Virus record (IMG/VR): IMGVR_UViG_2974716774_000001
Coordinates: 1-61,736 of that record
Length of the DNA: 61,736 nucleotides
From: Jacunavirus JC01
Lineage: Duplodnaviria; Heunggongvirae; Uroviricota; Caudoviricetes; Casjensviridae
Reading direction: 5' to 3' (one strand)
Both the position numbers and the translations under genes were made by a program. Positions 1 to 61,736 of this stretch are shown here, piece by piece (within the stretch, counting starts at the first letter, position 1; each line of letters begins with the position of its first letter). Below the pieces are notes generated by a model, which saw nothing but the letters and a program-made list of their open reading frames with translations, searched no databases and was not told the origin of the DNA.

Positions 1-12
1 GGTGCGCAGAGC
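1..12. repeat. Terminal 12-bp direct repeat GGTGCGCAGAGC, left copy (putative cohesive end)
   Basis: Bases 1-12 are identical to bases 61725-61736; a lambda-gpA-like large terminase is encoded at 10651-12723. Confidence 0.6.
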
Positions 13-477
13 CGCGATTCGCGAAAAATTGCCGGTTCCTGTATAGCGCCGCCTTGAAAATCAGCAACTTACGTGGGGCCGCCGGTGGGCTTAGCGTAGC
101 TAACAGGATAATTTTTCAGAAATTCGTCGATAGCCCCGCATTGAAAGTTTTTATTTATCAGCGACTTACAGGCCGCGGTCATCTCGACGGCACAGTGTGT
201 TTCCGGAAACACAGATTTGCCGTATTAAGTGTGTCGGTCAAAAAGCCTTACTGTACAAGGATTTACTATACTCTTAACACACTAACACACAGACACACTT
301 AATGTGTATATAAGGTAAGTAGGTATTGTGTGATGATCGTAATGGCGTTTCACGTTACGTATTATATGTATGTATTAGCGAGTTTTGAGAGTAAGTGTGT
401 CATGGTGAAAGTGCCGAAAAAGTCATGCAGATCATAGGTTTACCCGGCACACCCATTTTTAGCGGAGGGTGTGTCGC

Positions 478-514
478 CCAAAAACCAAAAAACAAAAACG
501 GGGCCGAAGCCCCG
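478..514 (-). terminator. Rho-independent terminator ending the leftward primase operon
   Basis: Hairpin CGGGGC-CGAA-GCCCCG at 499-514; on the minus strand it is followed by a long T-rich run (complement of the A-rich 478-498). Confidence 0.6.
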
Positions 515-548
515 AATTGGATGTGACGCGCGGATCCGCAATGCACTT

Positions 549-3182
549 TTACGCCCACGTATCGGCGACCTCCTTCGCGGCGCAAGACGCGATTTGTTCT
601 TCCAGGTGGAGTTTCATGGCGTCGTAGTCGATGGTGTCTTTGTCCTTCATCCACTTTTCAGGGTGGCGCATCCATACTGATCCACGAACCCCGTTGACGC
701 GCAGCTGAATACGCTTAACCGGCCCTTTCGAGTACCCCAGCGCTGACAGTCGTGATGCCACTCTGCTGTCACTAGGACGTATGTCACGGGGCACGCTGCG
801 CAGTAACAGTCCTGTGTGTATTAGCTCGTCCGTGACGCCCGCCACATCGTCAGACGCAATGGCGTCTTCCACGAAGTTCGTGAAGTCGTCCTGGGCGTTA
901 TCGATCATGTCGCTGGTGGCTTCAGTGAGCGGAGCAATACCGGAAGAGTGGTCGAAGTCCTCGCTGTATTCCCAGTCACGGAACCACAGCCGCAGCTCGC
1001 CAGCGCACGCCTTGAATGCCTTCTCGAAGTCTTTGAAGAAGCCGGGCTTGTCCTTCAGGAAAGCCATCGCGTCTTCCTTACTGCGAAAGCGAGACCGGAC
1101 TATCAGGAAACGACGGTCGCCATTGCTAATCGGCAGCGCGGCGATGTCGTTGGTGTACATCATCCAGCTGGCCGTGTTCACTTCGTCCTGACCTTCGCGG
1201 TTCTTCCTCTCGATGAAAAGCTGCTCGTTAGTGATAGGCTCCTTCAGGGAGTTAATGACGTCATAGCGGTGGCCCGCAACGCTGATTTCCTCGATGACCT
1301 TCAGCATCGACCCGGCCTGCCATCCCGTGAATGGCCGGTGGATAACCTGGTTGTTGACGGTGCCGACGTTTTCGCGGCCCAGCAGGTACGACATGAATTT
1401 CTTGATAATCGTCTTGCCGGAACCCTGGCCGCCGAGAATGACCAGCGAGTACGTCATGCGTTTGTTCGGGTTATTGATAACCCATGCCAGCCAGTCCATC
1501 GCGTGCCGGTACTCTTCCGGGTCGACGAACTGCGTGCGGAAAAAGTCCTGCACAATCTCAACGGCTTTAAGGCCTTTCTTAGAGATTTTCTCCGGCACTC
1601 CCGGCATCGTTTTCGGGTCAAACGTGTTCAGCCAGAGTTTTCCCTGCCACCGGAAAAAGTCTTCGCTTGGCACGCCGACCTCAGGCTTCCATGACGAACC
1701 TGGCATCCGGCCGTGCATGTCCGGGTAGTACATCATGCCGTGGATAATCGGCACCGGCCGCAAAGCGGTGGCGAATTGCTCAGGACTGCAGCCCATAAAT
1801 GCGGTATGCTGCGCCAGCGAGTTATTGAACGCGTGCGGCACCAGCGCAACTTTCGTCTCGCGGTTGATGAAGAGGTTATCTTTCTCGGCGTACACCCACG
1901 GCTCTATCCAGGCTGGCGCATCAAACTGCTTGTGGTCGACAGACAGTGCGTTGCGTTTGGTGGAAGCAGGGATTTTCTTGCCGGTAATACGTTTGTAGTT
2001 ATCACAGGCCAGCTCTACTGCGTGATCGCGAATGGTTCCCCAGACCGGTGTTTCGCGAAGTCGCTCAGCTGCGCGATCCCATTCGTACAGGTCTTCTGCC
2101 TGTTCGAACATCGGGATAACCCGCAGTAAGATGTCCTTTTCCATACGGGCATCCTCCACTTTCTTCACCAGACTTCTGACGGTGAAGGTGGCACCGCCGG
2201 TGCGGCGGAAATTCCCGTTATCCCATTTGTCGTTAAACGCGGCCTCGTCGTAGTTCGACGCGCGCGCTGACCACTCCTGCGCCAGCTCGCGAAACTCATC
2301 CTGCTCGCGCTCAGCGTCTTTGATGGCTGCGATGACCGGGAACCAGGCAGAATAGTCTTCCGCTGGTGGCAGGTCTTCCAGCAGGGCAGCAAACTCGGCG
2401 TACGTGCCGTCCCATTTATCTTTCGCGTCGTCTGCGTCTACCCAGTCGTCCTCGTCCACTTCGCCCAGGGCATCGGAGCGGTCTTCCGGCGCGCCGCCGA
2501 CGATTTTCCCGCGCTGCGGTGGCTCGTACAGCTTGTCGCCAGGCTGGATTTTTTCCCATCCCTGCTCCATCGCATAGCGGTCAAACTCATCCACGATGCG
2601 GCGCGCGTCGGCAAGGCTCAGCACTTCGAGATCCATGTCAGCGTGCATCGTCAGCGGCGTGTCTTTGCTGACCCACTGATACGGCTTCTGGGTGCCCGGG
2701 TGGATACCGAAGGCGACGAACTGCTGGCCAGCACCGAGGATTTCCACGGCGTTCTTCTCGCCGAAGTCATCGACCCAGCTGTGCGACTTCACTTTCGTGA
2801 ACGGTTCGTCAGCGCAGTAGACGAGCAGCGTTTTTGGCGCCCGGCCCACGCGAGCGGGTGCAAACCCCACGTTGGCTTCGATGAAATCGCGCATATGCTT
2901 CGCCGCGTCGACGTCCATGCAGTCAATATCGACCGCTGGCGTGAACCAGGTGCGGATGCCGATGCCGTAGCGGAAATATTTCTTCTGCCATTCCTCCAGC
3001 GCGTCTTCGTTAACTGCAACCGACTCCCAGTTTTTCATGAGCGGCGCTTTACCGGCCGCCTTGAAAGGCACCAGCTCACCGGTCTTTTTGTCGCGGATCT
3101 TCGCGTCAAGAGGGGAGATTGGAATAAAGGCATAGCCGTTTTCTAGCAACGTCCTGCCGTATTGCTGGAGATATCTTTTCAT
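549..3182 (-). CDS. DNA primase/helicase (P-loop NTPase, D5-like)
   Basis: 877-aa ORF; Walker A-like LVILGGQGSGKT; long N-terminal region preceding the NTPase domain; sits beside the polymerase module. Confidence 0.65.
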   Translation of the reverse strand: MKRYLQQYGRTLLENGYAFIPISPLDAKIRDKKTGELVPFKAAGKAPLMKNWESVAVNEDALEEWQKKYFRYGIGIRTWFTPAVDIDCMDVDAAKHMRDFIEANVGFAPARVGRAPKTLLVYCADEPFTKVKSHSWVDDFGEKNAVEILGAGQQFVAFGIHPGTQKPYQWVSKDTPLTMHADMDLEVLSLADARRIVDEFDRYAMEQGWEKIQPGDKLYEPPQRGKIVGGAPEDRSDALGEVDEDDWVDADDAKDKWDGTYAEFAALLEDLPPAEDYSAWFPVIAAIKDAEREQDEFRELAQEWSARASNYDEAAFNDKWDNGNFRRTGGATFTVRSLVKKVEDARMEKDILLRVIPMFEQAEDLYEWDRAAERLRETPVWGTIRDHAVELACDNYKRITGKKIPASTKRNALSVDHKQFDAPAWIEPWVYAEKDNLFINRETKVALVPHAFNNSLAQHTAFMGCSPEQFATALRPVPIIHGMMYYPDMHGRMPGSSWKPEVGVPSEDFFRWQGKLWLNTFDPKTMPGVPEKISKKGLKAVEIVQDFFRTQFVDPEEYRHAMDWLAWVINNPNKRMTYSLVILGGQGSGKTIIKKFMSYLLGRENVGTVNNQVIHRPFTGWQAGSMLKVIEEISVAGHRYDVINSLKEPITNEQLFIERKNREGQDEVNTASWMMYTNDIAALPISNGDRRFLIVRSRFRSKEDAMAFLKDKPGFFKDFEKAFKACAGELRLWFRDWEYSEDFDHSSGIAPLTEATSDMIDNAQDDFTNFVEDAIASDDVAGVTDELIHTGLLLRSVPRDIRPSDSRVASRLSALGYSKGPVKRIQLRVNGVRGSVWMRHPEKWMKDKDTIDYDAMKLHLEEQIASCAAKEVADTWA

Positions 3183-3460
3183 TCAAGCACCTCGCCTTCA
3201 GCATCAAACCGCATGGCTTCCGGCGCCATTAACCAGGTCGCCTTCACTCCCGAACCGCTGGCCGCCGAGGCGAGCGCGGTGGCAACACGGTATGACATGC
3301 GTCCGGCTTCCTGTGCTTTCAGTGCTGTGTGGTAATTCACATCGGCGAGGCGGGATAGTTGCTGCATTGACCCGTCCCGGTGGGCGTAGGCAGACATAAT
3401 CATGCACAGGTACTTCAGTCGCATGTATTTGTCTTTGCGTGCCCAGTCTGGAAAGCGCAT
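3179..3460 (-). CDS. Hypothetical protein, first gene of leftward operon (possible HTH)
   Basis: 93-aa ORF overlapping primase start by 4 nt; segment SMQQLSRLADVNYHTALKAQ looks helix-turn-helix-like. Confidence 0.45.
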   Translation of the reverse strand: MRFPDWARKDKYMRLKYLCMIMSAYAHRDGSMQQLSRLADVNYHTALKAQEAGRMSYRVATALASAASGSGVKATWLMAPEAMRFDAEGEVLE

Positions 3461-3511
3461 AGTGTGTTCCTCAAAAATAAAACCCCACGCACAGGCGCGC
3501 GAGATTTGCAG

Positions 3512-3541
3512 ATACTAGGCCGCCTGACCGGCTCCCGTCAA
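3512..3541 (-). promoter_or_regulatory. Putative sigma70-type promoter for the leftward primase operon
   Basis: On the minus strand TTGACG, 18-nt spacer, TAGTAT, about 45 nt upstream of the 3460 start. Confidence 0.3.
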
Positions 3542-3627
3542 CGCAAATCTTATGGTACCGCCGTAATAAATTTGCATCCGGAAAGTAAGTTTTGATTTCT
3601 GTCACGTAAAAAATTTTAAAATACCGC

Positions 3628-3656
3628 TTGACGCTGGCCCGCCCCACGAATTACAT
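3628..3656 (+). promoter_or_regulatory. Putative sigma70-type promoter for the rightward replication operon
   Basis: TTGACG (3628-3633), 17-nt spacer, TTACAT (3651-3656), upstream of the 3704 start. Confidence 0.35.
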
Positions 3657-3703
3657 TTAGCTCGTCAAAACGACAAACCTACTAACCAATAACGGAGTGA
3701 GAT

Positions 3704-4081
3704 ATGTCTGGTTCTATTGAGCTGTTGATTGAAGCCCTGAATAACTGCACCGCTGCCCTGCAGGCCCACACCGCTGCAAACGGCAACGCCGCTGGCGCCG
3801 CAGCTGATAAATCTGCTTCTGGTGCTAAGAAAAACAACGCCAAACCGGCTAAACCGGAAACCCCGAAAGCAACGAAAACCAAGCAGGAAACCACTGAAGC
3901 GATCGTTGCGCTGAAAGACACCGTTGGCAAAGACGCTGCGGTCGCTCTTCTGAAGAAACACGGCTTTGCTAAGCTCGCGGACATCGCCGAAGATAAATTC
4001 GACGTGCTGTTCGAAGAAGCTACCGCACAGCTGGAAGCGCATAATGCCGCAGGCGACACTCCTGCTGACGACGACTTCTGA
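3704..4081 (+). CDS. Hypothetical Ala/Lys-rich protein with acidic C-terminal tail
   Basis: 125-aa ORF with RBS GGAG upstream; ends ...TPADDDF, reminiscent of SSB-type acidic tails. Confidence 0.55.
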   Translation: MSGSIELLIEALNNCTAALQAHTAANGNAAGAAADKSASGAKKNNAKPAKPETPKATKTKQETTEAIVALKDTVGKDAAVALLKKHGFAKLADIAEDKFDVLFEEATAQLEAHNAAGDTPADDDF

Positions 4082-4089
4082 TTGACCAG

Positions 4090-4110
4090 GCCCGGGCGAC
4101 CGGGCTTTTT
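4090..4110 (+). terminator. Intrinsic terminator/attenuator
   Basis: Hairpin GCCCGG-GCGA-CCGGGC followed by TTTTT, immediately before the RBS of the next gene. Confidence 0.5.
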
Positions 4111-4120
4111 GGAGTAAACA

Positions 4121-5461
4121 ATGCCCGCCAGATCCTTTCTTCTCCGCCTCATGGATGAATTTGGAAACGGCGGGCATTCTATTTTTGCGCCGTCCGGTTC
4201 GGCGATGTGGCTTTACTGTAGCGGAAGCCTTATCGCGAACCTGCTGGAAGATGACGACGGCTCGTACGAGGCTGCCGAAGGAACGGTGGCGCACGAGCTG
4301 GGAGAGCAGTGGCTGAAGTCTGGCGTTAAGCCCGACCATCGGCTCGGTGAGGTCGTCAGCGTCACGGAAGGCGAAGGCAAGCCGGTTTATGAAGTGCCTA
4401 TCGACGAAGTGATGCTGGACTTCGTTGAAGAGTACGTGCTGTGGTGTGAATGGCTCGAAGGCGACCACTTCGTCGAGCAGCGAGTCTATTTTACCGAGCT
4501 GATGCCGTACGCCAATCAGGATGAGATTGAGGAAGACCCGCTGGCGGTGCCGGTGGATTTCGTACCTCAGGGCGGTACCGCCGACCACGTTTGCTGCATG
4601 ATGGGTCTGATGATTATCACGGACTTCAAATACGGCAAGGGGATCTGGGTCGACGCGGTGGGCAACACCCAGGCGATGCTGTATGCGCTGGGATTCTTTT
4701 ACAAATGGGACTGGAAATACCATTTCGAAAAGATAGTTATCCGCATCGCTCAGCCGCGCCTGCATAACTGGGGCGAGTGGGAAATAACGCGCGACGAGCT
4801 ACTGGATTTTGCCGAGTTCGTCCGCGAGCGCGCTGCGAAGGCGTGGCAGATTAACGCGCCGCGCCGGGTGAGTGCCAAAGGCTGTCAGTGGTGCAAAGCG
4901 AAAGACAGTTGCGTCGCGAACGCCGTGGCGCTGGAAAACCTCGTCTACCGCGATTTTGATTTGCTCGCGGAAGAACTGACGGAGCACCATATGTCGATGA
5001 TGAAAGAGAAGCTGCGCGAAGAGTACAAGATGCACCTCGCCAAAGTGGCCGTGCTGGACGAGGCGGACATGGTGCGCATTCTGGAATTTCGTCGGCCCGT
5101 TGAGCAGTGGTTTAAAGCCATCAACGCAAAACTGGAGGCCGCGGCTAACGCTGGCCACACCATTCCCGGCAAGAAGCTGGTGGATGGAAAATCAAATCGC
5201 GTTTTCCGTAACCAGAAAGCGGCGATTGATCATCTGCTGTTCCTCGGCCTTGAGATGGAGGATATCGTCACCGAAGAGGTTATCTCTCCGGCTCAGGCAG
5301 AGGAAAAGTTAAGGAAGGTGGCAAAGCTGGACAGGAAGAGCATCGACGTTGCGCTTCGCAACTACGTGTTCAAGCCTCCCGGAAAACCCACACTTGTCAA
5401 TGACGACGACCCAAGAGTCGCCCTGGGAGACCACGACGAAGGTGCCTGGGACGATGAGTAA
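4121..5461 (+). CDS. DUF2800-like PD-(D/E)XK nuclease (Cas4/RecB-like fold with C-terminal Cys cluster)
   Basis: 446-aa ORF; N-terminal HSIFAPSGSAMWLYCSGS pattern and C-terminal CQWCKAKDSC cluster; typical partner of DUF2815 and PolA in phage replication modules. Confidence 0.6.
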   Translation: MPARSFLLRLMDEFGNGGHSIFAPSGSAMWLYCSGSLIANLLEDDDGSYEAAEGTVAHELGEQWLKSGVKPDHRLGEVVSVTEGEGKPVYEVPIDEVMLDFVEEYVLWCEWLEGDHFVEQRVYFTELMPYANQDEIEEDPLAVPVDFVPQGGTADHVCCMMGLMIITDFKYGKGIWVDAVGNTQAMLYALGFFYKWDWKYHFEKIVIRIAQPRLHNWGEWEITRDELLDFAEFVRERAAKAWQINAPRRVSAKGCQWCKAKDSCVANAVALENLVYRDFDLLAEELTEHHMSMMKEKLREEYKMHLAKVAVLDEADMVRILEFRRPVEQWFKAINAKLEAAANAGHTIPGKKLVDGKSNRVFRNQKAAIDHLLFLGLEMEDIVTEEVISPAQAEEKLRKVAKLDRKSIDVALRNYVFKPPGKPTLVNDDDPRVALGDHDEGAWDDE

Positions 5462-5503
5462 CTCCGTAACTCCGTAACTCCGTAACTCCGTAACTCCGTA
5501 ACC
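5459..5503. repeat. Octanucleotide microsatellite (TAACTCCG) x5 plus partial unit
   Basis: Five perfect tandem copies of TAACTCCG at 5459-5498 plus TAACC; first unit contains the stop codon of the upstream gene. Confidence 0.9.
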
Positions 5504-5510
5504 CGAAAGG

Positions 5511-6155
5511 ATGGCCAAAATGGCTGAGAAACAAAAACTGGTAGTGGCTAAGCGTATGCAGGGCGGTGTCGTTTACACGAACGGCATGATTCGTCTGGAT
5601 GAAGTTATTCTGAGCTATCCGCACCTCGATGAGATGTGGGCAGGCGAAACCGGCGATAAACCGGCGTACAGTGCTGAGTTCCTTGCGCCGAAAGAGACGC
5701 ATCGGGAAATCATCAAAGAGGCGCTCGATATCTGCCGCAAGCTGGCGTCAGAAAAGAAACTTAACATCGCTGGCGACAAGATGTTCGTGAAAGACGGCGA
5801 TAAGTGGTTCGAGCACAAGCCGGAGTGCGCAGGCCGCTTTAAGTTTACTGCCCGCGAACAGACGCACCCTACCGTTCGTCGTGCGGACGGCAGTAAGATG
5901 CACCCTAAGGATGACAAGGCAGAAATCAAAGAGATGTTCTACGGCGGCTGCATTGTATCCGCTCTTATCAACCCCTGGGTGCAGAACAACTCCTACGGCA
6001 AACGTATCAACGCCAACCTGAAAGCTGTGCGCTTCGTGCGTGACGGTGAGCCGTTTGGTGAAGGTCGTGTCGACGACGATGAGGCATGGGATGATGACGT
6101 AGGCGGCGGTGACGACTGGGATTCCGGCGACGCTGGCAGCGATGATGATTTTTAA
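5511..6155 (+). CDS. DUF2815-like single-stranded DNA-binding protein
   Basis: 214-aa ORF with RBS AAAGGA; acidic C-terminus ...DWDSGDAGSDDDF; conserved position between DUF2800 nuclease and PolA. Confidence 0.55.
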   Translation: MAKMAEKQKLVVAKRMQGGVVYTNGMIRLDEVILSYPHLDEMWAGETGDKPAYSAEFLAPKETHREIIKEALDICRKLASEKKLNIAGDKMFVKDGDKWFEHKPECAGRFKFTAREQTHPTVRRADGSKMHPKDDKAEIKEMFYGGCIVSALINPWVQNNSYGKRINANLKAVRFVRDGEPFGEGRVDDDEAWDDDVGGGDDWDSGDAGSDDDF

Positions 6156-6175
6156 AACCGCTACCGCTTAATGCA

Positions 6176-6199
6176 AGCCTGCCTTCGGGCGGGCTTTTT
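6176..6199 (+). terminator. Intrinsic terminator/attenuator upstream of the polymerase gene
   Basis: 8-bp stem AGCCTGCC / GGCGGGCT (one G-U pair), loop TTCG, followed by TTTTT. Confidence 0.45.
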
Positions 6200-6214
6200 C
6201 ATCTGGAGTTAAAA

Positions 6215-8269
6215 ATGCCTGACCACATTCGCCTTGACTATGAATCCCGTAGCCGAACCGACCTGCCCACTGCAGGCCTGGCCCGGTATGTGCGAGACCC
6301 GACCACGCAGGTGCTGATGGCTTCCTGGGAAGAGAACGATTCAGGGAAAATCGACTTCTGGGATATCCGCCAGGGCCGACGGCCGCCAAAACCGCTGATT
6401 GATGCTATCCGCGATCCGAAAGTTATCAAATGGGCCTTCAACGCGCAGTTTGAGCGCAACATGACCGAGCATGTCCTCGGCATAAAAACCCCGTATTCTT
6501 CCTGGCGCTGTACGATGGTGCTGGCGTACATGCTGGGCTTCTCTGGCGACCTCGCAATGATTGGCAGACTGGTAGGCCTGCCCGAAGAGATGCTGAAGAG
6601 CAAAGAGGGTTCGAAGCTCATCTCGCGTTTCTCAAAGCCGCGTAAACCAACAAAGGCCGACCCACGCGAATGGCACGACTGGACGACGCACCCGGAAGAG
6701 TTTGACAGTTTTGGCGGCTATAACCGACAGGACGTGCGCGCGGAGTCCGCTATCGGCCGTCGGCTCGGCAATACGGAGAAATACCCCATTCTGGAAAGCG
6801 AGTGGGATCTCTATGCGCTAGACCAGTACATCAACGACACCGGAGTCACCGTCAACGCCGAATTTGCGCGCATGGCACTTGAGGTGGCCGAGCGCAGGAA
6901 GCCGATCCTTTTTGAAGAGATGCGCGACATTACCGGCCTCAGTAACCCCAACTCCGTGTCTCAGCTGCTGCCCTGGCTGGGAGAACGCGGCTACCACTTC
7001 AGCGACATGCAGTCGGAAACAGTAAAGCAGGCGCTGCGCGAAGCCGATGAGCTGGGTCTTCCGGAAGAAGTTCGTCGCGTGCTGAAGCTGCGCCAGAACG
7101 TCAGCAAGTCGTCGCTCGGCAAATACAACACGATGCTGAGCACCATGACCGAGGAAGATAACAAATACCGCTACTCGCTGCAGATGTGGGGCGCCAGCCG
7201 CACCGGCCGCTGGGCAGGACGCGGCGTTCAGCTGCACAATTTGCCCCGCACGCCAAAAATGCTGGAAGACGAGTACATGCAGGACGTCGCCATTGAGATG
7301 GTGAAAAAAGGCGACATGGAAGGACTGGAGCTGCTGGTCGGCGAGCCGATGGACGCGCTGGTCGGTCTGATCCGCTCTGCCTTCATCCCCACCCCAGGCT
7401 ACCGTTTTGTGGTATCAGACCTGGCATCCATCGAATCGGTCGTTATCGGCTGGCTGACTGACTGCAAATGGTTCATGGACACGCTGCACGCCGGGCGAGA
7501 CCTGTACCGGGCGTTCGCCGCAGAGTGGCTGAAGATACCGTACGAAGAGACAAAACCGCACCGCAGCAAAGCCAAACCGGCAACCCTCGGCGCGGGCTAT
7601 GGTCTCGGCGGCGGCAAATTCGACCCGATTAAGAAAAAGAAAAACGGCCTGTGGGCATACGGCGAAGGTATGGGCGTATTCATGACCCAGCAGGAAGCGC
7701 ACGCGTCCGTGAATGCGTTCCGCGAGCTTTGCCCTGAAATCGTTTCGTACTGGCGCCAGCTGGAAGATGCAGCCAAGACGTGCATCAAAGAGCGCCGGTC
7801 GGTCAAGTGCGGCAAGGTTACTTTCGAGTTTCGTAAGCCGTTCATGGCCATCGTTCTTCCGTCCGGGCGCCGCCTGTATTACTTCAAGCCTTTCCTGAAA
7901 AAGAAAACCGTCGAGTACACGGACAAACACACCGGCGAGATCAAGACGTTCGAAAGCCAGGAGATTCTCTACTACGGGAAAGACGGCCCGAAATGGGGTC
8001 TCCAGCACACCTACGGCGGCAAGCTGGTGGAAAACATCGTACAGGCTATCGCGCGTGACGTGCTGGCCGGTGGGCTGAAACGCGCGCACGAAGACGGCTT
8101 CGGCATACCGTTCCACGTCCACGATGAAATCATCACGGAAGTGCCGGTCGACGACGAAGAGCGAAATCTCGATCGTCTGCGCCAGCACATGACGGCGCCG
8201 ATACCGTGGGCACCAGGTCTACCCCTCGGCGCAGCTGGGTGGGAAGGCTTCCACTACAGGAAAGACTGA
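6215..8269 (+). CDS. DNA polymerase, family A (Pol I-like)
   Basis: 684-aa ORF; motif A-like VVSDLASIESVV, motif B-like RSKAKPATLGAGYGLGG, motif C-like HVHDEIITEV; RBS GGAG upstream. Confidence 0.85.
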   Translation: MPDHIRLDYESRSRTDLPTAGLARYVRDPTTQVLMASWEENDSGKIDFWDIRQGRRPPKPLIDAIRDPKVIKWAFNAQFERNMTEHVLGIKTPYSSWRCTMVLAYMLGFSGDLAMIGRLVGLPEEMLKSKEGSKLISRFSKPRKPTKADPREWHDWTTHPEEFDSFGGYNRQDVRAESAIGRRLGNTEKYPILESEWDLYALDQYINDTGVTVNAEFARMALEVAERRKPILFEEMRDITGLSNPNSVSQLLPWLGERGYHFSDMQSETVKQALREADELGLPEEVRRVLKLRQNVSKSSLGKYNTMLSTMTEEDNKYRYSLQMWGASRTGRWAGRGVQLHNLPRTPKMLEDEYMQDVAIEMVKKGDMEGLELLVGEPMDALVGLIRSAFIPTPGYRFVVSDLASIESVVIGWLTDCKWFMDTLHAGRDLYRAFAAEWLKIPYEETKPHRSKAKPATLGAGYGLGGGKFDPIKKKKNGLWAYGEGMGVFMTQQEAHASVNAFRELCPEIVSYWRQLEDAAKTCIKERRSVKCGKVTFEFRKPFMAIVLPSGRRLYYFKPFLKKKTVEYTDKHTGEIKTFESQEILYYGKDGPKWGLQHTYGGKLVENIVQAIARDVLAGGLKRAHEDGFGIPFHVHDEIITEVPVDDEERNLDRLRQHMTAPIPWAPGLPLGAAGWEGFHYRKD

Positions 8270-8556
8270 TGGCCGCCAAAGTCGTCAAAGAGTCGAAAGT
8301 CGAGAAGGAGATCCGGCAGTACGCTCTCGCGACCGGCTGGTGGGTGGCGAAGTTCGTCGCCCCCGGCAAGCGCGGCGTACCGGATCGCCTGTTCATCAAA
8401 AACGGCTGGCACCTTTTCATGGAGATAAAAAGGCCCGGAGAGGTACCAACCGAACAGCAGTTACTTCGCCACCAGGAGATGCGCAAATATGGGGCTATTG
8501 TCGTATGGGTCGACAGCGTTGAAGAAGCTAAAAGCTGGCTTGATTTCATATGCTGA
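8269..8556 (+). CDS. VRR-NUC domain nuclease
   Basis: About 95 aa from the ATG overlapping the PolA stop (ATGA); residues PDRLFI...EIKRPGE fit the VRR-NUC pattern. Confidence 0.55.
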   Translation: MAAKVVKESKVEKEIRQYALATGWWVAKFVAPGKRGVPDRLFIKNGWHLFMEIKRPGEVPTEQQLLRHQEMRKYGAIVVWVDSVEEAKSWLDFIC

Positions 8557-10072
8557 ATACCGACACCGGAAATTTAAGCTGGTCGCCTATAAGCGGATGC
8601 AGCAGCACAAATACCAGCGAGAGGCCTATGACTTCATCATGGCCACGCCTTTCTGCGGGCTCTTCATCGACATGGGTCTCGGCAAAACAATCACCTCCCT
8701 GACCGCCGCGGTTGACCTGCTGATGAATTTCGAGGTCAGCCGCGTCTTGATCATCGCGCCCCGGCGCGTTGCTCGCAAAACATGGCCGGACGAGATTCTG
8801 GCGTGGGAACACACCTGCATGTTTGAGTTTCAGGTTATTGACGGCTCGGTTAAGCAGCGTCTGGAGGCCATCAAAAACCCGTGCAGCATTCACATTGTCA
8901 GCCGTGATAACGTCGAGTGGCTAACCGAGCAGTGGCGCCAGCGATGGCCATACGACATGGTTATCATTGACGAGAGCAGCTCCTTCAAAGACCACACTAC
9001 CAAACGCTTTAAAGCAATGCGCCGCGTTCGTCCGTACATCAAACGCCTCGTTGAACTGACGGCCACACCGGCGGCAGAGACCTACGAGCATCTTTTTGCC
9101 CAGGTCTATCTGCTGGACAGCGGCGCGCGCTTCGGCAAAAGCATCACGGTCTACCGCGAGCAGTATTTCAACTACAACCGCTGGACGTTCAAATACAAAC
9201 TGCGGGAGGGCTCGGAGCAGCAGATACTGGAGAAAATCGCCGACATCTGCCTGGTCATGCGCGCCGAGGACTATCTCGATCTGAAGCAGCCGGTGTACAT
9301 CAACCGCAAGGTGAAACTCGACCGCAAGCAGTCGAAGCTGTACGCCGAGATGGCTGAGAATTTCATCGTTGAGGTTTATGGCGCCGATGAGCAGCCGGTG
9401 ATGGTCGAGGCGGAGACAGCGGCGTCGCTTTCGGCCAAACTCCTGCAGATGTCCTCCGGCGTGCTATACAACACCTATCTGGACGGCATTAACGAGAAGA
9501 CCGGAAAGCCTATCCAGAAGCGCGACATCTACGAGATCCACACGGCAAAACTTGACATGCTGGAGGAAATCATAGAAGAGTGCGCTGGAGAGAACATTCT
9601 CGTGGCGTACCACTTCCAGTCGTCGCTTGACCGCCTGAAGAAGCGCTTTCCTAAAGCGGTTCAGATGGACAAAGAAGGCGAATGTGTCACGAAGTGGAAC
9701 CAGGGCAAGATAAGCCTGCTGCTGGCGCACCCGCAATCAGCCGGGCATGGTCTGAACCTGCAGAAAGGCGGCCACATCATTGTTTACTACGACATCCCGC
9801 ACTCGCTGGAGCTGTACATGCAGTTTAACGGCAGACTGGCGCGGCAGGGTCAGACGCACGTCGTCAAGATTATCCACCTCATCGCTGAAGGCGAGAAGCA
9901 GGATAAGCGCGGCGAGTGGGTGCCCATGCCGACGGTCGACGTCGGTGTCGTCGAATCCCTCCAGGCCAAAAAGGACGGCCAGGAATGGTTACTGGAAGAA
10001 TTGCTGCGGATACGCCGCCGACGCGCCAACGCGCGCAGGAAGGCACTGGCCGCAGCCGTAGAGGACTTCTGA
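8489..10072 (+). CDS. SNF2/DEAD-like helicase
   Basis: ATP-binding GLGKT motif, DESS (DEAH-like) box, C-terminal helicase region; start ambiguous (8489 overlaps the VRR-NUC gene, alternative ATG at 8597). Confidence 0.7.
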   Translation: MGLLSYGSTALKKLKAGLISYAEYRHRKFKLVAYKRMQQHKYQREAYDFIMATPFCGLFIDMGLGKTITSLTAAVDLLMNFEVSRVLIIAPRRVARKTWPDEILAWEHTCMFEFQVIDGSVKQRLEAIKNPCSIHIVSRDNVEWLTEQWRQRWPYDMVIIDESSSFKDHTTKRFKAMRRVRPYIKRLVELTATPAAETYEHLFAQVYLLDSGARFGKSITVYREQYFNYNRWTFKYKLREGSEQQILEKIADICLVMRAEDYLDLKQPVYINRKVKLDRKQSKLYAEMAENFIVEVYGADEQPVMVEAETAASLSAKLLQMSSGVLYNTYLDGINEKTGKPIQKRDIYEIHTAKLDMLEEIIEECAGENILVAYHFQSSLDRLKKRFPKAVQMDKEGECVTKWNQGKISLLLAHPQSAGHGLNLQKGGHIIVYYDIPHSLELYMQFNGRLARQGQTHVVKIIHLIAEGEKQDKRGEWVPMPTVDVGVVESLQAKKDGQEWLLEELLRIRRRRANARRKALAAAVEDF

Positions 10073-10073
10073 G

Positions 10074-10667
10074 ATGGTGGCGAAAAACAAAAATGCACCG
10101 ATGGCGCTAAGGGCGCGCCGGTCTAACCAGAACGACTCTGAAACCGAGTCGATGATATTCCAGGGCGCGAACATCACGCAGCTCGGGAAACTGTTTCGCA
10201 TGGATCGCCGCGACATCACGCCGAAAATAATGGACGTGGCGCCGTGTGGCGAGCGCGGCGGATACCCCATCTACTACGTCCATGAAGTCGCGCCGCACCT
10301 GGTGAAGCCGATATACGACGTCGAGACCTACCTCAAGCGAATGCACCCGAACGATCTGCCAAAACATCTGACGAAAGAGTTTTGGGGCGGGATGCGCGCC
10401 AAGCAGGAGTACGACAAGGAAGCGGGCAACCTGTGGGAGACGGATAAAGTCATCGCGATAATGAGCGAAGTTTTCAAAGTCCTGCGAATGTCTATCCTGC
10501 TGGCCGGTGACACCGTGGAGCGCGAAATCGCTTTCACCGCTGAACAACGCGAGAAGCTTCGCGTTATTCTCGACGGCGCGCTGCAGGAATGCGCTAACGG
10601 CCTGGTAAACCGCTTCGGCCCTGAGGCTGAGAAAGAGCAGGAGCAGGACGATGACGACGAAATATAA
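10074..10667 (+). CDS. Terminase small subunit (Nu1-like, putative)
   Basis: 197-aa ORF immediately upstream of and overlapping the large terminase; N-terminal region resembles the lambda Nu1 winged-HTH; acidic C-terminus QDDDDEI. Confidence 0.5.
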   Translation: MVAKNKNAPMALRARRSNQNDSETESMIFQGANITQLGKLFRMDRRDITPKIMDVAPCGERGGYPIYYVHEVAPHLVKPIYDVETYLKRMHPNDLPKHLTKEFWGGMRAKQEYDKEAGNLWETDKVIAIMSEVFKVLRMSILLAGDTVEREIAFTAEQREKLRVILDGALQECANGLVNRFGPEAEKEQEQDDDDEI

Positions 10668-12723
10668 AAACCTCGCTGCGATAGTAGCAGACCTGGCGGA
10701 GCAGCTGCGGCCGCCGGAGCGTCTCACCGTTGCCGCTGCCGCCGAGAAATATCGTTTCGTCAACCAGCCGGGTGCCTACATCGGGCCGTGGCTTAATGAG
10801 ACCGCGCCGTACATGGTCGAGCCGATGAACGTCTTCGCCAGCCGCGAGTATAACCGCATGGCGTTCGTCGGCCCGGCGCAGTGCGGCAAAACGGACTCCC
10901 TCATCATTAACGGCGTGGCCTATTCGGTGAAAGTCGACCCGCTGGACACGATGGTTTTCTGCCCCACCAGCAACGCGGCGCGCGACTTCTCGATGCGCCG
11001 TATCGACCGTCTCCACATGCACAGCCCCGAGATCGGGATGATGCTGCGCAAAAGCCGCGACGCCGACAACAAATTCGACAAGCACTATGTAAACGGCATG
11101 ATGCTGACGCTCAGCTTCCCGTCGAAAACGGAGATGGCAGGCCGCCCGGTAGGCCGCATCATCATGACCGACTTCGACCGTATGCCGATGGACGTGGATG
11201 GCGACGGCAACCCGTTTGACCTGGCGTCAAAGCGTACGACGACGTTTAACTCATTCGCCATGTGCTGCGCGGAGTCCTCGCCTTCCCTGCCGCTGACCGA
11301 CCCAAACTGGATAGCCAAAGGCGAGCATGAAGCGCCGCCCTGCGAGGGCATTTTCGCGCTCTACAACCGAGGCGACCGTCGACGCTGGCAGTGGCCATGC
11401 CTGCACTGCTGGACGTGGTTCGAGGGCAAATTCGAACACCTGCAGTGGGATACTCGCGAAGGCCTGTCCAACGCCGAGCGCGGCGAAACCGTACGCATGG
11501 TCTGCCCGCACTGCGGCGTGGAGATCCACCCTGACGAACGTCACGAGATGCAGCAGTGGGGGATGTGGGTGCCGGAAGGATGCCGTGTCAACGAGAAGGG
11601 TCAGCTCACGGGTAAGCGCCCTCGCACGCAGTTCGCGTCTTTCTGGCTGCGCGGCACGGCGGCGGCATTCGCTCAGTGGCGCAGCCTCGTCACCACCTAC
11701 CTCGACGCGCTGGATGAATATGACCGCACGATGTCCGAAGAGGCGCTGAAGAAATTCTGGAACAACGACATGGGCGAAGTCTACCGCCCGAAAAGCCAGG
11801 AGTCTCTGCGCGTACCGGAGGCACTCAAAGCCCGGGCCGAGAAGCTGCCGGAGCAGATGGTACCGAATGGCGTGCGTTTCCTCGTGGCGACCGTCGACGT
11901 CCAGCAGAACCGTTTTGAGGTTATGGTGTCCGGAATAATGCCCGGCCAGCCTTTTGACGTTGTGCCGATTGACCGCTTTAAGATCGCCAAGTCCGAGCGA
12001 CTGGACGTGGACGGCGAGCGCCTGCCCATTAACAGCTCAGCCTACCTTGAGGACTGGCGCCTGCTGGAAGAACGGGTCATCAACGCGTCCTACCCGCTGG
12101 CTGATGGCTCCGGTCGTCGGATGCGCGTCAAGATAACGGGCTGTGACTCCGGCGGTAAAGCCGGTACCACCGACAAGGCGTACGACTTCTGGCGTGAGCA
12201 GCGTGACAAAGGCAACGCTGGCCGATTCATTCTGCTGAAAGGTGAGCCAAACGCTTCGGCGCCGCGTACTCGCGTGGGCTTCCCGGACAGCCAGCGCAAA
12301 GATAATAAATCCGCAGCACGCGGCGATATTCCCGTGTTGTTCATAAACTCTAACATGATGAAGGACAGTCTTAACGGACGACTGGACGTCATGGAGCCCG
12401 GGAAGGGCATGATTCACCTGGCGACGTGGATGCCGGATGCGTTCTTCTCGGAGCTGTGCGCCGAGGTCAGAACGGACAAGGGATGGCAAAACCCGAAAAA
12501 CCTGCGAAACGAAGCGTGGGATTTGCTGTATTATCAGCTCGCTCTCTGCGCTTCGCCCAAGCTGCTGGCTGTCGAGATGATGGACTGGGAGAACCCTGTC
12601 GGCTGGGCGGAAGAGTGGGATAAAAACGACCTCGTATCGCAGCCAGATGAAGGCGAGCGCTTCCAGATGAAGGCGAGCGAGGATAAGATAGATTTCGGCA
12701 AATTCGCCGAGGCGCTTGCGTGA
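10651..12723 (+). CDS. Terminase large subunit (lambda gpA family)
   Basis: 690-aa ORF; Walker A GPAQCGKT; size and organisation as lambda gpA; followed by gpW-like and portal genes. Confidence 0.85.
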   Translation: MTTKYKNLAAIVADLAEQLRPPERLTVAAAAEKYRFVNQPGAYIGPWLNETAPYMVEPMNVFASREYNRMAFVGPAQCGKTDSLIINGVAYSVKVDPLDTMVFCPTSNAARDFSMRRIDRLHMHSPEIGMMLRKSRDADNKFDKHYVNGMMLTLSFPSKTEMAGRPVGRIIMTDFDRMPMDVDGDGNPFDLASKRTTTFNSFAMCCAESSPSLPLTDPNWIAKGEHEAPPCEGIFALYNRGDRRRWQWPCLHCWTWFEGKFEHLQWDTREGLSNAERGETVRMVCPHCGVEIHPDERHEMQQWGMWVPEGCRVNEKGQLTGKRPRTQFASFWLRGTAAAFAQWRSLVTTYLDALDEYDRTMSEEALKKFWNNDMGEVYRPKSQESLRVPEALKARAEKLPEQMVPNGVRFLVATVDVQQNRFEVMVSGIMPGQPFDVVPIDRFKIAKSERLDVDGERLPINSSAYLEDWRLLEERVINASYPLADGSGRRMRVKITGCDSGGKAGTTDKAYDFWREQRDKGNAGRFILLKGEPNASAPRTRVGFPDSQRKDNKSAARGDIPVLFINSNMMKDSLNGRLDVMEPGKGMIHLATWMPDAFFSELCAEVRTDKGWQNPKNLRNEAWDLLYYQLALCASPKLLAVEMMDWENPVGWAEEWDKNDLVSQPDEGERFQMKASEDKIDFGKFAEALA

Positions 12724-12730
12724 GGCAATT

Positions 12731-12985
12731 ATGATCGACACTACAGACCTTAAACTCAAACTGAAAGAGGCGGAGCAGGCCTATCATGACCTCATGACCG
12801 GCGGCTCTGTTCGCGTCTATGTTGACCAGAATGCTGAGCGCATCGAGTACACGGCGGGTAACAAGCAGAACCTGCTGAACTACATCATGCAGCTGCGGGC
12901 AATGATTTGCCGCATTGACCCGACCGACCCGGTATGCTTTATCGGTCTCGGCATCGCGCGCGGCCCGGTAGGAGTCATTTTCTGA
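12731..12985 (+). CDS. Head-tail joining protein, lambda gpW-like
   Basis: Short ORF with AYHDLMTGGSVRV matching the gpW core pattern (AALHDLMTGKRV); RBS GAGG upstream of the ATG at 12731. Confidence 0.6.
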   Translation: MIDTTDLKLKLKEAEQAYHDLMTGGSVRVYVDQNAERIEYTAGNKQNLLNYIMQLRAMICRIDPTDPVCFIGLGIARGPVGVIF

Positions 12986-14637
12986 TGAGCAAGAAAAACA
13001 GCAGCGGAGCCAACCTCGCCGTTATCGATCACCTGAGCGCCATCGCGGCGCCAAAGCAGTCGATGATTGGTGGCGGGCTGGAAGGGGCGAGCCGCACACA
13101 GCGAGAAACGATGAGCTGGAACCCGGCGATAATCTCGCCAGACCAGCAAATCCAGCTGGGCAACAAAGACCTGGCTGATGCCCGTGCGCGCGACATGATT
13201 CAAAACGATGGCTACTCCATCGGCACAATGGCCATTCACCGCGACAGCATCGTCGGCGCGCAGTACCGTCTGAATGCTAAGCCTAACTGGCGGGTGCTGG
13301 GCGTCAACGAAGCGTGGGCGCGCGAGTGGCAGCGAGAGGTAGAGGCGCGGTTTAACCTCGTGGCGGATTCGCCGGAGAACTACTTCGACGCCGCGGGCAT
13401 CAACACGCTGACCGGCATGATTCGTCTGGCCATCAGCAGCGTTTTGATGACCGGAGAGGTCGTGGCTACGGCAGAGTGGCTGCGCCAGGCCAACCGGCCT
13501 TTCAGCACTGCCATCCAGATGATCTCCCCGACCCGCCTGTCTAACCCAGACGGCATGATGGACAACCGCTTCCTGCGCTCCGGCGTTCGTCAGGACATGT
13601 ACGGTCGCCCCATCAGCTACTTCATCAAGAAAACTTTCCCGGGCGCCGAGTATGGCGCGGATGACTGGAAATGGATCGAGGTGCCTGCAACGAAGCCGTG
13701 GGGCCGACGTCAGGTCATCCATATCTACGAGCAGCTGCAGCCAGACCAGTCTCGCGGTGTCAGCGACATGGTGTCGGTGCTCAAGCAAATGCGCATGACC
13801 AAAAACTTCCAGGAGATCGTCCTGCAGAACGCCGTCGTAAACGCGTCGTACGCAGCGGCCATTGAGTCGGAGCTGCCGTCCGAAGTCGTTTTCAGTCAGA
13901 TGGGTCTGGGCCAGAACGGCTTCAAAGAAATGCTTGGCGGCTACATGGGCTCGCTGATGGAGTACATCGCGAGAACCAAAAACATCGCGATAGACGGCGT
14001 TAAGATCCCGCACCTCTTCCCGGGAACGCGCCTGAAGATGCAGCCAATGGGCACCCCTGGCGGCGTGGGCACTGACTATGAAGAGTCACTGCTGCGCAAC
14101 ATCGCCGCTGGCCTCGGGCTTTCGTACGAACAGTTCAGCCGCGACTACACCAAAACCAACTACTCCAGTGCGCGCGCCTCGATGGGCGAGACCTGGAAAT
14201 TCATGAACAGCCGCAAAAAGATGGTGGCTGACCGTTTCGCGAGTCACATCTACTCCCTGTGGCTGGAAGAGGAAATTGCGGCGGGCAATGTTCCGCTGCC
14301 GCCGGGCAAGACGCGCGACTGGTTTTACGCTCCGCTCGTCAAAGACGCGCTGTGCAAAGCCGAGTGGATTGGCGCGAGCCGCGGTCAAATCGACGAGAAG
14401 AAAGAAACCGAAGCTGCTATCCTGCGAATCAAGAACGGGCTGTCGACGTACGAGATTGAAATCGCAAGACTGGGCGGCGACTGGCGAGAAGTGTTTGACC
14501 AGCGCGCCGAAGAAGAGGGTATTATCAGAGAGAAGAAACTTAATTTCTCTGGTCAGCCCGTGCAGGAAGATACTGCGGAAAACGGCAGCGCCGAAGAGAA
14601 GACTACCGCAGAAACCGAGGATGCTACCAATGAGTAA
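12985..14637 (+). CDS. Portal protein (lambda gpB-like)
   Basis: About 550 aa from the ATG overlapping the gpW stop (ATGA); position between gpW and gpC-like genes. Confidence 0.75.
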   Translation: MSKKNSSGANLAVIDHLSAIAAPKQSMIGGGLEGASRTQRETMSWNPAIISPDQQIQLGNKDLADARARDMIQNDGYSIGTMAIHRDSIVGAQYRLNAKPNWRVLGVNEAWAREWQREVEARFNLVADSPENYFDAAGINTLTGMIRLAISSVLMTGEVVATAEWLRQANRPFSTAIQMISPTRLSNPDGMMDNRFLRSGVRQDMYGRPISYFIKKTFPGAEYGADDWKWIEVPATKPWGRRQVIHIYEQLQPDQSRGVSDMVSVLKQMRMTKNFQEIVLQNAVVNASYAAAIESELPSEVVFSQMGLGQNGFKEMLGGYMGSLMEYIARTKNIAIDGVKIPHLFPGTRLKMQPMGTPGGVGTDYEESLLRNIAAGLGLSYEQFSRDYTKTNYSSARASMGETWKFMNSRKKMVADRFASHIYSLWLEEEIAAGNVPLPPGKTRDWFYAPLVKDALCKAEWIGASRGQIDEKKETEAAILRIKNGLSTYEIEIARLGGDWREVFDQRAEEEGIIREKKLNFSGQPVQEDTAENGSAEEKTTAETEDATNE

Positions 14638-15994
14638 AATGGCAACGCAGGCTTTCAAACAGGCGCTGGCCCGTATGCAGCTTCAGCCCATGATGATTGA
14701 GCCGAGCGCAGTTCCGCAAATCGCCGCGTACGCTCAGGCCATGATGGCGGGTGGCGAGCTGCCGGAGGACATGACCGAAGAGCTGCTCAACATGAAGTTT
14801 GACGAGCTGTGCCAGACCTACGGCTACAGCAGCTCAACCCGTGGTAAAAACTTCGCGTTTGCCGACGGCACCGCGATCATTCCGGTGCATGGCTCGCTGA
14901 TTAACCGCTACGGCGGGTATTATTACGGCGACGTCACCGGGTATAACTTCATCCGTCGGCAGCGCGCTGAAGCGATGGCTGACCCGGACGTGGAGCGAAT
15001 TATCTATGACGTTAACAGTAACGGCGGCGAAGCTGCAGGATGCTTTGAACTGTCGGATGAATCGTTTGAAATGCGAGGACAAAAACCGACGCTGGCCGTG
15101 GTCGACTCCAACTGCTATTCGGCGGCGTACGCATTTGCGAGCAGCGCGGATAAAATTTCCGTGACGCCTTCGGGCGGAGCGGGTAGTATCGGCGTCATCT
15201 CGATGCACACGGACATCTCAAAGCTCCTGTCGGATTATGGTGTTAAGATTACACTTATCACCGCCGGGGAGCATAAGGCTGATGGCAACCCGTTTGAGCA
15301 GCTGTCACCGGAAGTGAAGGCGAACATTCAGGCGAGCGTAGACGCAACCCGCGATAAGTTCGTCGCACTGGTGGCGCGAAATCGTGGGATAGACGAGAAG
15401 GCAGTACGTGACACGGAAGCGCGCTGCTTTAACGCCAGTGATGCGCTGGCGCTGAATCTAATTGACGCGGTAGAGACGCCGACACAGGCCATCTCCGCGT
15501 TTATTAACGGGCCATCCGGCTCAACCACTGAGGACGATTCAATGACCAAAGAACAAACCACCAAGCCGGATGGCGCTAATGCGCAGGCACCAGACCCGGC
15601 AAAAATGGAACGCGAACGCATCGCGGGCATTATGAACTGCGAAGCGGCAAAGGGTAAAAGCACTCTCGCTTCTCACCTGGCTTTCAGCACCACGATGAGC
15701 GTGGATGAGGCCAGCGCGATTCTGTCCGCTGCCGCGCCTGAAGCTTCAGCAGCTGCACCGGCAGCGCCAGCTGCACCGGCAGCGCCATCCGCTCCGACTG
15801 CTGCAGCTCCGGGAGCACAGGCAAACGTTCCGGTTGTACCGGCCGCACCGGCTGCACAGACCAACTTCTTCGCTCAGGCCATGAACGCGTCACAGCATCC
15901 GCAAGTCGGCGCGGATGCTCCGGCTGACGGCAAAGGCGAAGAAGTGGACGAGCTGATGGCCAGCTTCACCCTGGCCACTGGCGAAAAGTTTTAA
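14630..15994 (+). CDS. Head maturation protease / scaffold (lambda gpC-like, S49 peptidase family)
   Basis: About 454 aa; ClpP/S49-like core (IIPVHGSLI...YDVNSNGGEA...); Ala/Pro-rich C-terminal region; start overlaps the portal stop. Confidence 0.65.
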   Translation: MSKMATQAFKQALARMQLQPMMIEPSAVPQIAAYAQAMMAGGELPEDMTEELLNMKFDELCQTYGYSSSTRGKNFAFADGTAIIPVHGSLINRYGGYYYGDVTGYNFIRRQRAEAMADPDVERIIYDVNSNGGEAAGCFELSDESFEMRGQKPTLAVVDSNCYSAAYAFASSADKISVTPSGGAGSIGVISMHTDISKLLSDYGVKITLITAGEHKADGNPFEQLSPEVKANIQASVDATRDKFVALVARNRGIDEKAVRDTEARCFNASDALALNLIDAVETPTQAISAFINGPSGSTTEDDSMTKEQTTKPDGANAQAPDPAKMERERIAGIMNCEAAKGKSTLASHLAFSTTMSVDEASAILSAAAPEASAAAPAAPAAPAAPSAPTAAAPGAQANVPVVPAAPAAQTNFFAQAMNASQHPQVGADAPADGKGEEVDELMASFTLATGEKF

Positions 15995-16009
15995 CACGGG
16001 AGCCCGAAA

Positions 16010-16405
16010 ATGCTTATGACTCTGATGGCATCTCTGCCAAACCTGCTCGCAGGTAATTTTGACCTGGGCTCCTGGGAGCCTACCCAGATTCATTCTGGTG
16101 AAGCGGATATCGTGACCGACGGCGAACCTGTCGGCGTGGCGTTCGCGAAATATCAGGTTATCGCTCGTGCTAACGCAGGCGCTAACGCTGGTAAACTCGT
16201 ACCGTGGGATCCGGCGGGCAGTGACGGCGCAGAACTGGCGATCGGCATTGCTAACGAAGCTGGCGTTCCGGGCACTTACGCTCCGTACTACTGCGGTGGG
16301 GTTTTCAACCCTGACGCGATTGTGTGGCCTGCGAGTGTCACCTCCGTTGCGGCCCGCAAAGCAGCATTTGCGCGCACCAACATCCAGATCACCACGCTGT
16401 ACTAA
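16010..16405 (+). CDS. Head decoration protein (lambda gpD-like)
   Basis: 131-aa ORF immediately upstream of the major capsid gene; similar in size and composition to gpD. Confidence 0.55.
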   Translation: MLMTLMASLPNLLAGNFDLGSWEPTQIHSGEADIVTDGEPVGVAFAKYQVIARANAGANAGKLVPWDPAGSDGAELAIGIANEAGVPGTYAPYYCGGVFNPDAIVWPASVTSVAARKAAFARTNIQITTLY

Positions 16406-16416
16406 GGAGACACAGA

Positions 16417-17478
16417 ATGGCTGGACTTTATGATACTTACCGCCTCCTCGCGACGCAGCGTAAGTTTAAACAACTCCCGACGTTCTTCCTGAACTGGTTT
16501 ACCTCTCAGGTTAACTTTCCGGAAGACAAAATTGCCTTCGACAAAGTGTCCACTGACCTGACCCGCATCGCGCCGTTCGTCGCGCCGACTGCGCAGGGTA
16601 AAGTGATCCGCGAAGAAGGCCACACCATGACGGCGTTTAAACCGGCGTACGTTAAGCCGAAACACGTCATCGATCCTAACATGATTATCCCGCGCCAACC
16701 GGGCGAAGCGCTGGCCACCGGCTCGCTGACCATCGATCAGCGTCGTCAGGCGGTCATCGCTTTCCTCCTGCGTAAGCATCGTGCCATGCACGAGAATACC
16801 TGGGAGTGGATGGCGGCGCAGGCGCTGCTGTATGGCTACGTCGACGTCGAAGGTGAGAACTACCCGAAAACCCGCGTGGACTTCGGCCGCGATCCGGCGC
16901 TGACTGGTACGGTTAACTGGGCTGCCGCAGGTTACACCTTCGAGCAGGCGATGGAAGACCTGTACATGATGCGCCGCCTGGCCAACGACAAGTCTGTCAG
17001 CGCAGCTGTGACCGTTGACCACGTTTTCGGTGGCGACGCATGGGCGCAGTTCGCGAAGATCGGCAAGGAAGCGCTGTTCGGCCGCAACGGCCTGATGGAC
17101 ACCACCGTCGGCGGCTCTGAAACGCGCATCACCCGTCTGTGGGATGGCTTCGAAGGTGTCGAATACATGGGCACCATCGCTGGCCTGAACGGCGGCGGTA
17201 AGATTAACGTCTGGGTGAACACGCAGAAATTCCGCGATGAGAAGAACGAGTCGCAGTACCTGATGCCTCAGGATTCTGTGCTCGGCGTTTCTCAGTCAGT
17301 GGACGGCGTTCGCTGCTTCGGCGCGGTACTGGACAAGGCAGCTGGCTATCAGGCTCTCGAATACTTCCCGAAAATGTGGGAGAACGAAGACCCGAGCGTC
17401 GAGTACCTGATGACCCAGGGCGCACCGCTGATGGTTCCGCGTGATCCGAACGCGACCTATCTGCTTAAAGTGCTCTAA
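16417..17478 (+). CDS. Major capsid protein (lambda gpE family)
   Basis: 353 aa from the ATG at 16417 with RBS AAGGAGA; gene order W-B-C-D-E as in lambda. Confidence 0.8.
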   Translation: MAGLYDTYRLLATQRKFKQLPTFFLNWFTSQVNFPEDKIAFDKVSTDLTRIAPFVAPTAQGKVIREEGHTMTAFKPAYVKPKHVIDPNMIIPRQPGEALATGSLTIDQRRQAVIAFLLRKHRAMHENTWEWMAAQALLYGYVDVEGENYPKTRVDFGRDPALTGTVNWAAAGYTFEQAMEDLYMMRRLANDKSVSAAVTVDHVFGGDAWAQFAKIGKEALFGRNGLMDTTVGGSETRITRLWDGFEGVEYMGTIAGLNGGGKINVWVNTQKFRDEKNESQYLMPQDSVLGVSQSVDGVRCFGAVLDKAAGYQALEYFPKMWENEDPSVEYLMTQGAPLMVPRDPNATYLLKVL

Positions 17479-17494
17479 TCGGCACTAATGAACG

Positions 17495-17514
17495 GCCCGG
17501 TTCGCCGGGCGTTT
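17495..17514 (+). terminator. Possible intrinsic terminator after the capsid gene
   Basis: Hairpin GCCCGG-TTCG-CCGGGC followed by a weak T-rich tract GTTTAAAACTTTT. Confidence 0.35.
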
Positions 17515-17537
17515 AAAACTTTTCAGGAGAGAAGGCC

Positions 17538-17942
17538 ATGCCTCAACGTAAAGTAGTCCAGACTGTAGTCCTGCTCCGCGATGGCGAGCGCATTGTGCCG
17601 CCGGTCGGCAAGCCGTTCAACTTCACCGCGGAAGAGCTGAAGCGTATCGAAGAAGTGAATCCGGACGCAGTGGCGAAGATTGTCGACCCGGGCACCGATG
17701 AAGGTAAACTGGTGACGCTGACCCAAGCTGAGATTGATCAGCAGAAGCAGCAGGCGATCGATGATGCCATTGCTAAATTCAAAAAAGAGCAGGGTATCAA
17801 AGATGATGCTGAAAACACCGATGGCGGCGCTGACAAAAACGCTGCTGGCACCACTGCCAGCAAAACGCAGCAGTCCGGCAAAACGCAGCAGTCCGGCAAA
17901 AACGACAAGTCAGCTGCTGATGCAGCGGGCGATGACATCTAA
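17538..17942 (+). CDS. Hypothetical head-associated protein (position of lambda FI)
   Basis: 134-aa ORF with RBS AGGAGAGAAGG; contains an in-frame 18-bp tandem duplication (KTQQSG KTQQSG). Confidence 0.5.
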   Translation: MPQRKVVQTVVLLRDGERIVPPVGKPFNFTAEELKRIEEVNPDAVAKIVDPGTDEGKLVTLTQAEIDQQKQQAIDDAIAKFKKEQGIKDDAENTDGGADKNAAGTTASKTQQSGKTQQSGKNDKSAADAAGDDI

Positions 17943-17944
17943 AA

Positions 17945-18304
17945 ATGTCAAGAATTGCTGAGGTGAAAGCCAAAGCGCGGAGGGCCGTACATTCGGCCTT
18001 CCGTCTTGACGCGACCTATCAGGATGCGTCTCTCGATGCCGCCGTACCTGTCACGGTTCGGTGGCATAACCGTATCGTGATCCAGGGAGATTACGACTCC
18101 AGCGGTTATGCGAACATTATCGACGGCATCGAAAGAATCATCTTCAACCGCGAAGAGCTGGACGCGCTGGGCATCGACCCGCGCAGTGGAGGCGTACTGG
18201 TCATCACTGAGCCCGGCTTTGACAACGCAGTGTTGTATCTCGACGCCCGCGAGCCTATGGTCGGGCCGATAGAAGAGAAATGGTGGGTTAAGCGGAGTTC
18301 CTGA
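17945..18304 (+). CDS. Head-tail connector protein (gpFII-like, putative)
   Basis: 119-aa ORF; C-terminal ...EEKWWVKR resembles the FII ...ENFWVDR pattern; position after the capsid genes. Confidence 0.4.
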   Translation: MSRIAEVKAKARRAVHSAFRLDATYQDASLDAAVPVTVRWHNRIVIQGDYDSSGYANIIDGIERIIFNREELDALGIDPRSGGVLVITEPGFDNAVLYLDAREPMVGPIEEKWWVKRSS

Positions 18305-18306
18305 TT

Positions 18307-18930
18307 ATGTCCGTCACCGTAGTAACCGCAGGATCTAAGGAGCTGATGACTTATCTGGAGACGGTGCCTGAGCTGGCGAAGCGCGCAATGCGCCTGGCCA
18401 TCAACGGTACCGCGAAGGGTAAGGGCATGACCGCCATCAAGCGCCAGATGCTTGACGAGGTGGCCTTCCCGTCCGGATACCTGAACGCCGACCGTCTGCG
18501 CGTCACCCGCCTCGCCTCCGACAACAATCTCGAAGCCACCATCACCGGCCGCAAACGTGCCACCAGCCTTGCGCGCTTTGTCACGGGCAACCCGGTAGTG
18601 GGCTCCGACAAAGGTGGCGGCGTCAGTGTAAGAGTGCAGCGCGGCCGCACGACCTACCTTAAACAAGCCTTCCTCGTGCGACTGAAGCGCGGCGCCAGCT
18701 TGAGCGAGGATAATTACAACCTCGGCCTGGCGGTTCGTCTGAAGCCGGGAGAGAGCCTGACCAACAAACGCACGCAGCATCAGGCATGGCTGGTGCCAAA
18801 CAAGGTGGCGCTGCTTTACGGGCCATCGGTAGACCAGGTATTCTCCGGCGTGATAGAAGAGCTGCGTCCGGTCATTGGTCAGGAGGTGGCCAGTGAGTTC
18901 CACCGACAGTTTGCGAGGCTGAGTAAATAA
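18307..18930 (+). CDS. Tail completion protein (putative)
   Basis: 207-aa ORF between head-tail connector and major tail genes. Confidence 0.4.
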   Translation: MSVTVVTAGSKELMTYLETVPELAKRAMRLAINGTAKGKGMTAIKRQMLDEVAFPSGYLNADRLRVTRLASDNNLEATITGRKRATSLARFVTGNPVVGSDKGGGVSVRVQRGRTTYLKQAFLVRLKRGASLSEDNYNLGLAVRLKPGESLTNKRTQHQAWLVPNKVALLYGPSVDQVFSGVIEELRPVIGQEVASEFHRQFARLSK

Positions 18931-19442
18931 TGGCAGAAGAGCACATCCGGCTTAAAATTCTCAAAGCGCTGACGAAGCACCTGGAAGGCATCAACGGCAT
19001 TGAGCCCTACGTCCACGACATTCGCGGCTCGGTATACCGCGGGCGCGCCATTCTGGGCGATTCCATGCCGCTTCCGTGCGTGTCTATTCTCGAAGGCAAG
19101 GCTACAGACTACGGAGAGTTTGCAGACGAGGAAGAAACTGTTAGAAAAGATAAGTGGCTTCTCTTGATTCAGGGCTGGGTGAAGGACGATCCAGCCAACC
19201 CCACTGACCCGGCGTATGGTCTGCTGGCTGATGTGGAGCTACGGTTATCCGATATTACCGCCAAAGAAGCGGGTGCTCCGAAATTTCCGGACATTCACCT
19301 TCTCGGTGGGTTAATATCCTCGCTGACTCTCGCCGCGCCGGTTGTCCGGCCGCCGGAAGATGCGCTGTCAAGCAAGGCGTTTTTCTACCTGCCGGTACTG
19401 GTAGGTTTGAAATCGGACTTAACTAAACCTGGAGGGCGATAA
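18930..19442 (+). CDS. Tail terminator/completion protein (putative)
   Basis: 170-aa ORF directly upstream of the major tail protein gene; start overlaps the upstream stop. Confidence 0.35.
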   Translation: MAEEHIRLKILKALTKHLEGINGIEPYVHDIRGSVYRGRAILGDSMPLPCVSILEGKATDYGEFADEEETVRKDKWLLLIQGWVKDDPANPTDPAYGLLADVELRLSDITAKEAGAPKFPDIHLLGGLISSLTLAAPVVRPPEDALSSKAFFYLPVLVGLKSDLTKPGGR

Positions 19443-20585
19443 ATGCCTAACTATCAACCGAATTATGTGGTCGGCCGCGGTAGCCTGTATTTCAACAAGT
19501 TTAAGAAAAACTCGAATACCCCGGAAACCGGCGAACTGTATTTCGGCAACACGCCGGAGTTCACCATTACCTCTGACTCAGAAACGCTTGACCACTACTC
19601 TTCGGAGCAGGGTATGCGTAACCTCGATGCGCGCGTGATGCTGGAATACACCCCGGGTGGCAGCTTCACCTGTGATGAAATCAACGCGGATAACCTGGCG
19701 CTGCATTTCCTCGGTGAAAACACCAATATCACCCAGCTGCAGATGACAGACCGCAAAGAGATCATCCCGGTACTGAAGCGTGCTCGCTACTATCAGCTGG
19801 GCATTGATGACGTCACCCCGAGCGGCGTGCGTAACATCAACAACCTGCAGATCGTGGTGGCCAGCGTCGATTCGTCCATCTCTCTGGGCGCAGGCGACGT
19901 GACCAGCATCCCCGGCGCTACCGTGCTTCCGGCGGACAACTACGAAGTGGATCTGGCCAACGGCCGCATCTACATCGAGCCGGACGCCTCGGCTGTCGGC
20001 GCGGAAGGTATGCAGGCGGCGGTGCAGTACGACGTTGACCCGCAGGTGCGAAATATGGTCATCGGCAAAGCGGACATGATTTATGGCTCGCTGCGCTTCA
20101 TCTCCGACAACCCGGTCGGCGGGAACAAGGATTACTTCTTCCCGAAAGTGGCGCTGACGCCGGATGGCGATTATGCTCTCAAAGGTGACGACTGGCAGGT
20201 GATGAGCTTCACCTTCAGCGCGATGAAGCTGAACAGCCGGACGGCGTACATGTACATCGACGTGCGCAGTGGCACCGAGTCTGCGACTGAAGGTACCACC
20301 CGTACCATCACCGCTACCCCGGCGGCCACCAGCTCTACGGTGGGCACTGCAGTCAACGTGACGATTACGGTTCGCGATGGCAGCAACAACCTGGTGCAGA
20401 ACGAAGCCGTTACCCTGACCGCTAACAGCGGCTCAACGGTGACACCGGCCAGCGGCAGCACCAACGCCTCCGGCCAGCTGGTTGTGCAGCTGAACCGCGC
20501 TACGGCGGGCACGGGTACGGTGACGGCTACGCTTGACAGCGGCAAGTCAGTGACCTCGGCTCAGGTGACTTTCGCCGCGGCTTAA
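19443..20585 (+). CDS. Major tail protein with C-terminal Ig-like (Big_2-type) domain
   Basis: 380-aa ORF with RBS GGAGGG; C-terminal about 90 aa is Thr/Ser/Val-rich beta-strand-like (TITVRDGSNNLVQNEAVTLTANSG...) typical of Ig-like decorations; followed by a strong terminator. Confidence 0.7.
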   Translation: MPNYQPNYVVGRGSLYFNKFKKNSNTPETGELYFGNTPEFTITSDSETLDHYSSEQGMRNLDARVMLEYTPGGSFTCDEINADNLALHFLGENTNITQLQMTDRKEIIPVLKRARYYQLGIDDVTPSGVRNINNLQIVVASVDSSISLGAGDVTSIPGATVLPADNYEVDLANGRIYIEPDASAVGAEGMQAAVQYDVDPQVRNMVIGKADMIYGSLRFISDNPVGGNKDYFFPKVALTPDGDYALKGDDWQVMSFTFSAMKLNSRTAYMYIDVRSGTESATEGTTRTITATPAATSSTVGTAVNVTITVRDGSNNLVQNEAVTLTANSGSTVTPASGSTNASGQLVVQLNRATAGTGTVTATLDSGKSVTSAQVTFAAA

Positions 20586-20605
20586 AGCCGAAAGGAAAGC
20601 AAGCG

Positions 20606-20633
20606 AAGCGCCTACGGGCGCTTTTCTTGTTTT
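20606..20633 (+). terminator. Rho-independent terminator after the major tail gene
   Basis: Stem AAGCGCC / GGCGCTT, loop TACG, followed by TTTTCTTGTTTT. Confidence 0.6.
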
Positions 20634-20687
20634 AACGGCATGGCTTTGTGCTAAATTAGCGGTGTTTAGCAAACAGGAGCGTCTACC

Positions 20688-21143
20688 ATGTCATTAGCAG
20701 ATTTTCAACCTGAAACCCGTACCGTTAAAGTCAAGAACGTCACCTTCGAAGTCCGCGGCCTTTCCTTTGCCGACATCTCCAGCCTTATCCGCACGCACAT
20801 GGATGACCTCGAAGCGGTCTTCACCATGTACGAGCGCGAGGCGCAGGGGCTTAACTTCGGCAACTTGGCGATGGCCAGACTGGCCACTGCTCTCATCTCC
20901 GATGCGCCGGGCCTCGTTGCCCACATCATCGCGCTGGCCGCCGACTCTCCGGAGTTCGTCGACAAAGCCGCACGCCTTCCCGCCTTCACGCAGCTTGATG
21001 CACTGAAGAAAATCGGAGCGATGACCTTCGAAGAGGTCGGCGGTGTAAAAAAGCTGCTGGAGATGATCGTCGAGCTGGTGGAAAACCTTCAGCCAGAAAA
21101 AAGCGAGCAGCCGAAGCGGTCGTCTCCGTCCGGGAAAAAATAA
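20688..21143 (+). CDS. Tail assembly chaperone (gpG-like)
   Basis: 151-aa ORF directly upstream of the tape measure gene with RBS AGGAG; ends at GGG AAA AAA TAA. Confidence 0.6.
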   Translation: MSLADFQPETRTVKVKNVTFEVRGLSFADISSLIRTHMDDLEAVFTMYEREAQGLNFGNLAMARLATALISDAPGLVAHIIALAADSPEFVDKAARLPAFTQLDALKKIGAMTFEEVGGVKKLLEMIVELVENLQPEKSEQPKRSSPSGKK

Positions 21144-21382
21144 TCAACTACTACGATGGAATGCGGGAGCAGGTCAGTCTGCTCCTTTCCGAAGGCCACC
21201 CACACGCCCGGCGCTACCCACTGGCGACGCTGTGGCTGGAAGCACAAATCGTAATGCGCCGTCATAACCAAAGATTTGTCACCGAATCCCTGCTGATGCA
21301 GGGCTGTATCGGAACGATAATGAATGGGAAGAAAGGCTCTAAGCATTATCAGGACATGATAAGGAAACTTAGCGATGGCTAA
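20688..21382 (+). CDS. Tail assembly chaperone frameshift product (gpGT-like, predicted -1 frameshift near 21134-21140)
   Basis: The -1 frame is open from the slippery run GGGAAAAAA through 21382 and ends just inside the tape measure gene. Confidence 0.45.
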
Positions 21383-24300
21383 CAATTCATCCCGTGACGT
21401 CGAGCTTAATATCCGGGCGAGAGACTACAGCCAGAAAACGCTGAAGCAGGTAACAGATGCCATCAGCGACATGGCCAAAGCCCAGGATGCCCAGCGCCTT
21501 GCTGCCGAGCGCGGCGAAGTCACCGCCAAAGAGCTGGAGGCGAGCTACCGCAAGCTGGAGAGCGCCGGTCAGGCGCTGCTTAAGCTCAACTCACTGGTTG
21601 AAGTGTATAAGCGACAGACGGCCGCGCTGGAAGCCCAGCAGGTCAAGCTGGAGCAGACCGTCGAGAAGCAGAAGGAGCTGCAGGCCGCGTATGACGGCGC
21701 CGAGAAAGTAACGAAGCGTCAGGAGGCAGCACTGGCCCGCGCTAACCGCGCCGTGGAGAAAGCCACGCAAGGCCTGAGCGACCAGCAGGCTCGCGTATCC
21801 CGTGCGGCCGCGGAGCTGGACAAATACGGCATCTCCACCAACGAGCTGGCCCGGAGCCAGCAGACCATCGTGGCCAACGTCGGGCGCGTTAACGCGGTGC
21901 TGGAGCGCCAGGACAACATTATCCAGCGCGTGCCTGAGGCAGTGAGGAAATACAATCAGGCGTGGGATGAGGCGATCGCGACAAACAACCGTCTCGATAC
22001 GGCGCGCCTGGAAAAATATAACCGCGCGTGGGATGAGGCGATCGCCATCAACAACCGCATGGACGCCGCCGCCAAGCTGACGCAGCAGCGCCTCGAAGAG
22101 CAGGCTTACGCGATCGATAAGGTTATCACAGGCCTGCGGCGCCAGGCGGATGAGGCCATCGCAGCATCGCGCGGCTACCAGACTCTCGGCCGTGTGGTGG
22201 CAGCGACGAACCTGAGCACCGGCGGCCGTCTGGCCACTGACCTGCAGGCCATCGTTACGCCAGCGCAGGCGGCGCGTTCTACTCTGGGCGGGCTGGAGAA
22301 ACAGGTCGACTCGCTCTCCCGGGAAATTGAGGCGGGTGGGAAAAACATCGAGGGCGCAGCCCAGAAGCTGAAAGACCTGCAGGCCGCGCAGCAGGCGGCA
22401 ATCGGCATGGCCCGTCTTATTGACCAGTTCCGGGCACAGACGACTGCCGTGCGTACCGCGCGTGCGGAGTTTCAGGCAGCACGCGCCGACGTCATGCAGC
22501 TGGCCGAGCGTATGCGTGCCGCACAGGCTGACACCGAGGGTCTGGGTCGTGAGATGCAGGCGGCGCAGCAGCGCCTTAATGCCGCGACGCAGGCACTGCG
22601 CACTACCGGCGCGGCAGCGCGACAGACGCAGGCGGCGCTACGGTCAGCCGGTGTCGACACCCGAACGCTGGGCACTGAATCCGATCGCCTGCGCACTACC
22701 GCACAGCGTACGACGACGGCCGTCGATGGGCTGGCGGGCGCAGTTCGTCGCAGCGGGGAGGCAGCACGCGACGGCGCGAAGGCATTCTCCTTCTTCACGG
22801 ACAGCGGCCGTACCACGCTGTCGGCCACACAGCGCCTCAAAGGTGAGATTCTGGCGCTGACCACGACGTACATTGGCTTCCAGGGCGCTATCAACCTGGC
22901 GGGCGGCGCGGTGGATGCGTTCAAGACCCGGCAGCAGGCGCTCATCAAGATCTCGCAGGTCGTCGGCAAAGACCAGAACCGTCTCAACGCCGAGTGGGAG
23001 TACATGGAGGGTCTGGCCAACCGGCTCGGTGTCAAGATTGAGGACGTGGCCCAGGGATACACCTCATTCGCCGTGGCGGCCAAAGCGACAGGCCTCAGCC
23101 TGCAGCAGACGAAGTACGTGTTCGAGAGCATCACCAAAACCGGCCGCGTGTTCCACCTGTCGGCCGATGACATGCAGGGCGTGTTCCGCGCCATGCAGCA
23201 GATGCTGTCGAAGGGTCAGGTCTATGCGGAAGAGCTTACCGGCCAGCTGGGCGAACGTCTCCCGGCGGCGGTGGCGTTGTTCGCTAAAGGCATGGACATG
23301 ACCACGCAGGAGCTGCTGAAGGCGATGCAGAACGGCGAGATCAGCTCGCAGGCCGTCATCAACTTCGCACGCGCCAACGCCAAAGCTATCGACGCCGAAA
23401 TCGAGACCGCCAGCAAAGGCGTGGATGCGATGGAAGCGCGCGCCCAGAATGCCATGTTTAACTTCAAACTGGCGATGGCGGACTCCGGCTTCATCGAGGC
23501 GTACGTCAGGATGCTGGAGCGCCTGACCGAGTTCCTGAACAGCCCTGACGGTGCAGAGGCCGCGAAGAAATTCGGTGATGCTTTCTCCAAAGCCGCAGAC
23601 GCGATCATCTGGTGCGTTGACAACATCGACATTCTGATTAACGCGCTGACCGTTTTCGCAGGCCTGAAGGCGGTGCAGTATGTCGCGGGTCTCGTGCAGG
23701 GGCTGCGCAAGCTGGCGCCGCTGTTCGCGCAGATCGGCAAAATCGGCGATGGCATCCTGTCGTTCTTCAGCAAATTCGCAGCGCGCCTGGCGACAGGCAC
23801 CGGCGCAGTGAAAGGCCTGGGCATCGCGCTTGGCGGGCTGGTGCGCGCCATACCGTACGTGGGCTGGGCGCTGCTGGCCTATGACATCGGGGCCATCTTC
23901 TATGAGCAGTCGCAGACATTCGCCAAAGCGGTCGACGAGGTTATCCGCGACTTCAAGAACCTCGGCAATCAGCTTATCGCACTGGCGGAGACACCGGTGG
24001 CAGCGCTGCGGGATCTGGCGTATGCCATCGTGCGGCCTATCACCACGCTCTTCTCTACCAGCATCACGGCTATCGCGAACTGGATAGCGGATGTCGTCAG
24101 CCTGATCCCGGGCGTTGGTGAAGACCTGGCCAAGTGGACGCGAGACGTGGCGAAGGAGCTGACCAAGCAAAACCGTGACATGTTCCAGAACGTGTCCGGC
24201 ATCTGGGATGACGTCAATGACAAATGGGCCAAGATGAATGACGACATCACCAAAAAATACAGCCAGACGATGAGCGAGGTCGTTCGTCAGACGCTGGCCG

Positions 24301-25883
24301 CTAAAGCCAAAATGCTGCAGACGGATCTCAGCGCGGCGATGGGCTTCCAGTTCACCGAAGACCCGGGCGGCGGGATCAGCAAGCGTGACCGTGAGGTGCA
24401 GGCGCTGACCAAAGAGTTTGAAAAACTGCAGAAGTCCGCCGACAAAGCGAAGAAGTCGGCCAAAGAAGCACTGATGCGTAAAAACCTGCCGGGCCGCCTG
24501 GCGCTGGTCGACGAAGAGTTCGCACCGCAGCTCGCCAGGGCGAAAGCGCTCGGCGGCGATGAAGGGGCCAAGCTGACCAAACAGCTGCAGGGCATCATCG
24601 CTATCCGTAAGCAGGCCGAGACCGACGAGTACAACGCGTCACAGCGTAGTTCGTCCGGCATCGACAAGCGAGCACGCGCGTTGGAGAACCTGACGCAGAA
24701 ATACAAAGAGCTGAAAGACTCTATCCAGCTCAAAGAGGTGCAGCAGGATCCGACGTCTTCGCTGGCTGACCGCACCGCGGCTGCTGTGCAGAAAGCTAAC
24801 ACCGAGATGGATAAATATATCCGTCAGGCTAATAAGCTCGGTGGCGCGGAAGGCAAAGCACTCTCCGACCAGTTTACTGCCCTGAAGACGGTTAACGAGC
24901 AGTACATCACCCAGAAGATGCAGCTGGAGGAAGTGGAGCGCCTGGAGAACAAGGTCAACAATCTGCTGGCCATCCGTAAGTCGCGGATTGAGGAAATCAA
25001 CGCCAAACGTGAAGCGGGCGTTATCAACGAAGACCAGCAGGTCGCAGGCGTCAATCAGGTCAATCAGGAAACGCAGGGGCCGCTTAATGCCGCTCTGGGC
25101 CAGCTGCAAAGCGCGGGGTCACAGGCGCAAAGCATCATGGGGCCGGAGGCATGGGCGCAGCTCCAGGCGAACATCGCTGCGGCAAAAGCCAGTATGCTTG
25201 ACCTGACAGGTACTTTCACCACGATGGACTCTACCGTCGTTAAAGGTGTTCTCGGCGGCTTTGAAGCGGCGATGGACTCTATCTATGACAGCATGGTACA
25301 GCTCATCCGCGGCACGCAGTCTCTCAGTGACGCGTTTTCGAACCTGGGCGTGGCAGTGGCCAAGTTCTTCGCCGACTTCCTGCGTCAAATCGCAATGGCC
25401 ATCCTTCAGCAGATGGTGCTCAATGCGCTTGCGGGAATGGGAGGCGGTATCGGCGCGGCGGCGCAGGCAGCGGGCGGCGTGGCCAAAGGTGCGGCCAAGC
25501 ACAACGGTGGTATCATCGGCAGCTCGACGACCGGAGGTATGCAGACACGTCAGATGCAGACGTCGTGGTTTGCCAACGCTCCGCGCTTCCACACCGGCGG
25601 GCTGCCCGGCCTGAAGTCAGACGAGGTACCAGCCATTCTGCAGAAAGGCGAGCAGGTGCTGTCCAAAGATGACCCGAACAACATCCTGAACCAGCAGCGG
25701 TCTACGTCAGGCGGTGCTGCGTCGCCGCAGATGAATCGCTTCGTGCTGGTGGACGACCGCACCAAGATCCCCGAGGCCATGAACAGCCAGGAAGGGGAGC
25801 AGGTATTCGTGCAGTTCCTTCAGCGCAACGCCGCGACAGTCCGGCAGATTGCGTCACGTAAAACGAGCGGGAGAAACGGATAA
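21375..25883 (+). CDS. Tail tape measure protein
   Basis: 1502-aa ORF, N-terminal coiled-coil-like Ala/Gln/Arg-rich region, central hydrophobic Gly/Ala-rich region; located after the chaperone pair. Confidence 0.85.
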   Translation: MANNSSRDVELNIRARDYSQKTLKQVTDAISDMAKAQDAQRLAAERGEVTAKELEASYRKLESAGQALLKLNSLVEVYKRQTAALEAQQVKLEQTVEKQKELQAAYDGAEKVTKRQEAALARANRAVEKATQGLSDQQARVSRAAAELDKYGISTNELARSQQTIVANVGRVNAVLERQDNIIQRVPEAVRKYNQAWDEAIATNNRLDTARLEKYNRAWDEAIAINNRMDAAAKLTQQRLEEQAYAIDKVITGLRRQADEAIAASRGYQTLGRVVAATNLSTGGRLATDLQAIVTPAQAARSTLGGLEKQVDSLSREIEAGGKNIEGAAQKLKDLQAAQQAAIGMARLIDQFRAQTTAVRTARAEFQAARADVMQLAERMRAAQADTEGLGREMQAAQQRLNAATQALRTTGAAARQTQAALRSAGVDTRTLGTESDRLRTTAQRTTTAVDGLAGAVRRSGEAARDGAKAFSFFTDSGRTTLSATQRLKGEILALTTTYIGFQGAINLAGGAVDAFKTRQQALIKISQVVGKDQNRLNAEWEYMEGLANRLGVKIEDVAQGYTSFAVAAKATGLSLQQTKYVFESITKTGRVFHLSADDMQGVFRAMQQMLSKGQVYAEELTGQLGERLPAAVALFAKGMDMTTQELLKAMQNGEISSQAVINFARANAKAIDAEIETASKGVDAMEARAQNAMFNFKLAMADSGFIEAYVRMLERLTEFLNSPDGAEAAKKFGDAFSKAADAIIWCVDNIDILINALTVFAGLKAVQYVAGLVQGLRKLAPLFAQIGKIGDGILSFFSKFAARLATGTGAVKGLGIALGGLVRAIPYVGWALLAYDIGAIFYEQSQTFAKAVDEVIRDFKNLGNQLIALAETPVAALRDLAYAIVRPITTLFSTSITAIANWIADVVSLIPGVGEDLAKWTRDVAKELTKQNRDMFQNVSGIWDDVNDKWAKMNDDITKKYSQTMSEVVRQTLAAKAKMLQTDLSAAMGFQFTEDPGGGISKRDREVQALTKEFEKLQKSADKAKKSAKEALMRKNLPGRLALVDEEFAPQLARAKALGGDEGAKLTKQLQGIIAIRKQAETDEYNASQRSSSGIDKRARALENLTQKYKELKDSIQLKEVQQDPTSSLADRTAAAVQKANTEMDKYIRQANKLGGAEGKALSDQFTALKTVNEQYITQKMQLEEVERLENKVNNLLAIRKSRIEEINAKREAGVINEDQQVAGVNQVNQETQGPLNAALGQLQSAGSQAQSIMGPEAWAQLQANIAAAKASMLDLTGTFTTMDSTVVKGVLGGFEAAMDSIYDSMVQLIRGTQSLSDAFSNLGVAVAKFFADFLRQIAMAILQQMVLNALAGMGGGIGAAAQAAGGVAKGAAKHNGGIIGSSTTGGMQTRQMQTSWFANAPRFHTGGLPGLKSDEVPAILQKGEQVLSKDDPNNILNQQRSTSGGAASPQMNRFVLVDDRTKIPEAMNSQEGEQVFVQFLQRNAATVRQIASRKTSGRNG

Positions 25884-27583
25884 TGGCACTGACAGGCCTC
25901 CGTCCACTCAAAGAGACCAACACGCTGGGCACCTCCGCTCAGCGCTTTGGACTACTCAATGGGGCGTACGATATTTTCGTGCAGGACACCTACACCGGCG
26001 GCGACGCTGACCAGAACTACTACGCGGCCAAGTGGCTGCGTCTGGCGGCGGGCACCTACCAGCTGCGCTTCATCGGCGATGACTCGGCGACGTTCAGCCT
26101 GAACGGGATGCAGGTGGCGTCCGGCACCTACGACGGCAGCTGGATCACGCCGGTCGTCGAGACGTTCACGGTTGGCGCGGATGACGTATACCGCTGGGAT
26201 ATCGTGAACCACAACGGCCCGGCCAATTCGCCCGCGTTCGTCTCATACGAGCTGAGCAAGGACGGCGTGATTATTGAGGTGTCTCGCGCGCAGGACTTCA
26301 TCGGCGACCTCGTACCGATCCCGGACAAAGCGCTGGGCCCGAAGCCGCCGTACAATAACGATATCCGTCTGAGCTACCCGATCTTCCTGCCGAAGCCAAA
26401 CTGGAAAGACGGCGTTACCGAGCGACTGGAGTGGAAGACCGATGTGCTGGTGTCCGAGACCGGCGCCGAGCAGCGCCGCAAGCTGCGCCAGTACCCCCGC
26501 CGGTCGCTGGAGGCGAGCTTCACCGGGCAGGGCAATTACGCCGCGCTGATCGACAGCTACCTGTCCGGCGTCGGCTACTCCAACGGCCTGGTGCCGCTGT
26601 GGTGGGATGAGACGCCGATTAGTGGCGACGTGGTGGCGGGCGCGGTAGACATCTTCGGCGACTTCAAGTGGCGCGAGTTTAACGCGAACGACGTCGTGAT
26701 TATCCGCAGGCCGGGCCGCGTCACCGACTATGAGCTGAACATTGTGGCCGAGCGCAGCGACACCAAACTGGTGCTGCTCTACGGCCTGCAGGAAGACACG
26801 CGTGCTGGCACCATCACGCCGGTGCGGGTGGCACAAATCCGCGAGCAGCTCTCCGGCACGATCCTGACCGACCGCGTTAAGCAGTACCAGCTGCGCTTCT
26901 TCACGGTGGAAGCCGCGGACTACCCGGCAGAGTGGACTTTCCCGATTTACGAGCGCACCAACCTGCCGATCCTGACGTGGGAGCCGAACTACCGCGAGTC
27001 GCTCGACCTCAACTACGACCGGCAGATCTACACCTGGGATAACGAGGTGGGCAACCCTTACACCGTTGACCCGGGCGGCACGCTGCAGCTGGGCGAGAAA
27101 ATGGGCTTCACGGTGTTCGGACGCGCGGAAATGCACGGCCTCAAGCGCACGCTGTATAAACTGTCTGGCCGGTGGCGCGAGATTCATGTGCCGTCCGGCA
27201 GCGACGAGTTTACGCTGGCCCGCGACATCAATGACAGCGCTGGCGCACTCGTGGTCTACCGCAGTGGCTATAACCAGTACCGGCTCAGCCAGCAGGCCAC
27301 CCGGCGCGACATTCTCGTCGAGCTGTATGACGGGCGCGTCCTGCCTAACACCATCATCTCCAGCCGCGTCGTGGGGGATGAAGAGTGGCTATTTCTGCAG
27401 GAGACGCTGCCGCCTGTTCCCAAAGACCAGGTGCGTCGTATAAGCTACATGCCGAGAAGCCGACTCGATATCGACGCCATCGAAATCAGCAGGCTTACCG
27501 ACGCGGACGGCGCGGCCCAGGTGGCACTGACTTTTAAAGCCATCACTGAAAGAAGGAACGCGCCGCCGATAACTTTCCAGTGA
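25883..27583 (+). CDS. Tail tip protein (distal tail / tip assembly, putative)
   Basis: 566-aa ORF immediately after the tape measure gene (TAATG overlap). Confidence 0.5.
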   Translation: MALTGLRPLKETNTLGTSAQRFGLLNGAYDIFVQDTYTGGDADQNYYAAKWLRLAAGTYQLRFIGDDSATFSLNGMQVASGTYDGSWITPVVETFTVGADDVYRWDIVNHNGPANSPAFVSYELSKDGVIIEVSRAQDFIGDLVPIPDKALGPKPPYNNDIRLSYPIFLPKPNWKDGVTERLEWKTDVLVSETGAEQRRKLRQYPRRSLEASFTGQGNYAALIDSYLSGVGYSNGLVPLWWDETPISGDVVAGAVDIFGDFKWREFNANDVVIIRRPGRVTDYELNIVAERSDTKLVLLYGLQEDTRAGTITPVRVAQIREQLSGTILTDRVKQYQLRFFTVEAADYPAEWTFPIYERTNLPILTWEPNYRESLDLNYDRQIYTWDNEVGNPYTVDPGGTLQLGEKMGFTVFGRAEMHGLKRTLYKLSGRWREIHVPSGSDEFTLARDINDSAGALVVYRSGYNQYRLSQQATRRDILVELYDGRVLPNTIISSRVVGDEEWLFLQETLPPVPKDQVRRISYMPRSRLDIDAIEISRLTDADGAAQVALTFKAITERRNAPPITFQ

Positions 27584-27590
27584 GGCGTGT

Positions 27591-28409
27591 ATGAGCTATA
27601 ACGACAGAGAGTCATCCAACTACGACGGCGAACCCATATACCTGTATGAGTTTCGCCTCAACGATCAATACTGGCGCTACACCTCCGCCGCGACGCGCAT
27701 GTCGCTCGGGGGTCAGGTGTGGGAGCCAATGGGGGTCTCCGACGACGGGATAAAACAGACGGGTGACACATCGGTGGACGCGCTAAACATAACGATGCCC
27801 ATCTCGTCTCCCGTCGTCGGACTTTTCATCGGTACGCCGCCTATCAGCCCAATCTACATCACACTGCGCCGGTTCCACATGGGTGACGATGATGCGGCCG
27901 TCTGCTACGTCGGCGAGGTGATGGAGAGTAACCAGAACAGCCCCGTGTCCGCGGTACTCACCTGCAACACCCTTTCCGCATCTCTCGAACGAAACGGCCT
28001 GCGCCTGTCCTACACGCGCGGCTGCCCGTATTCCCTGTATGACGTCTGCTGCAAGGTGGACAAAGAGCAGTTCCGCTACAACGGCACCATATCCACTGTG
28101 GGCGGCAGCCAGATAACGGTGCCGGGCATCGAGACGTTCGGCGACCGCTGGTTTGCTGGTGGCTATATTGAGTGGGTGGATCCGAAGCGCGGCGTCGACC
28201 GTCGGGCCATTGAGCAGCATACCGGAAACAAGCTGACCATTTTCGGCACGGTCTCCGGCCTGGCCGGTGGGATGATTATCAAAATCTACCCGGGCTGTCC
28301 GCGCACCACGCAGGCCTGCAAAACCAAGTTTAACAACCTGGCCAACTACGGCGGGATCCCGTCGATGCCTGACCGCTCCCCGTTCGACGGCAATCCTATT
28401 TTCAACTAA
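27591..28409 (+). CDS. Tail tip protein with C-terminal Cys cluster (hub-like, putative)
   Basis: 272-aa ORF with RBS GAGG; cysteines in RGCPYSLYDVCC and PGCPRTTQAC suggest a metal or Fe-S site. Confidence 0.5.
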   Translation: MSYNDRESSNYDGEPIYLYEFRLNDQYWRYTSAATRMSLGGQVWEPMGVSDDGIKQTGDTSVDALNITMPISSPVVGLFIGTPPISPIYITLRRFHMGDDDAAVCYVGEVMESNQNSPVSAVLTCNTLSASLERNGLRLSYTRGCPYSLYDVCCKVDKEQFRYNGTISTVGGSQITVPGIETFGDRWFAGGYIEWVDPKRGVDRRAIEQHTGNKLTIFGTVSGLAGGMIIKIYPGCPRTTQACKTKFNNLANYGGIPSMPDRSPFDGNPIFN

Positions 28410-28419
28410 GGAGTACACC

Positions 28420-28650
28420 ATGTGGTTCGCACTGGCGGCACTGGTCATATCCATCATCCTGCAGGTCGCGCTGGCGCCGAAACCGACGCAGCCAAAACCG
28501 GCCACCTTCTCCGACTTCGATATCCCGCAGGCGGAAGAGGGTACACCGCAGGCCGTATGCTTCGGCGAATGCTGGAGTGGTGACTGGCAGGTACTTGCGT
28601 ACGGCAATTTCCGTACGAAGAAAGTCAAAGCTAAGCAGGCTAAAAAATGA
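28420..28650 (+). CDS. Small membrane protein (tail-associated, putative)
   Basis: 76-aa ORF with RBS AAGGAG; N-terminal hydrophobic helix WFALAALVISIILQVALA. Confidence 0.4.
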   Translation: MWFALAALVISIILQVALAPKPTQPKPATFSDFDIPQAEEGTPQAVCFGECWSGDWQVLAYGNFRTKKVKAKQAKK

Positions 28651-28868
28651 CAGATGAACCGCGTATCTACATGCGCCATGCGCGCGCTATGAACATCTGC
28701 GGCCCGGGCGTGGAGCGCATCGCCGAGCGCATGGGGGTCAACCTGATGGACTTCCTGGAGAACGGGTATCCGTGCGCACTGGCCGAGAAGTCCGCTAACC
28801 CGCTGCTGCGCAAGGCCGCGGCAATGGCACGCGAAGAGTGGGAGGCCGCACATGGGAAAGGCCAGTAA
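28647..28868 (+). CDS. Hypothetical protein
   Basis: 73-aa ORF overlapping neighbours by 4 and 17 nt in the tail tip operon. Confidence 0.35.
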   Translation: MTDEPRIYMRHARAMNICGPGVERIAERMGVNLMDFLENGYPCALAEKSANPLLRKAAAMAREEWEAAHGKGQ

Positions 28869-31800
28869 GGTTACAGTCGGCTACAAATATTATATGGGCC
28901 TGCACATGTCGATCTGCCGCGGGCCGGTCGACGAGCTGTGCGAGATTACCGTGGGCGATCGGCAGGCCTGGCAGGGCTCTGTCACCGGCAACACGCAATT
29001 CAGCATCAACAAAAAGAACCTTTTCGGCGGCACCAAAGCGGAAGGTGGCATCGACGGCACGCTGGACGTGATGATGGGCGGCGCTACCCAAACTATGTCG
29101 AGCAAGCTGCGCGCGATGCTGCAGGGCGATCAGCCGGAGTTTCGCGGCCTGATGACGACCTTCTTCGACGGCATGGTCTGCGCCATGTCGCCGTACCCGA
29201 AGGCCTGGAAGTTCCGCGTTCGTCGCATCCTGTCCGGCTGGGATGGCCCGGTGTGGTATCCGCAGAAGGCAACCATTAACCTGACCGGCTATTACGACGA
29301 TGGCTCCAGTCGCCAGATTAAGGCGATGAACCCGGTTCACATCATTTACGAAGCGCTGACTAACCGCGCGTGGGGGCTGGGCCGCGACCGCTCACTCTTC
29401 CTCGATGACGCGTGGCGTAAAGCTGCCGACGACATCTACGACGAAGGCTTCGGTCTGTGTATCCGCTGGGGGCGGCAGGACACGCTGATGTCATTCGTGC
29501 AGACGATTATCGACCACATCGGCTGCGCGGTATACGTGGACAAGTTCACCGGTAAATTCAAGATAAAGCTCATCCGCAACGACTATGACGCGGATTCTCT
29601 GCCCATAGTGGATATGGACTCCGGCCTGCTGTCTATCGACGAGGCGACCAACGCGTCGACGTATAACCTCATCAACGAAGTGATCGTCAACGCGCACAAC
29701 CCTGTCACCAACAAAGACTTTCAGGCCCGTCAGCACAACCTGGCGCTCATCCAGACGCAGGGCGCGCTGAACAGTGACACCCGCGACTACCCGGGCATCC
29801 CGACGCCGGAGCTGGCCATCCGCATCGCCCAGCGTGACCTGAAGGCGGCCTCGACCAACGTCCGGCGCTTCACCGTGACCGCCGACCGTCGGTTGTGGCG
29901 CCTGCAGCCCGGCGATGTCTTCAAGCTGCGTGACCCGCAAAGCCGCGGTATCGAGACTGTGGTCGTGCGCGTTGGCAAGGTGGAAGAGACTAACCAGACT
30001 GACGGCAGTATCAAAATCACTGCAGTGCAGGACGTCTTTGGCGTTGAGCTGAATACCTTCGCTGACGTTCAGCCGCCATCCCACGTCGAGCCGACTTTCG
30101 ACCCGCAGCTGGCCCGTCGTCTGGTTTACGAGTACACCTACGCCGAGCTGGCCCGCCTGCTGCCCACCGGTGAGTTCGAGGCTATCAAACCGGCGGAAGG
30201 CTTTGTCCACGCCCATGCGGAGAAGCCGACGGCCATGTCTGCCGGTGCTGACCTCGCGGTGCGCCCGGAGGGCCAGGCTAACTTCGTCGTTAACGGCACC
30301 ACCGACTTCACGCCACTGGCCGAGCTGCAGAACCAGATTGGCTACCTCGACACGCAGCTGCAGTATTACCGCGAGATTGACTTCGACGATGACGAAGAGG
30401 TGTATGTCGGCATGTCGCTGCTGATCGGCGATGGCCAGAAGAACGAAATAGTGCGTCTCGATGCGCTTGACCGCACCACGAAGACGATGACTATCGCGCG
30501 TGGCTGCTGGGATACTATCCCGCAGCGGCATTTCGGCGGCGCGCTTATCTGGGCTATCGAGGATAACGGCGGCACCGACGCGACGAAGTACCTGTCCGGC
30601 GAGACCGTCGACGTCAAGATCCTCCCGTTCACCCTGCGCGGCGGCAGCTACCCTATCGACGAAGCGCCGATTGACAGCGTGCTCATGCGCCATCGCTTCT
30701 TCCGGCCGTACGCGCCCGGGCTGGTGGAGGTCGAGACAATCGCCCGTGGCAGCAAAGCGCCGTGGTACGTCTCTTTCGACCTGCGGGCTGACGTCGGCTC
30801 AAACGAGGTGCCGGACTTCGCGCTCATCACCTGGGCTCACCGCGATCGCCCGGTGCAGCAGGATAAGCTGATTGACCACATGCAGACCAGCATCGGGCCG
30901 GAACCGGGCACGACGTATCGCCTGCGTGTCTTCAACGCCACTGGCGCGCTGGTACGCACCGAAACCGGCATCACCGGCACGCAGTTCGCCTATACCTACC
31001 AGATGGCCGCTGATGACACGCAGGTGGAGCTGGAAGCCACAGAGTCGACCTTCGGCACCATCTTCCTCGATGCGCAGCGTGACGGCGTGGATTCGTGGAT
31101 GTACTACACGCTGACGTTCACCGTTCACAAGAAGCCGCCGCAAAACGGCGAGGTGGCGCTGCTCTCGATGCAGACGACCGCCGATGACACCGACATGACC
31201 TCCAACCCGGATAACGACCTCTCCGGCGCGCAGGTGTCGAGTATGCAGATGAACGCGACGCAGGATGACTCGGATATCGCGACAGGCGACGACAACACCG
31301 GCGGCCAGGTGGCGCTGATGAGCGAGAACGCCACGCAGACCACGAAGATCCTGCCGACCATCGACTTCTACCTGTACGAAGCGCCCTACCTGACGCTGGC
31401 GCGGGAAGGCCGCGATTTGACGCATTCCCAGATGCTCGGCTTCGTTGCGCGACCGTCTGACCGTGCTACCGATGGCTACGACTTCTGTGACCGCCTGCAG
31501 GGCGAAGAGGCCTGGCACAATAACGGCGCCGCGCCGTGGACTCCGTGGGGCGTGCTGAAGGGCTTCATGGCGCAGCTGACCAACGAGTTTGAAGTCGACC
31601 TGACCAGCGATACTGATGGCGTGCCGATCGGCTCCGTCCAGCAGGGCGACGTGCTGCTCATCGACAACGAGCTGATGGTCGTGCAGTCTGTCGACGGAAA
31701 ACGCTTCACCGTTGGCCGCGGTGCCGTGGATACCGTACCGGCCATCCACTACGCGAAAGTCGTGGTATGGCTGTTTGACCGCGCGCACGCTGCTGCCGAC

Positions 31801-32670
31801 AGGCTTTACGGCGACAACGACGTGGCCAACGCCGTCATCAGGCCACACAGCTTCGCCGAGGCTATCCGCCCTGAGGATATGCCGTTTAAGCAGCTGCAGA
31901 TGCAGTACCGGCCAATCCGGCCATACCCGCCGGGCATGTTGCTGTTTAACGGCCAGCACTGGTTCAAGCGCATCAACGCACTGGCAGACGAGAACTACGA
32001 GAAGCCGCAGGGCAAGCCGGTCATCGTGACCTGGGCGCACCGTAACCGCATCTGGCAGGACGACGAAGCGTACGACCACTACGCCACGGGCATCCCGCCG
32101 GAGCCGGGTGTGGAGTACCGTATCTGGATTGGGTACCGGTACATCGAGAATCGCCAGGAAGTGAAGGTCACTCTCGATACGCTGGTGACGTCGGATGCCG
32201 GTATCACGTTCACCAAAGAGATGGTAGAGCGCTGGGGCGAGAAAGCTGGCCGCTTCCTACAGTCTCCCGGCTTTGTCGGCGTAGAGGTGGCAGTCAACGC
32301 AGTGCGGGATGGCGTGTTTAACTGGCAGGGCTACGGCGCGCAGATGCTGCTGCCGTCTTACCCGCTGAGCCCGGGCGAGAAGCCTGGCGGCGGCACGGTT
32401 CCGCCAGACCCGGAATACCCGCAGCCCGGCGACCCGACGCCTAACCCGAACGACCCGGATCCAAACCCGAACCCGGGCGACGGCAATGGCGACACCGACC
32501 CGCTGCCAGACCCGGGCAACCCAGACCCGAATCCGGATCCGGAAGTGCCGGACACTGACCCACCGGCGCCAGAACCGGAGCCGGAGCCAGACCCGGAGAA
32601 CGTATTCGGCTGGTCGAACAACTGGGATCACGGCTGGGCATCGAAACTGCCTGACCAGAACGGAGAATAA
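28852..32670 (+). CDS. Tail tip central fibre / host specificity protein (lambda gpJ-like)
   Basis: 1272-aa ORF; internal region ELAIRIAQRDL...RRLWRLQPGDVF resembles the gpJ pattern; C-terminal Pro/Asp/Asn-rich low-complexity linker. Confidence 0.65.
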   Translation: MGKASKVTVGYKYYMGLHMSICRGPVDELCEITVGDRQAWQGSVTGNTQFSINKKNLFGGTKAEGGIDGTLDVMMGGATQTMSSKLRAMLQGDQPEFRGLMTTFFDGMVCAMSPYPKAWKFRVRRILSGWDGPVWYPQKATINLTGYYDDGSSRQIKAMNPVHIIYEALTNRAWGLGRDRSLFLDDAWRKAADDIYDEGFGLCIRWGRQDTLMSFVQTIIDHIGCAVYVDKFTGKFKIKLIRNDYDADSLPIVDMDSGLLSIDEATNASTYNLINEVIVNAHNPVTNKDFQARQHNLALIQTQGALNSDTRDYPGIPTPELAIRIAQRDLKAASTNVRRFTVTADRRLWRLQPGDVFKLRDPQSRGIETVVVRVGKVEETNQTDGSIKITAVQDVFGVELNTFADVQPPSHVEPTFDPQLARRLVYEYTYAELARLLPTGEFEAIKPAEGFVHAHAEKPTAMSAGADLAVRPEGQANFVVNGTTDFTPLAELQNQIGYLDTQLQYYREIDFDDDEEVYVGMSLLIGDGQKNEIVRLDALDRTTKTMTIARGCWDTIPQRHFGGALIWAIEDNGGTDATKYLSGETVDVKILPFTLRGGSYPIDEAPIDSVLMRHRFFRPYAPGLVEVETIARGSKAPWYVSFDLRADVGSNEVPDFALITWAHRDRPVQQDKLIDHMQTSIGPEPGTTYRLRVFNATGALVRTETGITGTQFAYTYQMAADDTQVELEATESTFGTIFLDAQRDGVDSWMYYTLTFTVHKKPPQNGEVALLSMQTTADDTDMTSNPDNDLSGAQVSSMQMNATQDDSDIATGDDNTGGQVALMSENATQTTKILPTIDFYLYEAPYLTLAREGRDLTHSQMLGFVARPSDRATDGYDFCDRLQGEEAWHNNGAAPWTPWGVLKGFMAQLTNEFEVDLTSDTDGVPIGSVQQGDVLLIDNELMVVQSVDGKRFTVGRGAVDTVPAIHYAKVVVWLFDRAHAAADRLYGDNDVANAVIRPHSFAEAIRPEDMPFKQLQMQYRPIRPYPPGMLLFNGQHWFKRINALADENYEKPQGKPVIVTWAHRNRIWQDDEAYDHYATGIPPEPGVEYRIWIGYRYIENRQEVKVTLDTLVTSDAGITFTKEMVERWGEKAGRFLQSPGFVGVEVAVNAVRDGVFNWQGYGAQMLLPSYPLSPGEKPGGGTVPPDPEYPQPGDPTPNPNDPDPNPNPGDGNGDTDPLPDPGNPDPNPDPEVPDTDPPAPEPEPEPDPENVFGWSNNWDHGWASKLPDQNGE

Positions 32671-32672
32671 TC

Positions 32673-33410
32673 ATGCCATTAAAAAATGCCCCGAGTCAGG
32701 GGCTTAACTACGGATGGGTGCGCGGCGAGGACTACTGGGGCGGCCCGGTCAACGACGACCTTATCTTCCTCGATACGCTGCTGCACCCTGTCGTCAGGTC
32801 AATGTCTTTCAGCTCGCCACCAGCCGATGCCGTGCCGGGCGACCGCTTCATCGTGGCGGCCAACCCGACAGGCCCGTGGGTGAACCACGCGGGGGATCTG
32901 GCGGCGCTGGTGGAAGGCACATGGGTTTTCTATAAACCGAAGACCGGCTGGCGTCTGCGCCTGCTCTCCACGAATCAGTTCGTCTGGTACAACGGGGATA
33001 ACTGGCAGGATGAGGTGACAGGGGATGACCCGGTTAACCCCGGGCCGGATCCAACGGTCAAGCCGACAGCGTACGACATCGCGGTGACAGTGAGCGACGC
33101 CATGTACCCGGACGAGGCGCTGGTGCATATGCCTCTGCTCGATGCGATGATGCTCCCGGCCAACATGGCAGACAGCTCGCTCGACATGCTACAGTCGTCT
33201 CAGGTTTACGCGCAGATGCGAGTGCAGAGGAACGGCACCAACGTGGGCACCATTACCGTTGAGGCAGGCTCGTACAATGCCACCTTCGCCACGGCCGGTG
33301 GAAACGCCGTTCCCTTCGCCAAAGGGGATCGCCTGACTATCCGTGGCCCGGCAGTCGCGGTGGACGCATTCAAGAATTTTGGATTCGTCATCCGCCTGAA
33401 ATTCGTGTGA
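32673..33410 (+). CDS. Hypothetical tail-associated protein
   Basis: 245-aa ORF with RBS GGAG directly after the gpJ-like gene. Confidence 0.45.
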   Translation: MPLKNAPSQGLNYGWVRGEDYWGGPVNDDLIFLDTLLHPVVRSMSFSSPPADAVPGDRFIVAANPTGPWVNHAGDLAALVEGTWVFYKPKTGWRLRLLSTNQFVWYNGDNWQDEVTGDDPVNPGPDPTVKPTAYDIAVTVSDAMYPDEALVHMPLLDAMMLPANMADSSLDMLQSSQVYAQMRVQRNGTNVGTITVEAGSYNATFATAGGNAVPFAKGDRLTIRGPAVAVDAFKNFGFVIRLKFV

Positions 33411-33417
33411 GGAAAGC

Positions 33418-34371
33418 ATGGCCACCTTTATCGACGGCTTTGAACAGTTTGACGGCGACCGCACTGCGGCGCTGATGCGCATGGCAGGCTACTCCGTCGG
33501 CGGTGTCACCCTGGCGGCGGGCAGGAAGGGCAACAGCCGCTCGGTCAGCTGCTACCGCGCCACGCTCTCCCGGGCATGGTCGATGGTCGACAATCTCCTG
33601 ACGCTGGGCTTCGCGGTCAAATTCGACCAGCGTGGCCCGCTGCTGTCCGTGGGATCCGGCGCGAACCAGCTGTACCTGTGGGTAGACCCGGAGACCGGGC
33701 TGGTTAACCTCGGCACTGGCCTGGCGGCCGGTACGCCGGGATACATCAACCCGCTGAAAAACCGCTGGTACTACTTCGAGCTGCAGCTGGACAAGTCCAC
33801 CAGCAAAGCGACGCTGTTCGTGAATGGCAAACAGGACATCTCGATACCGCTGCCATCCTTCATCACCGGCAACCTGACCGTGCTGCTCAACCCGTTTCAG
33901 CTCTTCGTGGCGCCGAAGGAGGACTACGGCACGCGGCTCTACGACGACCTGTACCTCAACGACGGCCCGCGGCTCGGCCCGATTCAGGTCACGTCGCGTT
34001 TCGCCACGGCGGATGGCAGCAAGACCGGCTGGAGTTTTGACGGTGCTGCTACGCGCTGGCAGGCGGTGTCGCCGCCGATTAACGAGCTGGACAAGTTTAT
34101 CTACACGGCGATCGACGGGAACGAGAACAGCTTCATCTCCGGCACCTCGCTGCCGGACAATAACCCTATCCGGTACCTGCAGCTGGTAACGCTCTTCAGG
34201 AAGGCCACGTCTGACCCGATGAGCCTCGACTTTAACATCGGCAGCCAGGTGAAACGTGAGTCAAACATCAGCCGCGACTGGACGTTCCGATATACGATGA
34301 TGAGCGCGTCGGGGTATGATGCCGACAGCATTAAGGCCGCCGAGTTCGGCGTCAAACTGATTCTGGGGTAA
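33418..34371 (+). CDS. Paralog 1 of a five-member tandem family (putative lectin-like tail fibre/decoration protein)
   Basis: 317 aa; N-terminal M-x-x-F-I-D-G-F-E; internal RWYYFELQL...LFVNGK; RBS GAGGAAAG. Confidence 0.55.
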   Translation: MATFIDGFEQFDGDRTAALMRMAGYSVGGVTLAAGRKGNSRSVSCYRATLSRAWSMVDNLLTLGFAVKFDQRGPLLSVGSGANQLYLWVDPETGLVNLGTGLAAGTPGYINPLKNRWYYFELQLDKSTSKATLFVNGKQDISIPLPSFITGNLTVLLNPFQLFVAPKEDYGTRLYDDLYLNDGPRLGPIQVTSRFATADGSKTGWSFDGAATRWQAVSPPINELDKFIYTAIDGNENSFISGTSLPDNNPIRYLQLVTLFRKATSDPMSLDFNIGSQVKRESNISRDWTFRYTMMSASGYDADSIKAAEFGVKLILG

Positions 34372-34375
34372 ACAC

Positions 34376-35353
34376 ATGCTGATTTTTATGGATGGCTTCG
34401 AGCAGCTGAGAGACACGGTGGCCTCCGGCTCGCCTTCCCCGCTGCTGACAGTTCTCAACGCCTCCGGCTACACCGCCTCAGGCAATATCACCGTTGACCC
34501 AGCGCGCGTTCAGACGTCGCGCTGCCTGACGCTGGTGGACACGGCGACGCTGAAGCGCACCTTCACCTCGACGCAGGGCAAGGTCGTTATCGGCTTTGCG
34601 TACAAAGGCGGCACCCGCACGGATATCACGAATATCACGAACGTCGGCGCGCTGCAGTGGGATGCGACCACGGGCAAGCTGAAGATGGCCAATGGCACCG
34701 GCACGGCCACGGTGCTGCTGGACACGTGGTATTACTACGAGATTGTGATCGACAAGGCGAACCAGCTACTGCAGGTCTTCGTGAATAACGGAAAAGACAT
34801 CGAGGTCGGGCTACCGGCCAGCGCGCAGAACCTGTCGACATTTGAGTGCCTGTGGGCTGGCGCCGCGGCCGATAACAAAGGCGTTGATGACCTGTACTTC
34901 GTCGACAGCGCCACCGGCCGCTACGTTGACCGCATGGGGCCGATAGCCATTACCGCCCGCCTGCCCACGCAGGACGTCGACAAAGAATGGTCGCCTTCCA
35001 GCGGCACCGACCACTGGGATCTCGTCAATAACATGCCGCCGGTCGACGACCAGTATGTCCAGTCAAACACCTCCGGCGCGACTGACACGTACCTCTCGAA
35101 CGTCGGTCTGCCTCAGGGCGCCGCGATCCTGGCCGTCGGCATCACGGCGCTGAATAAGAAGTCCGATATCGACGCCCGGCAGCTGGGGCTGGTCATCGGG
35201 CGCAAGGGCCAGACGCAGAAGGAAAAGGTGGACACTCAGCTCTCCACCAGCCCAAAATACAGTTACGCCGTCTTCGAGACCGCGCCGGACAACACGGCGT
35301 GGACGGATGAAAGCGTGACCTCAGTACCGTTCGGCGTCGTCGTGCGCCCATAA
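34376..35353 (+). CDS. Paralog 2 of the tandem family
   Basis: 325 aa; N-terminal MLIFMDGFEQ; TWYYYEIVID...VFVNNGK; YVQSNTSGATD motif. Confidence 0.55.
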   Translation: MLIFMDGFEQLRDTVASGSPSPLLTVLNASGYTASGNITVDPARVQTSRCLTLVDTATLKRTFTSTQGKVVIGFAYKGGTRTDITNITNVGALQWDATTGKLKMANGTGTATVLLDTWYYYEIVIDKANQLLQVFVNNGKDIEVGLPASAQNLSTFECLWAGAAADNKGVDDLYFVDSATGRYVDRMGPIAITARLPTQDVDKEWSPSSGTDHWDLVNNMPPVDDQYVQSNTSGATDTYLSNVGLPQGAAILAVGITALNKKSDIDARQLGLVIGRKGQTQKEKVDTQLSTSPKYSYAVFETAPDNTAWTDESVTSVPFGVVVRP

Positions 35354-35366
35354 CAGGAGAAACACA

Positions 35367-36392
35367 ATGTCTCTTAAATTTCAGGACGGCTTCGACCACT
35401 ACGCCGCAACCGGAGTTAAGGGCGCGACGCTTCAGCCGTATCTCACCGATAACGGCTACGATGTGCGTAACGCCTCCGACACCACGTTCGCCGTGGTTGA
35501 TGGTCGACGTGCTGGCGCGCGGGCGCTGCAGTTCACCGTGGCGCGAAACTCAACGACGAACGCGTCGCTGTCGTGGGGCTTCACCTATCAGGGCGACTAC
35601 GCCTGCTTCGGCTTTGCGATGAAGGCCAGCGGCTCCCGTATGCGCATCTGCCGCATCGAGAACGTCATCGACGTCGACTGGGATGCCACTACCGGCAAAA
35701 TCAGCGTGGCGGGCCAGCTGGGCGTTAACCCGCTCATCCTGAACGACTGGTACTACTTCGAGATTGAATGCGACTTCACCGCGAATAACGTTAAGATCTG
35801 GGCGAACAACGAACTGCAGCTGACCGTGGATATCTCGTCCGTCGCGAAGCCCGCGAAAGCGACTATCGTGTGGGGCCAGGTAGGCACCGCGCCGGATGCT
35901 GGCGTGCAGATCCTGGATGACTTCTACGCGCTCGATGCCGGTGGCACCTCCAATACCGCACGCCTGTCGCCGATTGAAGTCGTGACCCGTGCGCCGTCAG
36001 CCGACATCACGACCCAGTGGGAGATCGTGAACGCTACGGCAGGCACGCCGCACTACCAGATCGCCGGGCAGCTGGAGCCGAACAAAGCGGGCGCGCCGTA
36101 CCTGCAGTCGAACACCGCTGGCGCCACTGACCTGTTCCGCTCCAACACCGCGCTGCCGACAGACAACACGGTCTTTGCGGTCTCCGTCATCGCGTACGCT
36201 CGCAAGGGCGACGTGGACGACCGCAAACTCGGTCTGCTGATCCAGCCTGAGGGCGGCTCTGAGTCCGAGACGCAGGTGCCGCTGACGGAGGCCTTCAAGT
36301 ATTACCAGCAGACCTTCGATAAAACGCCGAGCGGCGGCGCGTGGAATAAGAACATTGTAGAGTCGCTGCAGTTCGGCATCCGCACGCGCTAA
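35367..36392 (+). CDS. Paralog 3 of the tandem family
   Basis: 341 aa; N-terminal MSLKFQDGFDHYA; DWYYFEIECD...IWANN; YLQSNTAGATD motif; RBS AGGAGAAA. Confidence 0.55.
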   Translation: MSLKFQDGFDHYAATGVKGATLQPYLTDNGYDVRNASDTTFAVVDGRRAGARALQFTVARNSTTNASLSWGFTYQGDYACFGFAMKASGSRMRICRIENVIDVDWDATTGKISVAGQLGVNPLILNDWYYFEIECDFTANNVKIWANNELQLTVDISSVAKPAKATIVWGQVGTAPDAGVQILDDFYALDAGGTSNTARLSPIEVVTRAPSADITTQWEIVNATAGTPHYQIAGQLEPNKAGAPYLQSNTAGATDLFRSNTALPTDNTVFAVSVIAYARKGDVDDRKLGLLIQPEGGSESETQVPLTEAFKYYQQTFDKTPSGGAWNKNIVESLQFGIRTR

Positions 36393-36401
36393 GGAGCCAG
36401 C

Positions 36402-37559
36402 ATGGCCATTCTTTTCGTTGAAGGCTTTACCGGCGTGCCGCGCGTCGCAAACGGCGGGTGGGCAAACACCCATCCGCTGTACGCGCTGGGCTGGACGCTG
36501 AACGCCAAATACAACGGCTCCAGCGCCGTATCTGCGTCCGATGGCAACGTGGTGGCCAGCGTAGAGGCAGACCCGACGTTCGCCACGCGCAGTCAGGTGT
36601 CGCTGCAGAAAACGTCGGCGAATGGTTCGCTGTCGCTGGTGCAGCAGATGACGCAGGCTTTCGACACCTCCGGGTATCAGAAGTACGTCATCGGCGGGAT
36701 GTTCCTGGTGAGCCAGACGGACACCTCAGCGGCAGGCGGCTACGTGGTTATTTCGGGCGCTGTGCAGTTCCCAAGCTCCCAGGGCAGCTTCCCTACGGCT
36801 GACATCCTTGCGCAGTTCTACGTGCCGAATAACGGGGCTGACGGCACCGCGTCTGCGACCATTGTCAGTCAGTCGCTCGTCACGCCGCTGCTGAAGAAGG
36901 ACAAGTGGACGCACTTCGAGGTTTTCGTCGAACAGGACACCGACCGCATTCGCGCCTACCTCGATGGCACGCTGGTGCTGGACTACACCTACACCGGCAC
37001 CTTCGGCTCGGCAACCGGCGGACTCAGCCTGACGGCGTTGCGCTCCACGGCACAGACGGGCGTCTTCACCACGAAATTCTCTAACGTCTACATGCTGGGC
37101 TGCGACGACGTTCATACTGGCCCTCTCGGCCCGGGTGCCCGCGTGCTGGAAGTGGCGCCAGCGGCTGACTTCGCCGTGACGTGGGGCCGTCCTGCCAGCT
37201 TTGCGAGCAACGCCGCGGTGCTGCAGCAGGCCTTCAACGCCGCCGCGCCGTCGTTTCTGACCACGGCCGATACCACGCCAGACCTGTACAAAGGCCCGGA
37301 CGCAGTGGCGGCTAACGCGGCTACGGTGTACGGCGTGGCCATGAAAGTGAACGCGATGACAATGGCCGAGGGCAACCACGCGATCGCGGCCGCCGCGCAG
37401 TACGGCACCAGCAGCTCCGTGGGGCCGCGCAGCTACAACCTGCAGCTGGGTACGCTCAAGCCGCTGGTGCTGGACATCTCGAAGAACCCGGCAACGGCCG
37501 AGCGCTGGACACCTTCGGAAATCACCGCGGCCGGTATCGGCATCAAGATGCTTAACTAA
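36402..37559 (+). CDS. Paralog 4 of the tandem family (more divergent)
   Basis: 385 aa; N-terminal MAILFVEGFTG; KWTHFEVFVEQD...YLDG; RBS context TAAGGAGCCAGCATGG shared with paralog 5. Confidence 0.5.
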   Translation: MAILFVEGFTGVPRVANGGWANTHPLYALGWTLNAKYNGSSAVSASDGNVVASVEADPTFATRSQVSLQKTSANGSLSLVQQMTQAFDTSGYQKYVIGGMFLVSQTDTSAAGGYVVISGAVQFPSSQGSFPTADILAQFYVPNNGADGTASATIVSQSLVTPLLKKDKWTHFEVFVEQDTDRIRAYLDGTLVLDYTYTGTFGSATGGLSLTALRSTAQTGVFTTKFSNVYMLGCDDVHTGPLGPGARVLEVAPAADFAVTWGRPASFASNAAVLQQAFNAAAPSFLTTADTTPDLYKGPDAVAANAATVYGVAMKVNAMTMAEGNHAIAAAAQYGTSSSVGPRSYNLQLGTLKPLVLDISKNPATAERWTPSEITAAGIGIKMLN

Positions 37560-37568
37560 GGAGCCAGC

Positions 37569-38645
37569 ATGGGCGTCACCCTGATGGAAAACTTTGACTG
37601 TGACGTGGGCGCGCTGGTGGAGCGGGGCTGGGTTATGCCCGCCACCACGACGAACGTCTTCACAGCCATTGAGCAGTTCACTGAGAACGGCATCACCCGA
37701 AACTGCTTCCGCCACAGCATGTCGATGAGCTATTACGGCTTCGGCGCGTTCTACCCGTTCCGCATCCCGCTGCCCGCATCGAAAGAGTTTTTCGTGTCAT
37801 TCCGGATGCGCTACCCGAACGCCTCCCGTATCAACTCGTCAACCGCATGGAGCGTCTCTACTAACAGTGGGCGTTCAGCCGCGAACCTGGTGCTGGAGGT
37901 CTACCCGGCCGATGCTTATTCCAGCGTCTACCTGAAGAACAACGGACAGGTGGCGGGGTCTCCCAGCTACCGGTTCAACCATCAGACGTGGGCGACCATT
38001 GAGATGCAGCGCAAAGCGGACGGCTCGACGAAGGTGTGGGTGGACGACATGCTGCTCTACAGCGCAAACGCAAACACCACGGCCTCGGCGGACAACTACC
38101 TGTACATGGGCGTGGTCAATGCCGGGCAGGGCAGCACGATTGATGGATATCAGATAGCCGACGTCGTTGTCATTGACCCGACCACGGCAGGCCTGCAGAA
38201 TCGACCGGGATCCAGTGAGCGCGTATTGTCGCTGGCCGCAAGTGCCGATGTGCTGGCACAATGGACGGCGATCGGCGGCGCCACCGAGCCGCACAACCAG
38301 CTGATGAAAAACTATCCGGCCACGGTGGATACGACGAAAGTGCTGCAGGGCGACACCGCAGGGCAGCGCGAGCAATACAGCCTCGCGGATTTCCCGGCAG
38401 GCTTTGGCACGCAGCTGCTGACGCTCGGCTTTGAGCAGCGCGCGAACAACCCTGGCAGCTCGCCGCACGTCTTCACTACCGAAGTGGATCTGGGTGCCGG
38501 GCCTGTCGGTGTCGCAGATAACACCGTGGCACCCGGCGCAACGTACAGCTATCGCCCGGTGTACGTGGCCTCAAAGCCCGGCGGCGGTACATGGACAGCG
38601 GCGGACATCCCGGCGCTGAAGATAGGCTTCTCCGTTAAGTCATAA
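37569..38645 (+). CDS. Paralog 5 of the tandem family (more divergent)
   Basis: 358 aa; N-terminal MGVTLMENFD; QTWATIEMQRK...VWVDD; same RBS context as paralog 4. Confidence 0.5.
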   Translation: MGVTLMENFDCDVGALVERGWVMPATTTNVFTAIEQFTENGITRNCFRHSMSMSYYGFGAFYPFRIPLPASKEFFVSFRMRYPNASRINSSTAWSVSTNSGRSAANLVLEVYPADAYSSVYLKNNGQVAGSPSYRFNHQTWATIEMQRKADGSTKVWVDDMLLYSANANTTASADNYLYMGVVNAGQGSTIDGYQIADVVVIDPTTAGLQNRPGSSERVLSLAASADVLAQWTAIGGATEPHNQLMKNYPATVDTTKVLQGDTAGQREQYSLADFPAGFGTQLLTLGFEQRANNPGSSPHVFTTEVDLGAGPVGVADNTVAPGATYSYRPVYVASKPGGGTWTAADIPALKIGFSVKS

Positions 38646-38654
38646 GGCGCATAT

Positions 38655-40763
38655 ATGGCCGAAGCTATTAAGATGGCGGGCTACCGACTGGTAAGCCTGT
38701 CCTATAACGGCAAAACGCCGGACAAGCTGGGCGCGGCCACCGCAGGTACGCTATCCATCATCTACGTTGAGGCCGCGATAAACCGCGTCGCCTCTTTTCG
38801 TCTTACCGCCCTGAGCGCAGCTACCCGATCCCCTGACAGAATTGGTGCCGTGTCTGCGGCCACCACGGCCATGATTTACGTCGAAGCGCCGGTCAACCGC
38901 ATGGCCACGTATCGCCTGGTCGGCCTGAGTGCCACGACTCGCCAGCCGGACAAGCTGGCAGTGGCCACTGCAGGTCTCGTGGCGTTCCTGATCCGCCCGC
39001 CTTTCGGCAGCGCGCAGGCCGGGCGCTTCGGCTTCATCATCGAGCAGAAAGAGGTCGGGCCTCCGGCGTACGTGAAAGAGGCACAGCTGCTCGTTACCGC
39101 CGCGCGGCAGGTGCCGCCGGTAAGCCAGGTCATCTCGTACGAGAGCGTGCGCCAGACAGTGATGCTGACGTCCATGCTCTACGGCGCGATGCCGTTCCCG
39201 CTCTCCTACACTCGCGCGAAGCAGCTGCACCAGCTCGTGCTGCAGGCGAAGCCGATCAGCACTATCTCGTACGAGTCCGTGAAGCAGGTGCGCAACCTGG
39301 CGGCGACGCAGTTCAACTACATCATTCCGGGAGACGTCTGGTCGAAGAGCAGCGCCGCCCAGACCGTGATGCTGGTCTGTCAGTCGCTCACCATTCCGTA
39401 TACGCCGACGTCCGGCGAGTACCTCAGGCAGAACCTGATGCTGGTGGCGCTGCAAAGCGCGCCAATGCCCATCCGTATTTCCCGCGTTACCGTGCGGCAG
39501 GAGAGCGTGCTGGTGGCGCTGAAGCGTCCGCAGGAGAGACTGCCACGGTCGATTACCCGCGTGCCGCTGGTGACGACGCTGGCTTCGCAGAGACGCATCG
39601 ATCCGATGCCGCGCTCCGCCGAATTTGTGGGCGCCGTGCTTTCGCAGGCGTCAGTGCCCACGGTAATGCCGGAGCCGCACGGCCCTGACCACGTAGCGCA
39701 GCTGTATTCGCTGGCGCTGGTTCCGACCGTTATGCCCGCAGTCCAGGGCGTGCAGCAGGTTAAACAGGAGCGCGTGCTGGTGTCGCAGGCCCGCCCGGCG
39801 CCGCTACCGATTTCCCGCGAGGCTGTACCTCAGGTTACGCTGCTTGCCTCGCAGGGCACGTCATACCCGGCACCGGGATCCATGTCGAGCCTGCAGGTGA
39901 AACAGGAGCGCACGCTGGCGCTGGTGCAGTCGTCCTATCCGCCGCCGACCCGCATCTCCTATACCGCCGTGCCTCAGGTGGCCATTGCGTTCATGACCCA
40001 CCCTCCAGCGTCTTACTACCCCGACCCGGAAGTGGTGTACGAGCGCTCGCGCTATGACTTCGTGTCGCAGTTCGTCGAGCTGGTGACGATGGGTCGACCG
40101 TTGGCGCTGCCGCTGTCCTATGTGCCGGTGCCGCAGCTGGCCATGCTCACCGCGCAGCACGCGGACTACCTGTCGCCGGAAGAGATGGCTCGCTCCGGTG
40201 CCTTCACCTGGCAGGTCATCGAGAACGTCGCGACCACAGCGGACTACCCTTCCGCCGACGCACCGGCCAGCCGCGTTATCGTGCCGCAGCTCATCGAGCA
40301 CGTTGCGGTGACGGCCGACTACCCTGATGCCCATCTGCCGGTCAATTACGCGATTGTGACGCAGGTCGTGGAGCATACGGCCACGGTTGAGACTTATCCC
40401 GATCCGGGCACCCTTCAGTCAGTGCAGAATGTGTGGCAGGTATCCGAGCAGCTGGCGGTCGAAACTGATTACCCGGACGCTGGTGCGCTACACTCACCTG
40501 TGATAGCTTTGCAGCTTGTTGAGCAGGTCACTTCGTCGGCTAACTACCCGGACAAAGATTTCCCGCAGTCTTTCGTCCGGCTGGCTCAGGCGACACAGCA
40601 GGTGGCCTTCAAAGCAGCTTACCCTAACAAGGACGTTCCACAGTCCTCGGCTCGGGTAAATCAGGTGCTCCAGCATGTTGCCCGGCGCGACCTGACGATG
40701 TATCAGCTACCGGTACCGCCGCGGCGCCACAGAGTGCGGGTCGTGTGCCGATTCGTGTACTGA
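38655..40763 (+). CDS. Repeat-rich protein (putative tail fibre shaft)
   Basis: 702-aa ORF with three types of internal tandem peptide repeats (N-terminal about 38-aa units, central ISYESV-type units, C-terminal about 27-aa units ending in DYPD/TYPD/NYPD). Confidence 0.55.
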   Translation: MAEAIKMAGYRLVSLSYNGKTPDKLGAATAGTLSIIYVEAAINRVASFRLTALSAATRSPDRIGAVSAATTAMIYVEAPVNRMATYRLVGLSATTRQPDKLAVATAGLVAFLIRPPFGSAQAGRFGFIIEQKEVGPPAYVKEAQLLVTAARQVPPVSQVISYESVRQTVMLTSMLYGAMPFPLSYTRAKQLHQLVLQAKPISTISYESVKQVRNLAATQFNYIIPGDVWSKSSAAQTVMLVCQSLTIPYTPTSGEYLRQNLMLVALQSAPMPIRISRVTVRQESVLVALKRPQERLPRSITRVPLVTTLASQRRIDPMPRSAEFVGAVLSQASVPTVMPEPHGPDHVAQLYSLALVPTVMPAVQGVQQVKQERVLVSQARPAPLPISREAVPQVTLLASQGTSYPAPGSMSSLQVKQERTLALVQSSYPPPTRISYTAVPQVAIAFMTHPPASYYPDPEVVYERSRYDFVSQFVELVTMGRPLALPLSYVPVPQLAMLTAQHADYLSPEEMARSGAFTWQVIENVATTADYPSADAPASRVIVPQLIEHVAVTADYPDAHLPVNYAIVTQVVEHTATVETYPDPGTLQSVQNVWQVSEQLAVETDYPDAGALHSPVIALQLVEQVTSSANYPDKDFPQSFVRLAQATQQVAFKAAYPNKDVPQSSARVNQVLQHVARRDLTMYQLPVPPRRHRVRVVCRFVY

Positions 40764-40771
40764 TATGACTA

Positions 40772-40791
40772 ACGGGCTTCGGCCCGTTTTT
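40772..40791 (+). terminator. Rho-independent terminator after the tail fibre region
   Basis: Hairpin ACGGGC-TTCG-GCCCGT followed by TTTTT. Confidence 0.6.
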
Positions 40792-40806
40792 ACTGAAGGG
40801 GTATCT

Positions 40807-41136
40807 ATGTCCAACCAAAATGCAGACGAAGGGGCAAAATCGGGCGTGAAAGTCGACCTGACAATCAACATCCCGACAATGCTGTCTCTGTTCGCGATGG
40901 TCGCGGGATCCATCACCTATGTTAACGGGCAGATCACCGCCATCAACAATCAGCAGCTCGTGACCGTCGGCGACGTGAAAGTGCTGCAGACGCAGGTAGC
41001 GGCACAGGGAGCGGCGCAGACCGCGCTCCGCGCTGACACCGCCACCCAGCTCGCCCAGTTCCGCACCGAAGTCCGGTCAGACCTACGTGACCTGAAAGAA
41101 GGTGTGGATCAACTCAACCGAAATAGTGGACGTTAA
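40807..41136 (+). CDS. Putative holin (single transmembrane segment)
   Basis: About 110 aa from the ATG at 40807 with RBS GAAGGGG; one hydrophobic helix INIPTMLSLFAMVAGSITYV; directly upstream of the lysis genes. Confidence 0.35.
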   Translation: MSNQNADEGAKSGVKVDLTINIPTMLSLFAMVAGSITYVNGQITAINNQQLVTVGDVKVLQTQVAAQGAAQTALRADTATQLAQFRTEVRSDLRDLKEGVDQLNRNSGR

Positions 41137-41138
41137 TC

Positions 41139-41894
41139 ATGCCGAAATATACCGAGTATTTTGGAAACGCCTCTCTGCCTCGTGGGATCCGGAACAACAA
41201 CCCGGGCAACATCGAATGGGGCAGCCCGTGGCAAGGTCTGGCCAAGACCATCGGGCGCAACCGGGATGACCGATTTGCGCAGTTCGTCGACCCGGCCAGT
41301 GGCATCCGCGCCATTGCCGTGACACTCATCACCTACTATGACAAGCGCAAAGCCAAAGACGGCAGCCGCATCGACAGCGTGCGCGAAGTTATCGATCGCT
41401 GGGCACCGCCGGTCGAGAACAACGTGTCCGCCTACGCGAAGCAGGTGGCCGCGGTGCTCAACGTGCGCCCGGAGGATGAAACGCTAAACCTCCACAACTA
41501 CGACACCATGCGCGGGCTGGTGGAGGGCATCATCCGCCACGAAAACGGCGACCCGAAAAAAGCTGGCGTCACTCCGTACAACAACGCAAACCAGTGGTAT
41601 CCGGACGAAGTGATCGACGAGGCTCTCCGCCGCGCCGGTCTGGTAAAGAAGGTCGCCACGGTAGGCTCCGTTCCCGCCACTAAGACGACCGCCGCTGCCG
41701 GTACCGTCGCTGCCATTGGCGTTGGCCAGCTTGCTGAAGTCAGCCAGCCGGTCATTGACGCCGTGCGCAACTCGCAGGACAACATCACCTCAGGTCAATG
41801 GACGCGCATCGCTTTCGGTGTCGTTACCATCGGCATCGGGGCGTGGCTGACGTACCTGCAGTACCGCAAATACAAAGCGGGTCAAGCCGTATGA
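41139..41894 (+). CDS. Putative endolysin / cell-wall hydrolase with C-terminal transmembrane segment
   Basis: 251-aa ORF between the holin candidate and the spanin pair; conserved-looking GIRNNNPGNIEWG segment; C-terminal hydrophobic helix IAFGVVTIGIGAWLTYLQY. Confidence 0.4.
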   Translation: MPKYTEYFGNASLPRGIRNNNPGNIEWGSPWQGLAKTIGRNRDDRFAQFVDPASGIRAIAVTLITYYDKRKAKDGSRIDSVREVIDRWAPPVENNVSAYAKQVAAVLNVRPEDETLNLHNYDTMRGLVEGIIRHENGDPKKAGVTPYNNANQWYPDEVIDEALRRAGLVKKVATVGSVPATKTTAAAGTVAAIGVGQLAEVSQPVIDAVRNSQDNITSGQWTRIAFGVVTIGIGAWLTYLQYRKYKAGQAV

Positions 41895-42178
41895 TGGCCT
41901 TATGGTCACGGATGAAGACGGGCGTCATTCTGGCGCTCGCCTTCGTCGGCATTCTGCTCAGCGTGTGGTTCGGCGGTCGGCGCAGCGGGTCGGTCAAAGA
42001 ACAGTACGAGCGGAAGAAAGACGAGCTGGCGGCCGAGAAGAAGGCTAACCAGCAGCATACCGAAACGCGTCAGGAGGTGAATGATGTCCAGGATGAAACT
42101 AACTCTCTGCCGCCTGGCGAAGCTGAGCGTCGTCTTCGCGATGGCTGGATGCGCGGCTCCGACGACGGTCGAGACTAA
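41891..42178 (+). CDS. i-spanin (Rz-like)
   Basis: Start overlaps the upstream stop (ATGA); N-terminal TM helix GVILALAFVGILLSVWF followed by a charged coiled-coil-like domain. Confidence 0.55.
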   Translation: MMALWSRMKTGVILALAFVGILLSVWFGGRRSGSVKEQYERKKDELAAEKKANQQHTETRQEVNDVQDETNSLPPGEAERRLRDGWMRGSDDGRD

Positions 42179-42341
42179 CCCGCGAGACTTCTGCCTGGTG
42201 GCCAAAGCGATCTACATCGGCGATGGGGATAAGCTGACGGACAAGACGGCGGAGCAGATTTACAGTCACGACTGCACGGGCCAGCGGCTGTGCGGGTGGG
42301 GCGGTAAGAGGGCAGCAGAGGTATGCAGCAGGAAGCGATAA
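42081..42341 (+). CDS. o-spanin (Rz1-like lipoprotein), overlapping the i-spanin gene
   Basis: Signal peptide with lipobox-like FAMAGC, Cys-containing small periplasmic domain; starts inside the i-spanin gene in another frame. Confidence 0.55.
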   Translation: MMSRMKLTLCRLAKLSVVFAMAGCAAPTTVETNPRDFCLVAKAIYIGDGDKLTDKTAEQIYSHDCTGQRLCGWGGKRAAEVCSRKR

Positions 42342-42347
42342 AAATAT

Positions 42348-42378
42348 GCCCGCTGGGCGCCTGAATCACTCAGCGGGC
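42348..42378 (-). terminator. Possible terminator in the convergent intergenic region
   Basis: Inverted repeat GCCCGCTG ... CAGCGGGC with a 15-nt loop; T-rich only on the minus strand side. Confidence 0.35.
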
Positions 42379-42433
42379 AAACATCACACCAACAAACCGT
42401 CATTCCCGTTCTGTTCGCAGTTAAGCACTTCCC

Positions 42434-42916
42434 TCAGCTGGCGTCAACACTCTCTTTCCTGAAGCACATCCAGTGGGTGTCGACACGTTTCCCTGACCGA
42501 TGGCCAAATAACGGAGCCGCATCCACGAGAGTGAGGATTTCGCGTACGCGGTGGCTGGTGTCGTTCCACTTGAAGATTAGCGTTCCACCCGGCCGGAGAA
42601 CGCGGAAGGCTTCGCTAAAACCTTTCCTCAGGTCTTCCCGCCAGGTGTCTTTGTTGAGCACGCCGTATTTGTGGCGCAGCAAGCTGCGCGGCCCAGCGCG
42701 GGATACGTGCGGTGGATCGAAAACGACCATCTCGAAAGTCTCATCGGCGAAAGGCAGCTGGCGGAAATCTGCCTGGACGTCAGGGCGAACTTCGATGGTT
42801 CGGTCGGTCATCTGAAAAGTGCCCACACGGATGTCGCAGAAAACAACGCGCGGGTCTTTCCTGTCGAACCAGAAAACTCGGCTGCCACAGCACATGTCAA
42901 GCACGGTTTTATCCAT
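42434..42916 (-). CDS. Small DNA methyltransferase (N6-adenine or N4-cytosine type)
   Basis: 160-aa ORF; DPPH motif (VVFDPPHV) and Gly-rich SAM-binding-like LDMCCGSRVF. Confidence 0.55.
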   Translation of the reverse strand: MDKTVLDMCCGSRVFWFDRKDPRVVFCDIRVGTFQMTDRTIEVRPDVQADFRQLPFADETFEMVVFDPPHVSRAGPRSLLRHKYGVLNKDTWREDLRKGFSEAFRVLRPGGTLIFKWNDTSHRVREILTLVDAAPLFGHRSGKRVDTHWMCFRKESVDAS

Positions 42917-43343
42917 CGAGGTTCGCTCCGTGCCACAGGGCGTTATCCGCGTCTCTCTTTTTCATCAGTGCCATCAGGCTATCGGTGTAGCCGCGGACGT
43001 CTATGAGCCCGCCAGCTAGTTTTTTGTTAAGCAGATCCAGCTCCTGCTGATAGGTCATGCAGTGGTCTCCAGGCATGAACAGCATGTGCTTTTTATCCGG
43101 CACGCCGCCGTGCGGCACCATCGCTTCCGAGGCACTGATGATAAGCGCCCGCGCGTGGAAGAACGGCCAGCGGCTGTCCTCAAAGTACATGGCCGGGATG
43201 CTGACGCTTTGGGTGTGAAAGACACCCATTTTGTCGCCTTTCCACTGCCACTGGATCTTCACTGACGAACCTGTGCGCTGGATGTCCACGCGCGCTGCCA
43301 TGTTGGCCGCGTTTGCATAATCGAGAAGTCGAGTCACGTTCAT
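42909..43343 (-). CDS. Hypothetical protein
   Basis: 144-aa ORF overlapping neighbours by 4-8 nt in the leftward operon. Confidence 0.45.
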   Translation of the reverse strand: MNVTRLLDYANAANMAARVDIQRTGSSVKIQWQWKGDKMGVFHTQSVSIPAMYFEDSRWPFFHARALIISASEAMVPHGGVPDKKHMLFMPGDHCMTYQQELDLLNKKLAGGLIDVRGYTDSLMALMKKRDADNALWHGANLDG

Positions 43344-43651
43344 GGCTGTTCACCTTTGCTGATGATTTCAAGGCCGTACTCGCGTATCGCCCGGATGAAC
43401 ACCTTATGCGGGATACGACGAGTGTTTTTGTGTTTCAGGCTGCGCGCCACCACTTCGCCCAGCTCCGGCGAATGGCTCACCACAACGGCACGGAACGCGG
43501 CATCCCGGCGAGGATAATCGTTCAGTATAAACTGGGTGCCGACAGGCAGCTGCGCTTTAAACTCGTTGGCCAGGTTAAGGGCTGCTACGCGCGCCGTGGC
43601 TTCTTTGACCAGCAGCGCGCGGCCGGTGGATGTGTTGGCTTTCACAATCAT
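43340..43651 (-). CDS. Hypothetical protein
   Basis: 103-aa ORF, 4-nt overlaps with both neighbours. Confidence 0.45.
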   Translation of the reverse strand: MIVKANTSTGRALLVKEATARVAALNLANEFKAQLPVGTQFILNDYPRRDAAFRAVVVSHSPELGEVVARSLKHKNTRRIPHKVFIRAIREYGLEIISKGEQP

Positions 43652-44025
43652 TTCAGTTCCTCCGCGATTTGTCTGGCGATGTGGTACAACGGGGCGACTT
43701 TGTTTGGAGCAATGCGCATTGCCGTTTCGAGGCAGCGCGGGATCGGGTCTTCACGACGCGCTTTGGGCCAGTACCACACGTATCCGTGAATGCGCGCTTC
43801 CCAGTAGCAATAGCGCAACGATTGGAGCTGGCTAATAATGCTGCTGTAAGACCGACCGAGCAGCAACGTCATGCGCTCAATGCTGTCGCCGCGCATCACA
43901 CACTTGATGAGGTATTCACGTTCGGCGTCGCTCCAGCGCGTCCGGGCACGCGGTGCAGGCCGTGGCGCGGTTAAGTAGACTGGCTCCAGCGGATAGTCAT
44001 CAAACAGTGAGTTTCTGGCTTTCAC
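43648..44025 (-). CDS. Hypothetical protein with possible HTH (candidate regulator)
   Basis: 125-aa ORF; segment WSDAEREYLIKCVMRGDSIERMTLLLGRSYSSIISQL looks helix-turn-helix-like. Confidence 0.4.
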   Translation of the reverse strand: MKARNSLFDDYPLEPVYLTAPRPAPRARTRWSDAEREYLIKCVMRGDSIERMTLLLGRSYSSIISQLQSLRYCYWEARIHGYVWYWPKARREDPIPRCLETAMRIAPNKVAPLYHIARQIAEELK

Positions 44026-44351
44026 TTCAGATCCTCCGCGGTGAGGTTAAAAGACTTTTTGCAAGACAGCGAGTACACAAGCTCGTCATGCCGCAAGGAT
44101 ACGGTAAGGCATCCCATGACCTCGGAACCGTTCATGACTACAGAGTATTTGGACTCAGCGCCGTTTTTCTCAAAAACGGTGTTAAAAGAAGCGCCGGGAT
44201 AAAGGCGGCGCGATTCTCTCATGACCTTAATCAAGATGTTCGATATTTTTCGGGCGTGCTGTTCACGGATGGCATCGGCAATGCTTTCTGCAAATGCGCC
44301 TACATCACCATCTTTCACTTCAAAGGAGAAACGTGGCGGGATGTTTTTCAT
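44022..44351 (-). CDS. Hypothetical protein
   Basis: 109-aa ORF directly downstream of a promoter. Confidence 0.45.
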   Translation of the reverse strand: MKNIPPRFSFEVKDGDVGAFAESIADAIREQHARKISNILIKVMRESRRLYPGASFNTVFEKNGAESKYSVVMNGSEVMGCLTVSLRHDELVYSLSCKKSFNLTAEDLK

Positions 44352-44385
44352 AAAAAATGCTCCGGTAGTGTGGGTCTACAGGAGC

Positions 44386-44414
44386 ATTATGATTATACAC
44401 TTCATGTGTGTCAA
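44386..44414 (-). promoter_or_regulatory. Sigma70-type promoter with embedded dyad (family member)
   Basis: Minus strand TTGACA-CACATGAAGTGTATAAT-CATAAT; 17-nt spacer contains ACAC-N5-GTGT. Confidence 0.45.
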
Positions 44415-44421
44415 ACAGTTT

Positions 44422-44631
44422 TTACTTGATTTTCGAAAAGTCCATTTTCTGCGCTTCACGCCAGGCCTGATTCTTTGCCTGTCGAACAGACATTCCGGTC
44501 GCACGTAATTCCTCCACGCGGGTCTTTTGCCAGTCGATGTAATGGTACTGCGCCCAGGCCGGTGTCCGGCGGGCTACTGCTTCAAGCCTCTCGACGCGCT
44601 CTTCAAGAGTACGGCCCATTGCTCTCTCCAC
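44422..44631 (-). CDS. Hypothetical protein
   Basis: 69-aa ORF, basic/acidic helical composition. Confidence 0.4.
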   Translation of the reverse strand: MERAMGRTLEERVERLEAVARRTPAWAQYHYIDWQKTRVEELRATGMSVRQAKNQAWREAQKMDFSKIK

Positions 44632-44948
44632 TATTTCTGTTTAGCCACCCAGTCCGCGTTAATTGAAAAGCGGACGAACCCTTCTTTGTCCGGCGCTGAG
44701 CCGACGTCTACGGCTCGCAGGCGTCGCCACCCAAGATATTTCGCCGGAACGAAATGCGTATTAAAGCCGGGAAGCAGGTGCATGTAGTAATGCACGGGCT
44801 TAAACGGCACTTCGAGCACCGGCATGTCGTGATACGACATCTCCCGGTATGCCCGCTTCGCCTCTTTGTAGGCAAGAGCGAACAACATGTGGCGACGCTT
44901 GAGCTGTTCCACGTAGTTAAACCGTCTTATCTGAGCTGCGCTAAACAT
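44631..44948 (-). CDS. Hypothetical protein
   Basis: 105-aa ORF downstream of a family promoter. Confidence 0.45.
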   Translation of the reverse strand: MFSAAQIRRFNYVEQLKRRHMLFALAYKEAKRAYREMSYHDMPVLEVPFKPVHYYMHLLPGFNTHFVPAKYLGWRRLRAVDVGSAPDKEGFVRFSINADWVAKQK

Positions 44949-44982
44949 AAAAATCCCCTCGTTGGATTAACCTTCAAGGGGA

Positions 44983-45011
44983 ATATAGATTACACACTAG
45001 AGGTGTGTCAA
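44983..45011 (-). promoter_or_regulatory. Sigma70-type promoter with embedded dyad (family member)
   Basis: Minus strand TTGACA-CACCTCTAGTGTGTAAT-CTATAT. Confidence 0.45.
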
Positions 45012-45217
45012 CGACTTTCTCGGCTGTTCCACGGCTGCGAGATGTCAGAGTCAACAACGCATCCGGTAAACGGCGCCCAGGACGTGCGGGTCTGCTGGTT
45101 GATGCCTGTGGTAGTGCAGATTGAGGACGATACTGCCGACCACAGATAGAACACAAAGAGAACCGCGAGAACGATAGTCACTGCAGCGCCAACGCCTTTG
45201 GTATGATTGATTACCAT
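45008..45217 (-). CDS. Small membrane protein (putative)
   Basis: About 69 aa from the ATG at 45217 preceded by RBS GGAGG; one hydrophobic helix AAVTIVLAVLFVFYLW. Confidence 0.35.
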   Translation of the reverse strand: MVINHTKGVGAAVTIVLAVLFVFYLWSAVSSSICTTTGINQQTRTSWAPFTGCVVDSDISQPWNSRESR

Positions 45218-45313
45218 AGCTGGCCTCCGTCTGGTTTGGTGTATCACCGCTTTCAAAATACCAGAGCGCCACTGCCTTCCTCTTCAGATTAGTCTGCTTA
45301 ATGTAAATCTGCT

Positions 45314-46021
45314 TTACAGATCCTCCCACCTTCTGAACCACGCTTCCCGATCGAAATGCTTCTTCGCCGCCAGTGGCATCCCGATCTCCATCAGCTCTTC
45401 CCGGCGGACGTACTCTTCTGGCGCGCGGCTGGTGCTGAGGCCATCGAAGATAATCAGCGACGCGCCGAAGCCTGCGGTAGAGGCATCAGAAGACATGGCG
45501 TCTGGTCTGTACCAGCGAGGCAGGTCGAAAGCGATACGCCCTTTGATGTGGATAATCTTCGAGCATTCGCCGTCCGGCCACCAGCTCTCCGACGTCGCCG
45601 ACTTCACCAGCCAGAAAGATGGCGTGCCTTTCCGGTGCTCTTCGTACGCCTTCTTCATGATGTGCTGCATACCGGTGACGTGGGGCGCCCGACGGCCGCG
45701 CCCGGCGCGCTTGATGCTGTAAGGTGGATTGCCGAAGCATTTGACCGGCTCAGCGTCATCCGCACCCGCCAGCTCGGCACCTTTGCGCAGCGCTGCGCTC
45801 CAGTCCTGCGTCAGCGCGTTATCATCTGCCGTGAAGAACACCGGGCACTTCGCATTGGGGCCGTCACTGAACAGGTCGACGACGAACGGGCCATACAGCT
45901 CATCCAGCGCCAGGTAGAGCCAGTCCGGCGTACACCACTGGTCGCCTATCTCGTTCGGCAGGTGGGTCTGCTGGGCCTGCAGTTGCTGCAGAGCACGCAC
46001 GTACTCATTGCTCATCGGCAT
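45314..46021 (-). CDS. DNA N6-adenine methyltransferase (phage Dam-like)
   Basis: 235-aa ORF; NPPY catalytic motif (CFGNPPYS) and W-C-T-P-D-W segment. Confidence 0.65.
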   Translation of the reverse strand: MPMSNEYVRALQQLQAQQTHLPNEIGDQWCTPDWLYLALDELYGPFVVDLFSDGPNAKCPVFFTADDNALTQDWSAALRKGAELAGADDAEPVKCFGNPPYSIKRAGRGRRAPHVTGMQHIMKKAYEEHRKGTPSFWLVKSATSESWWPDGECSKIIHIKGRIAFDLPRWYRPDAMSSDASTAGFGASLIIFDGLSTSRAPEEYVRREELMEIGMPLAAKKHFDREAWFRRWEDL

Positions 46022-46490
46022 CCCCTTTGAGATACGGCGGGATGAATCCGTGTACCTGGTCTCCCTCGCGCAGCAGGCGGATCATCATTGCAAGCACGTC
46101 AACCATTTCCGACTCAACCCGGTGCCAGCTGCCTCGTCCTTCGAGATAATGGACGCATTCCTTTGTGACCTCGCCAGCCTCTTCCCCGAATTTGGTCAGC
46201 ACATAGTTGGGCTGGGGGAATTTCTGCATGGCTGCCTCAGCGCGCTCCATCGCGTCGTCCACCAGCTTGAGGAAGAGCTGCTGGCCTCTGTCCTTGTTGC
46301 TGGACAGCGCATGGAACTCATCGGTGTGGATGAAATAGTGCTTGATGGTTCCCGCGATATTAGGCGTGTGACGGCTGGTGTCGTGTCCAGCGTGGAAAGC
46401 CCAGCTGAAAAAGTCCAGCATCTGCTCGGTGGTAAAAGTCAGCGTCTTGCCTTTCTGCTCGCTGATAATTTCGTCAAATGTCTTGCTCAT
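46005..46490 (-). CDS. MazG-like nucleotide pyrophosphohydrolase (putative)
   Basis: About 161 aa; acidic motif pattern FGEEAGEVTKE...ESEMVDVLAMM resembles the EExxE...E..D metal-binding signature. Confidence 0.4.
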   Translation of the reverse strand: MSKTFDEIISEQKGKTLTFTTEQMLDFFSWAFHAGHDTSRHTPNIAGTIKHYFIHTDEFHALSSNKDRGQQLFLKLVDDAMERAEAAMQKFPQPNYVLTKFGEEAGEVTKECVHYLEGRGSWHRVESEMVDVLAMMIRLLREGDQVHGFIPPYLKGDADEQ

Positions 46491-46864
46491 TTGTATCCCC
46501 ATGATTTAACAATGTGAATCACCCGGCGGCACTGCTTGATGCTGAAGTGTCCAATGTGGCAGCGGCCCACGGAAATGCGCATGGCGCGGGCCAGCATCCT
46601 GTATGCAACGTCGCGGGAGTGCCTGCCATTGCGCCACACCTGGTCGAACAGGCGGTGCGCTTCGCTCCTGACGGCGCGCAGGTTTTTATTGGCCAGCGTT
46701 CCCATTGGGGCTTCTGTTCCCCTGTGGCAGCCGACATAGGCGTCACATGGCACGCAACGCCAGAACTTCTTGTCGGCGAGGTCTTCGCGGTGCGGATACA
46801 GGTCTGTGCCGCTGGCCAGCTCCGCAGGTTTTCCGCAGTATGTACATTTAACTTGAGATGGCAT
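46487..46864 (-). CDS. Zinc-finger protein (phage-associated CxxC...CxxC)
   Basis: 125-aa ORF; Cys pairs CTYCGKP and CVPCDAYVGCH. Confidence 0.45.
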   Translation of the reverse strand: MPSQVKCTYCGKPAELASGTDLYPHREDLADKKFWRCVPCDAYVGCHRGTEAPMGTLANKNLRAVRSEAHRLFDQVWRNGRHSRDVAYRMLARAMRISVGRCHIGHFSIKQCRRVIHIVKSWGYK

Positions 46865-46890
46865 TAAACTGCTCCCATGCTAATCGGTTT

Positions 46891-47931
46891 CTATAAATCG
46901 CTTCGTTCAGTCTCATAAGCTGCGATAACAGTTGCGCTGACGAACCGGGCAGCGATTTGAGGTACGATGGCGTTACCATATCCTTTGAGTAGCCCCACGC
47001 GGCCGGGTACCCCATGAGCCAGCGGGAATGTTCCGGGTTCAACGGGCCTGAAGCATCCATCCCGGCAGAAGAGCCAGTCAGCACTTCCCCAGTCTCCGTG
47101 ATCCGCACTGGGCAATCCGGCATAACCAGCTGCGCGGCAACGTCCAGTCTGTCCACTGACAGTTTGCCGTTGCGTATCCGTCCTCCCTGATAGCCGCCCT
47201 TGTGATCCGTCGCGCTCGATGTTGGCCATATCGCCAGCTTCGCCTCCCCGCCCAGCTTCAGGATTTTCCGGCCCGCCGATGTGCTGTAGTCGCTGCCCTT
47301 CGCATCGTTCGCTATCGCCGTATGCCAGCTGGTCATCTTCGCCTGCTGCGCCAGCGAGCTGCCCGTCATGTTGGCCGTGATGCCCGACCAACCGCGCCGC
47401 CCGTCCGAGTGACTCGGTGTCGTCCAGGCGAAAGGCCGCGAAAAATAATCGGTCGCGTTTGTGCGGAGCGCCGACGCCTGCAGCTGGCAGTACATGCGCT
47501 GCGCAGGCGTAACCTTCCTCTTCCAGCTCAATGAGTAAAGCGTCAAGCCAGTGGTCTTTTTTAACTGCCGCTGCAACCTGCTCGCCGAAGAGCATTGGAG
47601 GACGACACTCTGCGATGAGATCGAGAAGGGCCGGAGCCAAGTGACGTGAATCTCTTGCCCCGAGGCCTGCTCCAGCCACGCTGAAAGGCTGGCACGGAGG
47701 ACTACCCGTCCACAGCGGGAGATCGTCCGGGAGCCCGGCGAGTCGCAGGGCAAGCGGCCATCCGGCGATGCCTGCGAAGAAGTGGCACTGGGTGAAGCCA
47801 CGGAGGTCTTGTGGTCTGACATCTAAAATGCTCCGCGTGTCTACGATGCCCATCGGGATAAGCCCGGCGTCAATGAGAAGCCGCAGCCTTTCAGCTGCGA
47901 CCGGATCGTACTCGTTATAGTAATTCATCAC
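46891..47931 (-). CDS. DNA cytosine-5 methyltransferase, reading frame apparently interrupted by two frameshifts
   Basis: Frame A (46891-47931) carries motif I (FFAGIAGW), motif IV (GSPPCQPFSVAG), motif VIII (HKRDRLFF) and C-terminal motif X (GNAIVPQIAARF); the target-recognition region and motif IX (RWLMGYP) are in the overlapping +1 frame (ORF 46848-47822). Confidence 0.55.
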   Translation of the reverse strand: MMNYYNEYDPVAAERLRLLIDAGLIPMGIVDTRSILDVRPQDLRGFTQCHFFAGIAGWPLALRLAGLPDDLPLWTGSPPCQPFSVAGAGLGARDSRHLAPALLDLIAECRPPMLFGEQVAAAVKKDHWLDALLIELEEEGYACAAHVLPAAGVGAPHKRDRLFFAAFRLDDTESLGRAARLVGHHGQHDGQLAGAAGEDDQLAYGDSERCEGQRLQHIGGPENPEAGRGGEAGDMANIERDGSQGRLSGRTDTQRQTVSGQTGRCRAAGYAGLPSADHGDWGSADWLFCRDGCFRPVEPGTFPLAHGVPGRVGLLKGYGNAIVPQIAARFVSATVIAAYETERSDL

Positions 47932-48506
47932 AGACGCCAGGAAGCCGGTGATACGACGTTAAGCCGAGATGTGTTTTTGGCGATGCGCAGGGTCAGCGGA
48001 TTGGCCTCGCAGTAGGAGCTGAGGCCGCGCGCATATTGATCCATTGCACCGATGCGGCGGATTTCGAGGTCGGCGCGCTTCGTCATCGCCTCGACATACC
48101 GGCGGGCGCTGTTTTTGTCCGGCGCATAGACCAGCATCGCGCGTTGCATCGTCTCGTCATTGACGACGAACGCTTGCAAAATCCCGCTCAGTGGCGGTGT
48201 GGGCCAGGCACCACTGGCGACGTGGGCGAGCACCCGATTCTCAAGCTCATCATATGCCTGGGCGACCAATGGGGCGTTGCCGACTACTTTCTCCCGTATC
48301 CGATTAACTTCTTCCTGCACGCGATTTGAACGCGGAATTATTCGGTGCATCGGGAGGCCGCTGGAAAGATGCGGGCGGGAAACGCCTTTTCTTGCGGTCG
48401 GCGAGCACTCAGGCGGGTCTTTATCGTCCACAGCCCATGTTTTACCGCATACCTTGCATGAATATTCGTCGTTCATGCGTACGACGTCTTTATGCTCAAG
48501 AGACAT
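47928..48506 (-). CDS. Hypothetical protein with N-terminal zinc-ribbon-like CxxC
   Basis: 192-aa ORF; CKVCGK ... ECSP near the N-terminus; 4-nt overlap with the methyltransferase start. Confidence 0.45.
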   Translation of the reverse strand: MSLEHKDVVRMNDEYSCKVCGKTWAVDDKDPPECSPTARKGVSRPHLSSGLPMHRIIPRSNRVQEEVNRIREKVVGNAPLVAQAYDELENRVLAHVASGAWPTPPLSGILQAFVVNDETMQRAMLVYAPDKNSARRYVEAMTKRADLEIRRIGAMDQYARGLSSYCEANPLTLRIAKNTSRLNVVSPASWRL

Positions 48507-48515
48507 AGCTACCTC

Positions 48516-48710
48516 TCATTTCTTCCGCGCTTCGATGGCTTTCACCATGTCGCAGATCGCGGTGTAGTCCAGCGCGACTCGCGTCCCGCTGGGCAGTTCC
48601 AGTGACATGACGTCCAGGTCTTCGTCGACCCGCACCTCAAATGAGGCCCGCTCAGGCTCGGGCTGCCAGATTTGCCGTATGGCGCCGGGAATGATGCGGA
48701 CAGTGACCAT
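48516..48710 (-). CDS. Hypothetical small protein
   Basis: 64-aa ORF packed between neighbours. Confidence 0.35.
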   Translation of the reverse strand: MVTVRIIPGAIRQIWQPEPERASFEVRVDEDLDVMSLELPSGTRVALDYTAICDMVKAIEARKK

Positions 48711-48712
48711 TG

Positions 48713-49216
48713 TTAAAATCCTACGCCGTCAGCTTTACGTTTAGGTGGGATTCTGCGTGGCTCAGGCTCCTGAATCTCCGGCTGAACCTCTTCGCGGAAC
48801 TCATTGGCGGTTTTGATGACTTCGCGCATACCCTCTTCGCTCAGCCTGCCGTAGTCCTTCTCATTGACGTGGATGCCAATGGAGTTAGTGACTGCCCGAT
48901 TGACGATGCTGGTCACGAGCGTGGTTCCCGGGAACACGCCACCCGCAGAGAAGCCTGCCTGGTAGAGCGCATCGGCGGCGTCGCGGATATAATCACGGCA
49001 CGCGGCGCCGGACTCCGGTTTAACCAGCGCCAGCAGAATGGCGGCATAACGTTCGTCCACGACGGACACGTCGTCGCTGCACAGGATTTCCAGCTTGTCT
49101 TTCTGGCTGCAGCGCGCGACAACCTGATCGCCGTTGACCAGCTCGACGGCCAGAATGCGCGGGAACTTCGGAGCATCGGTAACGACCAGCTGGCCGGTTT
49201 GAATTAATTTAGTCAT
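48713..49216 (-). CDS. Hypothetical protein
   Basis: 167-aa ORF, 1-nt overlap with the upstream gene. Confidence 0.45.
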   Translation of the reverse strand: MTKLIQTGQLVVTDAPKFPRILAVELVNGDQVVARCSQKDKLEILCSDDVSVVDERYAAILLALVKPESGAACRDYIRDAADALYQAGFSAGGVFPGTTLVTSIVNRAVTNSIGIHVNEKDYGRLSEEGMREVIKTANEFREEVQPEIQEPEPRRIPPKRKADGVGF

Positions 49217-49965
49217 CAGATTGATTCCTCATCGGTTATTAACTGGAAGGCATCACCGCGCACAGACCACGGCTGCCAGACATCCACTACAAGACACCCG
49301 CCGAAGCCAGCGTCAAAACAATTCTGCACCTGCACCCAGAAGCGTACGCGGGAGCTGCCAGCGCAGCCCTGCAGCGGCCAGTCCCAGCTGTGCGGGGCGA
49401 TGACCGGGAAACGCAGGATGGGTGAGGGCACAGAGTAAGGGTTTGCCGCGCCCATGCGGATCAGCGCGCGCTTCAGGTCTGCCCGGCGCTGCCACATATC
49501 CACGGTGTCGGCACCGCGCAGGAAGTGGTCGTACGGCATGTGGGCGATAATCATGGCGGCCACGTCTTCCGCCGGTGCTGGCCATTCCGGGTCAAAGCAC
49601 CAGTCGGCCATCAGCGAGCGCAGCTTATCGGCACGGCCGCCGTTGTCTTTGTCGTACAGCATGGCGTCGAACGCGTGCCACGGGAAATTAACCTGCACGC
49701 CATTGCGGGTGAATCGCGGATTGGGCTCGCTGTAGAGCGACGAGTAGAGTTTCCTGAACTCATCTTCCAGCGCCAGCGAAAAGCCGTTCAGCGACGTTCC
49801 TGTGGCGTCTCCGGCGGTGTCGTAGACATGGATTTCAGTGCCGTTGGTGACAACGATGACTCGCTGCCCGTCAGGCCAGGGGAAAGGATAGAGGGTAACT
49901 TTGTCCGGGTCGCGCTGGTCAAACGGGCGGATCCGCGGAACGGGTTTGCTCAGTTTCATAGTCAT
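49216..49965 (-). CDS. Hypothetical protein
   Basis: 249-aa ORF directly downstream of a family promoter. Confidence 0.5.
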   Translation of the reverse strand: MTMKLSKPVPRIRPFDQRDPDKVTLYPFPWPDGQRVIVVTNGTEIHVYDTAGDATGTSLNGFSLALEDEFRKLYSSLYSEPNPRFTRNGVQVNFPWHAFDAMLYDKDNGGRADKLRSLMADWCFDPEWPAPAEDVAAMIIAHMPYDHFLRGADTVDMWQRRADLKRALIRMGAANPYSVPSPILRFPVIAPHSWDWPLQGCAGSSRVRFWVQVQNCFDAGFGGCLVVDVWQPWSVRGDAFQLITDEESI

Positions 49966-49988
49966 ATCTCACTGTGGTGGCAATGAGA

Positions 49989-50017
49989 ATACTAATTACA
50001 CACTCTGCGTGTGTCAA
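49989..50017 (-). promoter_or_regulatory. Sigma70-type promoter with embedded dyad (family member)
   Basis: Minus strand TTGACA-CACGCAGAGTGTGTAAT-TAGTAT. Confidence 0.45.
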
Positions 50018-50030
50018 GAAGAATCTGGGC

Positions 50031-50061
50031 AAAAGAAAAGCCCGGGTGACTAATCCGGGCT
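50031..50061 (-). terminator. Rho-independent terminator (leftward)
   Basis: Stem AGCCCGG / CCGGGCT with 9-nt loop; on the minus strand followed by TTTTCTTTT. Confidence 0.55.
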
Positions 50062-50115
50062 TTGGGTGATGCACTTACCAGTGAGTGTGATACGTCGGAG
50101 CTGGAATGCAGTAAA

Positions 50116-50385
50116 TCATATATCCGGGTTCTCGTAAATAAGTTTCCACCAGTTATATGCCTCCAGATCTATCTCGACGACGAGCGGGTCATCGAGGTAC
50201 GACATGCAGGTGCCGACGTCTTCCACCATCAGGCAGCAGCTCTCCGGGTGGTGGAGCAGACGCACCTGGCGGAACGTCTTGCGCCACAGCTCATCGCGCT
50301 CCAGGCCTGCCGGGCATTCGATAATCTGGCCAGTGCCCTTGTCCTGCCAGTATTCGGTTTCGAGGCTGACGTATCTGCCCATCAC
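50116..50385 (-). CDS. Hypothetical acidic small protein
   Basis: 89-aa ORF. Confidence 0.4.
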   Translation of the reverse strand: MMGRYVSLETEYWQDKGTGQIIECPAGLERDELWRKTFRQVRLLHHPESCCLMVEDVGTCMSYLDDPLVVEIDLEAYNWWKLIYENPDI

Positions 50386-50603
50386 GATACCCTCTTGATC
50401 CGCGTGCCGGTCTTGCCGTAAATCTCGTCGCGCTCGACGAACCGGAAAGCCAGCCTCAGGTTGAGTTTATAGCCCAGCTTGCGCAGGTACGTGCAGTGCT
50501 TGGGCAGGACGTTCTCCAGGAAGAACGAGTCGCCGATGGCCAGTCGCGCCAGCAGCTCCTCGTGCTTCTGCCTGGTCTCAGGGGAGATGTCAGATATCGT
50601 CAT
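50382..50603 (-). CDS. Hypothetical small protein
   Basis: About 73 aa from the ATG at 50603, overlapping the RdgC-like C-terminus by 14 nt. Confidence 0.4.
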   Translation of the reverse strand: MTISDISPETRQKHEELLARLAIGDSFFLENVLPKHCTYLRKLGYKLNLRLAFRFVERDEIYGKTGTRIKRVS

Positions 50604-51816
50604 CGTCGTCTTCGCTCTCTTCTTCGCCGAGATCCCACTCGTCATCCACCATGTCCTCTTCGCTTTCCGGCAGCGGCTCGCCGCCTTTCGCCTTAGCCTT
50701 CGATTCTTTGGCCACCGCGATATCGTCGCCGTCCGCGTAGTCCTCCAGCGCCGAGCGGTTAACGGTGACGCCGGTGCGATACATCGCGGTGCTGAAGGCA
50801 ACGATGGCGCGACGCATGACCCACAGCTCGCTCATCCACAGCTGGAAAGCATTGTCACCGCGATCATATTCCTGCCCGAAGTCCACGTCATCGCTCTCGG
50901 CGCTGGTGGAGAACGCTTTTACGTCGCCGTTGTGGTTCATCTTCGCCCAGATGTTCTCCATGCCAGGCAGATTGGACATGAAGCGGAACTCCATTTCCGT
51001 CGGGAAGAAGCCGGACGCCAGCAGATCGCGGTAGCGCGGCTCAGCCAGCTCGCCGTCTTTGACCGAGATGGTCTCTTTCTCATCGTTCACGAGTTTCAGG
51101 TGGCTGCCCAGCAGGAAAAGGTCTGCCACATCGGAGTGACGGAGCAGGATGCTGCGGAAGAAGCGCTGCATGGCGCCCTGGTCGACGTACGCGGGCACCG
51201 TAGGGAGCGAGCTGAACGCCTTGCGGATGAGCGCCGTGACATCTTCTGCTGCCTTCTGGCTGCCGGTGAAGACATACAGGTCAAGCCCGTCGATCATGAC
51301 GTAAATGCGGCTGCGGCGGATGGGCGCGGTGGTCAGCAGCTGCGCCGTCACCTCGTCTTTCAGGATGGCGTAGTCTTTGCGGTTCAGCTCGCGCTCTTCG
51401 CGTGCCTTCATCTCGGCGGCGCGCTCAAACAGCTTGTCGTTGATGGAGCTGGACGGCAGCACGCGCTCGCGCTTCTCGATGCACATTACCAGGGAATTGC
51501 ATTCGTGGATCTCGACGACCAGCGGCTGCACATATTTATCTTCGCCGTCTTCTTTACCCGCGTACATGTCTTCCGGCACCGCGTAGTGCGGAGGTACGAA
51601 GCCCCAGGTGCGCCACTGGCCGTGCGCCGGGTCTTTGGCCGGGTGCTCTTTCAGGCGGTCGTGGATGAGCTGAATGGCGGACTCGTGGTCGATTTCGCCT
51701 TCGTGCAGATCCAGAATGGTCAGCAGCGCCGCCGCCACGTCTTTGCCTTCGCGGACGTTCTCGGCGATCTTATCGAGGTAGTAGTGCTGGAACTTATCGA
51801 AGTGCTTCAGTTTCAT
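50590..51816 (-). CDS. Recombination-associated protein RdgC-like
   Basis: 408-aa ORF; AAEDVTALIRKAFSSLPTVP and NSLVMCIEKRERVLPSS match the RdgC pattern ([37 protein letters not shown]); acidic C-terminal tail EEESEDDDDDI. Confidence 0.6.
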   Translation of the reverse strand: MKLKHFDKFQHYYLDKIAENVREGKDVAAALLTILDLHEGEIDHESAIQLIHDRLKEHPAKDPAHGQWRTWGFVPPHYAVPEDMYAGKEDGEDKYVQPLVVEIHECNSLVMCIEKRERVLPSSSINDKLFERAAEMKAREERELNRKDYAILKDEVTAQLLTTAPIRRSRIYVMIDGLDLYVFTGSQKAAEDVTALIRKAFSSLPTVPAYVDQGAMQRFFRSILLRHSDVADLFLLGSHLKLVNDEKETISVKDGELAEPRYRDLLASGFFPTEMEFRFMSNLPGMENIWAKMNHNGDVKAFSTSAESDDVDFGQEYDRGDNAFQLWMSELWVMRRAIVAFSTAMYRTGVTVNRSALEDYADGDDIAVAKESKAKAKGGEPLPESEEDMVDDEWDLGEEESEDDDDDI

Positions 51817-52157
51817 TGGAATGTCTCCGGTGTCACGTTAATGAAGGTTTTCTCCTGCGCGCCCGGCACAACCGCCTTGCGGACATGCGTCAGCGCTTCG
51901 GTCATGCGCTCCCGTGCGGCCTGCAGGCTGGCGCACTGGCGGGAATACTGCTTATCGAGGTCATTAAACAGCGCCTCGTCTTCGGGGTTCGTCGACTCGG
52001 CCAGCTCATTCAGAAGCACCGGGTAGAAGGCGTGCAGCTCTTCCTCGATCTGCGTGAGCCACAGCTCCATGTCGGTGTCCATCCGGGTCAGGCGGTCATA
52101 GTGGGCCGCCATCGTTCTGCGGTGCTGCTTGCCCGCAACGTTAGGGTTATTCGACAT
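51813..52157 (-). CDS. Hypothetical protein
   Basis: 114-aa ORF, 4-nt overlap with the RdgC-like start. Confidence 0.4.
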   Translation of the reverse strand: MSNNPNVAGKQHRRTMAAHYDRLTRMDTDMELWLTQIEEELHAFYPVLLNELAESTNPEDEALFNDLDKQYSRQCASLQAARERMTEALTHVRKAVVPGAQEKTFINVTPETFQ

Positions 52158-52407
52158 CTTTGCTCTCCGCCTGTTTCAGTCCGTACGCCAGGTCGTTAAT
52201 AACCTGCGCCGCTGACATGCCCACGTAGCCGTGCTTGTTTGAGGCCTCCATCGCTTCTTCGTACCACTCTTTGTAGTCTTCGAGGTAGTCAATGCGAGAG
52301 AGGATCTTGCGAACCTGCCCGATATCTACCGATACGCCATCGAGACCTTGCTGCGATGCGATGCGCAAGGCCTGCAGAATCTCTTCAATGCTCAAGTTAT
52401 TCGACAT
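52147..52407 (-). CDS. Hypothetical protein
   Basis: 86-aa ORF. Confidence 0.4.
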   Translation of the reverse strand: MSNNLSIEEILQALRIASQQGLDGVSVDIGQVRKILSRIDYLEDYKEWYEEAMEASNKHGYVGMSAAQVINDLAYGLKQAESKDVE

Positions 52408-52630
52408 TACCTGGCTCCCCCAGCACTTCCAGAATCTCGTGTTGCGTTACCGCCCACTGCACTTCCGGGCTCTCAGCGTGGCCGCTGATATGCACGAGAT
52501 GGTGGACGAGGTAGACCCGCATGTCCGGGCGAGACATCGGGTGATGCGATTTAACAAGACCGCGATAGACGCGGTTGTTATAGCTGTCGCGAAAACGAAT
52601 TTCGCAGCCGATCAGATTGCAGTTCCGCAT
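52397..52630 (-). CDS. Hypothetical protein
   Basis: 77-aa ORF. Confidence 0.35.
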   Translation of the reverse strand: MRNCNLIGCEIRFRDSYNNRVYRGLVKSHHPMSRPDMRVYLVHHLVHISGHAESPEVQWAVTQHEILEVLGEPGNVE

Positions 52631-52652
52631 GGTTATCTCCTGCGGTAAGAGG

Positions 52653-53009
52653 TTATTGTCCGTACAGCCAGCCTTTGTGTTGCTGAAGCAGCTCAGTCGG
52701 GTAGTGCGTGCAGCACCAGCGCAGCAGCATGTACGCGTAGGCGCGCTGCTGGGCGCACTGCTCGTGCCCTACGGCTTTGGCCGGGGTGTAGCGGCCCTTC
52801 TCAAACACGACGTCGCCGTCGCGCTCGGCGATAACGCCTGTCCAGCTCAGGCGGATCTTGAGCCCGTGGCGGCGCTCCAGATCGTTAAACAGCGGTGCGA
52901 TGGCCACGCTTACCGGGGCCACCAGCGTGTTGATGGCCATTGCCGTTTTCGTTGGCACGGCGCCGAGCTTCCACGCCTCGTCTGACACGTTAACCTTGCT
53001 CATCTTCAT
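52653..53009 (-). CDS. Hypothetical protein
   Basis: About 118 aa from the ATG at 53009 preceded by RBS AAGGGG. Confidence 0.4.
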   Translation of the reverse strand: MKMSKVNVSDEAWKLGAVPTKTAMAINTLVAPVSVAIAPLFNDLERRHGLKIRLSWTGVIAERDGDVVFEKGRYTPAKAVGHEQCAQQRAYAYMLLRWCCTHYPTELLQQHKGWLYGQ

Positions 53010-53376
53010 CCCCTTTGGTCGGTAGTTCCACGCTGTAAAGCAGGCGGCTAAGGTCAGCCCGAGCATCCTTCACGCCGCGCACGTATTCTTTCAGGTACTG
53101 CTCGCCGTTCTTCTCGGCCTGCCCGTTGTACTGCGCCATCAGCTGCTCTTTGATGCTGGTGGACAGTGCCGTGTTCGCGCCGCCGCTGCGCACATGGCTG
53201 TCAAACACGGCATAGCGGCCCTGCAGGTAGGCGTTGATGGCCATCTGGCGGCGGAAGCGCGTGTGGTAGCGCCAGGTGTTGAACGCCATGTACACCAGCG
53301 GCGCGCAGATAAGCAGATTGCCGAACCACGCGATCGCGGTCAGCTCCGCCCGGTGCTGCAATATCCAGTCAAGCAT
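52990..53376 (-). CDS. Hypothetical membrane protein
   Basis: 128-aa ORF; N-terminal hydrophobic helix LTAIAWFGNLLICAPLVYMAF. Confidence 0.4.
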   Translation of the reverse strand: MLDWILQHRAELTAIAWFGNLLICAPLVYMAFNTWRYHTRFRRQMAINAYLQGRYAVFDSHVRSGGANTALSTSIKEQLMAQYNGQAEKNGEQYLKEYVRGVKDARADLSRLLYSVELPTKGDEDEQG

Positions 53377-54034
53377 CGTTGTCCTCCACCAGCTCGTAGA
53401 CGAGGAAGCCCGGAACTTCGGTGATGCGCATGGGCCGCGATTCGACCAGCGTTTTCAGCACCTCAGCCGTGTTGATGCGCAGCTCGGTCATGCCGTTGCC
53501 GATCATGATTTGACGAACCGTGGCTTCAAAGAAGGCGTTGAACTCTTCTCCGTGGCGCTCTTCCATCTTGTCCATCAGCGCACGAAGCAGTTCATTTTCG
53601 TCGAGCAGATCCCACTGCTTCTGGAGGCGCTCAACCTCGGCCTGCGCCTTCTCGCGGGTGTCGATGACGTCGCGACCGGCCAGCGATTCAAACTGAGCGG
53701 CGCTGGTGTCGGTTTCAGCCGCCTGCACAGGGGAATACTTAACCTCTTTTAAATCCTCCGCCATCTTGTCATAAGGCGCAGCAAATGCAGCGTACGAACC
53801 CGGCTGGCGGCCCTGCGGCGCCACGGTGGAGTTATAGGCATAGCCTGCCACCTTCGTGCCGTTAAGCAGCACGTTCAGGCGCGCCGCCACCGCGTCATAG
53901 AGCGACGGGTTGAGGTCTTTAATCCGCACTGCCACACCGCCGTTAAGCTCGGCGATAATGCTTTTGATCGGCGATACACCGTCAAATTTGTTAGCCACAG
54001 CCACGGCCAGGTTCATCAGTTCTTTCTGTTCCAT
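53369..54034 (-). CDS. Hypothetical protein
   Basis: About 221 aa from the ATG at 54034 preceded by RBS AAGGA. Confidence 0.45.
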   Translation of the reverse strand: MEQKELMNLAVAVANKFDGVSPIKSIIAELNGGVAVRIKDLNPSLYDAVAARLNVLLNGTKVAGYAYNSTVAPQGRQPGSYAAFAAPYDKMAEDLKEVKYSPVQAAETDTSAAQFESLAGRDVIDTREKAQAEVERLQKQWDLLDENELLRALMDKMEERHGEEFNAFFEATVRQIMIGNGMTELRINTAEVLKTLVESRPMRITEVPGFLVYELVEDNDA

Positions 54035-54044
54035 GTTGGTGTCC

Positions 54045-54581
54045 TTAAATCTTGTCACGGAGCCACTGGATCCCAGCGGACATGTATTTGACCTGATGAA
54101 TCGCATCATCGAGGGCGTTGTGGAATGTGCCTTCTCGTTCGAACTTCAACGGGTTTATGCCTGCCAGATCTACCGCCGTACGAACGTCGCGGATATTCCA
54201 GAATTTCCACGGTGTCGGAAGATGCAGCTGAGCGAACCACGCTTCCAGAATAGTGATGTCGAACACGGATCCGTTGCCCCAAACGAGGTCATTACCGTCC
54301 AGCCACTGAATGAATTTAAGGGCACTCTCGCGCGGGTTGTCGCTGCCATTAAACGCGTCCTGCTTAGCGGCGTCTGACTGTTTCTGCCACCATTCCAGGG
54401 TGTCGGGGTCAACGTGCCCGAAGGCGCGGGCATTTTCGTAGCCCATGCAGCAGTAGAACGTCTCACCGATCTCGCCCGTGTAGCGGTCGAAAGCCACGGC
54501 GCCGATGGACAGCACCGAACAGCCCGGGCTACGGCCGAGCGTCTCAATGTCGATCATTACGTCACGATGTTTCTTTTTCAC
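54045..54581 (-). CDS. DEDDh-type 3'-5' exonuclease (DnaQ-like)
   Basis: 178-aa ORF; Exo I IDIETLG, Exo III HNALDDA. Confidence 0.6.
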   Translation of the reverse strand: MKKKHRDVMIDIETLGRSPGCSVLSIGAVAFDRYTGEIGETFYCCMGYENARAFGHVDPDTLEWWQKQSDAAKQDAFNGSDNPRESALKFIQWLDGNDLVWGNGSVFDITILEAWFAQLHLPTPWKFWNIRDVRTAVDLAGINPLKFEREGTFHNALDDAIHQVKYMSAGIQWLRDKI

Positions 54582-55450
54582 CAGTCTTCTCCGAAAGGAT
54601 TACACTCTTCAGTGCAGTTACCCGGCGCATCTTCATACAACGGCCGGTAGTCATTATCGACTTCACTAAACGTCGCTATCAGGTCAGCGGCGCTACGGAA
54701 GCCCCGGTACATCTTGCGTGGCCCTTCGACCACATTTGGCCCGACGTCACCACAGCTTTTCTCCATTTCCGCCGCGGCGTGGAAGTATTCCGGATTGTCC
54801 TGGAAGGCCCGGAGCAGCTTCGCGTCAGACTTTTTAAAGCAGAAAACGCAGTTTCCGCAGTGCTCAGGTATCCCCAGGTCAAACGGCATAAACTCCCACC
54901 AGTCGAGCACATCTTCTTTCGTGGTTGGCCACCAGTGCGCCAGCGGGTACACCTTGTTTTGCCGGGTCTGGCGGTCAGGCTTTTTAGGCTTGATGCGCCG
55001 TGGTTCGTCAATGCGCATACCGACGGCTGTCAGGTATTCCCCTTTGGCCCAGCCCAGCGCCTCCCACAGATACCCGTGGATCGGTATCTCTTTCAGCTCC
55101 CGCGTGCAGTGCAGGTAGTTGGTGTTCGGTAGCCCATACTTCCGGCACATCTCGATGTAGGGCTCACCTTTGCGGCTGGCGGTCTCGTACGTCACTACCT
55201 TCCAGCCGGTGCGCACGCCTTTCTGCTCGTGCGTTATCGCCTCCACCCACACGGTATTGAAGCCCAGCTGAACGTCGCAGTTATGCACGAAGTCCAGCGT
55301 GGCCGGGTGCTCAAAGCCAGTGTTGGCGAAAAGCACTTTAATGTCGTACTCGTCTGACTTCTCCTGCAGCAGCCGGTACGTCATGTGCGCCGAGGTTCGG
55401 CCACCGGACATGGCGGCCACCAGCCGTGGTTTCATTTGTGATGCCCGCAC
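54578..55450 (-). CDS. PP-loop ATP pyrophosphatase superfamily protein (PAPS-reductase-like)
   Basis: 290-aa ORF; PP-loop-like AAMSGGRTSA near the N-terminus; cysteine pairs HCGNCVFC and NCTEEC. Confidence 0.55.
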   Translation of the reverse strand: MRASQMKPRLVAAMSGGRTSAHMTYRLLQEKSDEYDIKVLFANTGFEHPATLDFVHNCDVQLGFNTVWVEAITHEQKGVRTGWKVVTYETASRKGEPYIEMCRKYGLPNTNYLHCTRELKEIPIHGYLWEALGWAKGEYLTAVGMRIDEPRRIKPKKPDRQTRQNKVYPLAHWWPTTKEDVLDWWEFMPFDLGIPEHCGNCVFCFKKSDAKLLRAFQDNPEYFHAAAEMEKSCGDVGPNVVEGPRKMYRGFRSAADLIATFSEVDNDYRPLYEDAPGNCTEECNPFGEDW

Positions 55451-56208
55451 TTTGAACAGACCAGATAATCTTCCTGGTAGATGTCGGGACAGGAATGAGG
55501 AACCCAGTTGTGCTCACAGGGCTTCGTCTTTTCGCGGTCGATCCCGAGCGTCAGCGGGGCGATTTCATTCGGCATTATCTGGAAGTGGTTAGTCAGCGCG
55601 CCTGCGATGGCCATGCCTTCTTCCCGATCGATGCGTGTTTCGATGCGGGTCAGCAAGCCCTGCTGGAAGATGAATGAGGTTTCGCCCTGCACGTCGTCCA
55701 GCTGAATGACGCGAGGCATCTGATTGAGGTCGGGCAGCTTAAAGCTGGTGGTTTTTCCGCTGCCCTGCTGGCCGACACCGATGACGTCAGGACGGGATTT
55801 CCCCTGTTCCGGTGCGGCGGGCTTATATTGTCGATTCTCCATGCCGAGAAGCTTGAGTGCCTCATCGAAGAACATGATTTCCACCGAAAATCCCTCTGAC
55901 TCCAGTTTGTCGCGGGTTTTAGTGAGTTTTTCCTGACGTGCAACGTTCGTCAGAACCAGAAAGCGCCAGCCCAAAAGGGAGGTTTCGACCTGTTTGCCTG
56001 CAGCTCTGCACCGCGCAGCGAAAGAAGTCATGTTAATCAGATCCCGGAAATTTCCATCCCAGCTGTCGAGGACGCTTTTGCATTTAAGCTTCTCCTTAAG
56101 CGCATAGGCGTAGGTGGTTTTTCCGCAGCCCTGCGGGCCGACAACGATGACGAACGTCGGTCGGTCGCTGGTGACGGGAGGGATGGTGCTGCCATTATGT
56201 CGAATCAT
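55432..56208 (-). CDS. P-loop NTPase with two Walker-A motifs and C-terminal Cys/His zinc-ribbon-like tail
   Basis: 258-aa ORF; VGPQGCGKTT and VGQQGSGKTT; VIQLDD Walker-B-like; C-terminal CEHNWVPHSCP...CSKCGHH. Confidence 0.5.
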   Translation of the reverse strand: MIRHNGSTIPPVTSDRPTFVIVVGPQGCGKTTYAYALKEKLKCKSVLDSWDGNFRDLINMTSFAARCRAAGKQVETSLLGWRFLVLTNVARQEKLTKTRDKLESEGFSVEIMFFDEALKLLGMENRQYKPAAPEQGKSRPDVIGVGQQGSGKTTSFKLPDLNQMPRVIQLDDVQGETSFIFQQGLLTRIETRIDREEGMAIAGALTNHFQIMPNEIAPLTLGIDREKTKPCEHNWVPHSCPDIYQEDYLVCSKCGHHK

Positions 56209-56273
56209 TTCTCTGCTCCGGTTGGGGTGGTACGCCCGGCGAAGAGGTGCCGGGCCTATGGGTGCGCTGGCGG

Positions 56274-56684
56274 TCAGGCCGTGCGCGTTACGATGACCTG
56301 CACGTATACCACGCCGCTCGGCGTGATGGTGGCGTTGGTCTCCATTGTGAAGTTACGGTTGTCGACGCTCTTCGCGTGACGGATGGACTGATTCAGCGAC
56401 TGGCGCAGCTGGCGCTTCCATTCGTTCATGTTCTGACGAACCTCGGCCAGCGTCATGTCGTCCGGCATTTTCAGGCTGCGCGAGTAGTTTCCGCCAGGCT
56501 TGAGAGACAGCAGGTTGGAGATGGCGCTGCCCGGGCGGCCGTTGCCCGGCAGGTCTACGTCCGGCTCGGCAGACAGCAGGGCTGCGGTGATAGCCTGCGC
56601 AGTAAGGCTGGTGGCTGTGTTGCCGCCGGTCGGCGCGTCCACATCATCAGGCAGATCCCATACGTCGTCGTGCTCGTTTGACAT
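56274..56684 (-). CDS. Hypothetical protein, first gene of the long leftward accessory operon
   Basis: About 137 aa from the ATG at 56684 preceded by RBS GGAG; the longer upstream ORF extension runs through the direct repeats and is rejected. Confidence 0.5.
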   Translation of the reverse strand: MSNEHDDVWDLPDDVDAPTGGNTATSLTAQAITAALLSAEPDVDLPGNGRPGSAISNLLSLKPGGNYSRSLKMPDDMTLAEVRQNMNEWKRQLRQSLNQSIRHAKSVDNRNFTMETNATITPSGVVYVQVIVTRTA

Positions 56685-56717
56685 TTTATTACTCCGTGTG
56701 TCGTTTGAAGATGTGAG

Positions 56718-56747
56718 AAAGATATAACTACACTTCGGATGTGTCAA
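56718..56747 (-). promoter_or_regulatory. Sigma70-type promoter with embedded dyad (family member) driving the leftward operon
   Basis: Minus strand TTGACA-CATCCGAAGTGTAG...TATATC about 30 nt upstream of the 56684 start. Confidence 0.45.
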
Positions 56748-56771
56748 ACTTTTTCTGGGCGCTCGGGGGCA

Positions 56772-57024
56772 GGCTGACTTTCTGAAGTAAGGCGGCGCGG
56801 CATGGCGTTCGTCACGGAAAACCGACAGCCGGGTAACTTTTTGAAGTAAGGAAACGCCGTGGCGCCGCGCGACAACCGGCTGACTTTTTGAAGTAAGGAA
56901 GTCATTCAAAAATTTTGGAAGCGAGCGACAGCCGGGTAACTTTTTGAAGTAAGCCGGGGATTTTCCTGAACAGCCGCAAAACCTCGTCGGCTCGATCGAC
57001 AGCCGGGTAACTTTTTGAAGTAAG
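56772..57024. repeat. Array of five direct repeats (core CTTTTTGAAGTAAG; long form CGACAGCCGGGTAACTTTTTGAAGTAAG)
   Basis: Copies at about 56772-56792 (degenerate), 56823-56850, 56873-56898 (degenerate), 56926-56953 and 56997-57024. Confidence 0.85.
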
Positions 57025-57293
57025 CCCCGCGGGCGGCGCGCCTCGCGCGTATATAAAGAGGGCCGTGGCGCCGGGCGGCCCAGGGTGGCGCCGAAAACGT
57101 GTGAAAATACGCGATTTTTGCTTTTTCTATGTGAATCAAGCACTTATCGAATTTTCAGCGCCCTGGGCGGCGTGGTTTTCTTGTGAATCAATGGCTTACG
57201 AGGTGGGCGGCGCGCCCTGGTGGGCCGGGCCGTTCTGGATTTCCATATAAACCAGGCATTTAGCGAATCTGTGAAAATTTTTGTAGAAAGTCT

Positions 57294-57322
57294 TTGACAC
57301 ACTCCGGGTGTATCACTACTAT
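57294..57322 (+). promoter_or_regulatory. Sigma70-type promoter with embedded dyad (family member) driving rightward genes
   Basis: TTGACA-CACTCCGGGTGTATCAC-TACTAT. Confidence 0.45.
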
Positions 57323-57372
57323 TCATCTCATCGGGGCAGCGGCCCCCATCTAAAAACTGATGAGGCGAAAAT

Positions 57373-57633
57373 ATGGAAAAGGTCTATCACACGCTCAAAG
57401 GCGAAACCCTTCAACACTGGCTCACCATTGCCATTATCCGCGATGTTTCCGGCGATGCACGTGTTGAAACGCGCAGCACGATCCATGTTAATAAAGTCTC
57501 CCCCGTCTCCTTCACCTGGGGCGCAGATTTTACCGACGCTGACATCCTGAATGATGGCGACCTTCTGCGCGTAGTTTACCAGCGCTACGGTCGTGACATT
57601 TTCACCGGTAAATATACCCGCGATTTTAATTAA
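57373..57633 (+). CDS. Hypothetical protein
   Basis: 86-aa ORF with RBS GAGG upstream. Confidence 0.4.
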   Translation: MEKVYHTLKGETLQHWLTIAIIRDVSGDARVETRSTIHVNKVSPVSFTWGADFTDADILNDGDLLRVVYQRYGRDIFTGKYTRDFN

Positions 57634-57643
57634 GGAGATCATC

Positions 57644-58165
57644 ATGCAAACTATTCAAACTAAATATAGCAATGGTCGAGTACGTGCCGCGTGCTGGAAT
57701 GGCTCCTGTCGTATTGATGCAGACCCGGCGCTGTCCAGTGAGGCTAATCATCGTGCCGCCGCTGAAAAATTGGTCGCTAAATTAAACGCTAATCGTAACG
57801 TTTTATGGGGGATCGTATGCAGCGCGCCATCGGTGGGCGACGGCTGGACTTTCATTATTGACTACGTGCCGGATATTCGCCCGCTTAATATGTCCATCAC
57901 GGTTAAATTCATGCCCGCGACTAATACCGGCCCGGCTTATATGCGTGTTTATTCATGGTTAAAACCAAAAGGAATTAAGGTGCATTATTCGCCGAAAGTC
58001 GCGGACGGTTGCGATATTCAAGGGCACGCGTTGTATGCGGCAAATATAATGCTGGATGAAATAAACCGCCAGTGTGAGGAAACGCGCGCGGGTATCAAAT
58101 ACGGCATTAGCGAATACGTTATGACCTACGACGGCGATCGCCTGTTCACCGTCAAAGCTGAATAA
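57644..58165 (+). CDS. Hypothetical protein
   Basis: About 173 aa from the ATG at 57644 preceded by RBS AAGGAG. Confidence 0.45.
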   Translation: MQTIQTKYSNGRVRAACWNGSCRIDADPALSSEANHRAAAEKLVAKLNANRNVLWGIVCSAPSVGDGWTFIIDYVPDIRPLNMSITVKFMPATNTGPAYMRVYSWLKPKGIKVHYSPKVADGCDIQGHALYAANIMLDEINRQCEETRAGIKYGISEYVMTYDGDRLFTVKAE

Positions 58166-58277
58166 TATTTAATTCTGGCCTTTCCGCCGTCGAAATATGA
58201 AAGCCCCGCGGGCCGTGAGTAGCGGCGGAAAAGGTTTTAATTAAGTGTTAATCCGAATAACTGAAAGGGGAATTATT

Positions 58278-58901
58278 ATGCGTGCCATTAGTCTGTCTGA
58301 ATCCGCTTCTTACCGTGTCCTGTACACTTCCCTTGCGCATGTGTCGCCTGCGGATCTTGCCAACCTTAAATCTATGTGTGAGGCCGGATATTATTTCGTT
58401 CACAACGTGGAAAATGATTTTTCCGGTATTATTTGCCGCTATGGTGCCGTAACGCCTGAAAGCGATGTCGGGGAAGTGATGATCGGCGATTATGGGTTTT
58501 CTGAATCTTTCGGCGAAATGATCGCGCAGTTCAAAGACGCCGGTTTTGATGCGGTGCATTTTGACGTTGACGGGGATTTAGTGGAGGGCGTCACCTGGTA
58601 CACGGAAAATAATACTCGTGTACAGCCCATTGCTTACGGCTGTGAAATATTAACATGGTGGGATCTGGCCGTTGAGCATCAGCTCACCGCAACGGATGAA
58701 TACGGGGATGACGGCGACGCGGATTTAAAATATTTTTTGGCGGATGGCGTGCTGTACTGCCTCGATAATTTCATGCGAGTAACTGATGGCGAAATGCAGG
58801 AGATGGGCTTTCACGCGAGCGCCGGTGAATCAAACGGCAGCGCCATCTGCATTACGCTCTCGGATAATAGTGATTTTGTCGACGTGGCGCGCGTATCATG
58901 A
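58278..58901 (+). CDS. Hypothetical strongly acidic protein
   Basis: About 207 aa from the ATG at 58278 with RBS AAGGGG; very high Asp/Glu content. Confidence 0.45.
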   Translation: MRAISLSESASYRVLYTSLAHVSPADLANLKSMCEAGYYFVHNVENDFSGIICRYGAVTPESDVGEVMIGDYGFSESFGEMIAQFKDAGFDAVHFDVDGDLVEGVTWYTENNTRVQPIAYGCEILTWWDLAVEHQLTATDEYGDDGDADLKYFLADGVLYCLDNFMRVTDGEMQEMGFHASAGESNGSAICITLSDNSDFVDVARVS

Positions 58902-59104
58902 CCGGCCCGGCAAAACGTGCGGCGGTTAAATTTACCGTATGCGCCGCGCTTGCTGTATTCGGTGGAGTGGCGATCCCGTTTGCCGGGTCGCCGTATAAGG
59001 TTTTTCTTTATGTCCTGGCTATCGGCGTATGCGTTAAACTCGCATGGCCCAGCCAGGAGGAGGGCGAGGCGCTGATTAAGGCGGTAGACGATGAGAAGCG
59101 TTAA
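58898..59104 (+). CDS. Small membrane protein
   Basis: 68-aa ORF; two hydrophobic segments. Confidence 0.4.
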   Translation: MTGPAKRAAVKFTVCAALAVFGGVAIPFAGSPYKVFLYVLAIGVCVKLAWPSQEEGEALIKAVDDEKR

Positions 59105-59279
59105 GATTGAAACGCGCGGCGGCATGTTGCTACGCGCGCCGCTCGATGCGATATCCGTTATCGAGGAAACCGGATCGTTGCGCGCTGAATGGGACATGCG
59201 GCATGTGTTGATTCATAATCCGCGCTTCCTGTACACGGTCAGGCCCGGCGATATCAAATCAATTCAGTATTCCCAATAG
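59091..59279 (+). CDS. Hypothetical small protein
   Basis: 62-aa ORF overlapping the upstream gene; followed by a terminator. Confidence 0.35.
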   Translation: MRSVKIETRGGMLLRAPLDAISVIEETGSLRAEWDMRHVLIHNPRFLYTVRPGDIKSIQYSQ

Positions 59280-59303
59280 CCCGCATCGCGGGCTTTTTTA
59301 TTT
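59278..59303 (+). terminator. Rho-independent terminator
   Basis: Stem AGCCCGC / GCGGGCT, loop ATC, followed by TTTTTTATTT. Confidence 0.65.
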
Positions 59304-59372
59304 CCGATCCGCGACGAACGCCCTAGTTTTGGATAGCTCGCTAACTATCACATCACGAAAATAAATGATTGT

Positions 59373-59401
59373 TTGACACACTTCAGGTGTATCATTAATA
59401 T
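59373..59401 (+). promoter_or_regulatory. Sigma70-type promoter with embedded dyad (family member)
   Basis: TTGACA-CACTTCAGGTGTATCAT-TAATAT. Confidence 0.45.
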
Positions 59402-59447
59402 TCTCTTATCAGGCCGATTCCCGGCCCCCACTGATGAGGTTGTGATT

Positions 59448-59840
59448 ATGGATCGTACGAAACTTGCCGCTGATTTCACCCAGGGCTATATCGAGGCGCT
59501 GTTATTCTCTTCCACTGTCGAGATCAACGGCGAAACGGTGAGCGCCGATCTGGTGGGATATGTTTCAACCGCTGCGATCGGCTCATGCACTGCGGATTGT
59601 AACGATTTCCTGTCAAAGCATAAGCCGCTGGTAAAACAGGCCGCACGCATTGAAGGCTACAGCGCATCACAGGCGGGCCATGATTTCGCGCTCACCCGCA
59701 ACGGTCACGGCGCTGGATTCTGGGATCGCGAGGTGTTGCCCCAGGAGCTGCGCGACGCGCTCACAGCCGCATCACAGGCTTTCGGTGAGGTCAGCGCATA
59801 CGTGAATGATGCCGGTGAGGTCGAATTAGCCAACGCCTGA
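59448..59840 (+). CDS. Hypothetical protein
   Basis: About 130 aa from the ATG at 59448 with RBS GAGG. Confidence 0.45.
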   Translation: MDRTKLAADFTQGYIEALLFSSTVEINGETVSADLVGYVSTAAIGSCTADCNDFLSKHKPLVKQAARIEGYSASQAGHDFALTRNGHGAGFWDREVLPQELRDALTAASQAFGEVSAYVNDAGEVELANA

Positions 59841-59846
59841 AAGTGT

Positions 59847-59876
59847 TTGACACACTCGGTGTATGTCATGTATATT
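59847..59876 (+). promoter_or_regulatory. Sigma70-type promoter with embedded dyad (family member)
   Basis: TTGACA-CACTCGGTGTATGTCATG-TATATT. Confidence 0.4.
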
Positions 59877-59904
59877 CACCACATCAACTGGTGAGAGGTG
59901 ACAC

Positions 59905-60102
59905 ATGAAAACGATTTTCCTGATTTGCGGCCTGCTGGCGCTGGCTTTACTGGCTCTGAATGTTGAGTTTATCGGCGTGGCGGTCTTTGTGGTTGTCGCT
60001 GGTGCAATCGCAGCTGGTGGCGCGGCAATGATTCTTCTCCCGCTGTTCATCATGGCGCGTGACATCTGCCGCGCAGTGAGTAAGGCGGTGAGCCGTGGCT
60101 AA
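59905..60102 (+). CDS. Small hydrophobic membrane protein (two TM segments)
   Basis: 65-aa ORF with RBS GAGAGG; almost entirely hydrophobic. Confidence 0.45.
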   Translation: MKTIFLICGLLALALLALNVEFIGVAVFVVVAGAIAAGGAAMILLPLFIMARDICRAVSKAVSRG

Positions 60103-60346
60103 TAAATTCCTGATGGCCATGCGCCAGGCGGACACGTATCGCGGCCATCTGCGCGCTAAAGGCTTTACCCGCAAGGCTGGATCGGGCGACCTGATTTTCA
60201 CGCGTGGCGACGCCGATCTGCGCTATGACGGCGACGCCGATCGCTGGGTGTGTGATGTGTTCACCGTTGTTGATGGCGAGCGCGCCGTGCTGTTTACCCG
60301 CAAGGCCGCGCCCATGCTCTTAACCGTTTTGAAATCTGTTCTGTGA
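60095..60346 (+). CDS. Hypothetical protein
   Basis: 83-aa ORF overlapping the upstream stop. Confidence 0.4.
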   Translation: MANKFLMAMRQADTYRGHLRAKGFTRKAGSGDLIFTRGDADLRYDGDADRWVCDVFTVVDGERAVLFTRKAAPMLLTVLKSVL

Positions 60347-60356
60347 GGTGCTGATT

Positions 60357-60620
60357 ATGTCAATTGCTCTTATCCTGGCGGTGTGTACGCCGCTTATTTC
60401 CGGCGGTGATGAATGCACGCATCACTATGTGAAAATGTACGACACTCCCGCGCAGTGTGTGGCTGTGATGGATCGAAACCAGCAAAAGCTTGATGACCGC
60501 TATCTGGCCTGTCAAAGCGCCGATGCTATGTGGCTCATCGACCGCACCAACGGGCGCAGCGCAGAGCAAATCATCGCTGACCTTAACGCCAGCATTCCGT
60601 ATCAGGGCGGCGCTAAATGA
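60357..60620 (+). CDS. Hypothetical secreted/lipoprotein-like protein
   Basis: About 87 aa from the ATG at 60357 with RBS GAGGTG; N-terminal signal-like MSIALILAVCTPLISGG. Confidence 0.4.
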   Translation: MSIALILAVCTPLISGGDECTHHYVKMYDTPAQCVAVMDRNQQKLDDRYLACQSADAMWLIDRTNGRSAEQIIADLNASIPYQGGAK

Positions 60621-60707
60621 TGCGCCTGTTCTGTTTCGCGCTTTCCGGCGCGTATCTCGCTATCCTGGTGGCGCTGTTAGCCGCCGTATTCCTTCAGTGG
60701 TGACGCC

Positions 60708-61115
60708 ATGTCTATTGCAACTATCCCCCGTTACTATGTGCGCCTTGTGCGCCCGCATCGCCTGGAGCCGGGCCAGAAAATCATGGTTGAGGTCAAAACG
60801 CTGGTGCCGCTTGAGCCAATGACGCTAAACCGTCGTACCGTGTCGCGGTCTGACTGGCGCGTCGTTACCGTGGATGACGTGGAGTTTTTCGGCTCGCATG
60901 TCCTGGTGAATTGGTCGTATGACGATGAGCGCTACAACCGGGAAACCGAAAGATTTGATCCGCGCGTCAAATACGGCGCTATCCGCTACGATGCCGTGGA
61001 GCAATACGCGCCGCTCGTGCTTGCCTGGATCGAGGGCACCGAAAAAGAAAAACGCATCTGCATAGAAAATCGCGAGGCAAAGTACGGCATCTTTCCGCGT
61101 GACCGCTTCCGATAG
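60708..61115 (+). CDS. Hypothetical protein
   Basis: 135-aa ORF, last rightward gene before the terminal non-coding region. Confidence 0.45.
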   Translation: MSIATIPRYYVRLVRPHRLEPGQKIMVEVKTLVPLEPMTLNRRTVSRSDWRVVTVDDVEFFGSHVLVNWSYDDERYNRETERFDPRVKYGAIRYDAVEQYAPLVLAWIEGTEKEKRICIENREAKYGIFPRDRFR

Positions 61116-61156
61116 CTGATATCCATTCCTTCCCGTCTCTCATCCGGCCCGCCCTG

Positions 61157-61183
61157 CGCGGGCTTTTTTATTTCCGCTATTCC
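61157..61183 (+). terminator. Rho-independent terminator
   Basis: Stem GCCCGC / GCGGGC, loop CCTGC, followed by TTTTTTATTT; near-copy of the 59278-59303 terminator. Confidence 0.65.
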
Positions 61184-61343
61184 GCCACGCTTTGACCTTT
61201 ATCCGACTTGTGCGACGAACGCCCTGGTTTTGGATTCAATTCTAATTATCACGCATGTTATTAGTTAGCCGTGCCCGTTGCCACGTTGCAGCGTGCGCCC
61301 TGCGATGCGCCCTGTAAGCGGGCCTGTGATACGGGCCAGTGCT

Positions 61344-61445
61344 CACACACTTCGGATGTGTCATGGGTGGCTGTGGTGCTGACACTTCGGATGTATCAAA
61401 GGCGCGGTGTGATTGTGACACGTTGATACACATGGAATGTGTCAT
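61344..61445. promoter_or_regulatory. Cluster of TGACAC/GTGTCA dyad elements (operator-like or packaging-recognition sites)
   Basis: CACACACTTCGGATGTGTCA (61344-61363), TGACACTTCGGATGTATCA (about 61380-61398), GTGACACGTTGATACACA and AATGTGTCATG (about 61412-61445). Confidence 0.4.
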
Positions 61446-61724
61446 GCCTGCGGCTGTGCTGTGGTACGGATGATGCCGCGTGCCCTGGTGTGGTGGGCTG
61501 GTGGATAGCCCTGATAATACCCTTTCTCCTGATGTTCTGTGATGCGGTGTGACAACCGCACTATCTGATGCCCATAGAAGGCCGATAAACGAGGCTGTGC
61601 GGGCCGATCTATGCTGTGCCTATGATACCCTATTGCTTCTGTGCTTGCGTGGCGTGTGGTGCGCGCTGTGCGTTATTCCGCGAAAGCCGAAAAGGTACTT
61701 CCCCGGCCAGGCCGGAAAGCCGGG

Positions 61725-61736
61725 GGTGCGCAGAGC
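61725..61736. repeat. Terminal 12-bp direct repeat GGTGCGCAGAGC, right copy (putative cohesive end)
   Basis: Exact copy of bases 1-12 at the last 12 positions of the window. Confidence 0.6.

What the first reader, a model, noticed from the sequence alone, without database searches (positions are those of the whole stretch)
38655..40763. 702-aa protein built almost entirely of tandem peptide repeats
The protein has three repeat classes: about 38-aa N-terminal units (RLVSLSYNGKTPDKLGAATAGTLSIIYVEAAINRVASF and variants), central ISYESVRQ/ISYESVKQ-containing units, and six C-terminal units of about 27 aa each ending in DYPD/TYPD/NYPD. It follows the five-paralog array and precedes a strong terminator and the lysis genes, so it may be a fibre shaft or spacer. 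The repeat architecture is unusual for a phage tail fibre.
Basis: seen in the sequence. Interest (0 to 1): 0.55.

Follow-up and report, generated by a model that had tools for sequence, protein, structure and literature searches.

The report
All-repeat protein of Chi-like tail-fibre cassette
This 702-residue phage protein really is built almost entirely of short peptide repeats, belongs to an uncharacterised family found only in relatives of the flagellum-riding phage Chi, and is a good but unproven candidate for part of their long tail fibre, whose composition is still unsettled.

Summary
The window is the complete genome of Cronobacter phage JC01, a Chi-like siphophage. The ORF at 38655-40763 is real. 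It is the ortholog of Chi gp36 / YSD1_35 (PHROG 7226, function unknown).

The repeats are confirmed well beyond chance, but there are two classes, not three:
- three 38-residue N-terminal units;
- one array of 23 units of 21-27 residues (residues 137-685). The "ISYESV" units and the "YPD" units are diverged members of this one array. The YPD units have a period of 25 residues, not 27.

A conserved 17-residue basic and hydrophobic tail ends the protein.

Across 52 relatives the long array keeps 21-24 units, with lengths quantised at about 545, 568, 592 and 614 residues. The N-terminal module varies from 62 to 192 residues and appears to be exchanged together with the last two upstream paralogs.

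Gene order is the same in all eight contexts examined: J-like hub, DUF2793 fibre, 3-5 paralogs, this protein, lysis genes. A Klebsiella pneumoniae relative with the same virion chassis lacks the paralogs, this protein and the C-terminal half of J.

No Pfam, NCBIfam or PDB match exists. AlphaFold2 fails on the monomer and on a linked trimer.

Most likely it is a structural shaft or thread of the long flexible tail fibre. Presence in virions is untested.

The parts
38655..40763 (+). ORF of 702 aa; ortholog of Chi gp36 / YSD1_35; PHROG 7226
   Evidence: E=2.3e-137; 100% to the Cronobacter phage JC01 hypothetical protein; 39% identity to Chi gp36 over residues 136-702
38685..39029 (+). N-terminal module: three 38-residue units (residues 11-125), weakly predicted as beta-strands; the most variable part of the family (16% mean identity; 62-192 residues in relatives)
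   Evidence: (period 38)
39063..40709 (+). Main array: 23 units of 21-27 residues (residues 137-685), register S-x3-V-x-Q-h-x-x-h-h-...-(Y/F)P-x-...-P-x
   Evidence: unit table; position-specific consensus
39372..39416 (+). Most conserved internal segment (residues 240-254, LVxQSxxIPYxPxSG; S244 invariant)
40194..40709 (+). Best-conserved sub-array: seven 25-residue 'YPD' units (residues 514-685); the same module also occurs at the C-terminus of a 1536-aa protein with an F5/8 type C domain in a 229-kb contig
40710..40760 (+). Conserved C-terminal tail PVPPRRHRVRVVCRFVY (basic patch then hydrophobic strand); the most conserved part of the family (51% mean identity over residues 679-702)
   Evidence: (similar tail in the distant relative P0058); the only strands that pair in the linked-trimer model, at low confidence
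40771..40793 (+). Terminator-like hairpin AACGGGC-UUCG-GCCCGUU followed by a U-run, 8 nt after the stop codon
   Evidence: centroid -11.8 kcal/mol, z = -2.63; not flagged by the consensus scan
33418..38645 (+). Five upstream paralogs (317, 325, 341, 385 and 358 aa; PHROG 2448-like; weak concanavalin-like hit in the fourth). The last two are highly diverged and are shared or absent together with the N-terminal module of the repeat protein
32673..33410 (+). DUF2793 short fibre protein (245 aa), related to the trimeric tail fibre of roseophage R4C
28852..32670 (+). J-like hub / central fibre protein (1272 aa), ortholog of Chi gp30 / YSD1_29 (PDB 8vjh). It ends in a Pro/Asp-rich spacer of about 90 aa and a conserved GWSxxWDHGWA motif
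40808..41894 (+). Lysis genes that follow: Rz-like/lysis protein (likely start 40808) and endolysin (41139-41894)

Best explanation
The protein is a structural component of the single long flexible tail fibre that Chi-like phages use to catch the rotating flagellum. It is probably the thin, periodic shaft or thread.

Shown:
- It is the conserved last gene of the cassette J-hub, DUF2793 fibre, 3-5 lectin-like paralogs, repeat protein.
- It consists of three N-terminal 38-residue units, 23 units of about 24 residues, and a conserved C-terminal tail.
- The number of units in the main array is held at 21-24 across the family.
- The N-terminal module is shared or absent together with the last two paralogs.
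- The cassette is absent from a relative that infects a non-motile host.

Inferred:
- Each unit contributes a short amphipathic helix plus a (Y/F)PD...PxS loop to an elongated, flexible, regularly spaced rod, built as a homo-oligomer or together with partner proteins.
- The variable N-terminal module docks the variable paralogs, which are candidate adhesins.
- The highly conserved C-terminal tail is the oligomerisation or attachment point to a conserved virion part.
For: Position and packing:
- There are 9 nt between the stop of the fifth paralog and this start codon. A terminator-like hairpin closes the operon.

Conserved synteny:
- The order is seen in Chi, YSD1, HMD-P1 and seven metagenomic loci, down to about 25% identity.

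Distribution:
- 157 phage records carry the protein, essentially all Chi-like phages of motile enterics. The J-hub domain occurs in 748 records.
- Yonseivirus MAG26fr (K. pneumoniae) keeps the chassis but has a 758-aa J, no paralogs and no repeat protein. This matches the report that Yonseivirus replaced the long flexible fibre (PMC12264135).

Length constraint:
- The region aligned to residues 136-702 is quantised at about 545, 568, 592 or 614 residues in 52 relatives with 17-73% identity.

Mosaic joint:
- Residues 136-702 are 45% identical to both L010 and L012. Residues 1-135, par4 and par5 have counterparts only in L012.

Fusion:
- The YPD module sits at the C-terminus of a 1536-aa protein with an F5/8 type C (carbohydrate-binding) domain, within a run of tail-like genes on a 229-kb contig.

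Open question in the literature:
- The Chi fibre is about 220 nm long (PMC4342425) and its composition is unresolved (PMC10399903).
- Chi's J-like protein (1296 aa) is only slightly longer than lambda J (about 1130 aa, my recollection). That makes it unlikely to form 220 nm of fibre alone. This step is an inference.
Against: - I could reach no virion proteomics, immunolabelling or genetics for any member.
- Published immunogold work assigns the fibre to YSD1_29, the J-like protein (as cited in PMC12264135).
- The deposited Chi tail-tip structure contains no homolog of this protein.
- AlphaFold2 gives no confident fold as a monomer (pLDDT 38) or as a linker-joined trimer of residues 570-702 (pLDDT 28.6).
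- There is no match to any known fibre domain.
- Glycine content is low (3.3%, against 8-9% in the neighbouring tail proteins), and the unit core has helical periodicity. Both are unlike typical beta-rich fibres.
- The C-terminus is the most conserved end. That is not what one expects of a distal receptor-binding tip.
Confidence: 0.5

Rival explanations
1. Extended docking thread or molecular ruler. The chain does not fold on its own. It runs in an extended form along the fibre (or along a partner polymer), and each roughly 24-residue unit acts as a short linear motif that binds a copy of a partner, such as the lectin-like paralogs. This would set the fibre's length and spacing, as nebulin or microtubule inner proteins do for their filaments.
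For: - AlphaFold2 fails in both monomer and linked-trimer form.
- The unit number is nearly fixed, with whole-unit steps, despite deep divergence.
- Individual units are conserved position by position rather than homogenised; there is no DNA-level repeat.
- The protein always co-occurs with the paralog array.
- A fully extended chain of 702 residues would span about 230 nm, close to the reported 220 nm fibre (PMC4342425). This is arithmetic only.
Against: - No partner interaction was tested.
- The units are rather hydrophobic (12% Val, 12% Ala) for an exposed extended chain.
- The number of paralogs (3-5) bears no simple relation to 23 units.
- N-terminal unit number against paralog number gave no clear rule.
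- The only lattice-binder hit in the PDB (SAXO3) has E=0.45, which is chance level.
Confidence: 0.2
2. Non-virion assembly factor. It would be a scaffold or chaperone needed to fold or join the fibre proteins, then discarded.
For: - Fibre chaperone genes usually lie immediately downstream of fibre genes, and this is the last gene of the module.
- The protein is absent from the deposited Chi tail-tip structure.
- There is no predicted autonomous fold.
Against: - At 640-770 aa it is the second-largest product of the module after the J-like protein, and far larger than known fibre chaperones (my knowledge: Tfa, gp38 and gp57A are small).
- A fixed count of 21-24 units and a strongly conserved tail suggest a dimensional role.
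- The YPD module is fused in cis to a protein with a carbohydrate-binding domain in another phage.
Confidence: 0.15
3. Flagellum-gripping element. The periodic array is the part of the fibre that lies in the helical grooves of the flagellar filament, with successive units contacting successive flagellin subunits (the 'nut' of the nut-and-bolt model).
For: - The array has a regular period of 22-25 residues over about 550 residues.
- The gene is last in the cassette, so its product could be distal.
- The family is restricted to phages of flagellated hosts.
- The nut-and-bolt model requires the fibre to fit periodic grooves (PMC12248049).
Against: - The array is more conserved than the paralogs across phages of hosts with very different flagellins (Salmonella, Proteus, Providencia, Serratia, Cronobacter). 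Flagellin contact sites, by contrast, lie in the variable D2/D3 domains (PMC10399903, PMC12248049).
- No structural spacing per unit is known.
Confidence: 0.1

Closest known systems
Chi gp36 / YSD1_35 family (PHROG 7226, 'unknown function')
   Same: Full-length colinear homolog (HMM E=2.3e-137; 39% identity over residues 136-702). Same place in the genome, same length class, same C-terminal tail.
   Different: The N-terminal 135 residues cannot be aligned with Chi. JC01 has five upstream paralogs where Chi has four. The family has no described function or repeat analysis in the literature I could search.
Multi-protein long tail fibres such as T4 gp34-gp35-gp36-gp37 (comparison from my knowledge)
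   Same: A run of consecutive tail-module genes, with paralogy among them, plausibly joined end to end into one long thin fibre. Repeat-rich shaft proteins.
   Different: No sequence or profile similarity to any fibre domain. The unit core has helical rather than beta periodicity. Assembly order and stoichiometry are unknown.
T4 fibritin (segmented helical fibre with a C-terminal folding nucleus; comparison from my knowledge)
   Same: Many short amphipathic helical segments separated by loops. A small, highly conserved C-terminal element could nucleate oligomerisation.
   Different: The helical stretches here are only about 12 residues, with loops of equal length. No continuous heptad pattern is visible, and the linked-trimer model gave no coiled coil.
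Lattice-binding repeat proteins (nebulin, microtubule inner proteins, 22-mer apolipoprotein helices; analogy only)
   Same: Many short units of fixed length, punctuated by proline. No autonomous fold is predicted. Copy number is held constant.
   Different: No homology (best PDB hit SAXO3, E=0.45, chance level). No partner lattice has been identified.

Membership tests
PHROG 7226 / Chi gp36-YSD1_35 family | Significant full-length match to the family profile | tested here: met
   E=2.3e-137, 460 bits. 53 representatives found among 1.84 billion proteins, most full-length.
PHROG 7226 / Chi gp36-YSD1_35 family | Position as the last gene of the tail module, after the paralog array and before the lysis genes | tested here: met
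Phage tail fibre (structural virion protein) | Encoded in the tail morphogenesis module downstream of the hub / J-like protein | tested here: met
Phage tail fibre (structural virion protein) | Present in purified virions / located on the fibre | not testable with these tools
   No homolog in any PDB entry, including the Chi tail tip 8vjh. Dunstan 2019 and Sonani 2024 are not held in the paper library.
Phage tail fibre (structural virion protein) | Recognisable fibre domain or repeat (Pfam, NCBIfam or PDB) | tested here: not met
   No hits for the protein or for any of the 52 family members.
Phage tail fibre (structural virion protein) | Elongated homotrimeric fold | tested here: inconclusive
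   AF2 monomer pLDDT 38. Three copies of residues 570-702 joined by Gly-Ser linkers gave pLDDT 28.6. No multimer predictor was available.
Tail fibre assembly chaperone | Small protein encoded just downstream of the fibre gene and not retained in the virion | tested here: inconclusive
   The downstream position is met. The size (702 aa, all repeats) is unlike known chaperones. Retention in the virion is untestable here.
Length-determining (ruler/tape-measure-like) protein | Protein length is constrained and scales with the length of the structure | tested here: inconclusive
   Array length is quantised at 21-24 units across the family. No fibre-length data exist for the variants.

The most novel reading that the evidence does not exclude
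The 23-unit array is an extended periodic thread that does not fold by itself. It would set the length and spacing of the 220-nm fibre by binding one partner per unit. The partner could be the phage's own lectin-like paralogs or successive flagellin subunits in the groove of the rotating flagellum. It would then be a viral counterpart of nebulin-type rulers and the physical 'thread follower' of the nut-and-bolt model.
Probability: 0.12. Interest if true: 0.85.

Novelty: new variant of a known kind. Interest (0 to 1): 0.5.

Why it matters
Chi is the textbook flagellotropic phage. It is still not established which proteins build its roughly 220-nm fibre or how that fibre grips a rotating flagellum. 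The papers I could read say that the fibre structure is lacking and that the assignment of the fibre gene has not been shown experimentally for Chi (PMC10399903).

This analysis points to a concrete, testable candidate. The family is conserved and all-repeat, is present in every Chi-like cassette examined, and is absent from a relative whose group is reported to have lost the long flexible fibre. Its unit count is nearly fixed, and its N-terminal module is swapped together with the most variable paralogs. Natural variants with one or two units more or one fewer offer a ready-made test of whether it sets fibre length. The repeat type matches nothing in Pfam or the PDB, so a structure would probably reveal a new fibre architecture.

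Tried and rejected
Repeat detection that did not work or was superseded:
- Plain self-BLASTP reported no off-diagonal pair.
- Iterated HMMs seeded on the YPD units, from JC01 alone or from the family, did not extend into the central units at E<0.001. Only profile-profile self-alignment linked them.
- Tandem Repeats Finder found no DNA-level repeat.

Homology searches with no result:
- Pfam, NCBIfam and PDB searches, by sequence and by profile, gave nothing.
- The SAXO3 hit (E=0.45) is chance level.

Structure prediction:
- The AlphaFold2 monomer and a Gly-Ser-linked trimer of residues 570-702 both gave unusable models. I therefore ran no fold search.

Ideas rejected:
- I first read the different tblastn coverage of Chi (from residue 136) and HMD-P1 (from residue 3) as N-terminal mosaicism. 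The two phages are 92% identical at DNA level across the region, so it was an alignment-extension artefact.
- I tested whether the number of N-terminal 38-residue units tracks the number of paralogs. Modules of 71-115 residues go with 4 paralogs, and one of 135 residues goes with 5. One locus with 137 residues has only 3, and several contigs are truncated. No rule emerges.

Tools and papers:
- The consensus terminator scan did not flag the hairpin after the stop codon. Folding supports it.
- The key papers (Dunstan 2019, Sonani 2024, Schade 1967) are not held.
- Searches for gene-specific terms returned only unrelated papers.

Full report
**Identity of the window and the gene.** The 702-aa product of 38655-40763 (+) is 100% identical to a hypothetical protein of Cronobacter phage JC01, whose genome is 61,736 bp, the size of the window. 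JC01 is a Chi-like siphophage with the Chi cohesive-end sequence (PMC9759504). The protein matches PHROG 7226, 'unknown function', at E=2.3e-137 and has no Pfam or NCBIfam hit. tblastn finds it in 157 phage records. Nearly all are Chi-like phages of Salmonella, Proteus, Providencia, Escherichia, Serratia, Hafnia and Erwinia, at 28-40% identity, and it is always annotated as hypothetical. The orthologs are Chi gp36 (CHI_36) and YSD1_35.

**Checking the repeats.**
- Off-diagonal 20-residue windows score 67 (shift 38), 63 (shift 25) and 56 (shift 76). Shuffles of the same protein reach at most 43.
- With a 52-sequence family alignment (A1), profile-profile self-alignment gives 16 off-diagonal alignments with E from 1.7e-55 to 3e-06. 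One of them joins the C-terminal YPD units to the first central units.
- Profile autocorrelation gives periods of 38 (residues 1-135), 23 (136-330), 22 (331-510) and 25 (511-690).
- A Ser conserved in 65-100% of sequences recurs at 161, 184, 205, 230, 253, 276, 299, 321, 387, 435, 488, 539, 589, 614, 639 and 664.
- Cutting at these anchors yields 23 units of 21-27 residues in one register: S-x3-V-x-Q-h-x-x-h-h ... (Y/F)P ... P-x.

The protein therefore has two repeat classes, not three. There are three 38-residue N-terminal units, and one 23-unit array whose last seven units (period 25, not 27) are simply the best preserved. A 17-residue tail, PVPPRRHRVRVVCRFVY, ends the protein and is the most conserved segment of the family. 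The repeats are ancient: there is no DNA-level tandem repeat.

**Family properties.** An exhaustive HMMER scan of 1.84 billion cluster representatives finds only 53 relatives, most 630-770 aa long. The region aligned to residues 136-702 takes lengths of about 545, 568, 592 or 614 residues, that is 21-24 units, although identity to JC01 falls to about 20%. The N-terminal region ranges from 62 to 192 residues. Conservation rises from 16% at the N-terminus to 51% in the C-terminal tail. Distant members (P0051, P0054, P0058) are also all-repeat, with similar FPD/YPD units. One, P0055 (1536 aa, on a 229-kb contig), carries the YPD module behind an F5/8 type C domain.

**Genomic context.** In JC01 the order is:
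- J-like hub (28852-32670);
- DUF2793 protein (32673-33410);
- five paralogs (33418-38645);
- this gene;
- a hairpin with a U-run (40771-40793);
- lysis genes.

Intergenic gaps are 2-14 nt. The same order holds in Chi, YSD1, HMD-P1 and seven metagenomic loci, with 3-5 paralog-sized genes, although several contigs are truncated upstream.

Against Chi, identities are: J 47%, DUF2793 60%, par1-3 36-66%, par4 26%, par5 no ortholog, and the repeat protein 39% over residues 136-702 only. Two metagenomic relatives are equally close over residues 136-702 (45%). Only one of them (L012) shares the N-terminal 135 residues (39%), par4 (51%) and par5 (41%). A mosaic joint therefore lies near residue 135. 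The N-terminal module appears to travel with the last two paralogs, which suggests they interact or act together. This rests on only two comparisons.

**Distribution.** The J-hub domain (residues 1-750) occurs in 748 phage records from many genera. The repeat protein occurs in 157. Yonseivirus MAG26fr infects non-motile K. pneumoniae and shares the chassis. It has a 758-aa J-like protein, a 259-aa fibre protein and one 1355-aa tail protein before the lysis genes. It has no paralog array and no repeat protein. This agrees with the report that Yonseivirus replaced the long flexible fibre of the flagellotropic relatives with a compact one (PMC12264135).

**What the literature says.**
- The Chi fibre is a single curly fibre of about 220 nm (PMC4342425).
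- Immunogold work assigned it to YSD1_29, the J-like protein. Its N-terminal part is compact and its C-terminal part could not be resolved (as cited in PMC12264135).
- Others call CHI_31 (the DUF2793 protein) the putative fibre gene. They state that this has not been shown experimentally and that no fibre structure exists (PMC10399903).
- The PDB holds the Chi J-like protein (8vjh) but no homolog of the paralog tested (par3) or of the repeat protein.
- The DUF2793 protein weakly resembles the short trimeric tail fibre of roseophage R4C.
- I found no statement about gp36 / YSD1_35. The primary YSD1 and Chi structure papers are not in the library.

**Structure.**
- AlphaFold2 on the family alignment gives pLDDT 38. 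It shows weak beta-strands in the N-terminal module and weak helices of about 10 residues spaced about 23 residues apart in the array.
- A construct of three copies of residues 570-702 joined by Gly-Ser linkers gives pLDDT 28.6. The only secondary structure is pairing of the C-terminal tails.
- Both results are uninformative about the true fold, so I ran no fold search.
- Position-specific hydrophobicity of the units peaks at 100 degrees (0.93), against 0.04 at 180 degrees. That indicates an amphipathic helix of about 12 residues (V5, V8/A9, V12/A13, A16) followed by a conserved (Y/F)-P-D-K-D-x-P-Q-S loop.
- Composition is rich in Ala, Val, Pro, Ser and Gln and poor in Gly (3.3%).
- This is unlike the beta-rich repeats of characterised fibres.

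**Interpretation.** The best-supported reading (about 0.5) is a structural shaft or thread of the long fibre. In this reading the variable N-terminal module is tied to the variable paralogs, and the conserved C-terminal tail serves as an oligomerisation or attachment element. The rivals are:
- an extended docking thread or ruler that folds only on partners (about 0.2);
- a discarded assembly factor (about 0.15);
- the flagellin-groove-binding element itself (about 0.1).

A back-of-envelope argument supports involvement of the whole cassette, but it is inference. Chi's J-like protein is only slightly longer than lambda J (my recollection), so 220 nm of fibre needs additional protein. The cassette supplies about 2,360 residues per chain in Chi.

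**Verdict.** The fibre interpretation is plausible but unproven. The protein is an ortholog within an already sequenced, uncharacterised family. Its repeat architecture, fixed unit count and mosaic N-terminus do not appear to have been described, and they make the open question of Chi fibre composition directly testable.

Noticed in passing
window 32300-32670 (C-terminus of the J-like protein): The J-like protein ends in a Pro/Asp/Asn/Glu-rich low-complexity spacer of about 90 residues, followed by a short motif conserved with Chi gp30 (V[FP]GWSxxWDHGWAxxLPD). It looks like a flexible tether plus a docking peptide for the next fibre component.
   Followed up: partly
window 36402-39059 (par4, par5 and the first 135 codons of the repeat gene): This block is the divergence hot spot of the tail module. 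Against Chi, par4 is 26% identical and par5 has no ortholog. The block is shared with metagenomic locus L012 but not with L010, although the rest of the repeat protein is equally similar to both.
   Followed up: partly
window 40765-40808: The mechanically listed ORF 40765-41136 begins inside the terminator-like hairpin. The lysis gene more likely starts at ATG 40808, behind a GAAGGGG ribosome-binding site.
   Followed up: partly
window 33418-38645: The five paralogs share an N-terminal h-x-F-x-D/E-G-F motif. One gives a weak concanavalin-like (Laminin_G_3) hit at E=0.002, below the Pfam threshold. The one checked against the PDB (par3) has no relative there. Their fold and role are unknown.
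   Followed up: no
window 32673-33410: The best PDB match of the DUF2793 protein is chain S of 8gtc. The depositors named it 'Ribonuclease III', but the paper describes it as the trimeric tail fibre of roseophage R4C, so the PDB name is probably wrong.
   Followed up: partly
L004 10001-14611 (229-kb metagenomic contig): A 1536-aa protein of a probable jumbo phage combines an F5/8 type C domain and a Gly-rich domain with a C-terminal YPD repeat module related to this family. It is preceded by a run of seven genes of 209-639 aa.
   Followed up: no
phage records GU169904.1, OR506460.1, PV596763.1, OR848973.1 and others: Chi-like sequences, including this gene, are deposited under Staphylococcus, Enterococcus, Pseudomonas and Listeria phage names. 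These are probably mislabelled, contaminated or chimeric records.
   Followed up: no
PDB 8rk3 chain o versus window 28852-31130: A 735-aa 'Tip attachment protein J domain-containing protein' matches residues 4-759 of the JC01 J-like protein at E=8e-133. Like the Yonseivirus protein, this is a short J-like protein that lacks the C-terminal half seen in Chi-like phages.
   Followed up: no

Follow-up and report, generated by a model that had tools for sequence, protein, structure and literature searches.

Positions 40,807 to 42,341 of the genome of Cronobacter phage JC01 form its late host-lysis cassette, in which the endolysin carries its membrane anchor at the C-terminus. This finding is correct but already known, because related phages have the same design, which has been published and in part tested there: the C-terminal anchor was reported for Siskin (2019), M4Lys (2020) and Enc34 (2022), and in LysAP (2022) it sits on a GH24 lysozyme. 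What is new here is that endolysins with catalytic domains of several unrelated kinds have one anchor module in common. The DNA analysed, referred to below as the window, is a stretch of 61,736 nucleotides that represents the complete genome of JC01, a Chi-like siphophage of the Casjensviridae; the published description of JC01 reports this length and an identical cos sequence.

The four-gene lysis cassette

All four lysis ORFs are present on the + strand at the positions first annotated, and the genes are translationally close-packed. The cassette and its flanking hairpins are as follows.

40771..40791, + strand: terminator-like hairpin AACGGGC-UUCG-GCCCGUU, its stem leading into a U5 run (folding dG -15.5 kcal/mol, z -2.7)
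40807..41136, + strand: gene 1 ('lysis protein B'), a 109-aa ORF with one transmembrane domain (TMD, aa 18-38) and a charged helical C-terminal domain
41139..41894, + strand: endolysin ('lysis protein A'), 251 aa, of Enc34/M4Lys type, with an N-terminal catalytic domain and a C-terminal membrane module
41891..42178, + strand: i-spanin, 95 aa, with an N-terminal TMD (aa 11-29) and a charged periplasmic domain
42081..42341, + strand: o-spanin precursor, 86 aa, with a lipoprotein signal ending FAMAG before C24 and Ala at +2
42347..42379, no strand assigned: 11-bp GC-rich hairpin with a T-run on the - strand side, between the cassette end and a convergent leftward operon

The gene order proposed in the initial annotation (a small single-TMD gene, endolysin, i-spanin and o-spanin) was borne out by both the ORFs and the family matches. 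In that order, the proteins matched PHROG 7686 (E 1e-24), PHROG 873 ('endolysin'; E 4e-72), PHROG 1026 (E 1e-18) and PHROG 1275 (E 6e-16). Syntenic counterparts in phages Chi, Enc34 and SLP-22 align with all four JC01 proteins, and synteny of the cassette region is seen in these three phages and in XAP3. Because every one of the four proteins matches both a phage lysis family and a syntenic gene, the correspondence with a lysis cassette is, as judged from sequence, far beyond chance.

The upstream hairpin separates the ribosome-binding site of gene 1 from the stop codon of the preceding gene, a tail-fibre-region gene that encodes 702 aa. Only 2 of 200 shuffled sequences folded as well, and a consensus scanner did not flag the site; we infer a terminator function. 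The hairpin at the other end of the cassette has a folding dG of -20.9 kcal/mol on the + strand (z -4.8) and -23.4 on the - strand (z -3.6), values that none of 200 shuffles equalled, and it too is a putative terminator. The leftward operon beyond it contains a DNA methyltransferase gene (42434-42916, - strand). A scan of positions 40300-42800 found no sigma-70-like promoter.

The endolysin and its catalytic domain

The endolysin gene follows the tail genes and has the small single-TMD gene on one side and the overlapped spanins on the other. Its product is 100% identical to the published JC01 protein and contains no cysteine. The initial annotation had described it as endolysin-like, which strong homology to the muralytic enzymes Enc34 ORF39 and M4Lys supports, and had held its catalytic class to be unreadable by eye. 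We found no match for the protein in Pfam or NCBIfam; searches of PDB and PHROG alone identified the following domain.

41169..41651, + strand: catalytic domain (aa 11-171) of PHA02564/Enc34 type, with the RGIRNNNPGN motif, W88, Y99 and Glu135

In PDB, the protein matched 7Q47, the Enc34 ORF39 enzyme (E 2e-73, approximately 70% identity over the catalytic domain). The predicted catalytic acid, Glu135, is encoded by a GAA codon at 41541-41543 and corresponds to the catalytic Glu131 of Enc34, whose groove residues Trp79 and Tyr95 are likewise conserved in JC01; W88, Y99 and E135 are invariant in alignments of 9 and of 120 homologs. There is no recognisable sequence or fold match to the GH73, GH23, GH24 or GH19 lysozyme-like families. 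The catalytic class is the PHA02564/Enc34-type, all-helical domain that resembles the alpha-lobe of lysozyme.

Enc34 ORF39, from Hafnia phage Enc34, occupies the same gene position and has the same two-part architecture; the gene in the holin position and the overlapped spanins of the two phages are also homologous. The two endolysins share 62% identity over their full lengths. The JC01 protein differs in a 7-residue N-terminal extension (YTEYFGN), in lacking a 5-residue insertion (KKNGV) and in a linker that is 5 residues longer (GSVPA) ahead of the membrane module. Chi gp38 is 68% identical to the JC01 endolysin. Enc34 ORF39 was muralytic in turbidity assays, and its catalytic domain lysed permeabilised E. 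coli, P. aeruginosa and Hafnia cells (Cernooka et al., 2022; PMC8943055). M4Lys of Salmonella phage BSPM4 degraded purified peptidoglycan once its TMD had been removed, and N-acetylglucosaminidase activity has been reported for it (Bai et al., 2020; PMC7143992).

The 251-aa protein might instead be a virion-associated cell-wall hydrolase that acts at infection. The first catalogue entry for the domain called it a 'virion protein', large virion or injection proteins have it at their N-terminus (e.g., 9vvp Gp29, 1295 aa, E 3e-17), some matched PHROGs are labelled tail injection transglycosylase, tape measure or head protein, and some records name the Chi-like homologs 'structural' or 'virion' proteins. 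Against these labels, the gene is flanked by the holin-position gene and the spanins and its stop codon is coupled to the i-spanin start, the protein bears a membrane anchor, and its homologs Enc34 ORF39 and M4Lys lyse cells from within. Moreover, four other TMD-bearing ORFs in the window (52653-53066, 52990-53376, 60348-60620 and 20688-21143), taken from a crude gene map that shows few others, have no match to a lysis PHROG family, and no other endolysin candidate was found in the Enc34 genome by its authors (PMC8943055). We therefore regard a virion role as very improbable. Homology points to an endolysin and to no other function, and the identification of the 251-aa protein as the endolysin is supported at the sequence level.

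The C-terminal membrane module

The first 45 residues of the endolysin contain no hydrophobic segment, and hence no N-terminal SAR domain. The membrane module occupies the C-terminal part of the protein.

41652..41741, + strand: basic linker (aa 172-182) followed by H1 (aa 183-201), a weakly hydrophobic, Ala/Gly/Thr-rich segment
41742..41798, + strand: connecting segment (aa 202-220), amphipathic and net-acidic, with the motif ..VIDAV..SQDNITSG and ending at S218-G219
41799..41891, + strand: C-terminal transmembrane helix (aa 221-242, including G227) and basic tail RKYKAGQAV (aa 243-251)

The description of a C-terminal hydrophobic helix in place of an N-terminal anchor agrees with Kyte-Doolittle (KD) hydropathy and with the AF2 model, in which a helix spans aa 221-248. 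The topology had also been called atypical, which holds among endolysins in general; within the Chi-like group it has already been published. A C-terminal TMD is present in all 120 homologs aligned, and M4Lys of BSPM4 (PMC7143992) and the gp37-gp40 cassettes of Chi and Siskin (PMC6498227) share the C-terminal TMD and basic tail with JC01. Positions A187, G194 and Q197 in H1, A208, S218 and G219 in the connecting segment and G227 in the helix are conserved, with A208 and G219 invariant and S218 retained in 98% of homologs. The connecting segment has a hydrophobic moment of 0.53.

The charge pattern along the module favours a helical hairpin whose two ends both lie in the cytoplasm (N-in/C-in), because the net charge averaged over the 120 homologs is +2.9 in the 20 residues ahead of H1 (+5 in JC01), -1.3 in the connecting loop and +2.8 in the tail. 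The same two-TMD, N-in/C-in topology was predicted for the Siskin endolysin (PMC6498227). Against a hairpin, H1 has a KD value of only 1.13 (63% Gly/Ala/Ser/Thr) and is modelled by AF2 as a short helix of low confidence, and it may not cross the membrane; for M4Lys, Phobius and Phyre2 predicted a single pass with the N-terminus outside and the C-terminus inside (PMC7143992).

The latter orientation underlies a competing account that we consider doubtful, in which the catalytic domain would be exported and held inactive by the single C-terminal TMD (N-out/C-in) until gene 1, acting as a pinholin, depolarises the membrane and releases it. The endolysin would then be equivalent to P1 Lyz or to R21 of phage 21, with its anchor at the opposite terminus. 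The SAR endolysins that work with pinholins (P1 Lyz; R21/S21) do resemble the JC01 enzyme in being membrane-tethered muralytic enzymes with a weakly hydrophobic, Gly/Ala-rich anchor, and holin-free lysis on overexpression is typical of them (discussed in PMC8943055). The C-terminal helix of JC01 (TM2) has the lowest KD value of the 120 homologs (1.38, peak at aa 224-242, range 1.38-2.52), unlike that of Enc34, and is 42% Gly/Ala/Ser/Thr. Precisely this model was proposed for LysAP of Acidovorax phage AP1 (PMC8879335), an endolysin whose C-terminal TMD is needed for lysis; LysAP on its own lyses E. coli. The gene before it encodes a small single-TMD protein, HolAP, which the authors took to be the pinholin; they reported a two-hybrid interaction of HolAP with LysAP and a delay of lysis by azide, from which they concluded that the 'C-terminal SAR' endolysin is exported by a Sec-dependent route (PMC8879335).

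With the anchor at the C-terminus, co-translational Sec export as in SAR endolysins cannot work alike. Because the TMD leaves the ribosome only at termination, approximately 220 residues, mostly a folded domain, would have to cross the membrane post-translationally with no N-terminal signal, and the Enc34 authors know of no pathway for such a crossing (PMC8943055). The strongly basic linker before H1 also disfavours translocation, and azide did not block lysis by M4Lys (PMC7143992), although the delays that azide caused in both published studies were ambiguous.

The LysAP C-terminal region matches the JC01 module profile (hhalign probability 74%, E 2.8e-5). Its catalytic domain is a GH24 lysozyme, in contrast to the PHA02564 domain of JC01, and AP1 has no adjacent annotated spanin genes, unlike JC01.

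Gene 1 and the timing of lysis

A Shine-Dalgarno sequence (GAAGGGG, 40795-40801) lies 5 nt ahead of the gene 1 ATG at 40807; an alternative, longer ORF from 40765 would start inside the terminator-like hairpin. The protein has 100% identity with the one deposited at NCBI as 'putative lysis protein B [Cronobacter phage JC01]' and aligns with Chi gp37, Enc34 ORF38 and SLP-22 gp38, with an identity of approximately 30% to the Chi and Enc34 versions. Hydropathy reveals a single membrane segment (19-aa KD 1.62), and the protein contains 10 basic and 10 acidic residues.

The initial annotation had proposed a single-TMD holin. Its single TMD and its position were upheld, but no holin family match for gene 1 was found above threshold in Pfam or at all in NCBIfam, and its BSPM4 homolog, ORF_37, caused no lysis. 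The 'holin' label rests on position, and the product is best described as a putative holin or timing partner. Gene 1 is limited to Chi-like phages (35 matches, versus 2631 for the endolysin), and other proteins fill its slot in related loci: a PF16083 holin together with a lipoprotein in L004, a TMD-less protein of 85 aa in L008, and a C-terminally anchored 107-aa protein in SSU5-like plasmids.

Three candidate relationships of gene 1 were rejected. PHROG and RefSeq label the family 'Rz-like spanin', and profile-profile comparison with the cassette i-spanin gave a probability of 0.7% for a duplicated i-spanin. The architecture of HolAP is alike, but homology is unsupported (hhalign probability 0.5%) and no relation to gene 1 is detectable. 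Single-TMD, helical neighbours of module-bearing GH24 and GH19 endolysins (L014 and L016), which also resemble gene 1 in architecture, scored 7.4% and 0.6%, and homology is unsupported for them too.

In a canonical system, gene 1 would be a large-hole holin that alone decides timing and access, and the TMD of the endolysin would merely concentrate the enzyme at the membrane. The gene 1 product is small, has one TMD and a charged C-terminus and is encoded directly upstream of the endolysin, as holins are. HolAP arrests growth and enhances lysis by LysAP (PMC8879335), and the enzyme co-occurs with ordinary holins in one lineage, since loci L004 and L005, with the same endolysin type, carry a recognised PF16083 holin upstream. 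We nevertheless judge this explanation improbable: besides the missing family match, the endolysin alone lyses cells in three systems (Enc34 ORF39, M4Lys and LysAP), and BSPM4 ORF_37 had a minimal effect on growth, did not release TMD-less M4Lys and, if anything, delayed lysis (PMC7143992). A timing role for gene 1 is a conjecture, because this homolog had almost no phenotype.

The overlapped spanins

The i-spanin ATG overlaps the endolysin stop codon as ATGA, an overlap also present in Chi and Enc34. Its TMD has a KD value of 2.25, the protein contains 16 basic and 16 acidic residues, and it aligns with Chi gp39 and Enc34 ORF40. As initially annotated, the o-spanin gene opens within the i-spanin gene but is read in a different frame: its start follows an AGGAGG Shine-Dalgarno sequence and lies 190 nt past the i-spanin start in the +1 frame, the two genes share 98 nt, and the o-spanin gene runs on for 163 nt after the i-spanin stop. 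Read by eye, the lipobox is MMSRMKLTLCRLAKLSVVFAMAG directly before CA, with no inner-membrane retention residue at +2, and its Cys is invariant in the homologs aligned. The o-spanin aligns with Chi gp40, Enc34 ORF41 and an SLP-22 homolog, which share the pattern FC.VA.AIYIG..D.L.D.TA.QI..HD..G.RLCGW.

These features support the prediction that the two genes are an overlapped two-component spanin pair acting on the outer membrane; the Chi and Enc34 spanins have been listed as one overlapped family (Kongari et al., 2018). The arrangement is that of the P2 LysB/LysC type, in which an inner-membrane protein with an N-terminal TMD is paired with an outer-membrane lipoprotein whose gene begins within that of its partner, in the +1 frame, and outruns it. 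However, the JC01 spanins have no sequence relationship to lambda Rz/Rz1 or P2 LysB/LysC, and they differ from those in having a short i-spanin (95 aa) and an o-spanin that is not rich in proline. Both carry C-terminal extensions relative to Chi; the o-spanin extension and an intact i-spanin ORF are also found in SLP-22.

A proposed model of lysis

Considered as a whole, the cassette is, we think with some reserve, probably that of an Enc34/M4Lys-type endolysin tethered by a hairpin module, with gene 1 as timer and a pair of overlapped spanins. The endolysin would be made with no N-terminal export signal, its N-terminal all-helical glycosidase domain having Glu135 as the predicted catalytic acid and W88 and Y99 to position the substrate. 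The C-terminal module would tether it to the inner membrane by inserting post-translationally as a hairpin, in the manner of M13 procoat, leaving both ends and the enzyme on the cytoplasmic face. As the endolysin accumulates, the module itself would be required to breach or depolarise the membrane, such that the enzyme reaches the murein, and gene 1 may set or sharpen the timing. In the last step, the inner-membrane i-spanin and the outer-membrane o-spanin lipoprotein would remove the outer membrane.

Functional data within the BSPM4/Chi/Siskin group come from M4Lys only, a glucosaminidase whose lysis is holin-independent, azide-insensitive and TMD-dependent. Full-length M4Lys lyses E. coli by itself, the TMD-less form fails to do so, the TMD alone is bacteriostatic, and removal of the last 13 aa abolished lysis (PMC7143992). 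Similarly, full-length Enc34 ORF39 was toxic and a form with no C-terminus harmless (PMC8943055). Because of these deletion phenotypes, the conserved positions and the fusion of the module to five other folds (see below), the module is functional beyond mere anchoring, which we count as support for the tether model. Two further points weigh against that model: the AP1 authors took similar azide data as evidence of Sec-dependent export (PMC8879335), and the model does not explain how a tethered cytoplasmic enzyme reaches the murein.

Occurrence of the module on other enzymes

The Enc34 study described the arrangement as limited to Chi-like phages (PMC8943055). Contrary to this, the module is not confined to them and is portable, because a profile search found homologous modules fused to five other catalytic folds: GH24, GH19, M15_4, M15_3 and the SleB-like Hydrolase_2. 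The connecting-segment motif is common to the module-bearing GH24, GH19, M15 and Hydrolase_2 enzymes. As a known holin, the module had no Pfam match at E<=10, and in PHROG it matched the endolysin family itself alone. Some short module-like matches lie directly after, or are frameshifted from, an M15 peptidase gene (L010-L013) and one is on a 758-bp contig (L009); these stand-alone copies look like split or truncated fusions.

We tentatively suggest, as a possibility that falls short of probable, that this module of approximately 80 residues could be a portable, self-sufficient device for membrane targeting and membrane breaching on at least six unrelated folds. Its parts would be a basic linker, a Gly/Ala-rich helix, an acidic loop (V-I-D-A-V..Q-D-x-L-T-S-G-D-W), a TMD and a basic tail. 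It would provide a third route to the cell wall beside holin release and N-terminal SAR export, and the upstream protein would be a modulator and not a hole-former.

Conclusion

For JC01 itself, little is at stake: its genome is published, the genes are annotated as lysis proteins and the design is partly characterised in close relatives. The puzzle concerns the class, in which a folded wall-degrading enzyme with only a C-terminal anchor and no N-terminal signal reaches the periplasm and brings about holin-free lysis, and for which two published studies drew opposite conclusions from similar azide experiments (M4Lys versus AP1). Self-exporting lysins already serve as lysis actuators, and they are candidates for the design of enzybiotics. 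That the module is common to unrelated catalytic domains points to a general mechanism and not to a peculiarity of the Chi-like phages.

Results and discussion

That the four genes form a lysis cassette is near certain, which cannot be said of its mechanism. An ORF check placed all four on the + strand at exactly the coordinates of the initial annotation:

40807-41136, +, gene 1, ORF of 109 aa
41139-41894, +, endolysin, ORF of 251 aa
41891-42178, +, i-spanin, start ATG overlapping the endolysin stop
42081-42341, +, o-spanin, ORF with AGGAGG upstream and lipobox FAMAG/C
42347-42379, GC-rich 11-bp hairpin between the cassette and the convergent leftward operon

The longest gene 1 ORF opens at 40765, with its ATG at the 5' margin of a hairpin (AACGGGC-UUCG-GCCCGUU, stem continuing into U5; dG -15.5 kcal/mol, z -2.7 on folding) directly 3' of the stop of a 702-aa gene. 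The ATG at 40807, chosen initially, is the likely start, since it follows GAAGGGG at the correct spacing and agrees with the aligned N-termini of homologs. The most likely i-spanin start is 41891; homologs align from the same first residue, and the ATGA joining this start to the endolysin stop recurs exactly in Chi and Enc34. As proposed, the o-spanin gene begins inside the i-spanin gene in another frame (+1), 190 nt in, sharing 98 nt and running 163 nt past its end. By gene layout, the pair has the 'overlapped' architecture of Kongari et al., who placed the Chi and Enc34 spanins in a single overlapped family.

Public records appear to have overlooked or mis-annotated the i-spanin gene (41891-42178). 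Only lysis B, lysis A and Rz1 are named in the JC01 paper, and the record of Salmonella phage BAU.Micro_SLP-22 carries a 40-aa wrong-frame 'hypothetical protein' although an intact i-spanin ORF exists (L001, 4094-4468). Directly 5' of the cassette lies the gene for the 702-aa protein (38655-40763, +; PHROG 7226, unknown function), which has degenerate internal repeats by eye (e.g. ..YRL.SLS.. and ..(D/T)YPD..); Tandem Repeats Finder detected no DNA-level repeats in the gene. Directly 5' of it, in the tail-fibre region, are five tandem paralogous genes (33418-38645, +; 317-385 aa, pairwise identity 19-28%) with a common N-terminal F-x-D/E-G-F motif and a few shared invariant residues; the last gene matches PHROG 2448 'unknown function'.

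Because GGTGCGCAGAGC stands at both ends (1-12 and 61725-61736), the window is the entire linear genome of Cronobacter phage JC01, its cos sequence appearing twice. This is the 12-nt cohesive-end sequence of Chi, Utah and Siskin (PMC6498227), and the JC01 paper gives an identical terminal sequence and a G+C content of 58.9%. In database protein searches, the 251-aa and 109-aa proteins were 100% identical to JC01 'lysis protein A' and 'putative lysis protein B', respectively. Among phage-collection records, SLP-22 (Casjensviridae, Jacunavirus) was the nearest, at ~73-74% nucleotide identity.

The endolysin matched no family in Pfam or NCBIfam. It did match PHROG 873 ('endolysin'; E 4e-72), and a PDB sequence search aligned residues 11-171 with 7Q47 (E 2e-73, ~70% identity), the ORF39 catalytic domain of Hafnia phage Enc34, for which a four-gene cassette of the same kind has been described (PMC8943055). 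That domain is muralytic on permeabilised Gram-negative cells and has an all-helical fold like the lysozyme alpha-lobe, with key residues Glu131, Trp79 and Tyr95 (PMC8943055); the JC01 counterparts E135, W88 and Y99 are invariant (n=120 homologs). The homolog M4Lys of phage BSPM4, without its TMD, degraded purified peptidoglycan with N-acetylglucosaminidase specificity (PMC7143992). The first ~115 residues of PDB 9vvp chain L (Gp29, 1295 aa; E 3e-17) also match the catalytic domain, as do PHROGs of tail injection, tape-measure and head proteins; evidently, this wall-degrading domain also serves in virion proteins for entry.

Hydropathy confirmed that the endolysin has no N-terminal hydrophobic segment and ends in a hydrophobic helix (aa 221-242, KD 1.38) with the tail RKYKAGQAV; a weak Ala/Gly-rich segment occupies aa 183-201 (KD 1.13). 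On ORFs, hydropathy and homology, the initial annotation thus observed and interpreted the cassette correctly. The feature is not new, as the C-terminal anchor is already known from work on Siskin, M4Lys and Enc34. The 2019 Siskin announcement predicted two TMDs at the endolysin C-terminus (N-in/C-in) and an N-out/C-in holin, and regarded both proteins as potentially new classes (PMC6498227). Full-length M4Lys (2020) lyses E. coli unaided, and azide slows this lysis without preventing it; removing the TMD, or the last 13 residues alone, abolishes lysis, and the TMD by itself is bacteriostatic (PMC7143992). The 2022 Enc34 study discussed as a puzzle the lack of any known pathway in which a C-terminal signal directs export of an N-terminal domain (PMC8943055).

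Gene 1 has a holin position and holin-like anatomy. Its sole hydrophobic segment, aa 18-38 (19-aa KD hydropathy 1.62), bears out the single TMD first noted, and the remainder is charged and helical. It matched no holin family in Pfam or NCBIfam and occurs in Chi-like phages only (35 database matches versus 2631 for the endolysin). Relatives fill its slot as follows:

L004 and L005, prophage: PF16083 holin plus lipoprotein
L007, SSU5/pHCM2-like 110-kb plasmids: unrelated 107-aa protein with C-terminal TMD
L008: 85-aa protein without TMD

Single-TMD, helical proteins also occur near GH24 and GH19 endolysins bearing the same C-terminal module, and HolAP of Acidovorax phage AP1 is built alike; hhalign detected no homology between gene 1 and any of these. 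From its anatomy, the family searches and the slot comparison, gene 1 is therefore a probable timing partner, a putative holin. ORF_37 of BSPM4, upstream of M4Lys, neither lysed cells nor released the TMD-less enzyme (PMC7143992), and purely holin-dependent lysis is unlikely. In PHROG and RefSeq, gene 1 and the proteins at the holin position in Chi, Enc34 and SLP-22 are called 'Rz-like spanin' (L002, 2645-2983; L003, 3820-4164), making these cassettes appear three-spanin. Considered as a spanin, gene 1 is unrelated to the cassette i-spanin (hhalign probability 0.7%), and the label looks like a propagated annotation error.

All 120 closest homologs of the endolysin carry the C-terminal TMD (KD 1.38-2.52, median 1.91), that of JC01 (41799-41864) being the least hydrophobic. 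Their mean net charge is +2.9 over the 20-residue stretch preceding the weak helix, -1.3 between the helices and +2.8 in the tail; by the positive-inside rule, this pattern favours a hairpin with both ends cytoplasmic, and the enzyme would then stay on the cytoplasmic side of the membrane. The weak hydrophobicity of the first helix, and its poor modelling by AF2, speak against the hairpin. The module's layout (hydrophobic segment, ~19-residue acidic loop, TMD, basic tail) appears to resemble that of M13 procoat, which has the same order of elements and inserts independently of Sec, requiring YidC and the membrane potential. The weak azide effect would fit procoat-like insertion. Conservation at A187, G194, Q197, A208, S218, G219 and G227 suggests more constraint than a passive anchor would need.

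In an hhalign comparison, the GH24 lysozyme LysAP of phage AP1 matched the module profile (probability 74%, E 2.8e-5). LysAP lyses E. coli unaided and requires its C-terminal TMD for lysis; its authors took a similar delay under azide to mean that a 'C-terminal SAR' endolysin, partnered by a pinholin, is exported in a Sec-dependent way (PMC8879335). This reading is opposite to that for M4Lys. We rank such an exported enzyme second, as a rather doubtful account of JC01, and tentatively favour an enzyme that is tethered by the hairpin on the cytoplasmic side and depends on its own module for membrane breach.

The Enc34 study considered the arrangement limited to Chi-like phages (PMC8943055). Searching 1.84 billion representative proteins with a module-only profile gave 53 matches at E<=1e-3. 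Alongside PHA02564 enzymes, the matches include endolysin-sized proteins with N-terminal domains from five other Pfam families, namely Phage_lysozyme/GH24, Glyco_hydro_19, Peptidase_M15_4, Peptidase_M15_3 and Hydrolase_2 (fusions P0179, P0181, P0184, P0187, P0188, P0200 and P0201). Because all of them have the C-terminal layout and the pre-TMD motif V(I/V)DAV..Q(D/E)xL(T/S)SG(D/Q)W in common, the module is portable between catalytic folds that are not related to one another.

An example of such a fusion is the endolysin annotated in Brucella phage BiPBO1 (22107-22787). Some bacterial or metagenomic contigs hold it as a separate 61-79-aa ORF (L011-L013, 2543-3186; L010, 417-1076), starting 4 nt before a Peptidase_M15_4 stop or lying 3' of a truncated M15 gene. 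One such 61-aa ORF (P0182) is on six contigs, the three places shown coming from three different sequencing runs; either the gene is split, or a frameshift has become fixed, or the ORFs belong to the remnant of a decaying prophage. Endolysins of the JC01 type (~54% identity, module included) are common on ~110-kb ParA-bearing elements (L007, Cronobacter contig JADKOM010000019.1; P0093-P0119) in Cronobacter, Salmonella, Klebsiella, E. coli and Xenorhabdus; the elements look like SSU5/pHCM2-like phage-plasmids.

Conclusion

The JC01 cassette is already known; what value remains comes from the question of how the enzyme is exported and from a module that is portable.

Follow-up and report, generated by a model that had tools for sequence, protein, structure and literature searches.

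The C5-cytosine methyltransferase gene of Cronobacter phage JC01 is under protein-level selection in two overlapping reading frames

Results

Two open frames in the C5-cytosine methyltransferase locus

Cronobacter phage JC01 is a Chi-like siphophage whose C5-cytosine methyltransferase locus occupies positions 46848-47931 (minus strand) of the window, which is the whole 61,736-nucleotide stretch of DNA analyzed here. Two frames of this locus are open, and purifying selection acts on both at the protein level, partly in segments that complement each other and partly in two dual-coded stretches. Frame A (46891-47931, minus strand; 346 codons from a GTG at 47931) encodes the C5-cytosine methyltransferase, and frame B (46848-47822, minus strand; 324 codons, ATG at 47822 and stop at 46848-46850) lies in +1 relative to it. 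This arrangement, with an overlap of about 1 kb, is preserved in all the related phages that we examined, and selection on both frames spans a very large family of phages and prophages. We hold, with moderate confidence, that the locus is translated into two polypeptides which form a heterodimer like M.EcoHK31I.

The methyltransferase arm of JC01

An earlier note on this DNA described three DNA methyltransferases of different classes in this arm, with a MazG-like gene and two zinc-finger proteins between them. The ORFs it named are real, correctly placed and all on the minus strand, and profile searches assigned the three enzymes to three families, although the DNA substrate of the smallest one is an annotation only. 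This 160-residue class I SAM-dependent methyltransferase (42434-42916) contains a DPPH motif (VVFDPPH) and is present in 250 phage records. It matches Methyltransf_25/11 (Pfam Methyltransf_25, E-value 2.4e-8, 35 bits, cut-off 27) as well as phrog_954, annotated as "DNA methyltransferase" (E-value 6e-73); no relative with a solved structure was found. The closest relative, Salmonella phage BAU.Micro_SLP-22, has at least this enzyme (83% identity) and the two-frame C5 gene in common with JC01. The second enzyme (45314-46021, 235 residues) is a phage Dam-type N6-adenine methyltransferase with an NPPY motif (GNPPY), according to Pfam Dam PF05869 (105 bits, cut-off 28), NCBIfam TIGR01712 for phage N6A methyltransferases (116 bits, cut-off 97) and phrog_111. 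Three methyltransferase genes in one arm are ordinary.

The 165-residue product of 46005-46502 possibly has a MazG-like NTP pyrophosphohydrolase domain in its C-terminal half. The sole support for it comes from homologues of this half, which JGI names "phosphoribosyl-ATP pyrophosphohydrolase" or "NTP pyrophosphatase"; Pfam, NCBIfam and PDB searches gave no match, even at an E-value of 10. One of the two proposed zinc-finger proteins was recovered as a zinc-finger-containing DUF3268 protein (46487-46864; PF11672, E-value 2e-37; phrog_1934), and the first 17 nt of its gene are shared with the end of frame B. Outside the interval 42434-47931, at 47928-48506, is the other Cys-bearing ORF (phrog_8641, function unknown), for which no family gave support. 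The long second ORF that overlies the C5 gene (46848-47822, +1 frame) had been overlooked.

Evidence for coding in both frames

Two samples of relatives were analyzed: 81 loci selected through frame B and 78 selected only through the catalytic core of frame A, about 160 together. From one end of the gene to the other, neither frame A nor frame B contains a stop in JC01 or in any of the 81 frame-B-selected relatives, while the third frame shows 8-30 stops. Furthermore, essentially all 78 loci selected by the frame-A core show this pattern and have a frame-B-type ORF. As a null for stop avoidance, codons were redrawn from flanking-gene usage with the protein of the other frame held. Over the module region, with the frame-B protein held, 4.5 frame-A stops are expected per locus and 1.3 of 81 loci are expected to be open, against 81 observed; in the frame-B leader, with the frame-A protein held, about 40 open leaders are expected, against 81 of 81.

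Codon-position diversity shows coding in frame A only at A1-105, A159-166 and A313-335, dominant coding in frame B at B133-240, and dual coding at about A105-158/B69-122 and A281-312/B245-276. In the first dual zone, rare frame-A codons are frozen (P111 as CCT in 77, V119 as GTT in 76 and A142 as GCC in 75 of the 81 loci), because frame-B leucine and proline are thereby encoded. The frame-A codon at A136 is kept as xTG, which gives frame-B W100 as TGG in 80 of 81 loci, and both Trp100 and Met270 of frame B are near-invariant where frame A varies.

Frame A

The true start of frame A is likely the ATG at 47928, which shares bases with the TGA of the upstream gene (TGATG), rather than the GTG at 47931. 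The product matches phrog_363 over its full length (E-value 2e-72), whereas the match to PF00145 (71.5 bits, cut-off 22) is confined to residues 68-172; TIGR00675 gave 49 bits, under its cut-off of 100.65. Residues 69-172 can be aligned to M.HhaI, and Foldseek retrieved the C5-methyltransferase fold.

Protein selection in frame A covers two parts, the catalytic core with motifs I-VIII and, at the C-terminus, the region of motif X. The core (residues 1-166; 47434-47931) shows a II/III-like N-terminus followed by motifs I (FFAGIAGW), IV (PPCQPFS), VI (GEQV) and VIII (HKRDR), with an AF2 pLDDT of about 90. Variability in A1-105 is highest at third codon positions (0.46-0.66), and R159 and R161 are preserved across all six arginine codons. 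Residues 281-335 (46927-47091) contain an IX-like element and then motif X, in the pattern W..DWLFCRDG..RPVEPGTFPL..G.P.RVG.LKGYGNAIVPQ; R290, R295 and R311 are preserved across CGN/AGR switches and L304 across CTG/TTG, and the motif X helix has a pLDDT of 78-94. Three relatives (L014, L040 and L063) have a helical domain of about 150 residues inserted in this region, in frame A only.

Between both parts, residues 167-280 (47092-47433) form a linker rich in G, R, E and D, a shadow of frame B that is open and unconserved as protein, with 0.1-0.26 amino-acid identity among relatives. The C5 enzyme was previously treated as an ordinary single chain. No conserved region for target recognition is present in the frame-A product; this information appears to lie in the overlapping +1 frame.

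Frame B

In GenBank, frame B is a "hypothetical protein [Cronobacter phage JC01]" (P0001, 100% identical). We found 1241 homologues, as well as matches to phrog_1008 (E-value 3e-25) and phrog_31772 (E-value 1e-37). Its ATG is preceded, 8 nt upstream, by a Shine-Dalgarno core GGAG (47831-47834), formed by the frame-A codons CGG AGC (Arg-Ser). An ATG with this core is present in 56 of 81 loci, a fourfold enrichment over the 14.1 expected.

In the leader (residues 1-68; 47619-47822), the sequence is set by frame A; this segment is open and unconserved as protein, with the second codon position the most variable (about 0.55). One relative (L102) does not have it and shows its own ATG about 12 codons before B69. 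Protein selection in frame B covers the three segments that follow. Residues 69-122 (47457-47618), dual-coded with frame-A motifs VI-VIII, form a helix and beta-hairpin with the conserved pattern ..L..SS...L....G.TLYSLSWK..VTP.......L.AS..RT and a pLDDT of 77-91 over B70-118. Residues 133-240 (47103-47426) contain three W-x-T-P-x-x-x-D modules in which W, T, P and D are conserved and third positions of frame B are the most variable. From their sequence, we read these modules, whose number varies from one to about nine among relatives, as a putative target-recognition array. Residues 241-277 (46992-47102), dual-coded with A281-312, show the pattern R.T..G..LTGS.AGM..SG.LNPEHSRWLMGYPAAW, with the motif LNPxHSRWLMGxPxxW resembling motif IX. 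No variation occurs at L261, P263, W268, L269 or W276, and almost none at M270 (ATG in 80 of 81); S266 is preserved across TCC/AGC and L269 across CTN/TTR. A 102-nt island in this segment is 92% identical to 22 Rhodobacter phages.

In some relatives, frame B has HNH insertions through which frame A stays open (L021, P0050), and fusions of frame B with Dam and with a PD-(D/E)XK nuclease occur in others (L004, P0021, L007). The frame-B profile gave no significant match to Pfam or solved structures, and the description as recognition domain plus motif IX is therefore one of resemblance.

Discussion

A probable two-polypeptide enzyme

In the reading that we favor, a chain translated from 47928/47931 would consist of the core (motifs I, IV, VI and VIII), an unconstrained linker of about 110 residues and a C-terminal segment ending in motif X (GNAIVPQ). 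A second chain would start inside gene A from its own Shine-Dalgarno sequence and the ATG at 47822, with a dispensable leader, the helix-hairpin, the W-x-T-P array and LNPxHSRWLMGxPxxW. Both chains would assemble into an active enzyme, with A responsible for AdoMet binding and catalysis and B supplying, by analogy with M.EcoHK31I, a small target-recognizing domain. Translation of the 68-codon leader and the roughly 110-codon linker is left unexplained and counts against a two-chain reading. AF2 gave low confidence for the W-x-T-P modules and A281-312 and returned no interface information.

The available descriptions of M.EcoHK31I (E. coli HK31, YGGCCR) present it as a natural heterodimeric C5 methyltransferase that needs both alpha and beta (PMC2836561; PMC3404938). 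In them, beta is encoded wholly within alpha in a different frame and does not require its first 42 residues, and alpha contains motifs I-VIII and X (PMC2836561; PMC3404938, citing Lee et al. 1995). Frame B of JC01 is likewise nested out of frame in gene A. However, alpha of M.EcoHK31I also has the recognition domain and its beta only motif IX, whereas the nested chain of JC01 spans 324 of 346 codons with the whole conserved module array, opposite an unconserved filler in frame A. The best reading of sequence and analogy is that the nested chain of JC01 carries the recognition modules in a beta-like position, a description which sets it apart from M.EcoHK31I. Common descent of both enzymes is doubtful because the motif order of the JC01 core is unusual, with the II/III-like segment before motif I. 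M.AquI, a two-subunit enzyme, and fragments of M.HhaI, M.BspRI, M.BsuRI and M.SssI, split between motif VIII and the recognition domain, reassemble into active enzymes as described in PMC3404938; unlike JC01, these are not splits into a core-plus-X chain and a recognition-domain-plus-IX chain.

The multispecific C5 methyltransferases of Bacillus phages (SPR, phi3T and rho11s types) recognize their targets through short modules that follow one another, in varying number, from motif VIII to motif IX. They are orphan phage enzymes with variable module number, as the JC01 array, but their modules are in the same frame and chain as the core and have no known sequence relation to the W-x-T-P modules. 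The overlaps of phiX174 and lambda extend a few hundred nucleotides at most. An embedded same-strand, out-of-frame gene with its own start, as frame B, is found in phiX174 (B in A, E in D) and in lambda (Rz1 in Rz), the latter pair being described as such in PMC9409062. These overlaps pair unrelated functions, whereas that of JC01 covers about 930-975 nt and its products are apparently, from their sequences, parts of one enzyme.

Alternative readings

Frame B could be a real protein overprinted for a function unrelated to cytosine methylation, such as DNA binding or anti-defence, with frame A working alone. This is unlikely, even though frame B has no statistically supported likeness to methyltransferase domains, is fused to Dam and PD-(D/E)XK nuclease in relatives, and frame A retains the IX-like FPL..G.P.RVG at the canonical distance from motif X. 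Against it, frame A shows no conserved region (identity 0.1-0.2) from motif VIII to motif IX, which is where the recognition domain is expected, and a frame-B-type ORF accompanies frame A in essentially all of the approximately 160 loci. Furthermore, actinophages have single-frame methyltransferases in which WPTP modules and LNP..W.MG.P.GW come after motif VIII and before motif X.

Two programmed frameshifts could produce a single chain, from A1-168 by +1 into B (modules and motif IX) and by -1 back to A (motif X). The splice A1-168, B133-276 and A313-346 gives the exact canonical order (I-VIII, TRD, IX, X), which favors a single chain produced by frameshifting or, at the least, an ancestor of that kind. 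The hand-overs are sharp, since frame-A conservation stops at A166 with B W133 7 nt on, and A G313 directly follows B W276. Single ORFs that switch from A to B make up about 5% of cluster representatives. Natural ORFs join the frame-A core to frame-B modules (P0178/L085, P0241/L084), L085 being present in three contigs from two sources, and P0187 goes from A to B to A. Nevertheless, no conserved slippery site was found at either hand-over point, the first junction being freely variable (FR|W, AL|W, YW|W and others), nor a conserved RNA stimulator at either (at the second, -6 kcal/mol with a covariation term of -0.19). Frameshifting also leaves unexplained the selection on B69-122 and A281-312, the internal Shine-Dalgarno sequence and ATG, and the stop-free frame-A linker and frame-B leader. 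The natural fusions change frame at scattered positions and appear mutational, and the AF2 model of the chimera brought no improvement over the separate parts (mean pLDDT 69 for the chimera and 62 for the parts, modules low in both). Thus, we regard this reading as quite improbable.

That frame A is the sole gene is very improbable. In this reading, frame B would be a shadow ORF, open only through G+C content and frame-A conservation, and its family a product of gene callers. Long spurious ORFs are indeed frequent in genomes as rich in G+C as these (52-70%), and frame B is a shadow of frame A over its N-terminal third. However, codon-position diversity (modules conserved in B and not in A), stop avoidance beside a third frame with 8-30 stops, the fourfold enrichment of Shine-Dalgarno plus ATG, and codon tables (frame-A synonymous sites fixed at rare codons required by frame B, frame-B residues preserved across Ser/Leu codon-family switches) contradict it, as do the HNH and Dam domains in frame B.

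Implications

The two-frame C5 gene is mishandled by annotation pipelines. As a two-chain enzyme, it would methylate the phage DNA together with the Dam-type and small methyltransferases of the same arm, and this may protect JC01 from host restriction. Such self-methylation, proposed in the earlier note, is plausible because orphan phage methyltransferases are conventionally interpreted in this way.

Two reading frames in the C5-cytosine methyltransferase gene

The C5-cytosine methyltransferase gene of Cronobacter phage JC01 shows dual coding. Inside the annotated ORF (frame A; 46891-47931, minus strand, 346 codons) lies a second ORF on the same strand (frame B; 46848-47822, 324 codons), in the +1 frame relative to the annotated one, which the earlier note had missed. 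The frame-B product is 100% identical to the NCBI entry 'hypothetical protein [Cronobacter phage JC01]' and has 1241 homologues, almost all without a Pfam domain. Among the PHROG families, frame A matches phrog_363 and frame B matches phrog_1008 and phrog_31772; all are labelled DNA methyltransferase, and the two frames are filed as separate families. Frame B continues 43 nt beyond the frame-A stop, and the last 17 nt of its tail (46848-46864) are shared with the beginning of the DUF3268 zinc-finger gene.

Frame A shows motifs I (FFAGIAGW), IV (PPCQPFS), VI (GEQV) and VIII (HKRDR) in one chain, and its residues C80, E117, Q118, R159 and R161 are invariant or near-invariant across 81 relatives. 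The catalytic region aligns to residues 69-172 of M.HhaI and has the C5-methyltransferase fold. Against the C5 methyltransferase profiles, 46891-47931 exceeds the cut-off of PF00145 (71.5 bits, cut-off 22), with a match limited to residues 68-172, and falls short of that of TIGR00675 (49.4 bits, cut-off 100.65). Motif X (GYGNAIVPQ) is also in frame A, with G319 and N320 97% conserved and their third positions free. The canonical order I-II-III-IV was not found in this frame, in which the stretch between motif I and PCQ is only about 22 residues long. HMMER aligned A36-66 (frame-A residues) to HhaI 2-32 and A67-168 to HhaI 69-172, skipping HhaI 33-68, and a beta-alpha-beta unit (YYNE.D..AA.WL...G.VD) precedes motif I. 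At 47826-47931 (A1-35) and 47757-47781, the family has a II/III-like unit, YYNE.D..AA.WL...G.I..G.VD.RSI.DV, ahead of motif I CHFFAGIGGW. This arrangement suggests a permuted Rossmann-fold order in this methyltransferase family. The listed start of frame A is GTG 47931; the alternative ATG 47928 overlaps the TGA of the upstream gene (47928-48506) as TGATG (47926-47931), which suggests translational coupling and a frame-A product of 345 residues.

Between motifs VIII and IX, frame A has no conserved region for target recognition: A167-280 is low-complexity sequence with an amino-acid identity of 0.1-0.26. The conserved modules that correspond to this interval are in frame B, as an array of W-x-T-P modules at B133-240 (frame-B residues). 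Frame B also contains LNPEHSRWLMGYPAAW, which resembles motif IX by eye, and neither the frame-B sequence nor its profile gave a significant Pfam or PDB match. It is unlikely that frame B encodes an independent protein of unrelated function; this reading keeps some weight because searches of Pfam and, by profile, of PDB sequences gave frame B no statistically supported similarity to motif IX or to a target-recognition domain.

Conservation of both open frames

The first sample comprised 80 IMG/VR loci found through frame-B peptides, the Rhodobacter phage RcPescado and JC01. In nearly every locus, tblastn gave one full-length HSP per frame, and frame B was always in the +1 frame relative to frame A. 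Both frames are stop-free throughout the gene, and the third frame has about 9-30 stops. Synonymous-codon permutation within the gene predicted 3.5 frame-B stops with frame A fixed, and 7.7 frame-A stops with frame B fixed. When codons were redrawn segment by segment from the usage of flanking genes, 4.5 frame-A stops per locus were predicted in the module region, so that 1.3 of 81 loci would be expected to stay open there; in the frame-B leader the corresponding values were 0.76 frame-B stops per locus and 40 of 81. All 81 loci are open in both segments. Synonymous shuffles and flanking-gene resampling thus rule out base composition alone as the cause of openness.

A second sample of 78 analysable loci, picked by the frame-A catalytic core alone, countered the ascertainment bias of a choice made by frame-B motifs. 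Essentially all of them have a frame-B-type +1 ORF, the exceptions being two indel variants and one locus (L102) in which frame B has its own ATG only about 12 codons ahead of the conserved part. The second ORF and its motifs are also present in the methylase gene of RcPescado. This phage is one of 22 Rhodobacter phages that match JC01 at 92% identity over a 102-nt island (46991-47092) and otherwise share nothing with it at the DNA level. A sequencing error or pseudogene in JC01 was ruled out, since the same layout is found in RcPescado and 21 further Rhodobacter phages, in the 80 IMG/VR loci and in the 78 core-picked loci.

Selection on each frame

Selection was mapped on protein-guided codon alignments, using pairs with less than 65% identity. 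A1-105 follows the pattern of an ordinary gene, with third positions that differ in 0.46-0.66 of pairs and the matching second position of frame B the most variable. Both frames are constrained in a first zone, A105-158/B69-122, followed by A159-166 (motif VIII), constrained in frame A only. From the first W-x-T-P at B133 to about B240 the coding pattern is that of frame B, and frame A is unalignable. A second zone constrained in both frames, A281-312/B245-276, coincides with the nucleotide island shared with Rhodobacter phages, and A313-335 (motif X) is again constrained in frame A only.

The codon tables directly confirm this map in both frames. Selection on frame A shows in its arginines 159, 161, 290, 295 and 311, which persist although their codons alternate between CGN and AGR, and in Leu304, encoded by either CTG or TTG. 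Several rare codons of frame A are frozen, namely Pro111 CCT (77 of 81 loci), Val119 GTT (76/81), Ala142 GCC (75/81) and Val297 GTT (80/81), and each of them gives Leu or Pro in frame B. Trp100 of frame B is fixed even though A136 can be Leu, Met or Val (xTG), and Met270 of frame B is fixed even though A306 can be Asp, His, Asn or Tyr (xAT). Codon-family switches that preserve frame B were found at its Ser266 (TCC/AGC) and Leu269 (CTN/TTR).

Internal start and frameshift signals

An ATG for frame B lies within a 45-nt window near A27-41 in 80 of the 81 loci, and 56 of these loci have a Shine-Dalgarno core 5-15 nt upstream of it, where redrawing the codons under an unchanged frame-A protein predicts 14.1. 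The frame-B ATG of JC01 is at 47822, and the frame-A codons CGG AGC supply a GGAG 8 nt before it.

A double frameshift yielding a single-chain enzyme is somewhat less likely still than an unrelated function of frame B. Splicing A1-168, B133-276 and A313-346 gives the canonical motif order, and about 5% of cluster representatives switch frame within one ORF; in the two of these that were examined (L084 and L085), a one-nucleotide-type indel in the first recognition module fuses the core with the modules. However, the switch points are scattered, the helix-hairpin ORF of these two loci is cut short, and their motif X falls in a separate, third ORF with no visible start codon. The L085 case (1155-2272) is present in three contigs, from ENA and JGI. 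Nor does a double frameshift account for the zones under dual coding, the internal start or the shadow segments that stay free of stops. At the two hand-overs between frames (A166/B133 and B276/A313) no conserved slippery site was found, and the junction sequences vary. At the second hand-over, the one that was folded, RNAalifold predicted no conserved stimulatory structure (19 sequences, -6.06 kcal/mol, covariation -0.19). An early zero-frame stop after the shift is also absent, as frame A stays open for 60-164 more codons beyond the first hand-over in 81 of 81 loci. In an exhaustive phmmer search for single-frame relatives with the spliced chimera, most of the 'single-stretch' hits are ORFs of frame-A type or with scattered indels, and do not form a clean in-frame subfamily. 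That frame B is a pure shadow ORF is essentially excluded.

Structure prediction

AlphaFold2, run with 30-sequence alignments, modeled the catalytic core with a pLDDT of about 90, the motif X helix with 78-94, and a confident helix and hairpin at B70-118 (77-91), with low confidence for the modules and for A281-312. Foldseek grouped the core with M.HhaI, DNMT2 and DNMT1, and only the C5 core was recovered. The spliced chimera and a linked three-segment construct were indistinguishable in model quality; AlphaFold2 was uninformative as an arbiter between a chimera and two chains, the module array being of low confidence in both runs.

Natural variants and current annotation

Frame B of locus L021 and of the frame-B homologue P0050 contains HNH-endonuclease-like inserts. 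The two insertion points differ: one separates the helix from the hairpin region, and the other follows WLMGYPEEW. In L021 (2278-3768), frame A is open through the insert as low-complexity sequence. These inserts may be mobile homing endonucleases that must respect both frames. In L004 (2968-4437) and P0021, frame B lacks its stop and runs in frame into a downstream Dam gene (PF05869), and in L007 (2971-5298) it runs into a downstream DUF2800/PD-(D/E)XK nuclease. In three other loci (L014, L040 and L063) it is frame A that has an insert, a helical domain some 150 residues long; it lies downstream of where frame B stops, with RPVE on one side and FP..G.P.RVGRLRAYGNAIVPQ on the other. The insert and fusion variants argue that both frames are read.

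By tblastn, frame B was found in 227 deposited phage genomes, from hosts that include Escherichia, Klebsiella, Rhodobacter, Salmonella, Burkholderia, Xanthomonas and Pseudomonas, among others, and always beneath a feature named cytosine or DNA methyltransferase. In phage K1ind1 both overlapping ORFs are annotated as DNA methyltransferase. An E. coli prophage (NZ_CP041110; locus L082, 1454-2656) has an intact frame A of 400 codons with an intact frame B of 334 codons inside, and RefSeq PGAP splits this gene into two DNA cytosine methyltransferase pseudogenes, both labelled 'incomplete'. Directly upstream of the C5 locus, L082 and L085 each have an MT-A70 family methyltransferase gene.

Other genes of the accessory arm

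JC01 has been described as a Chi-like phage, in a paper that lists only 'DNA methyltransferase' for such genes (PMC9759504). Its nearest deposited relative is Salmonella phage BAU.Micro_SLP-22, with about 75% identity across 47% of the first 25 kb. Just upstream of the lysis/accessory arm, a 702-aa ORF (38655-40763) shows many degenerate repeats of about 30-35 residues (..YP[DN].....S...V.Q...), and is probably the Chi-type tail fibre.

The earlier note had described three DNA methyltransferases of different classes, a MazG-like gene and two zinc-finger proteins in this arm; all the ORFs that it named are present on the minus strand. The small methyltransferase (42434-42916, VVFDPPH) was borne out, with a score above the Pfam Methyltransf_25 threshold and a match to phrog_954 'DNA methyltransferase' (E 6e-73). 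It has relatives in 250 deposited phage genomes from Gram-positive and Gram-negative hosts; no solved relative was found, and a DNA substrate is assumed. The ORF at 45314-46021 passes both PF05869 (105.3 bits, cut-off 28.1) and TIGR01712 (116.4, cut-off 97.05) and shows GNPPYS in its translation, and is therefore a phage Dam N6-adenine methyltransferase, as proposed. No Pfam, NCBIfam or PDB match up to E 10 was obtained for the supposed MazG-like gene (46005-46502), for which the MazG pointer consists of JGI names alone, given to homologues of its C-terminal half. Of the two zinc-finger proteins, only one (DUF3268, 46487-46864) is located between the methyltransferases. Three methyltransferases in one arm are ordinary for a virulent phage, and an anti-restriction role would be plausible. 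As written, with three methyltransferases and a possible MazG, the note is ordinary and only partly accurate.

Discussion

That the C5 gene is a widely conserved two-frame gene is well supported; its family spans thousands of metagenomic clusters as well as at least 227 deposited phage genomes. In the preferred reading, the locus would produce two polypeptides out of one DNA stretch. Frame A would give the alpha-like chain, in which a translated, unconstrained linker bridges the catalytic core and motif X. Frame B would give the beta-like chain, whose leader is dispensable and whose other parts are a docking-like helix-hairpin, the variable W-x-T-P array and the motif-IX-like element. We infer that both chains may assemble into one enzyme, for which M.EcoHK31I is a proven precedent: it requires an alpha subunit (motifs I-VIII, X and the target-recognition domain) and a beta subunit with motif IX (PMC2836561; PMC3404938). 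Split C5 methyltransferases cut between motif VIII and the recognition domain also reassemble (PMC3404938).

As in M.EcoHK31I, the second chain of JC01 is encoded in another frame within the first gene, and the large chain carries motifs I-VIII and X; in JC01, the nested frame has its own Shine-Dalgarno sequence and ATG. Unlike M.EcoHK31I, where the recognition domain is in alpha, the putative recognition modules of JC01 are in the nested frame, the nested chain is almost as long as its host gene, and the core has an unusual motif order. The JC01 two-frame gene is the M.EcoHK31I principle in a new and much more extensive form. For the whole family (phrog_363 with phrog_1008/31772), we give a little better than an even chance to the joint proposal of same-strand dual coding over an overlap of about 0.7-1.5 kb, with catalytic and target-recognition chains from two frames that would assemble post-translationally, each with a long translated but unconstrained 'shadow' segment.

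In the literature searched, we did not find this two-frame arrangement described in phages. If the proposal is true, few of the out-of-frame overlaps known in bacterial viruses would be as long and as widely conserved, and current annotation would be systematically wrong, whether it shows one ORF, a pair of pseudogene fragments or a 'hypothetical protein' that is left unexplained. The family is a test case for overlapping genes: the overlap measures about 1 kb, divergent copies number in the thousands, and single-coded, dual-coded and merely open segments are cleanly separable. A detachable modular recognition chain is a possible aid to the engineering of split methyltransferases, already attempted with M.EcoHK31I. 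The two-frame C5 gene merits experimental follow-up. Should both frames be translated, an orphan methyltransferase family that is among the commonest in proteobacterial phages would have a two-chain enzyme in a single gene, and for the prediction of methylomes and restriction evasion, specificity would lie in a chain that no annotation assigns to the enzyme.
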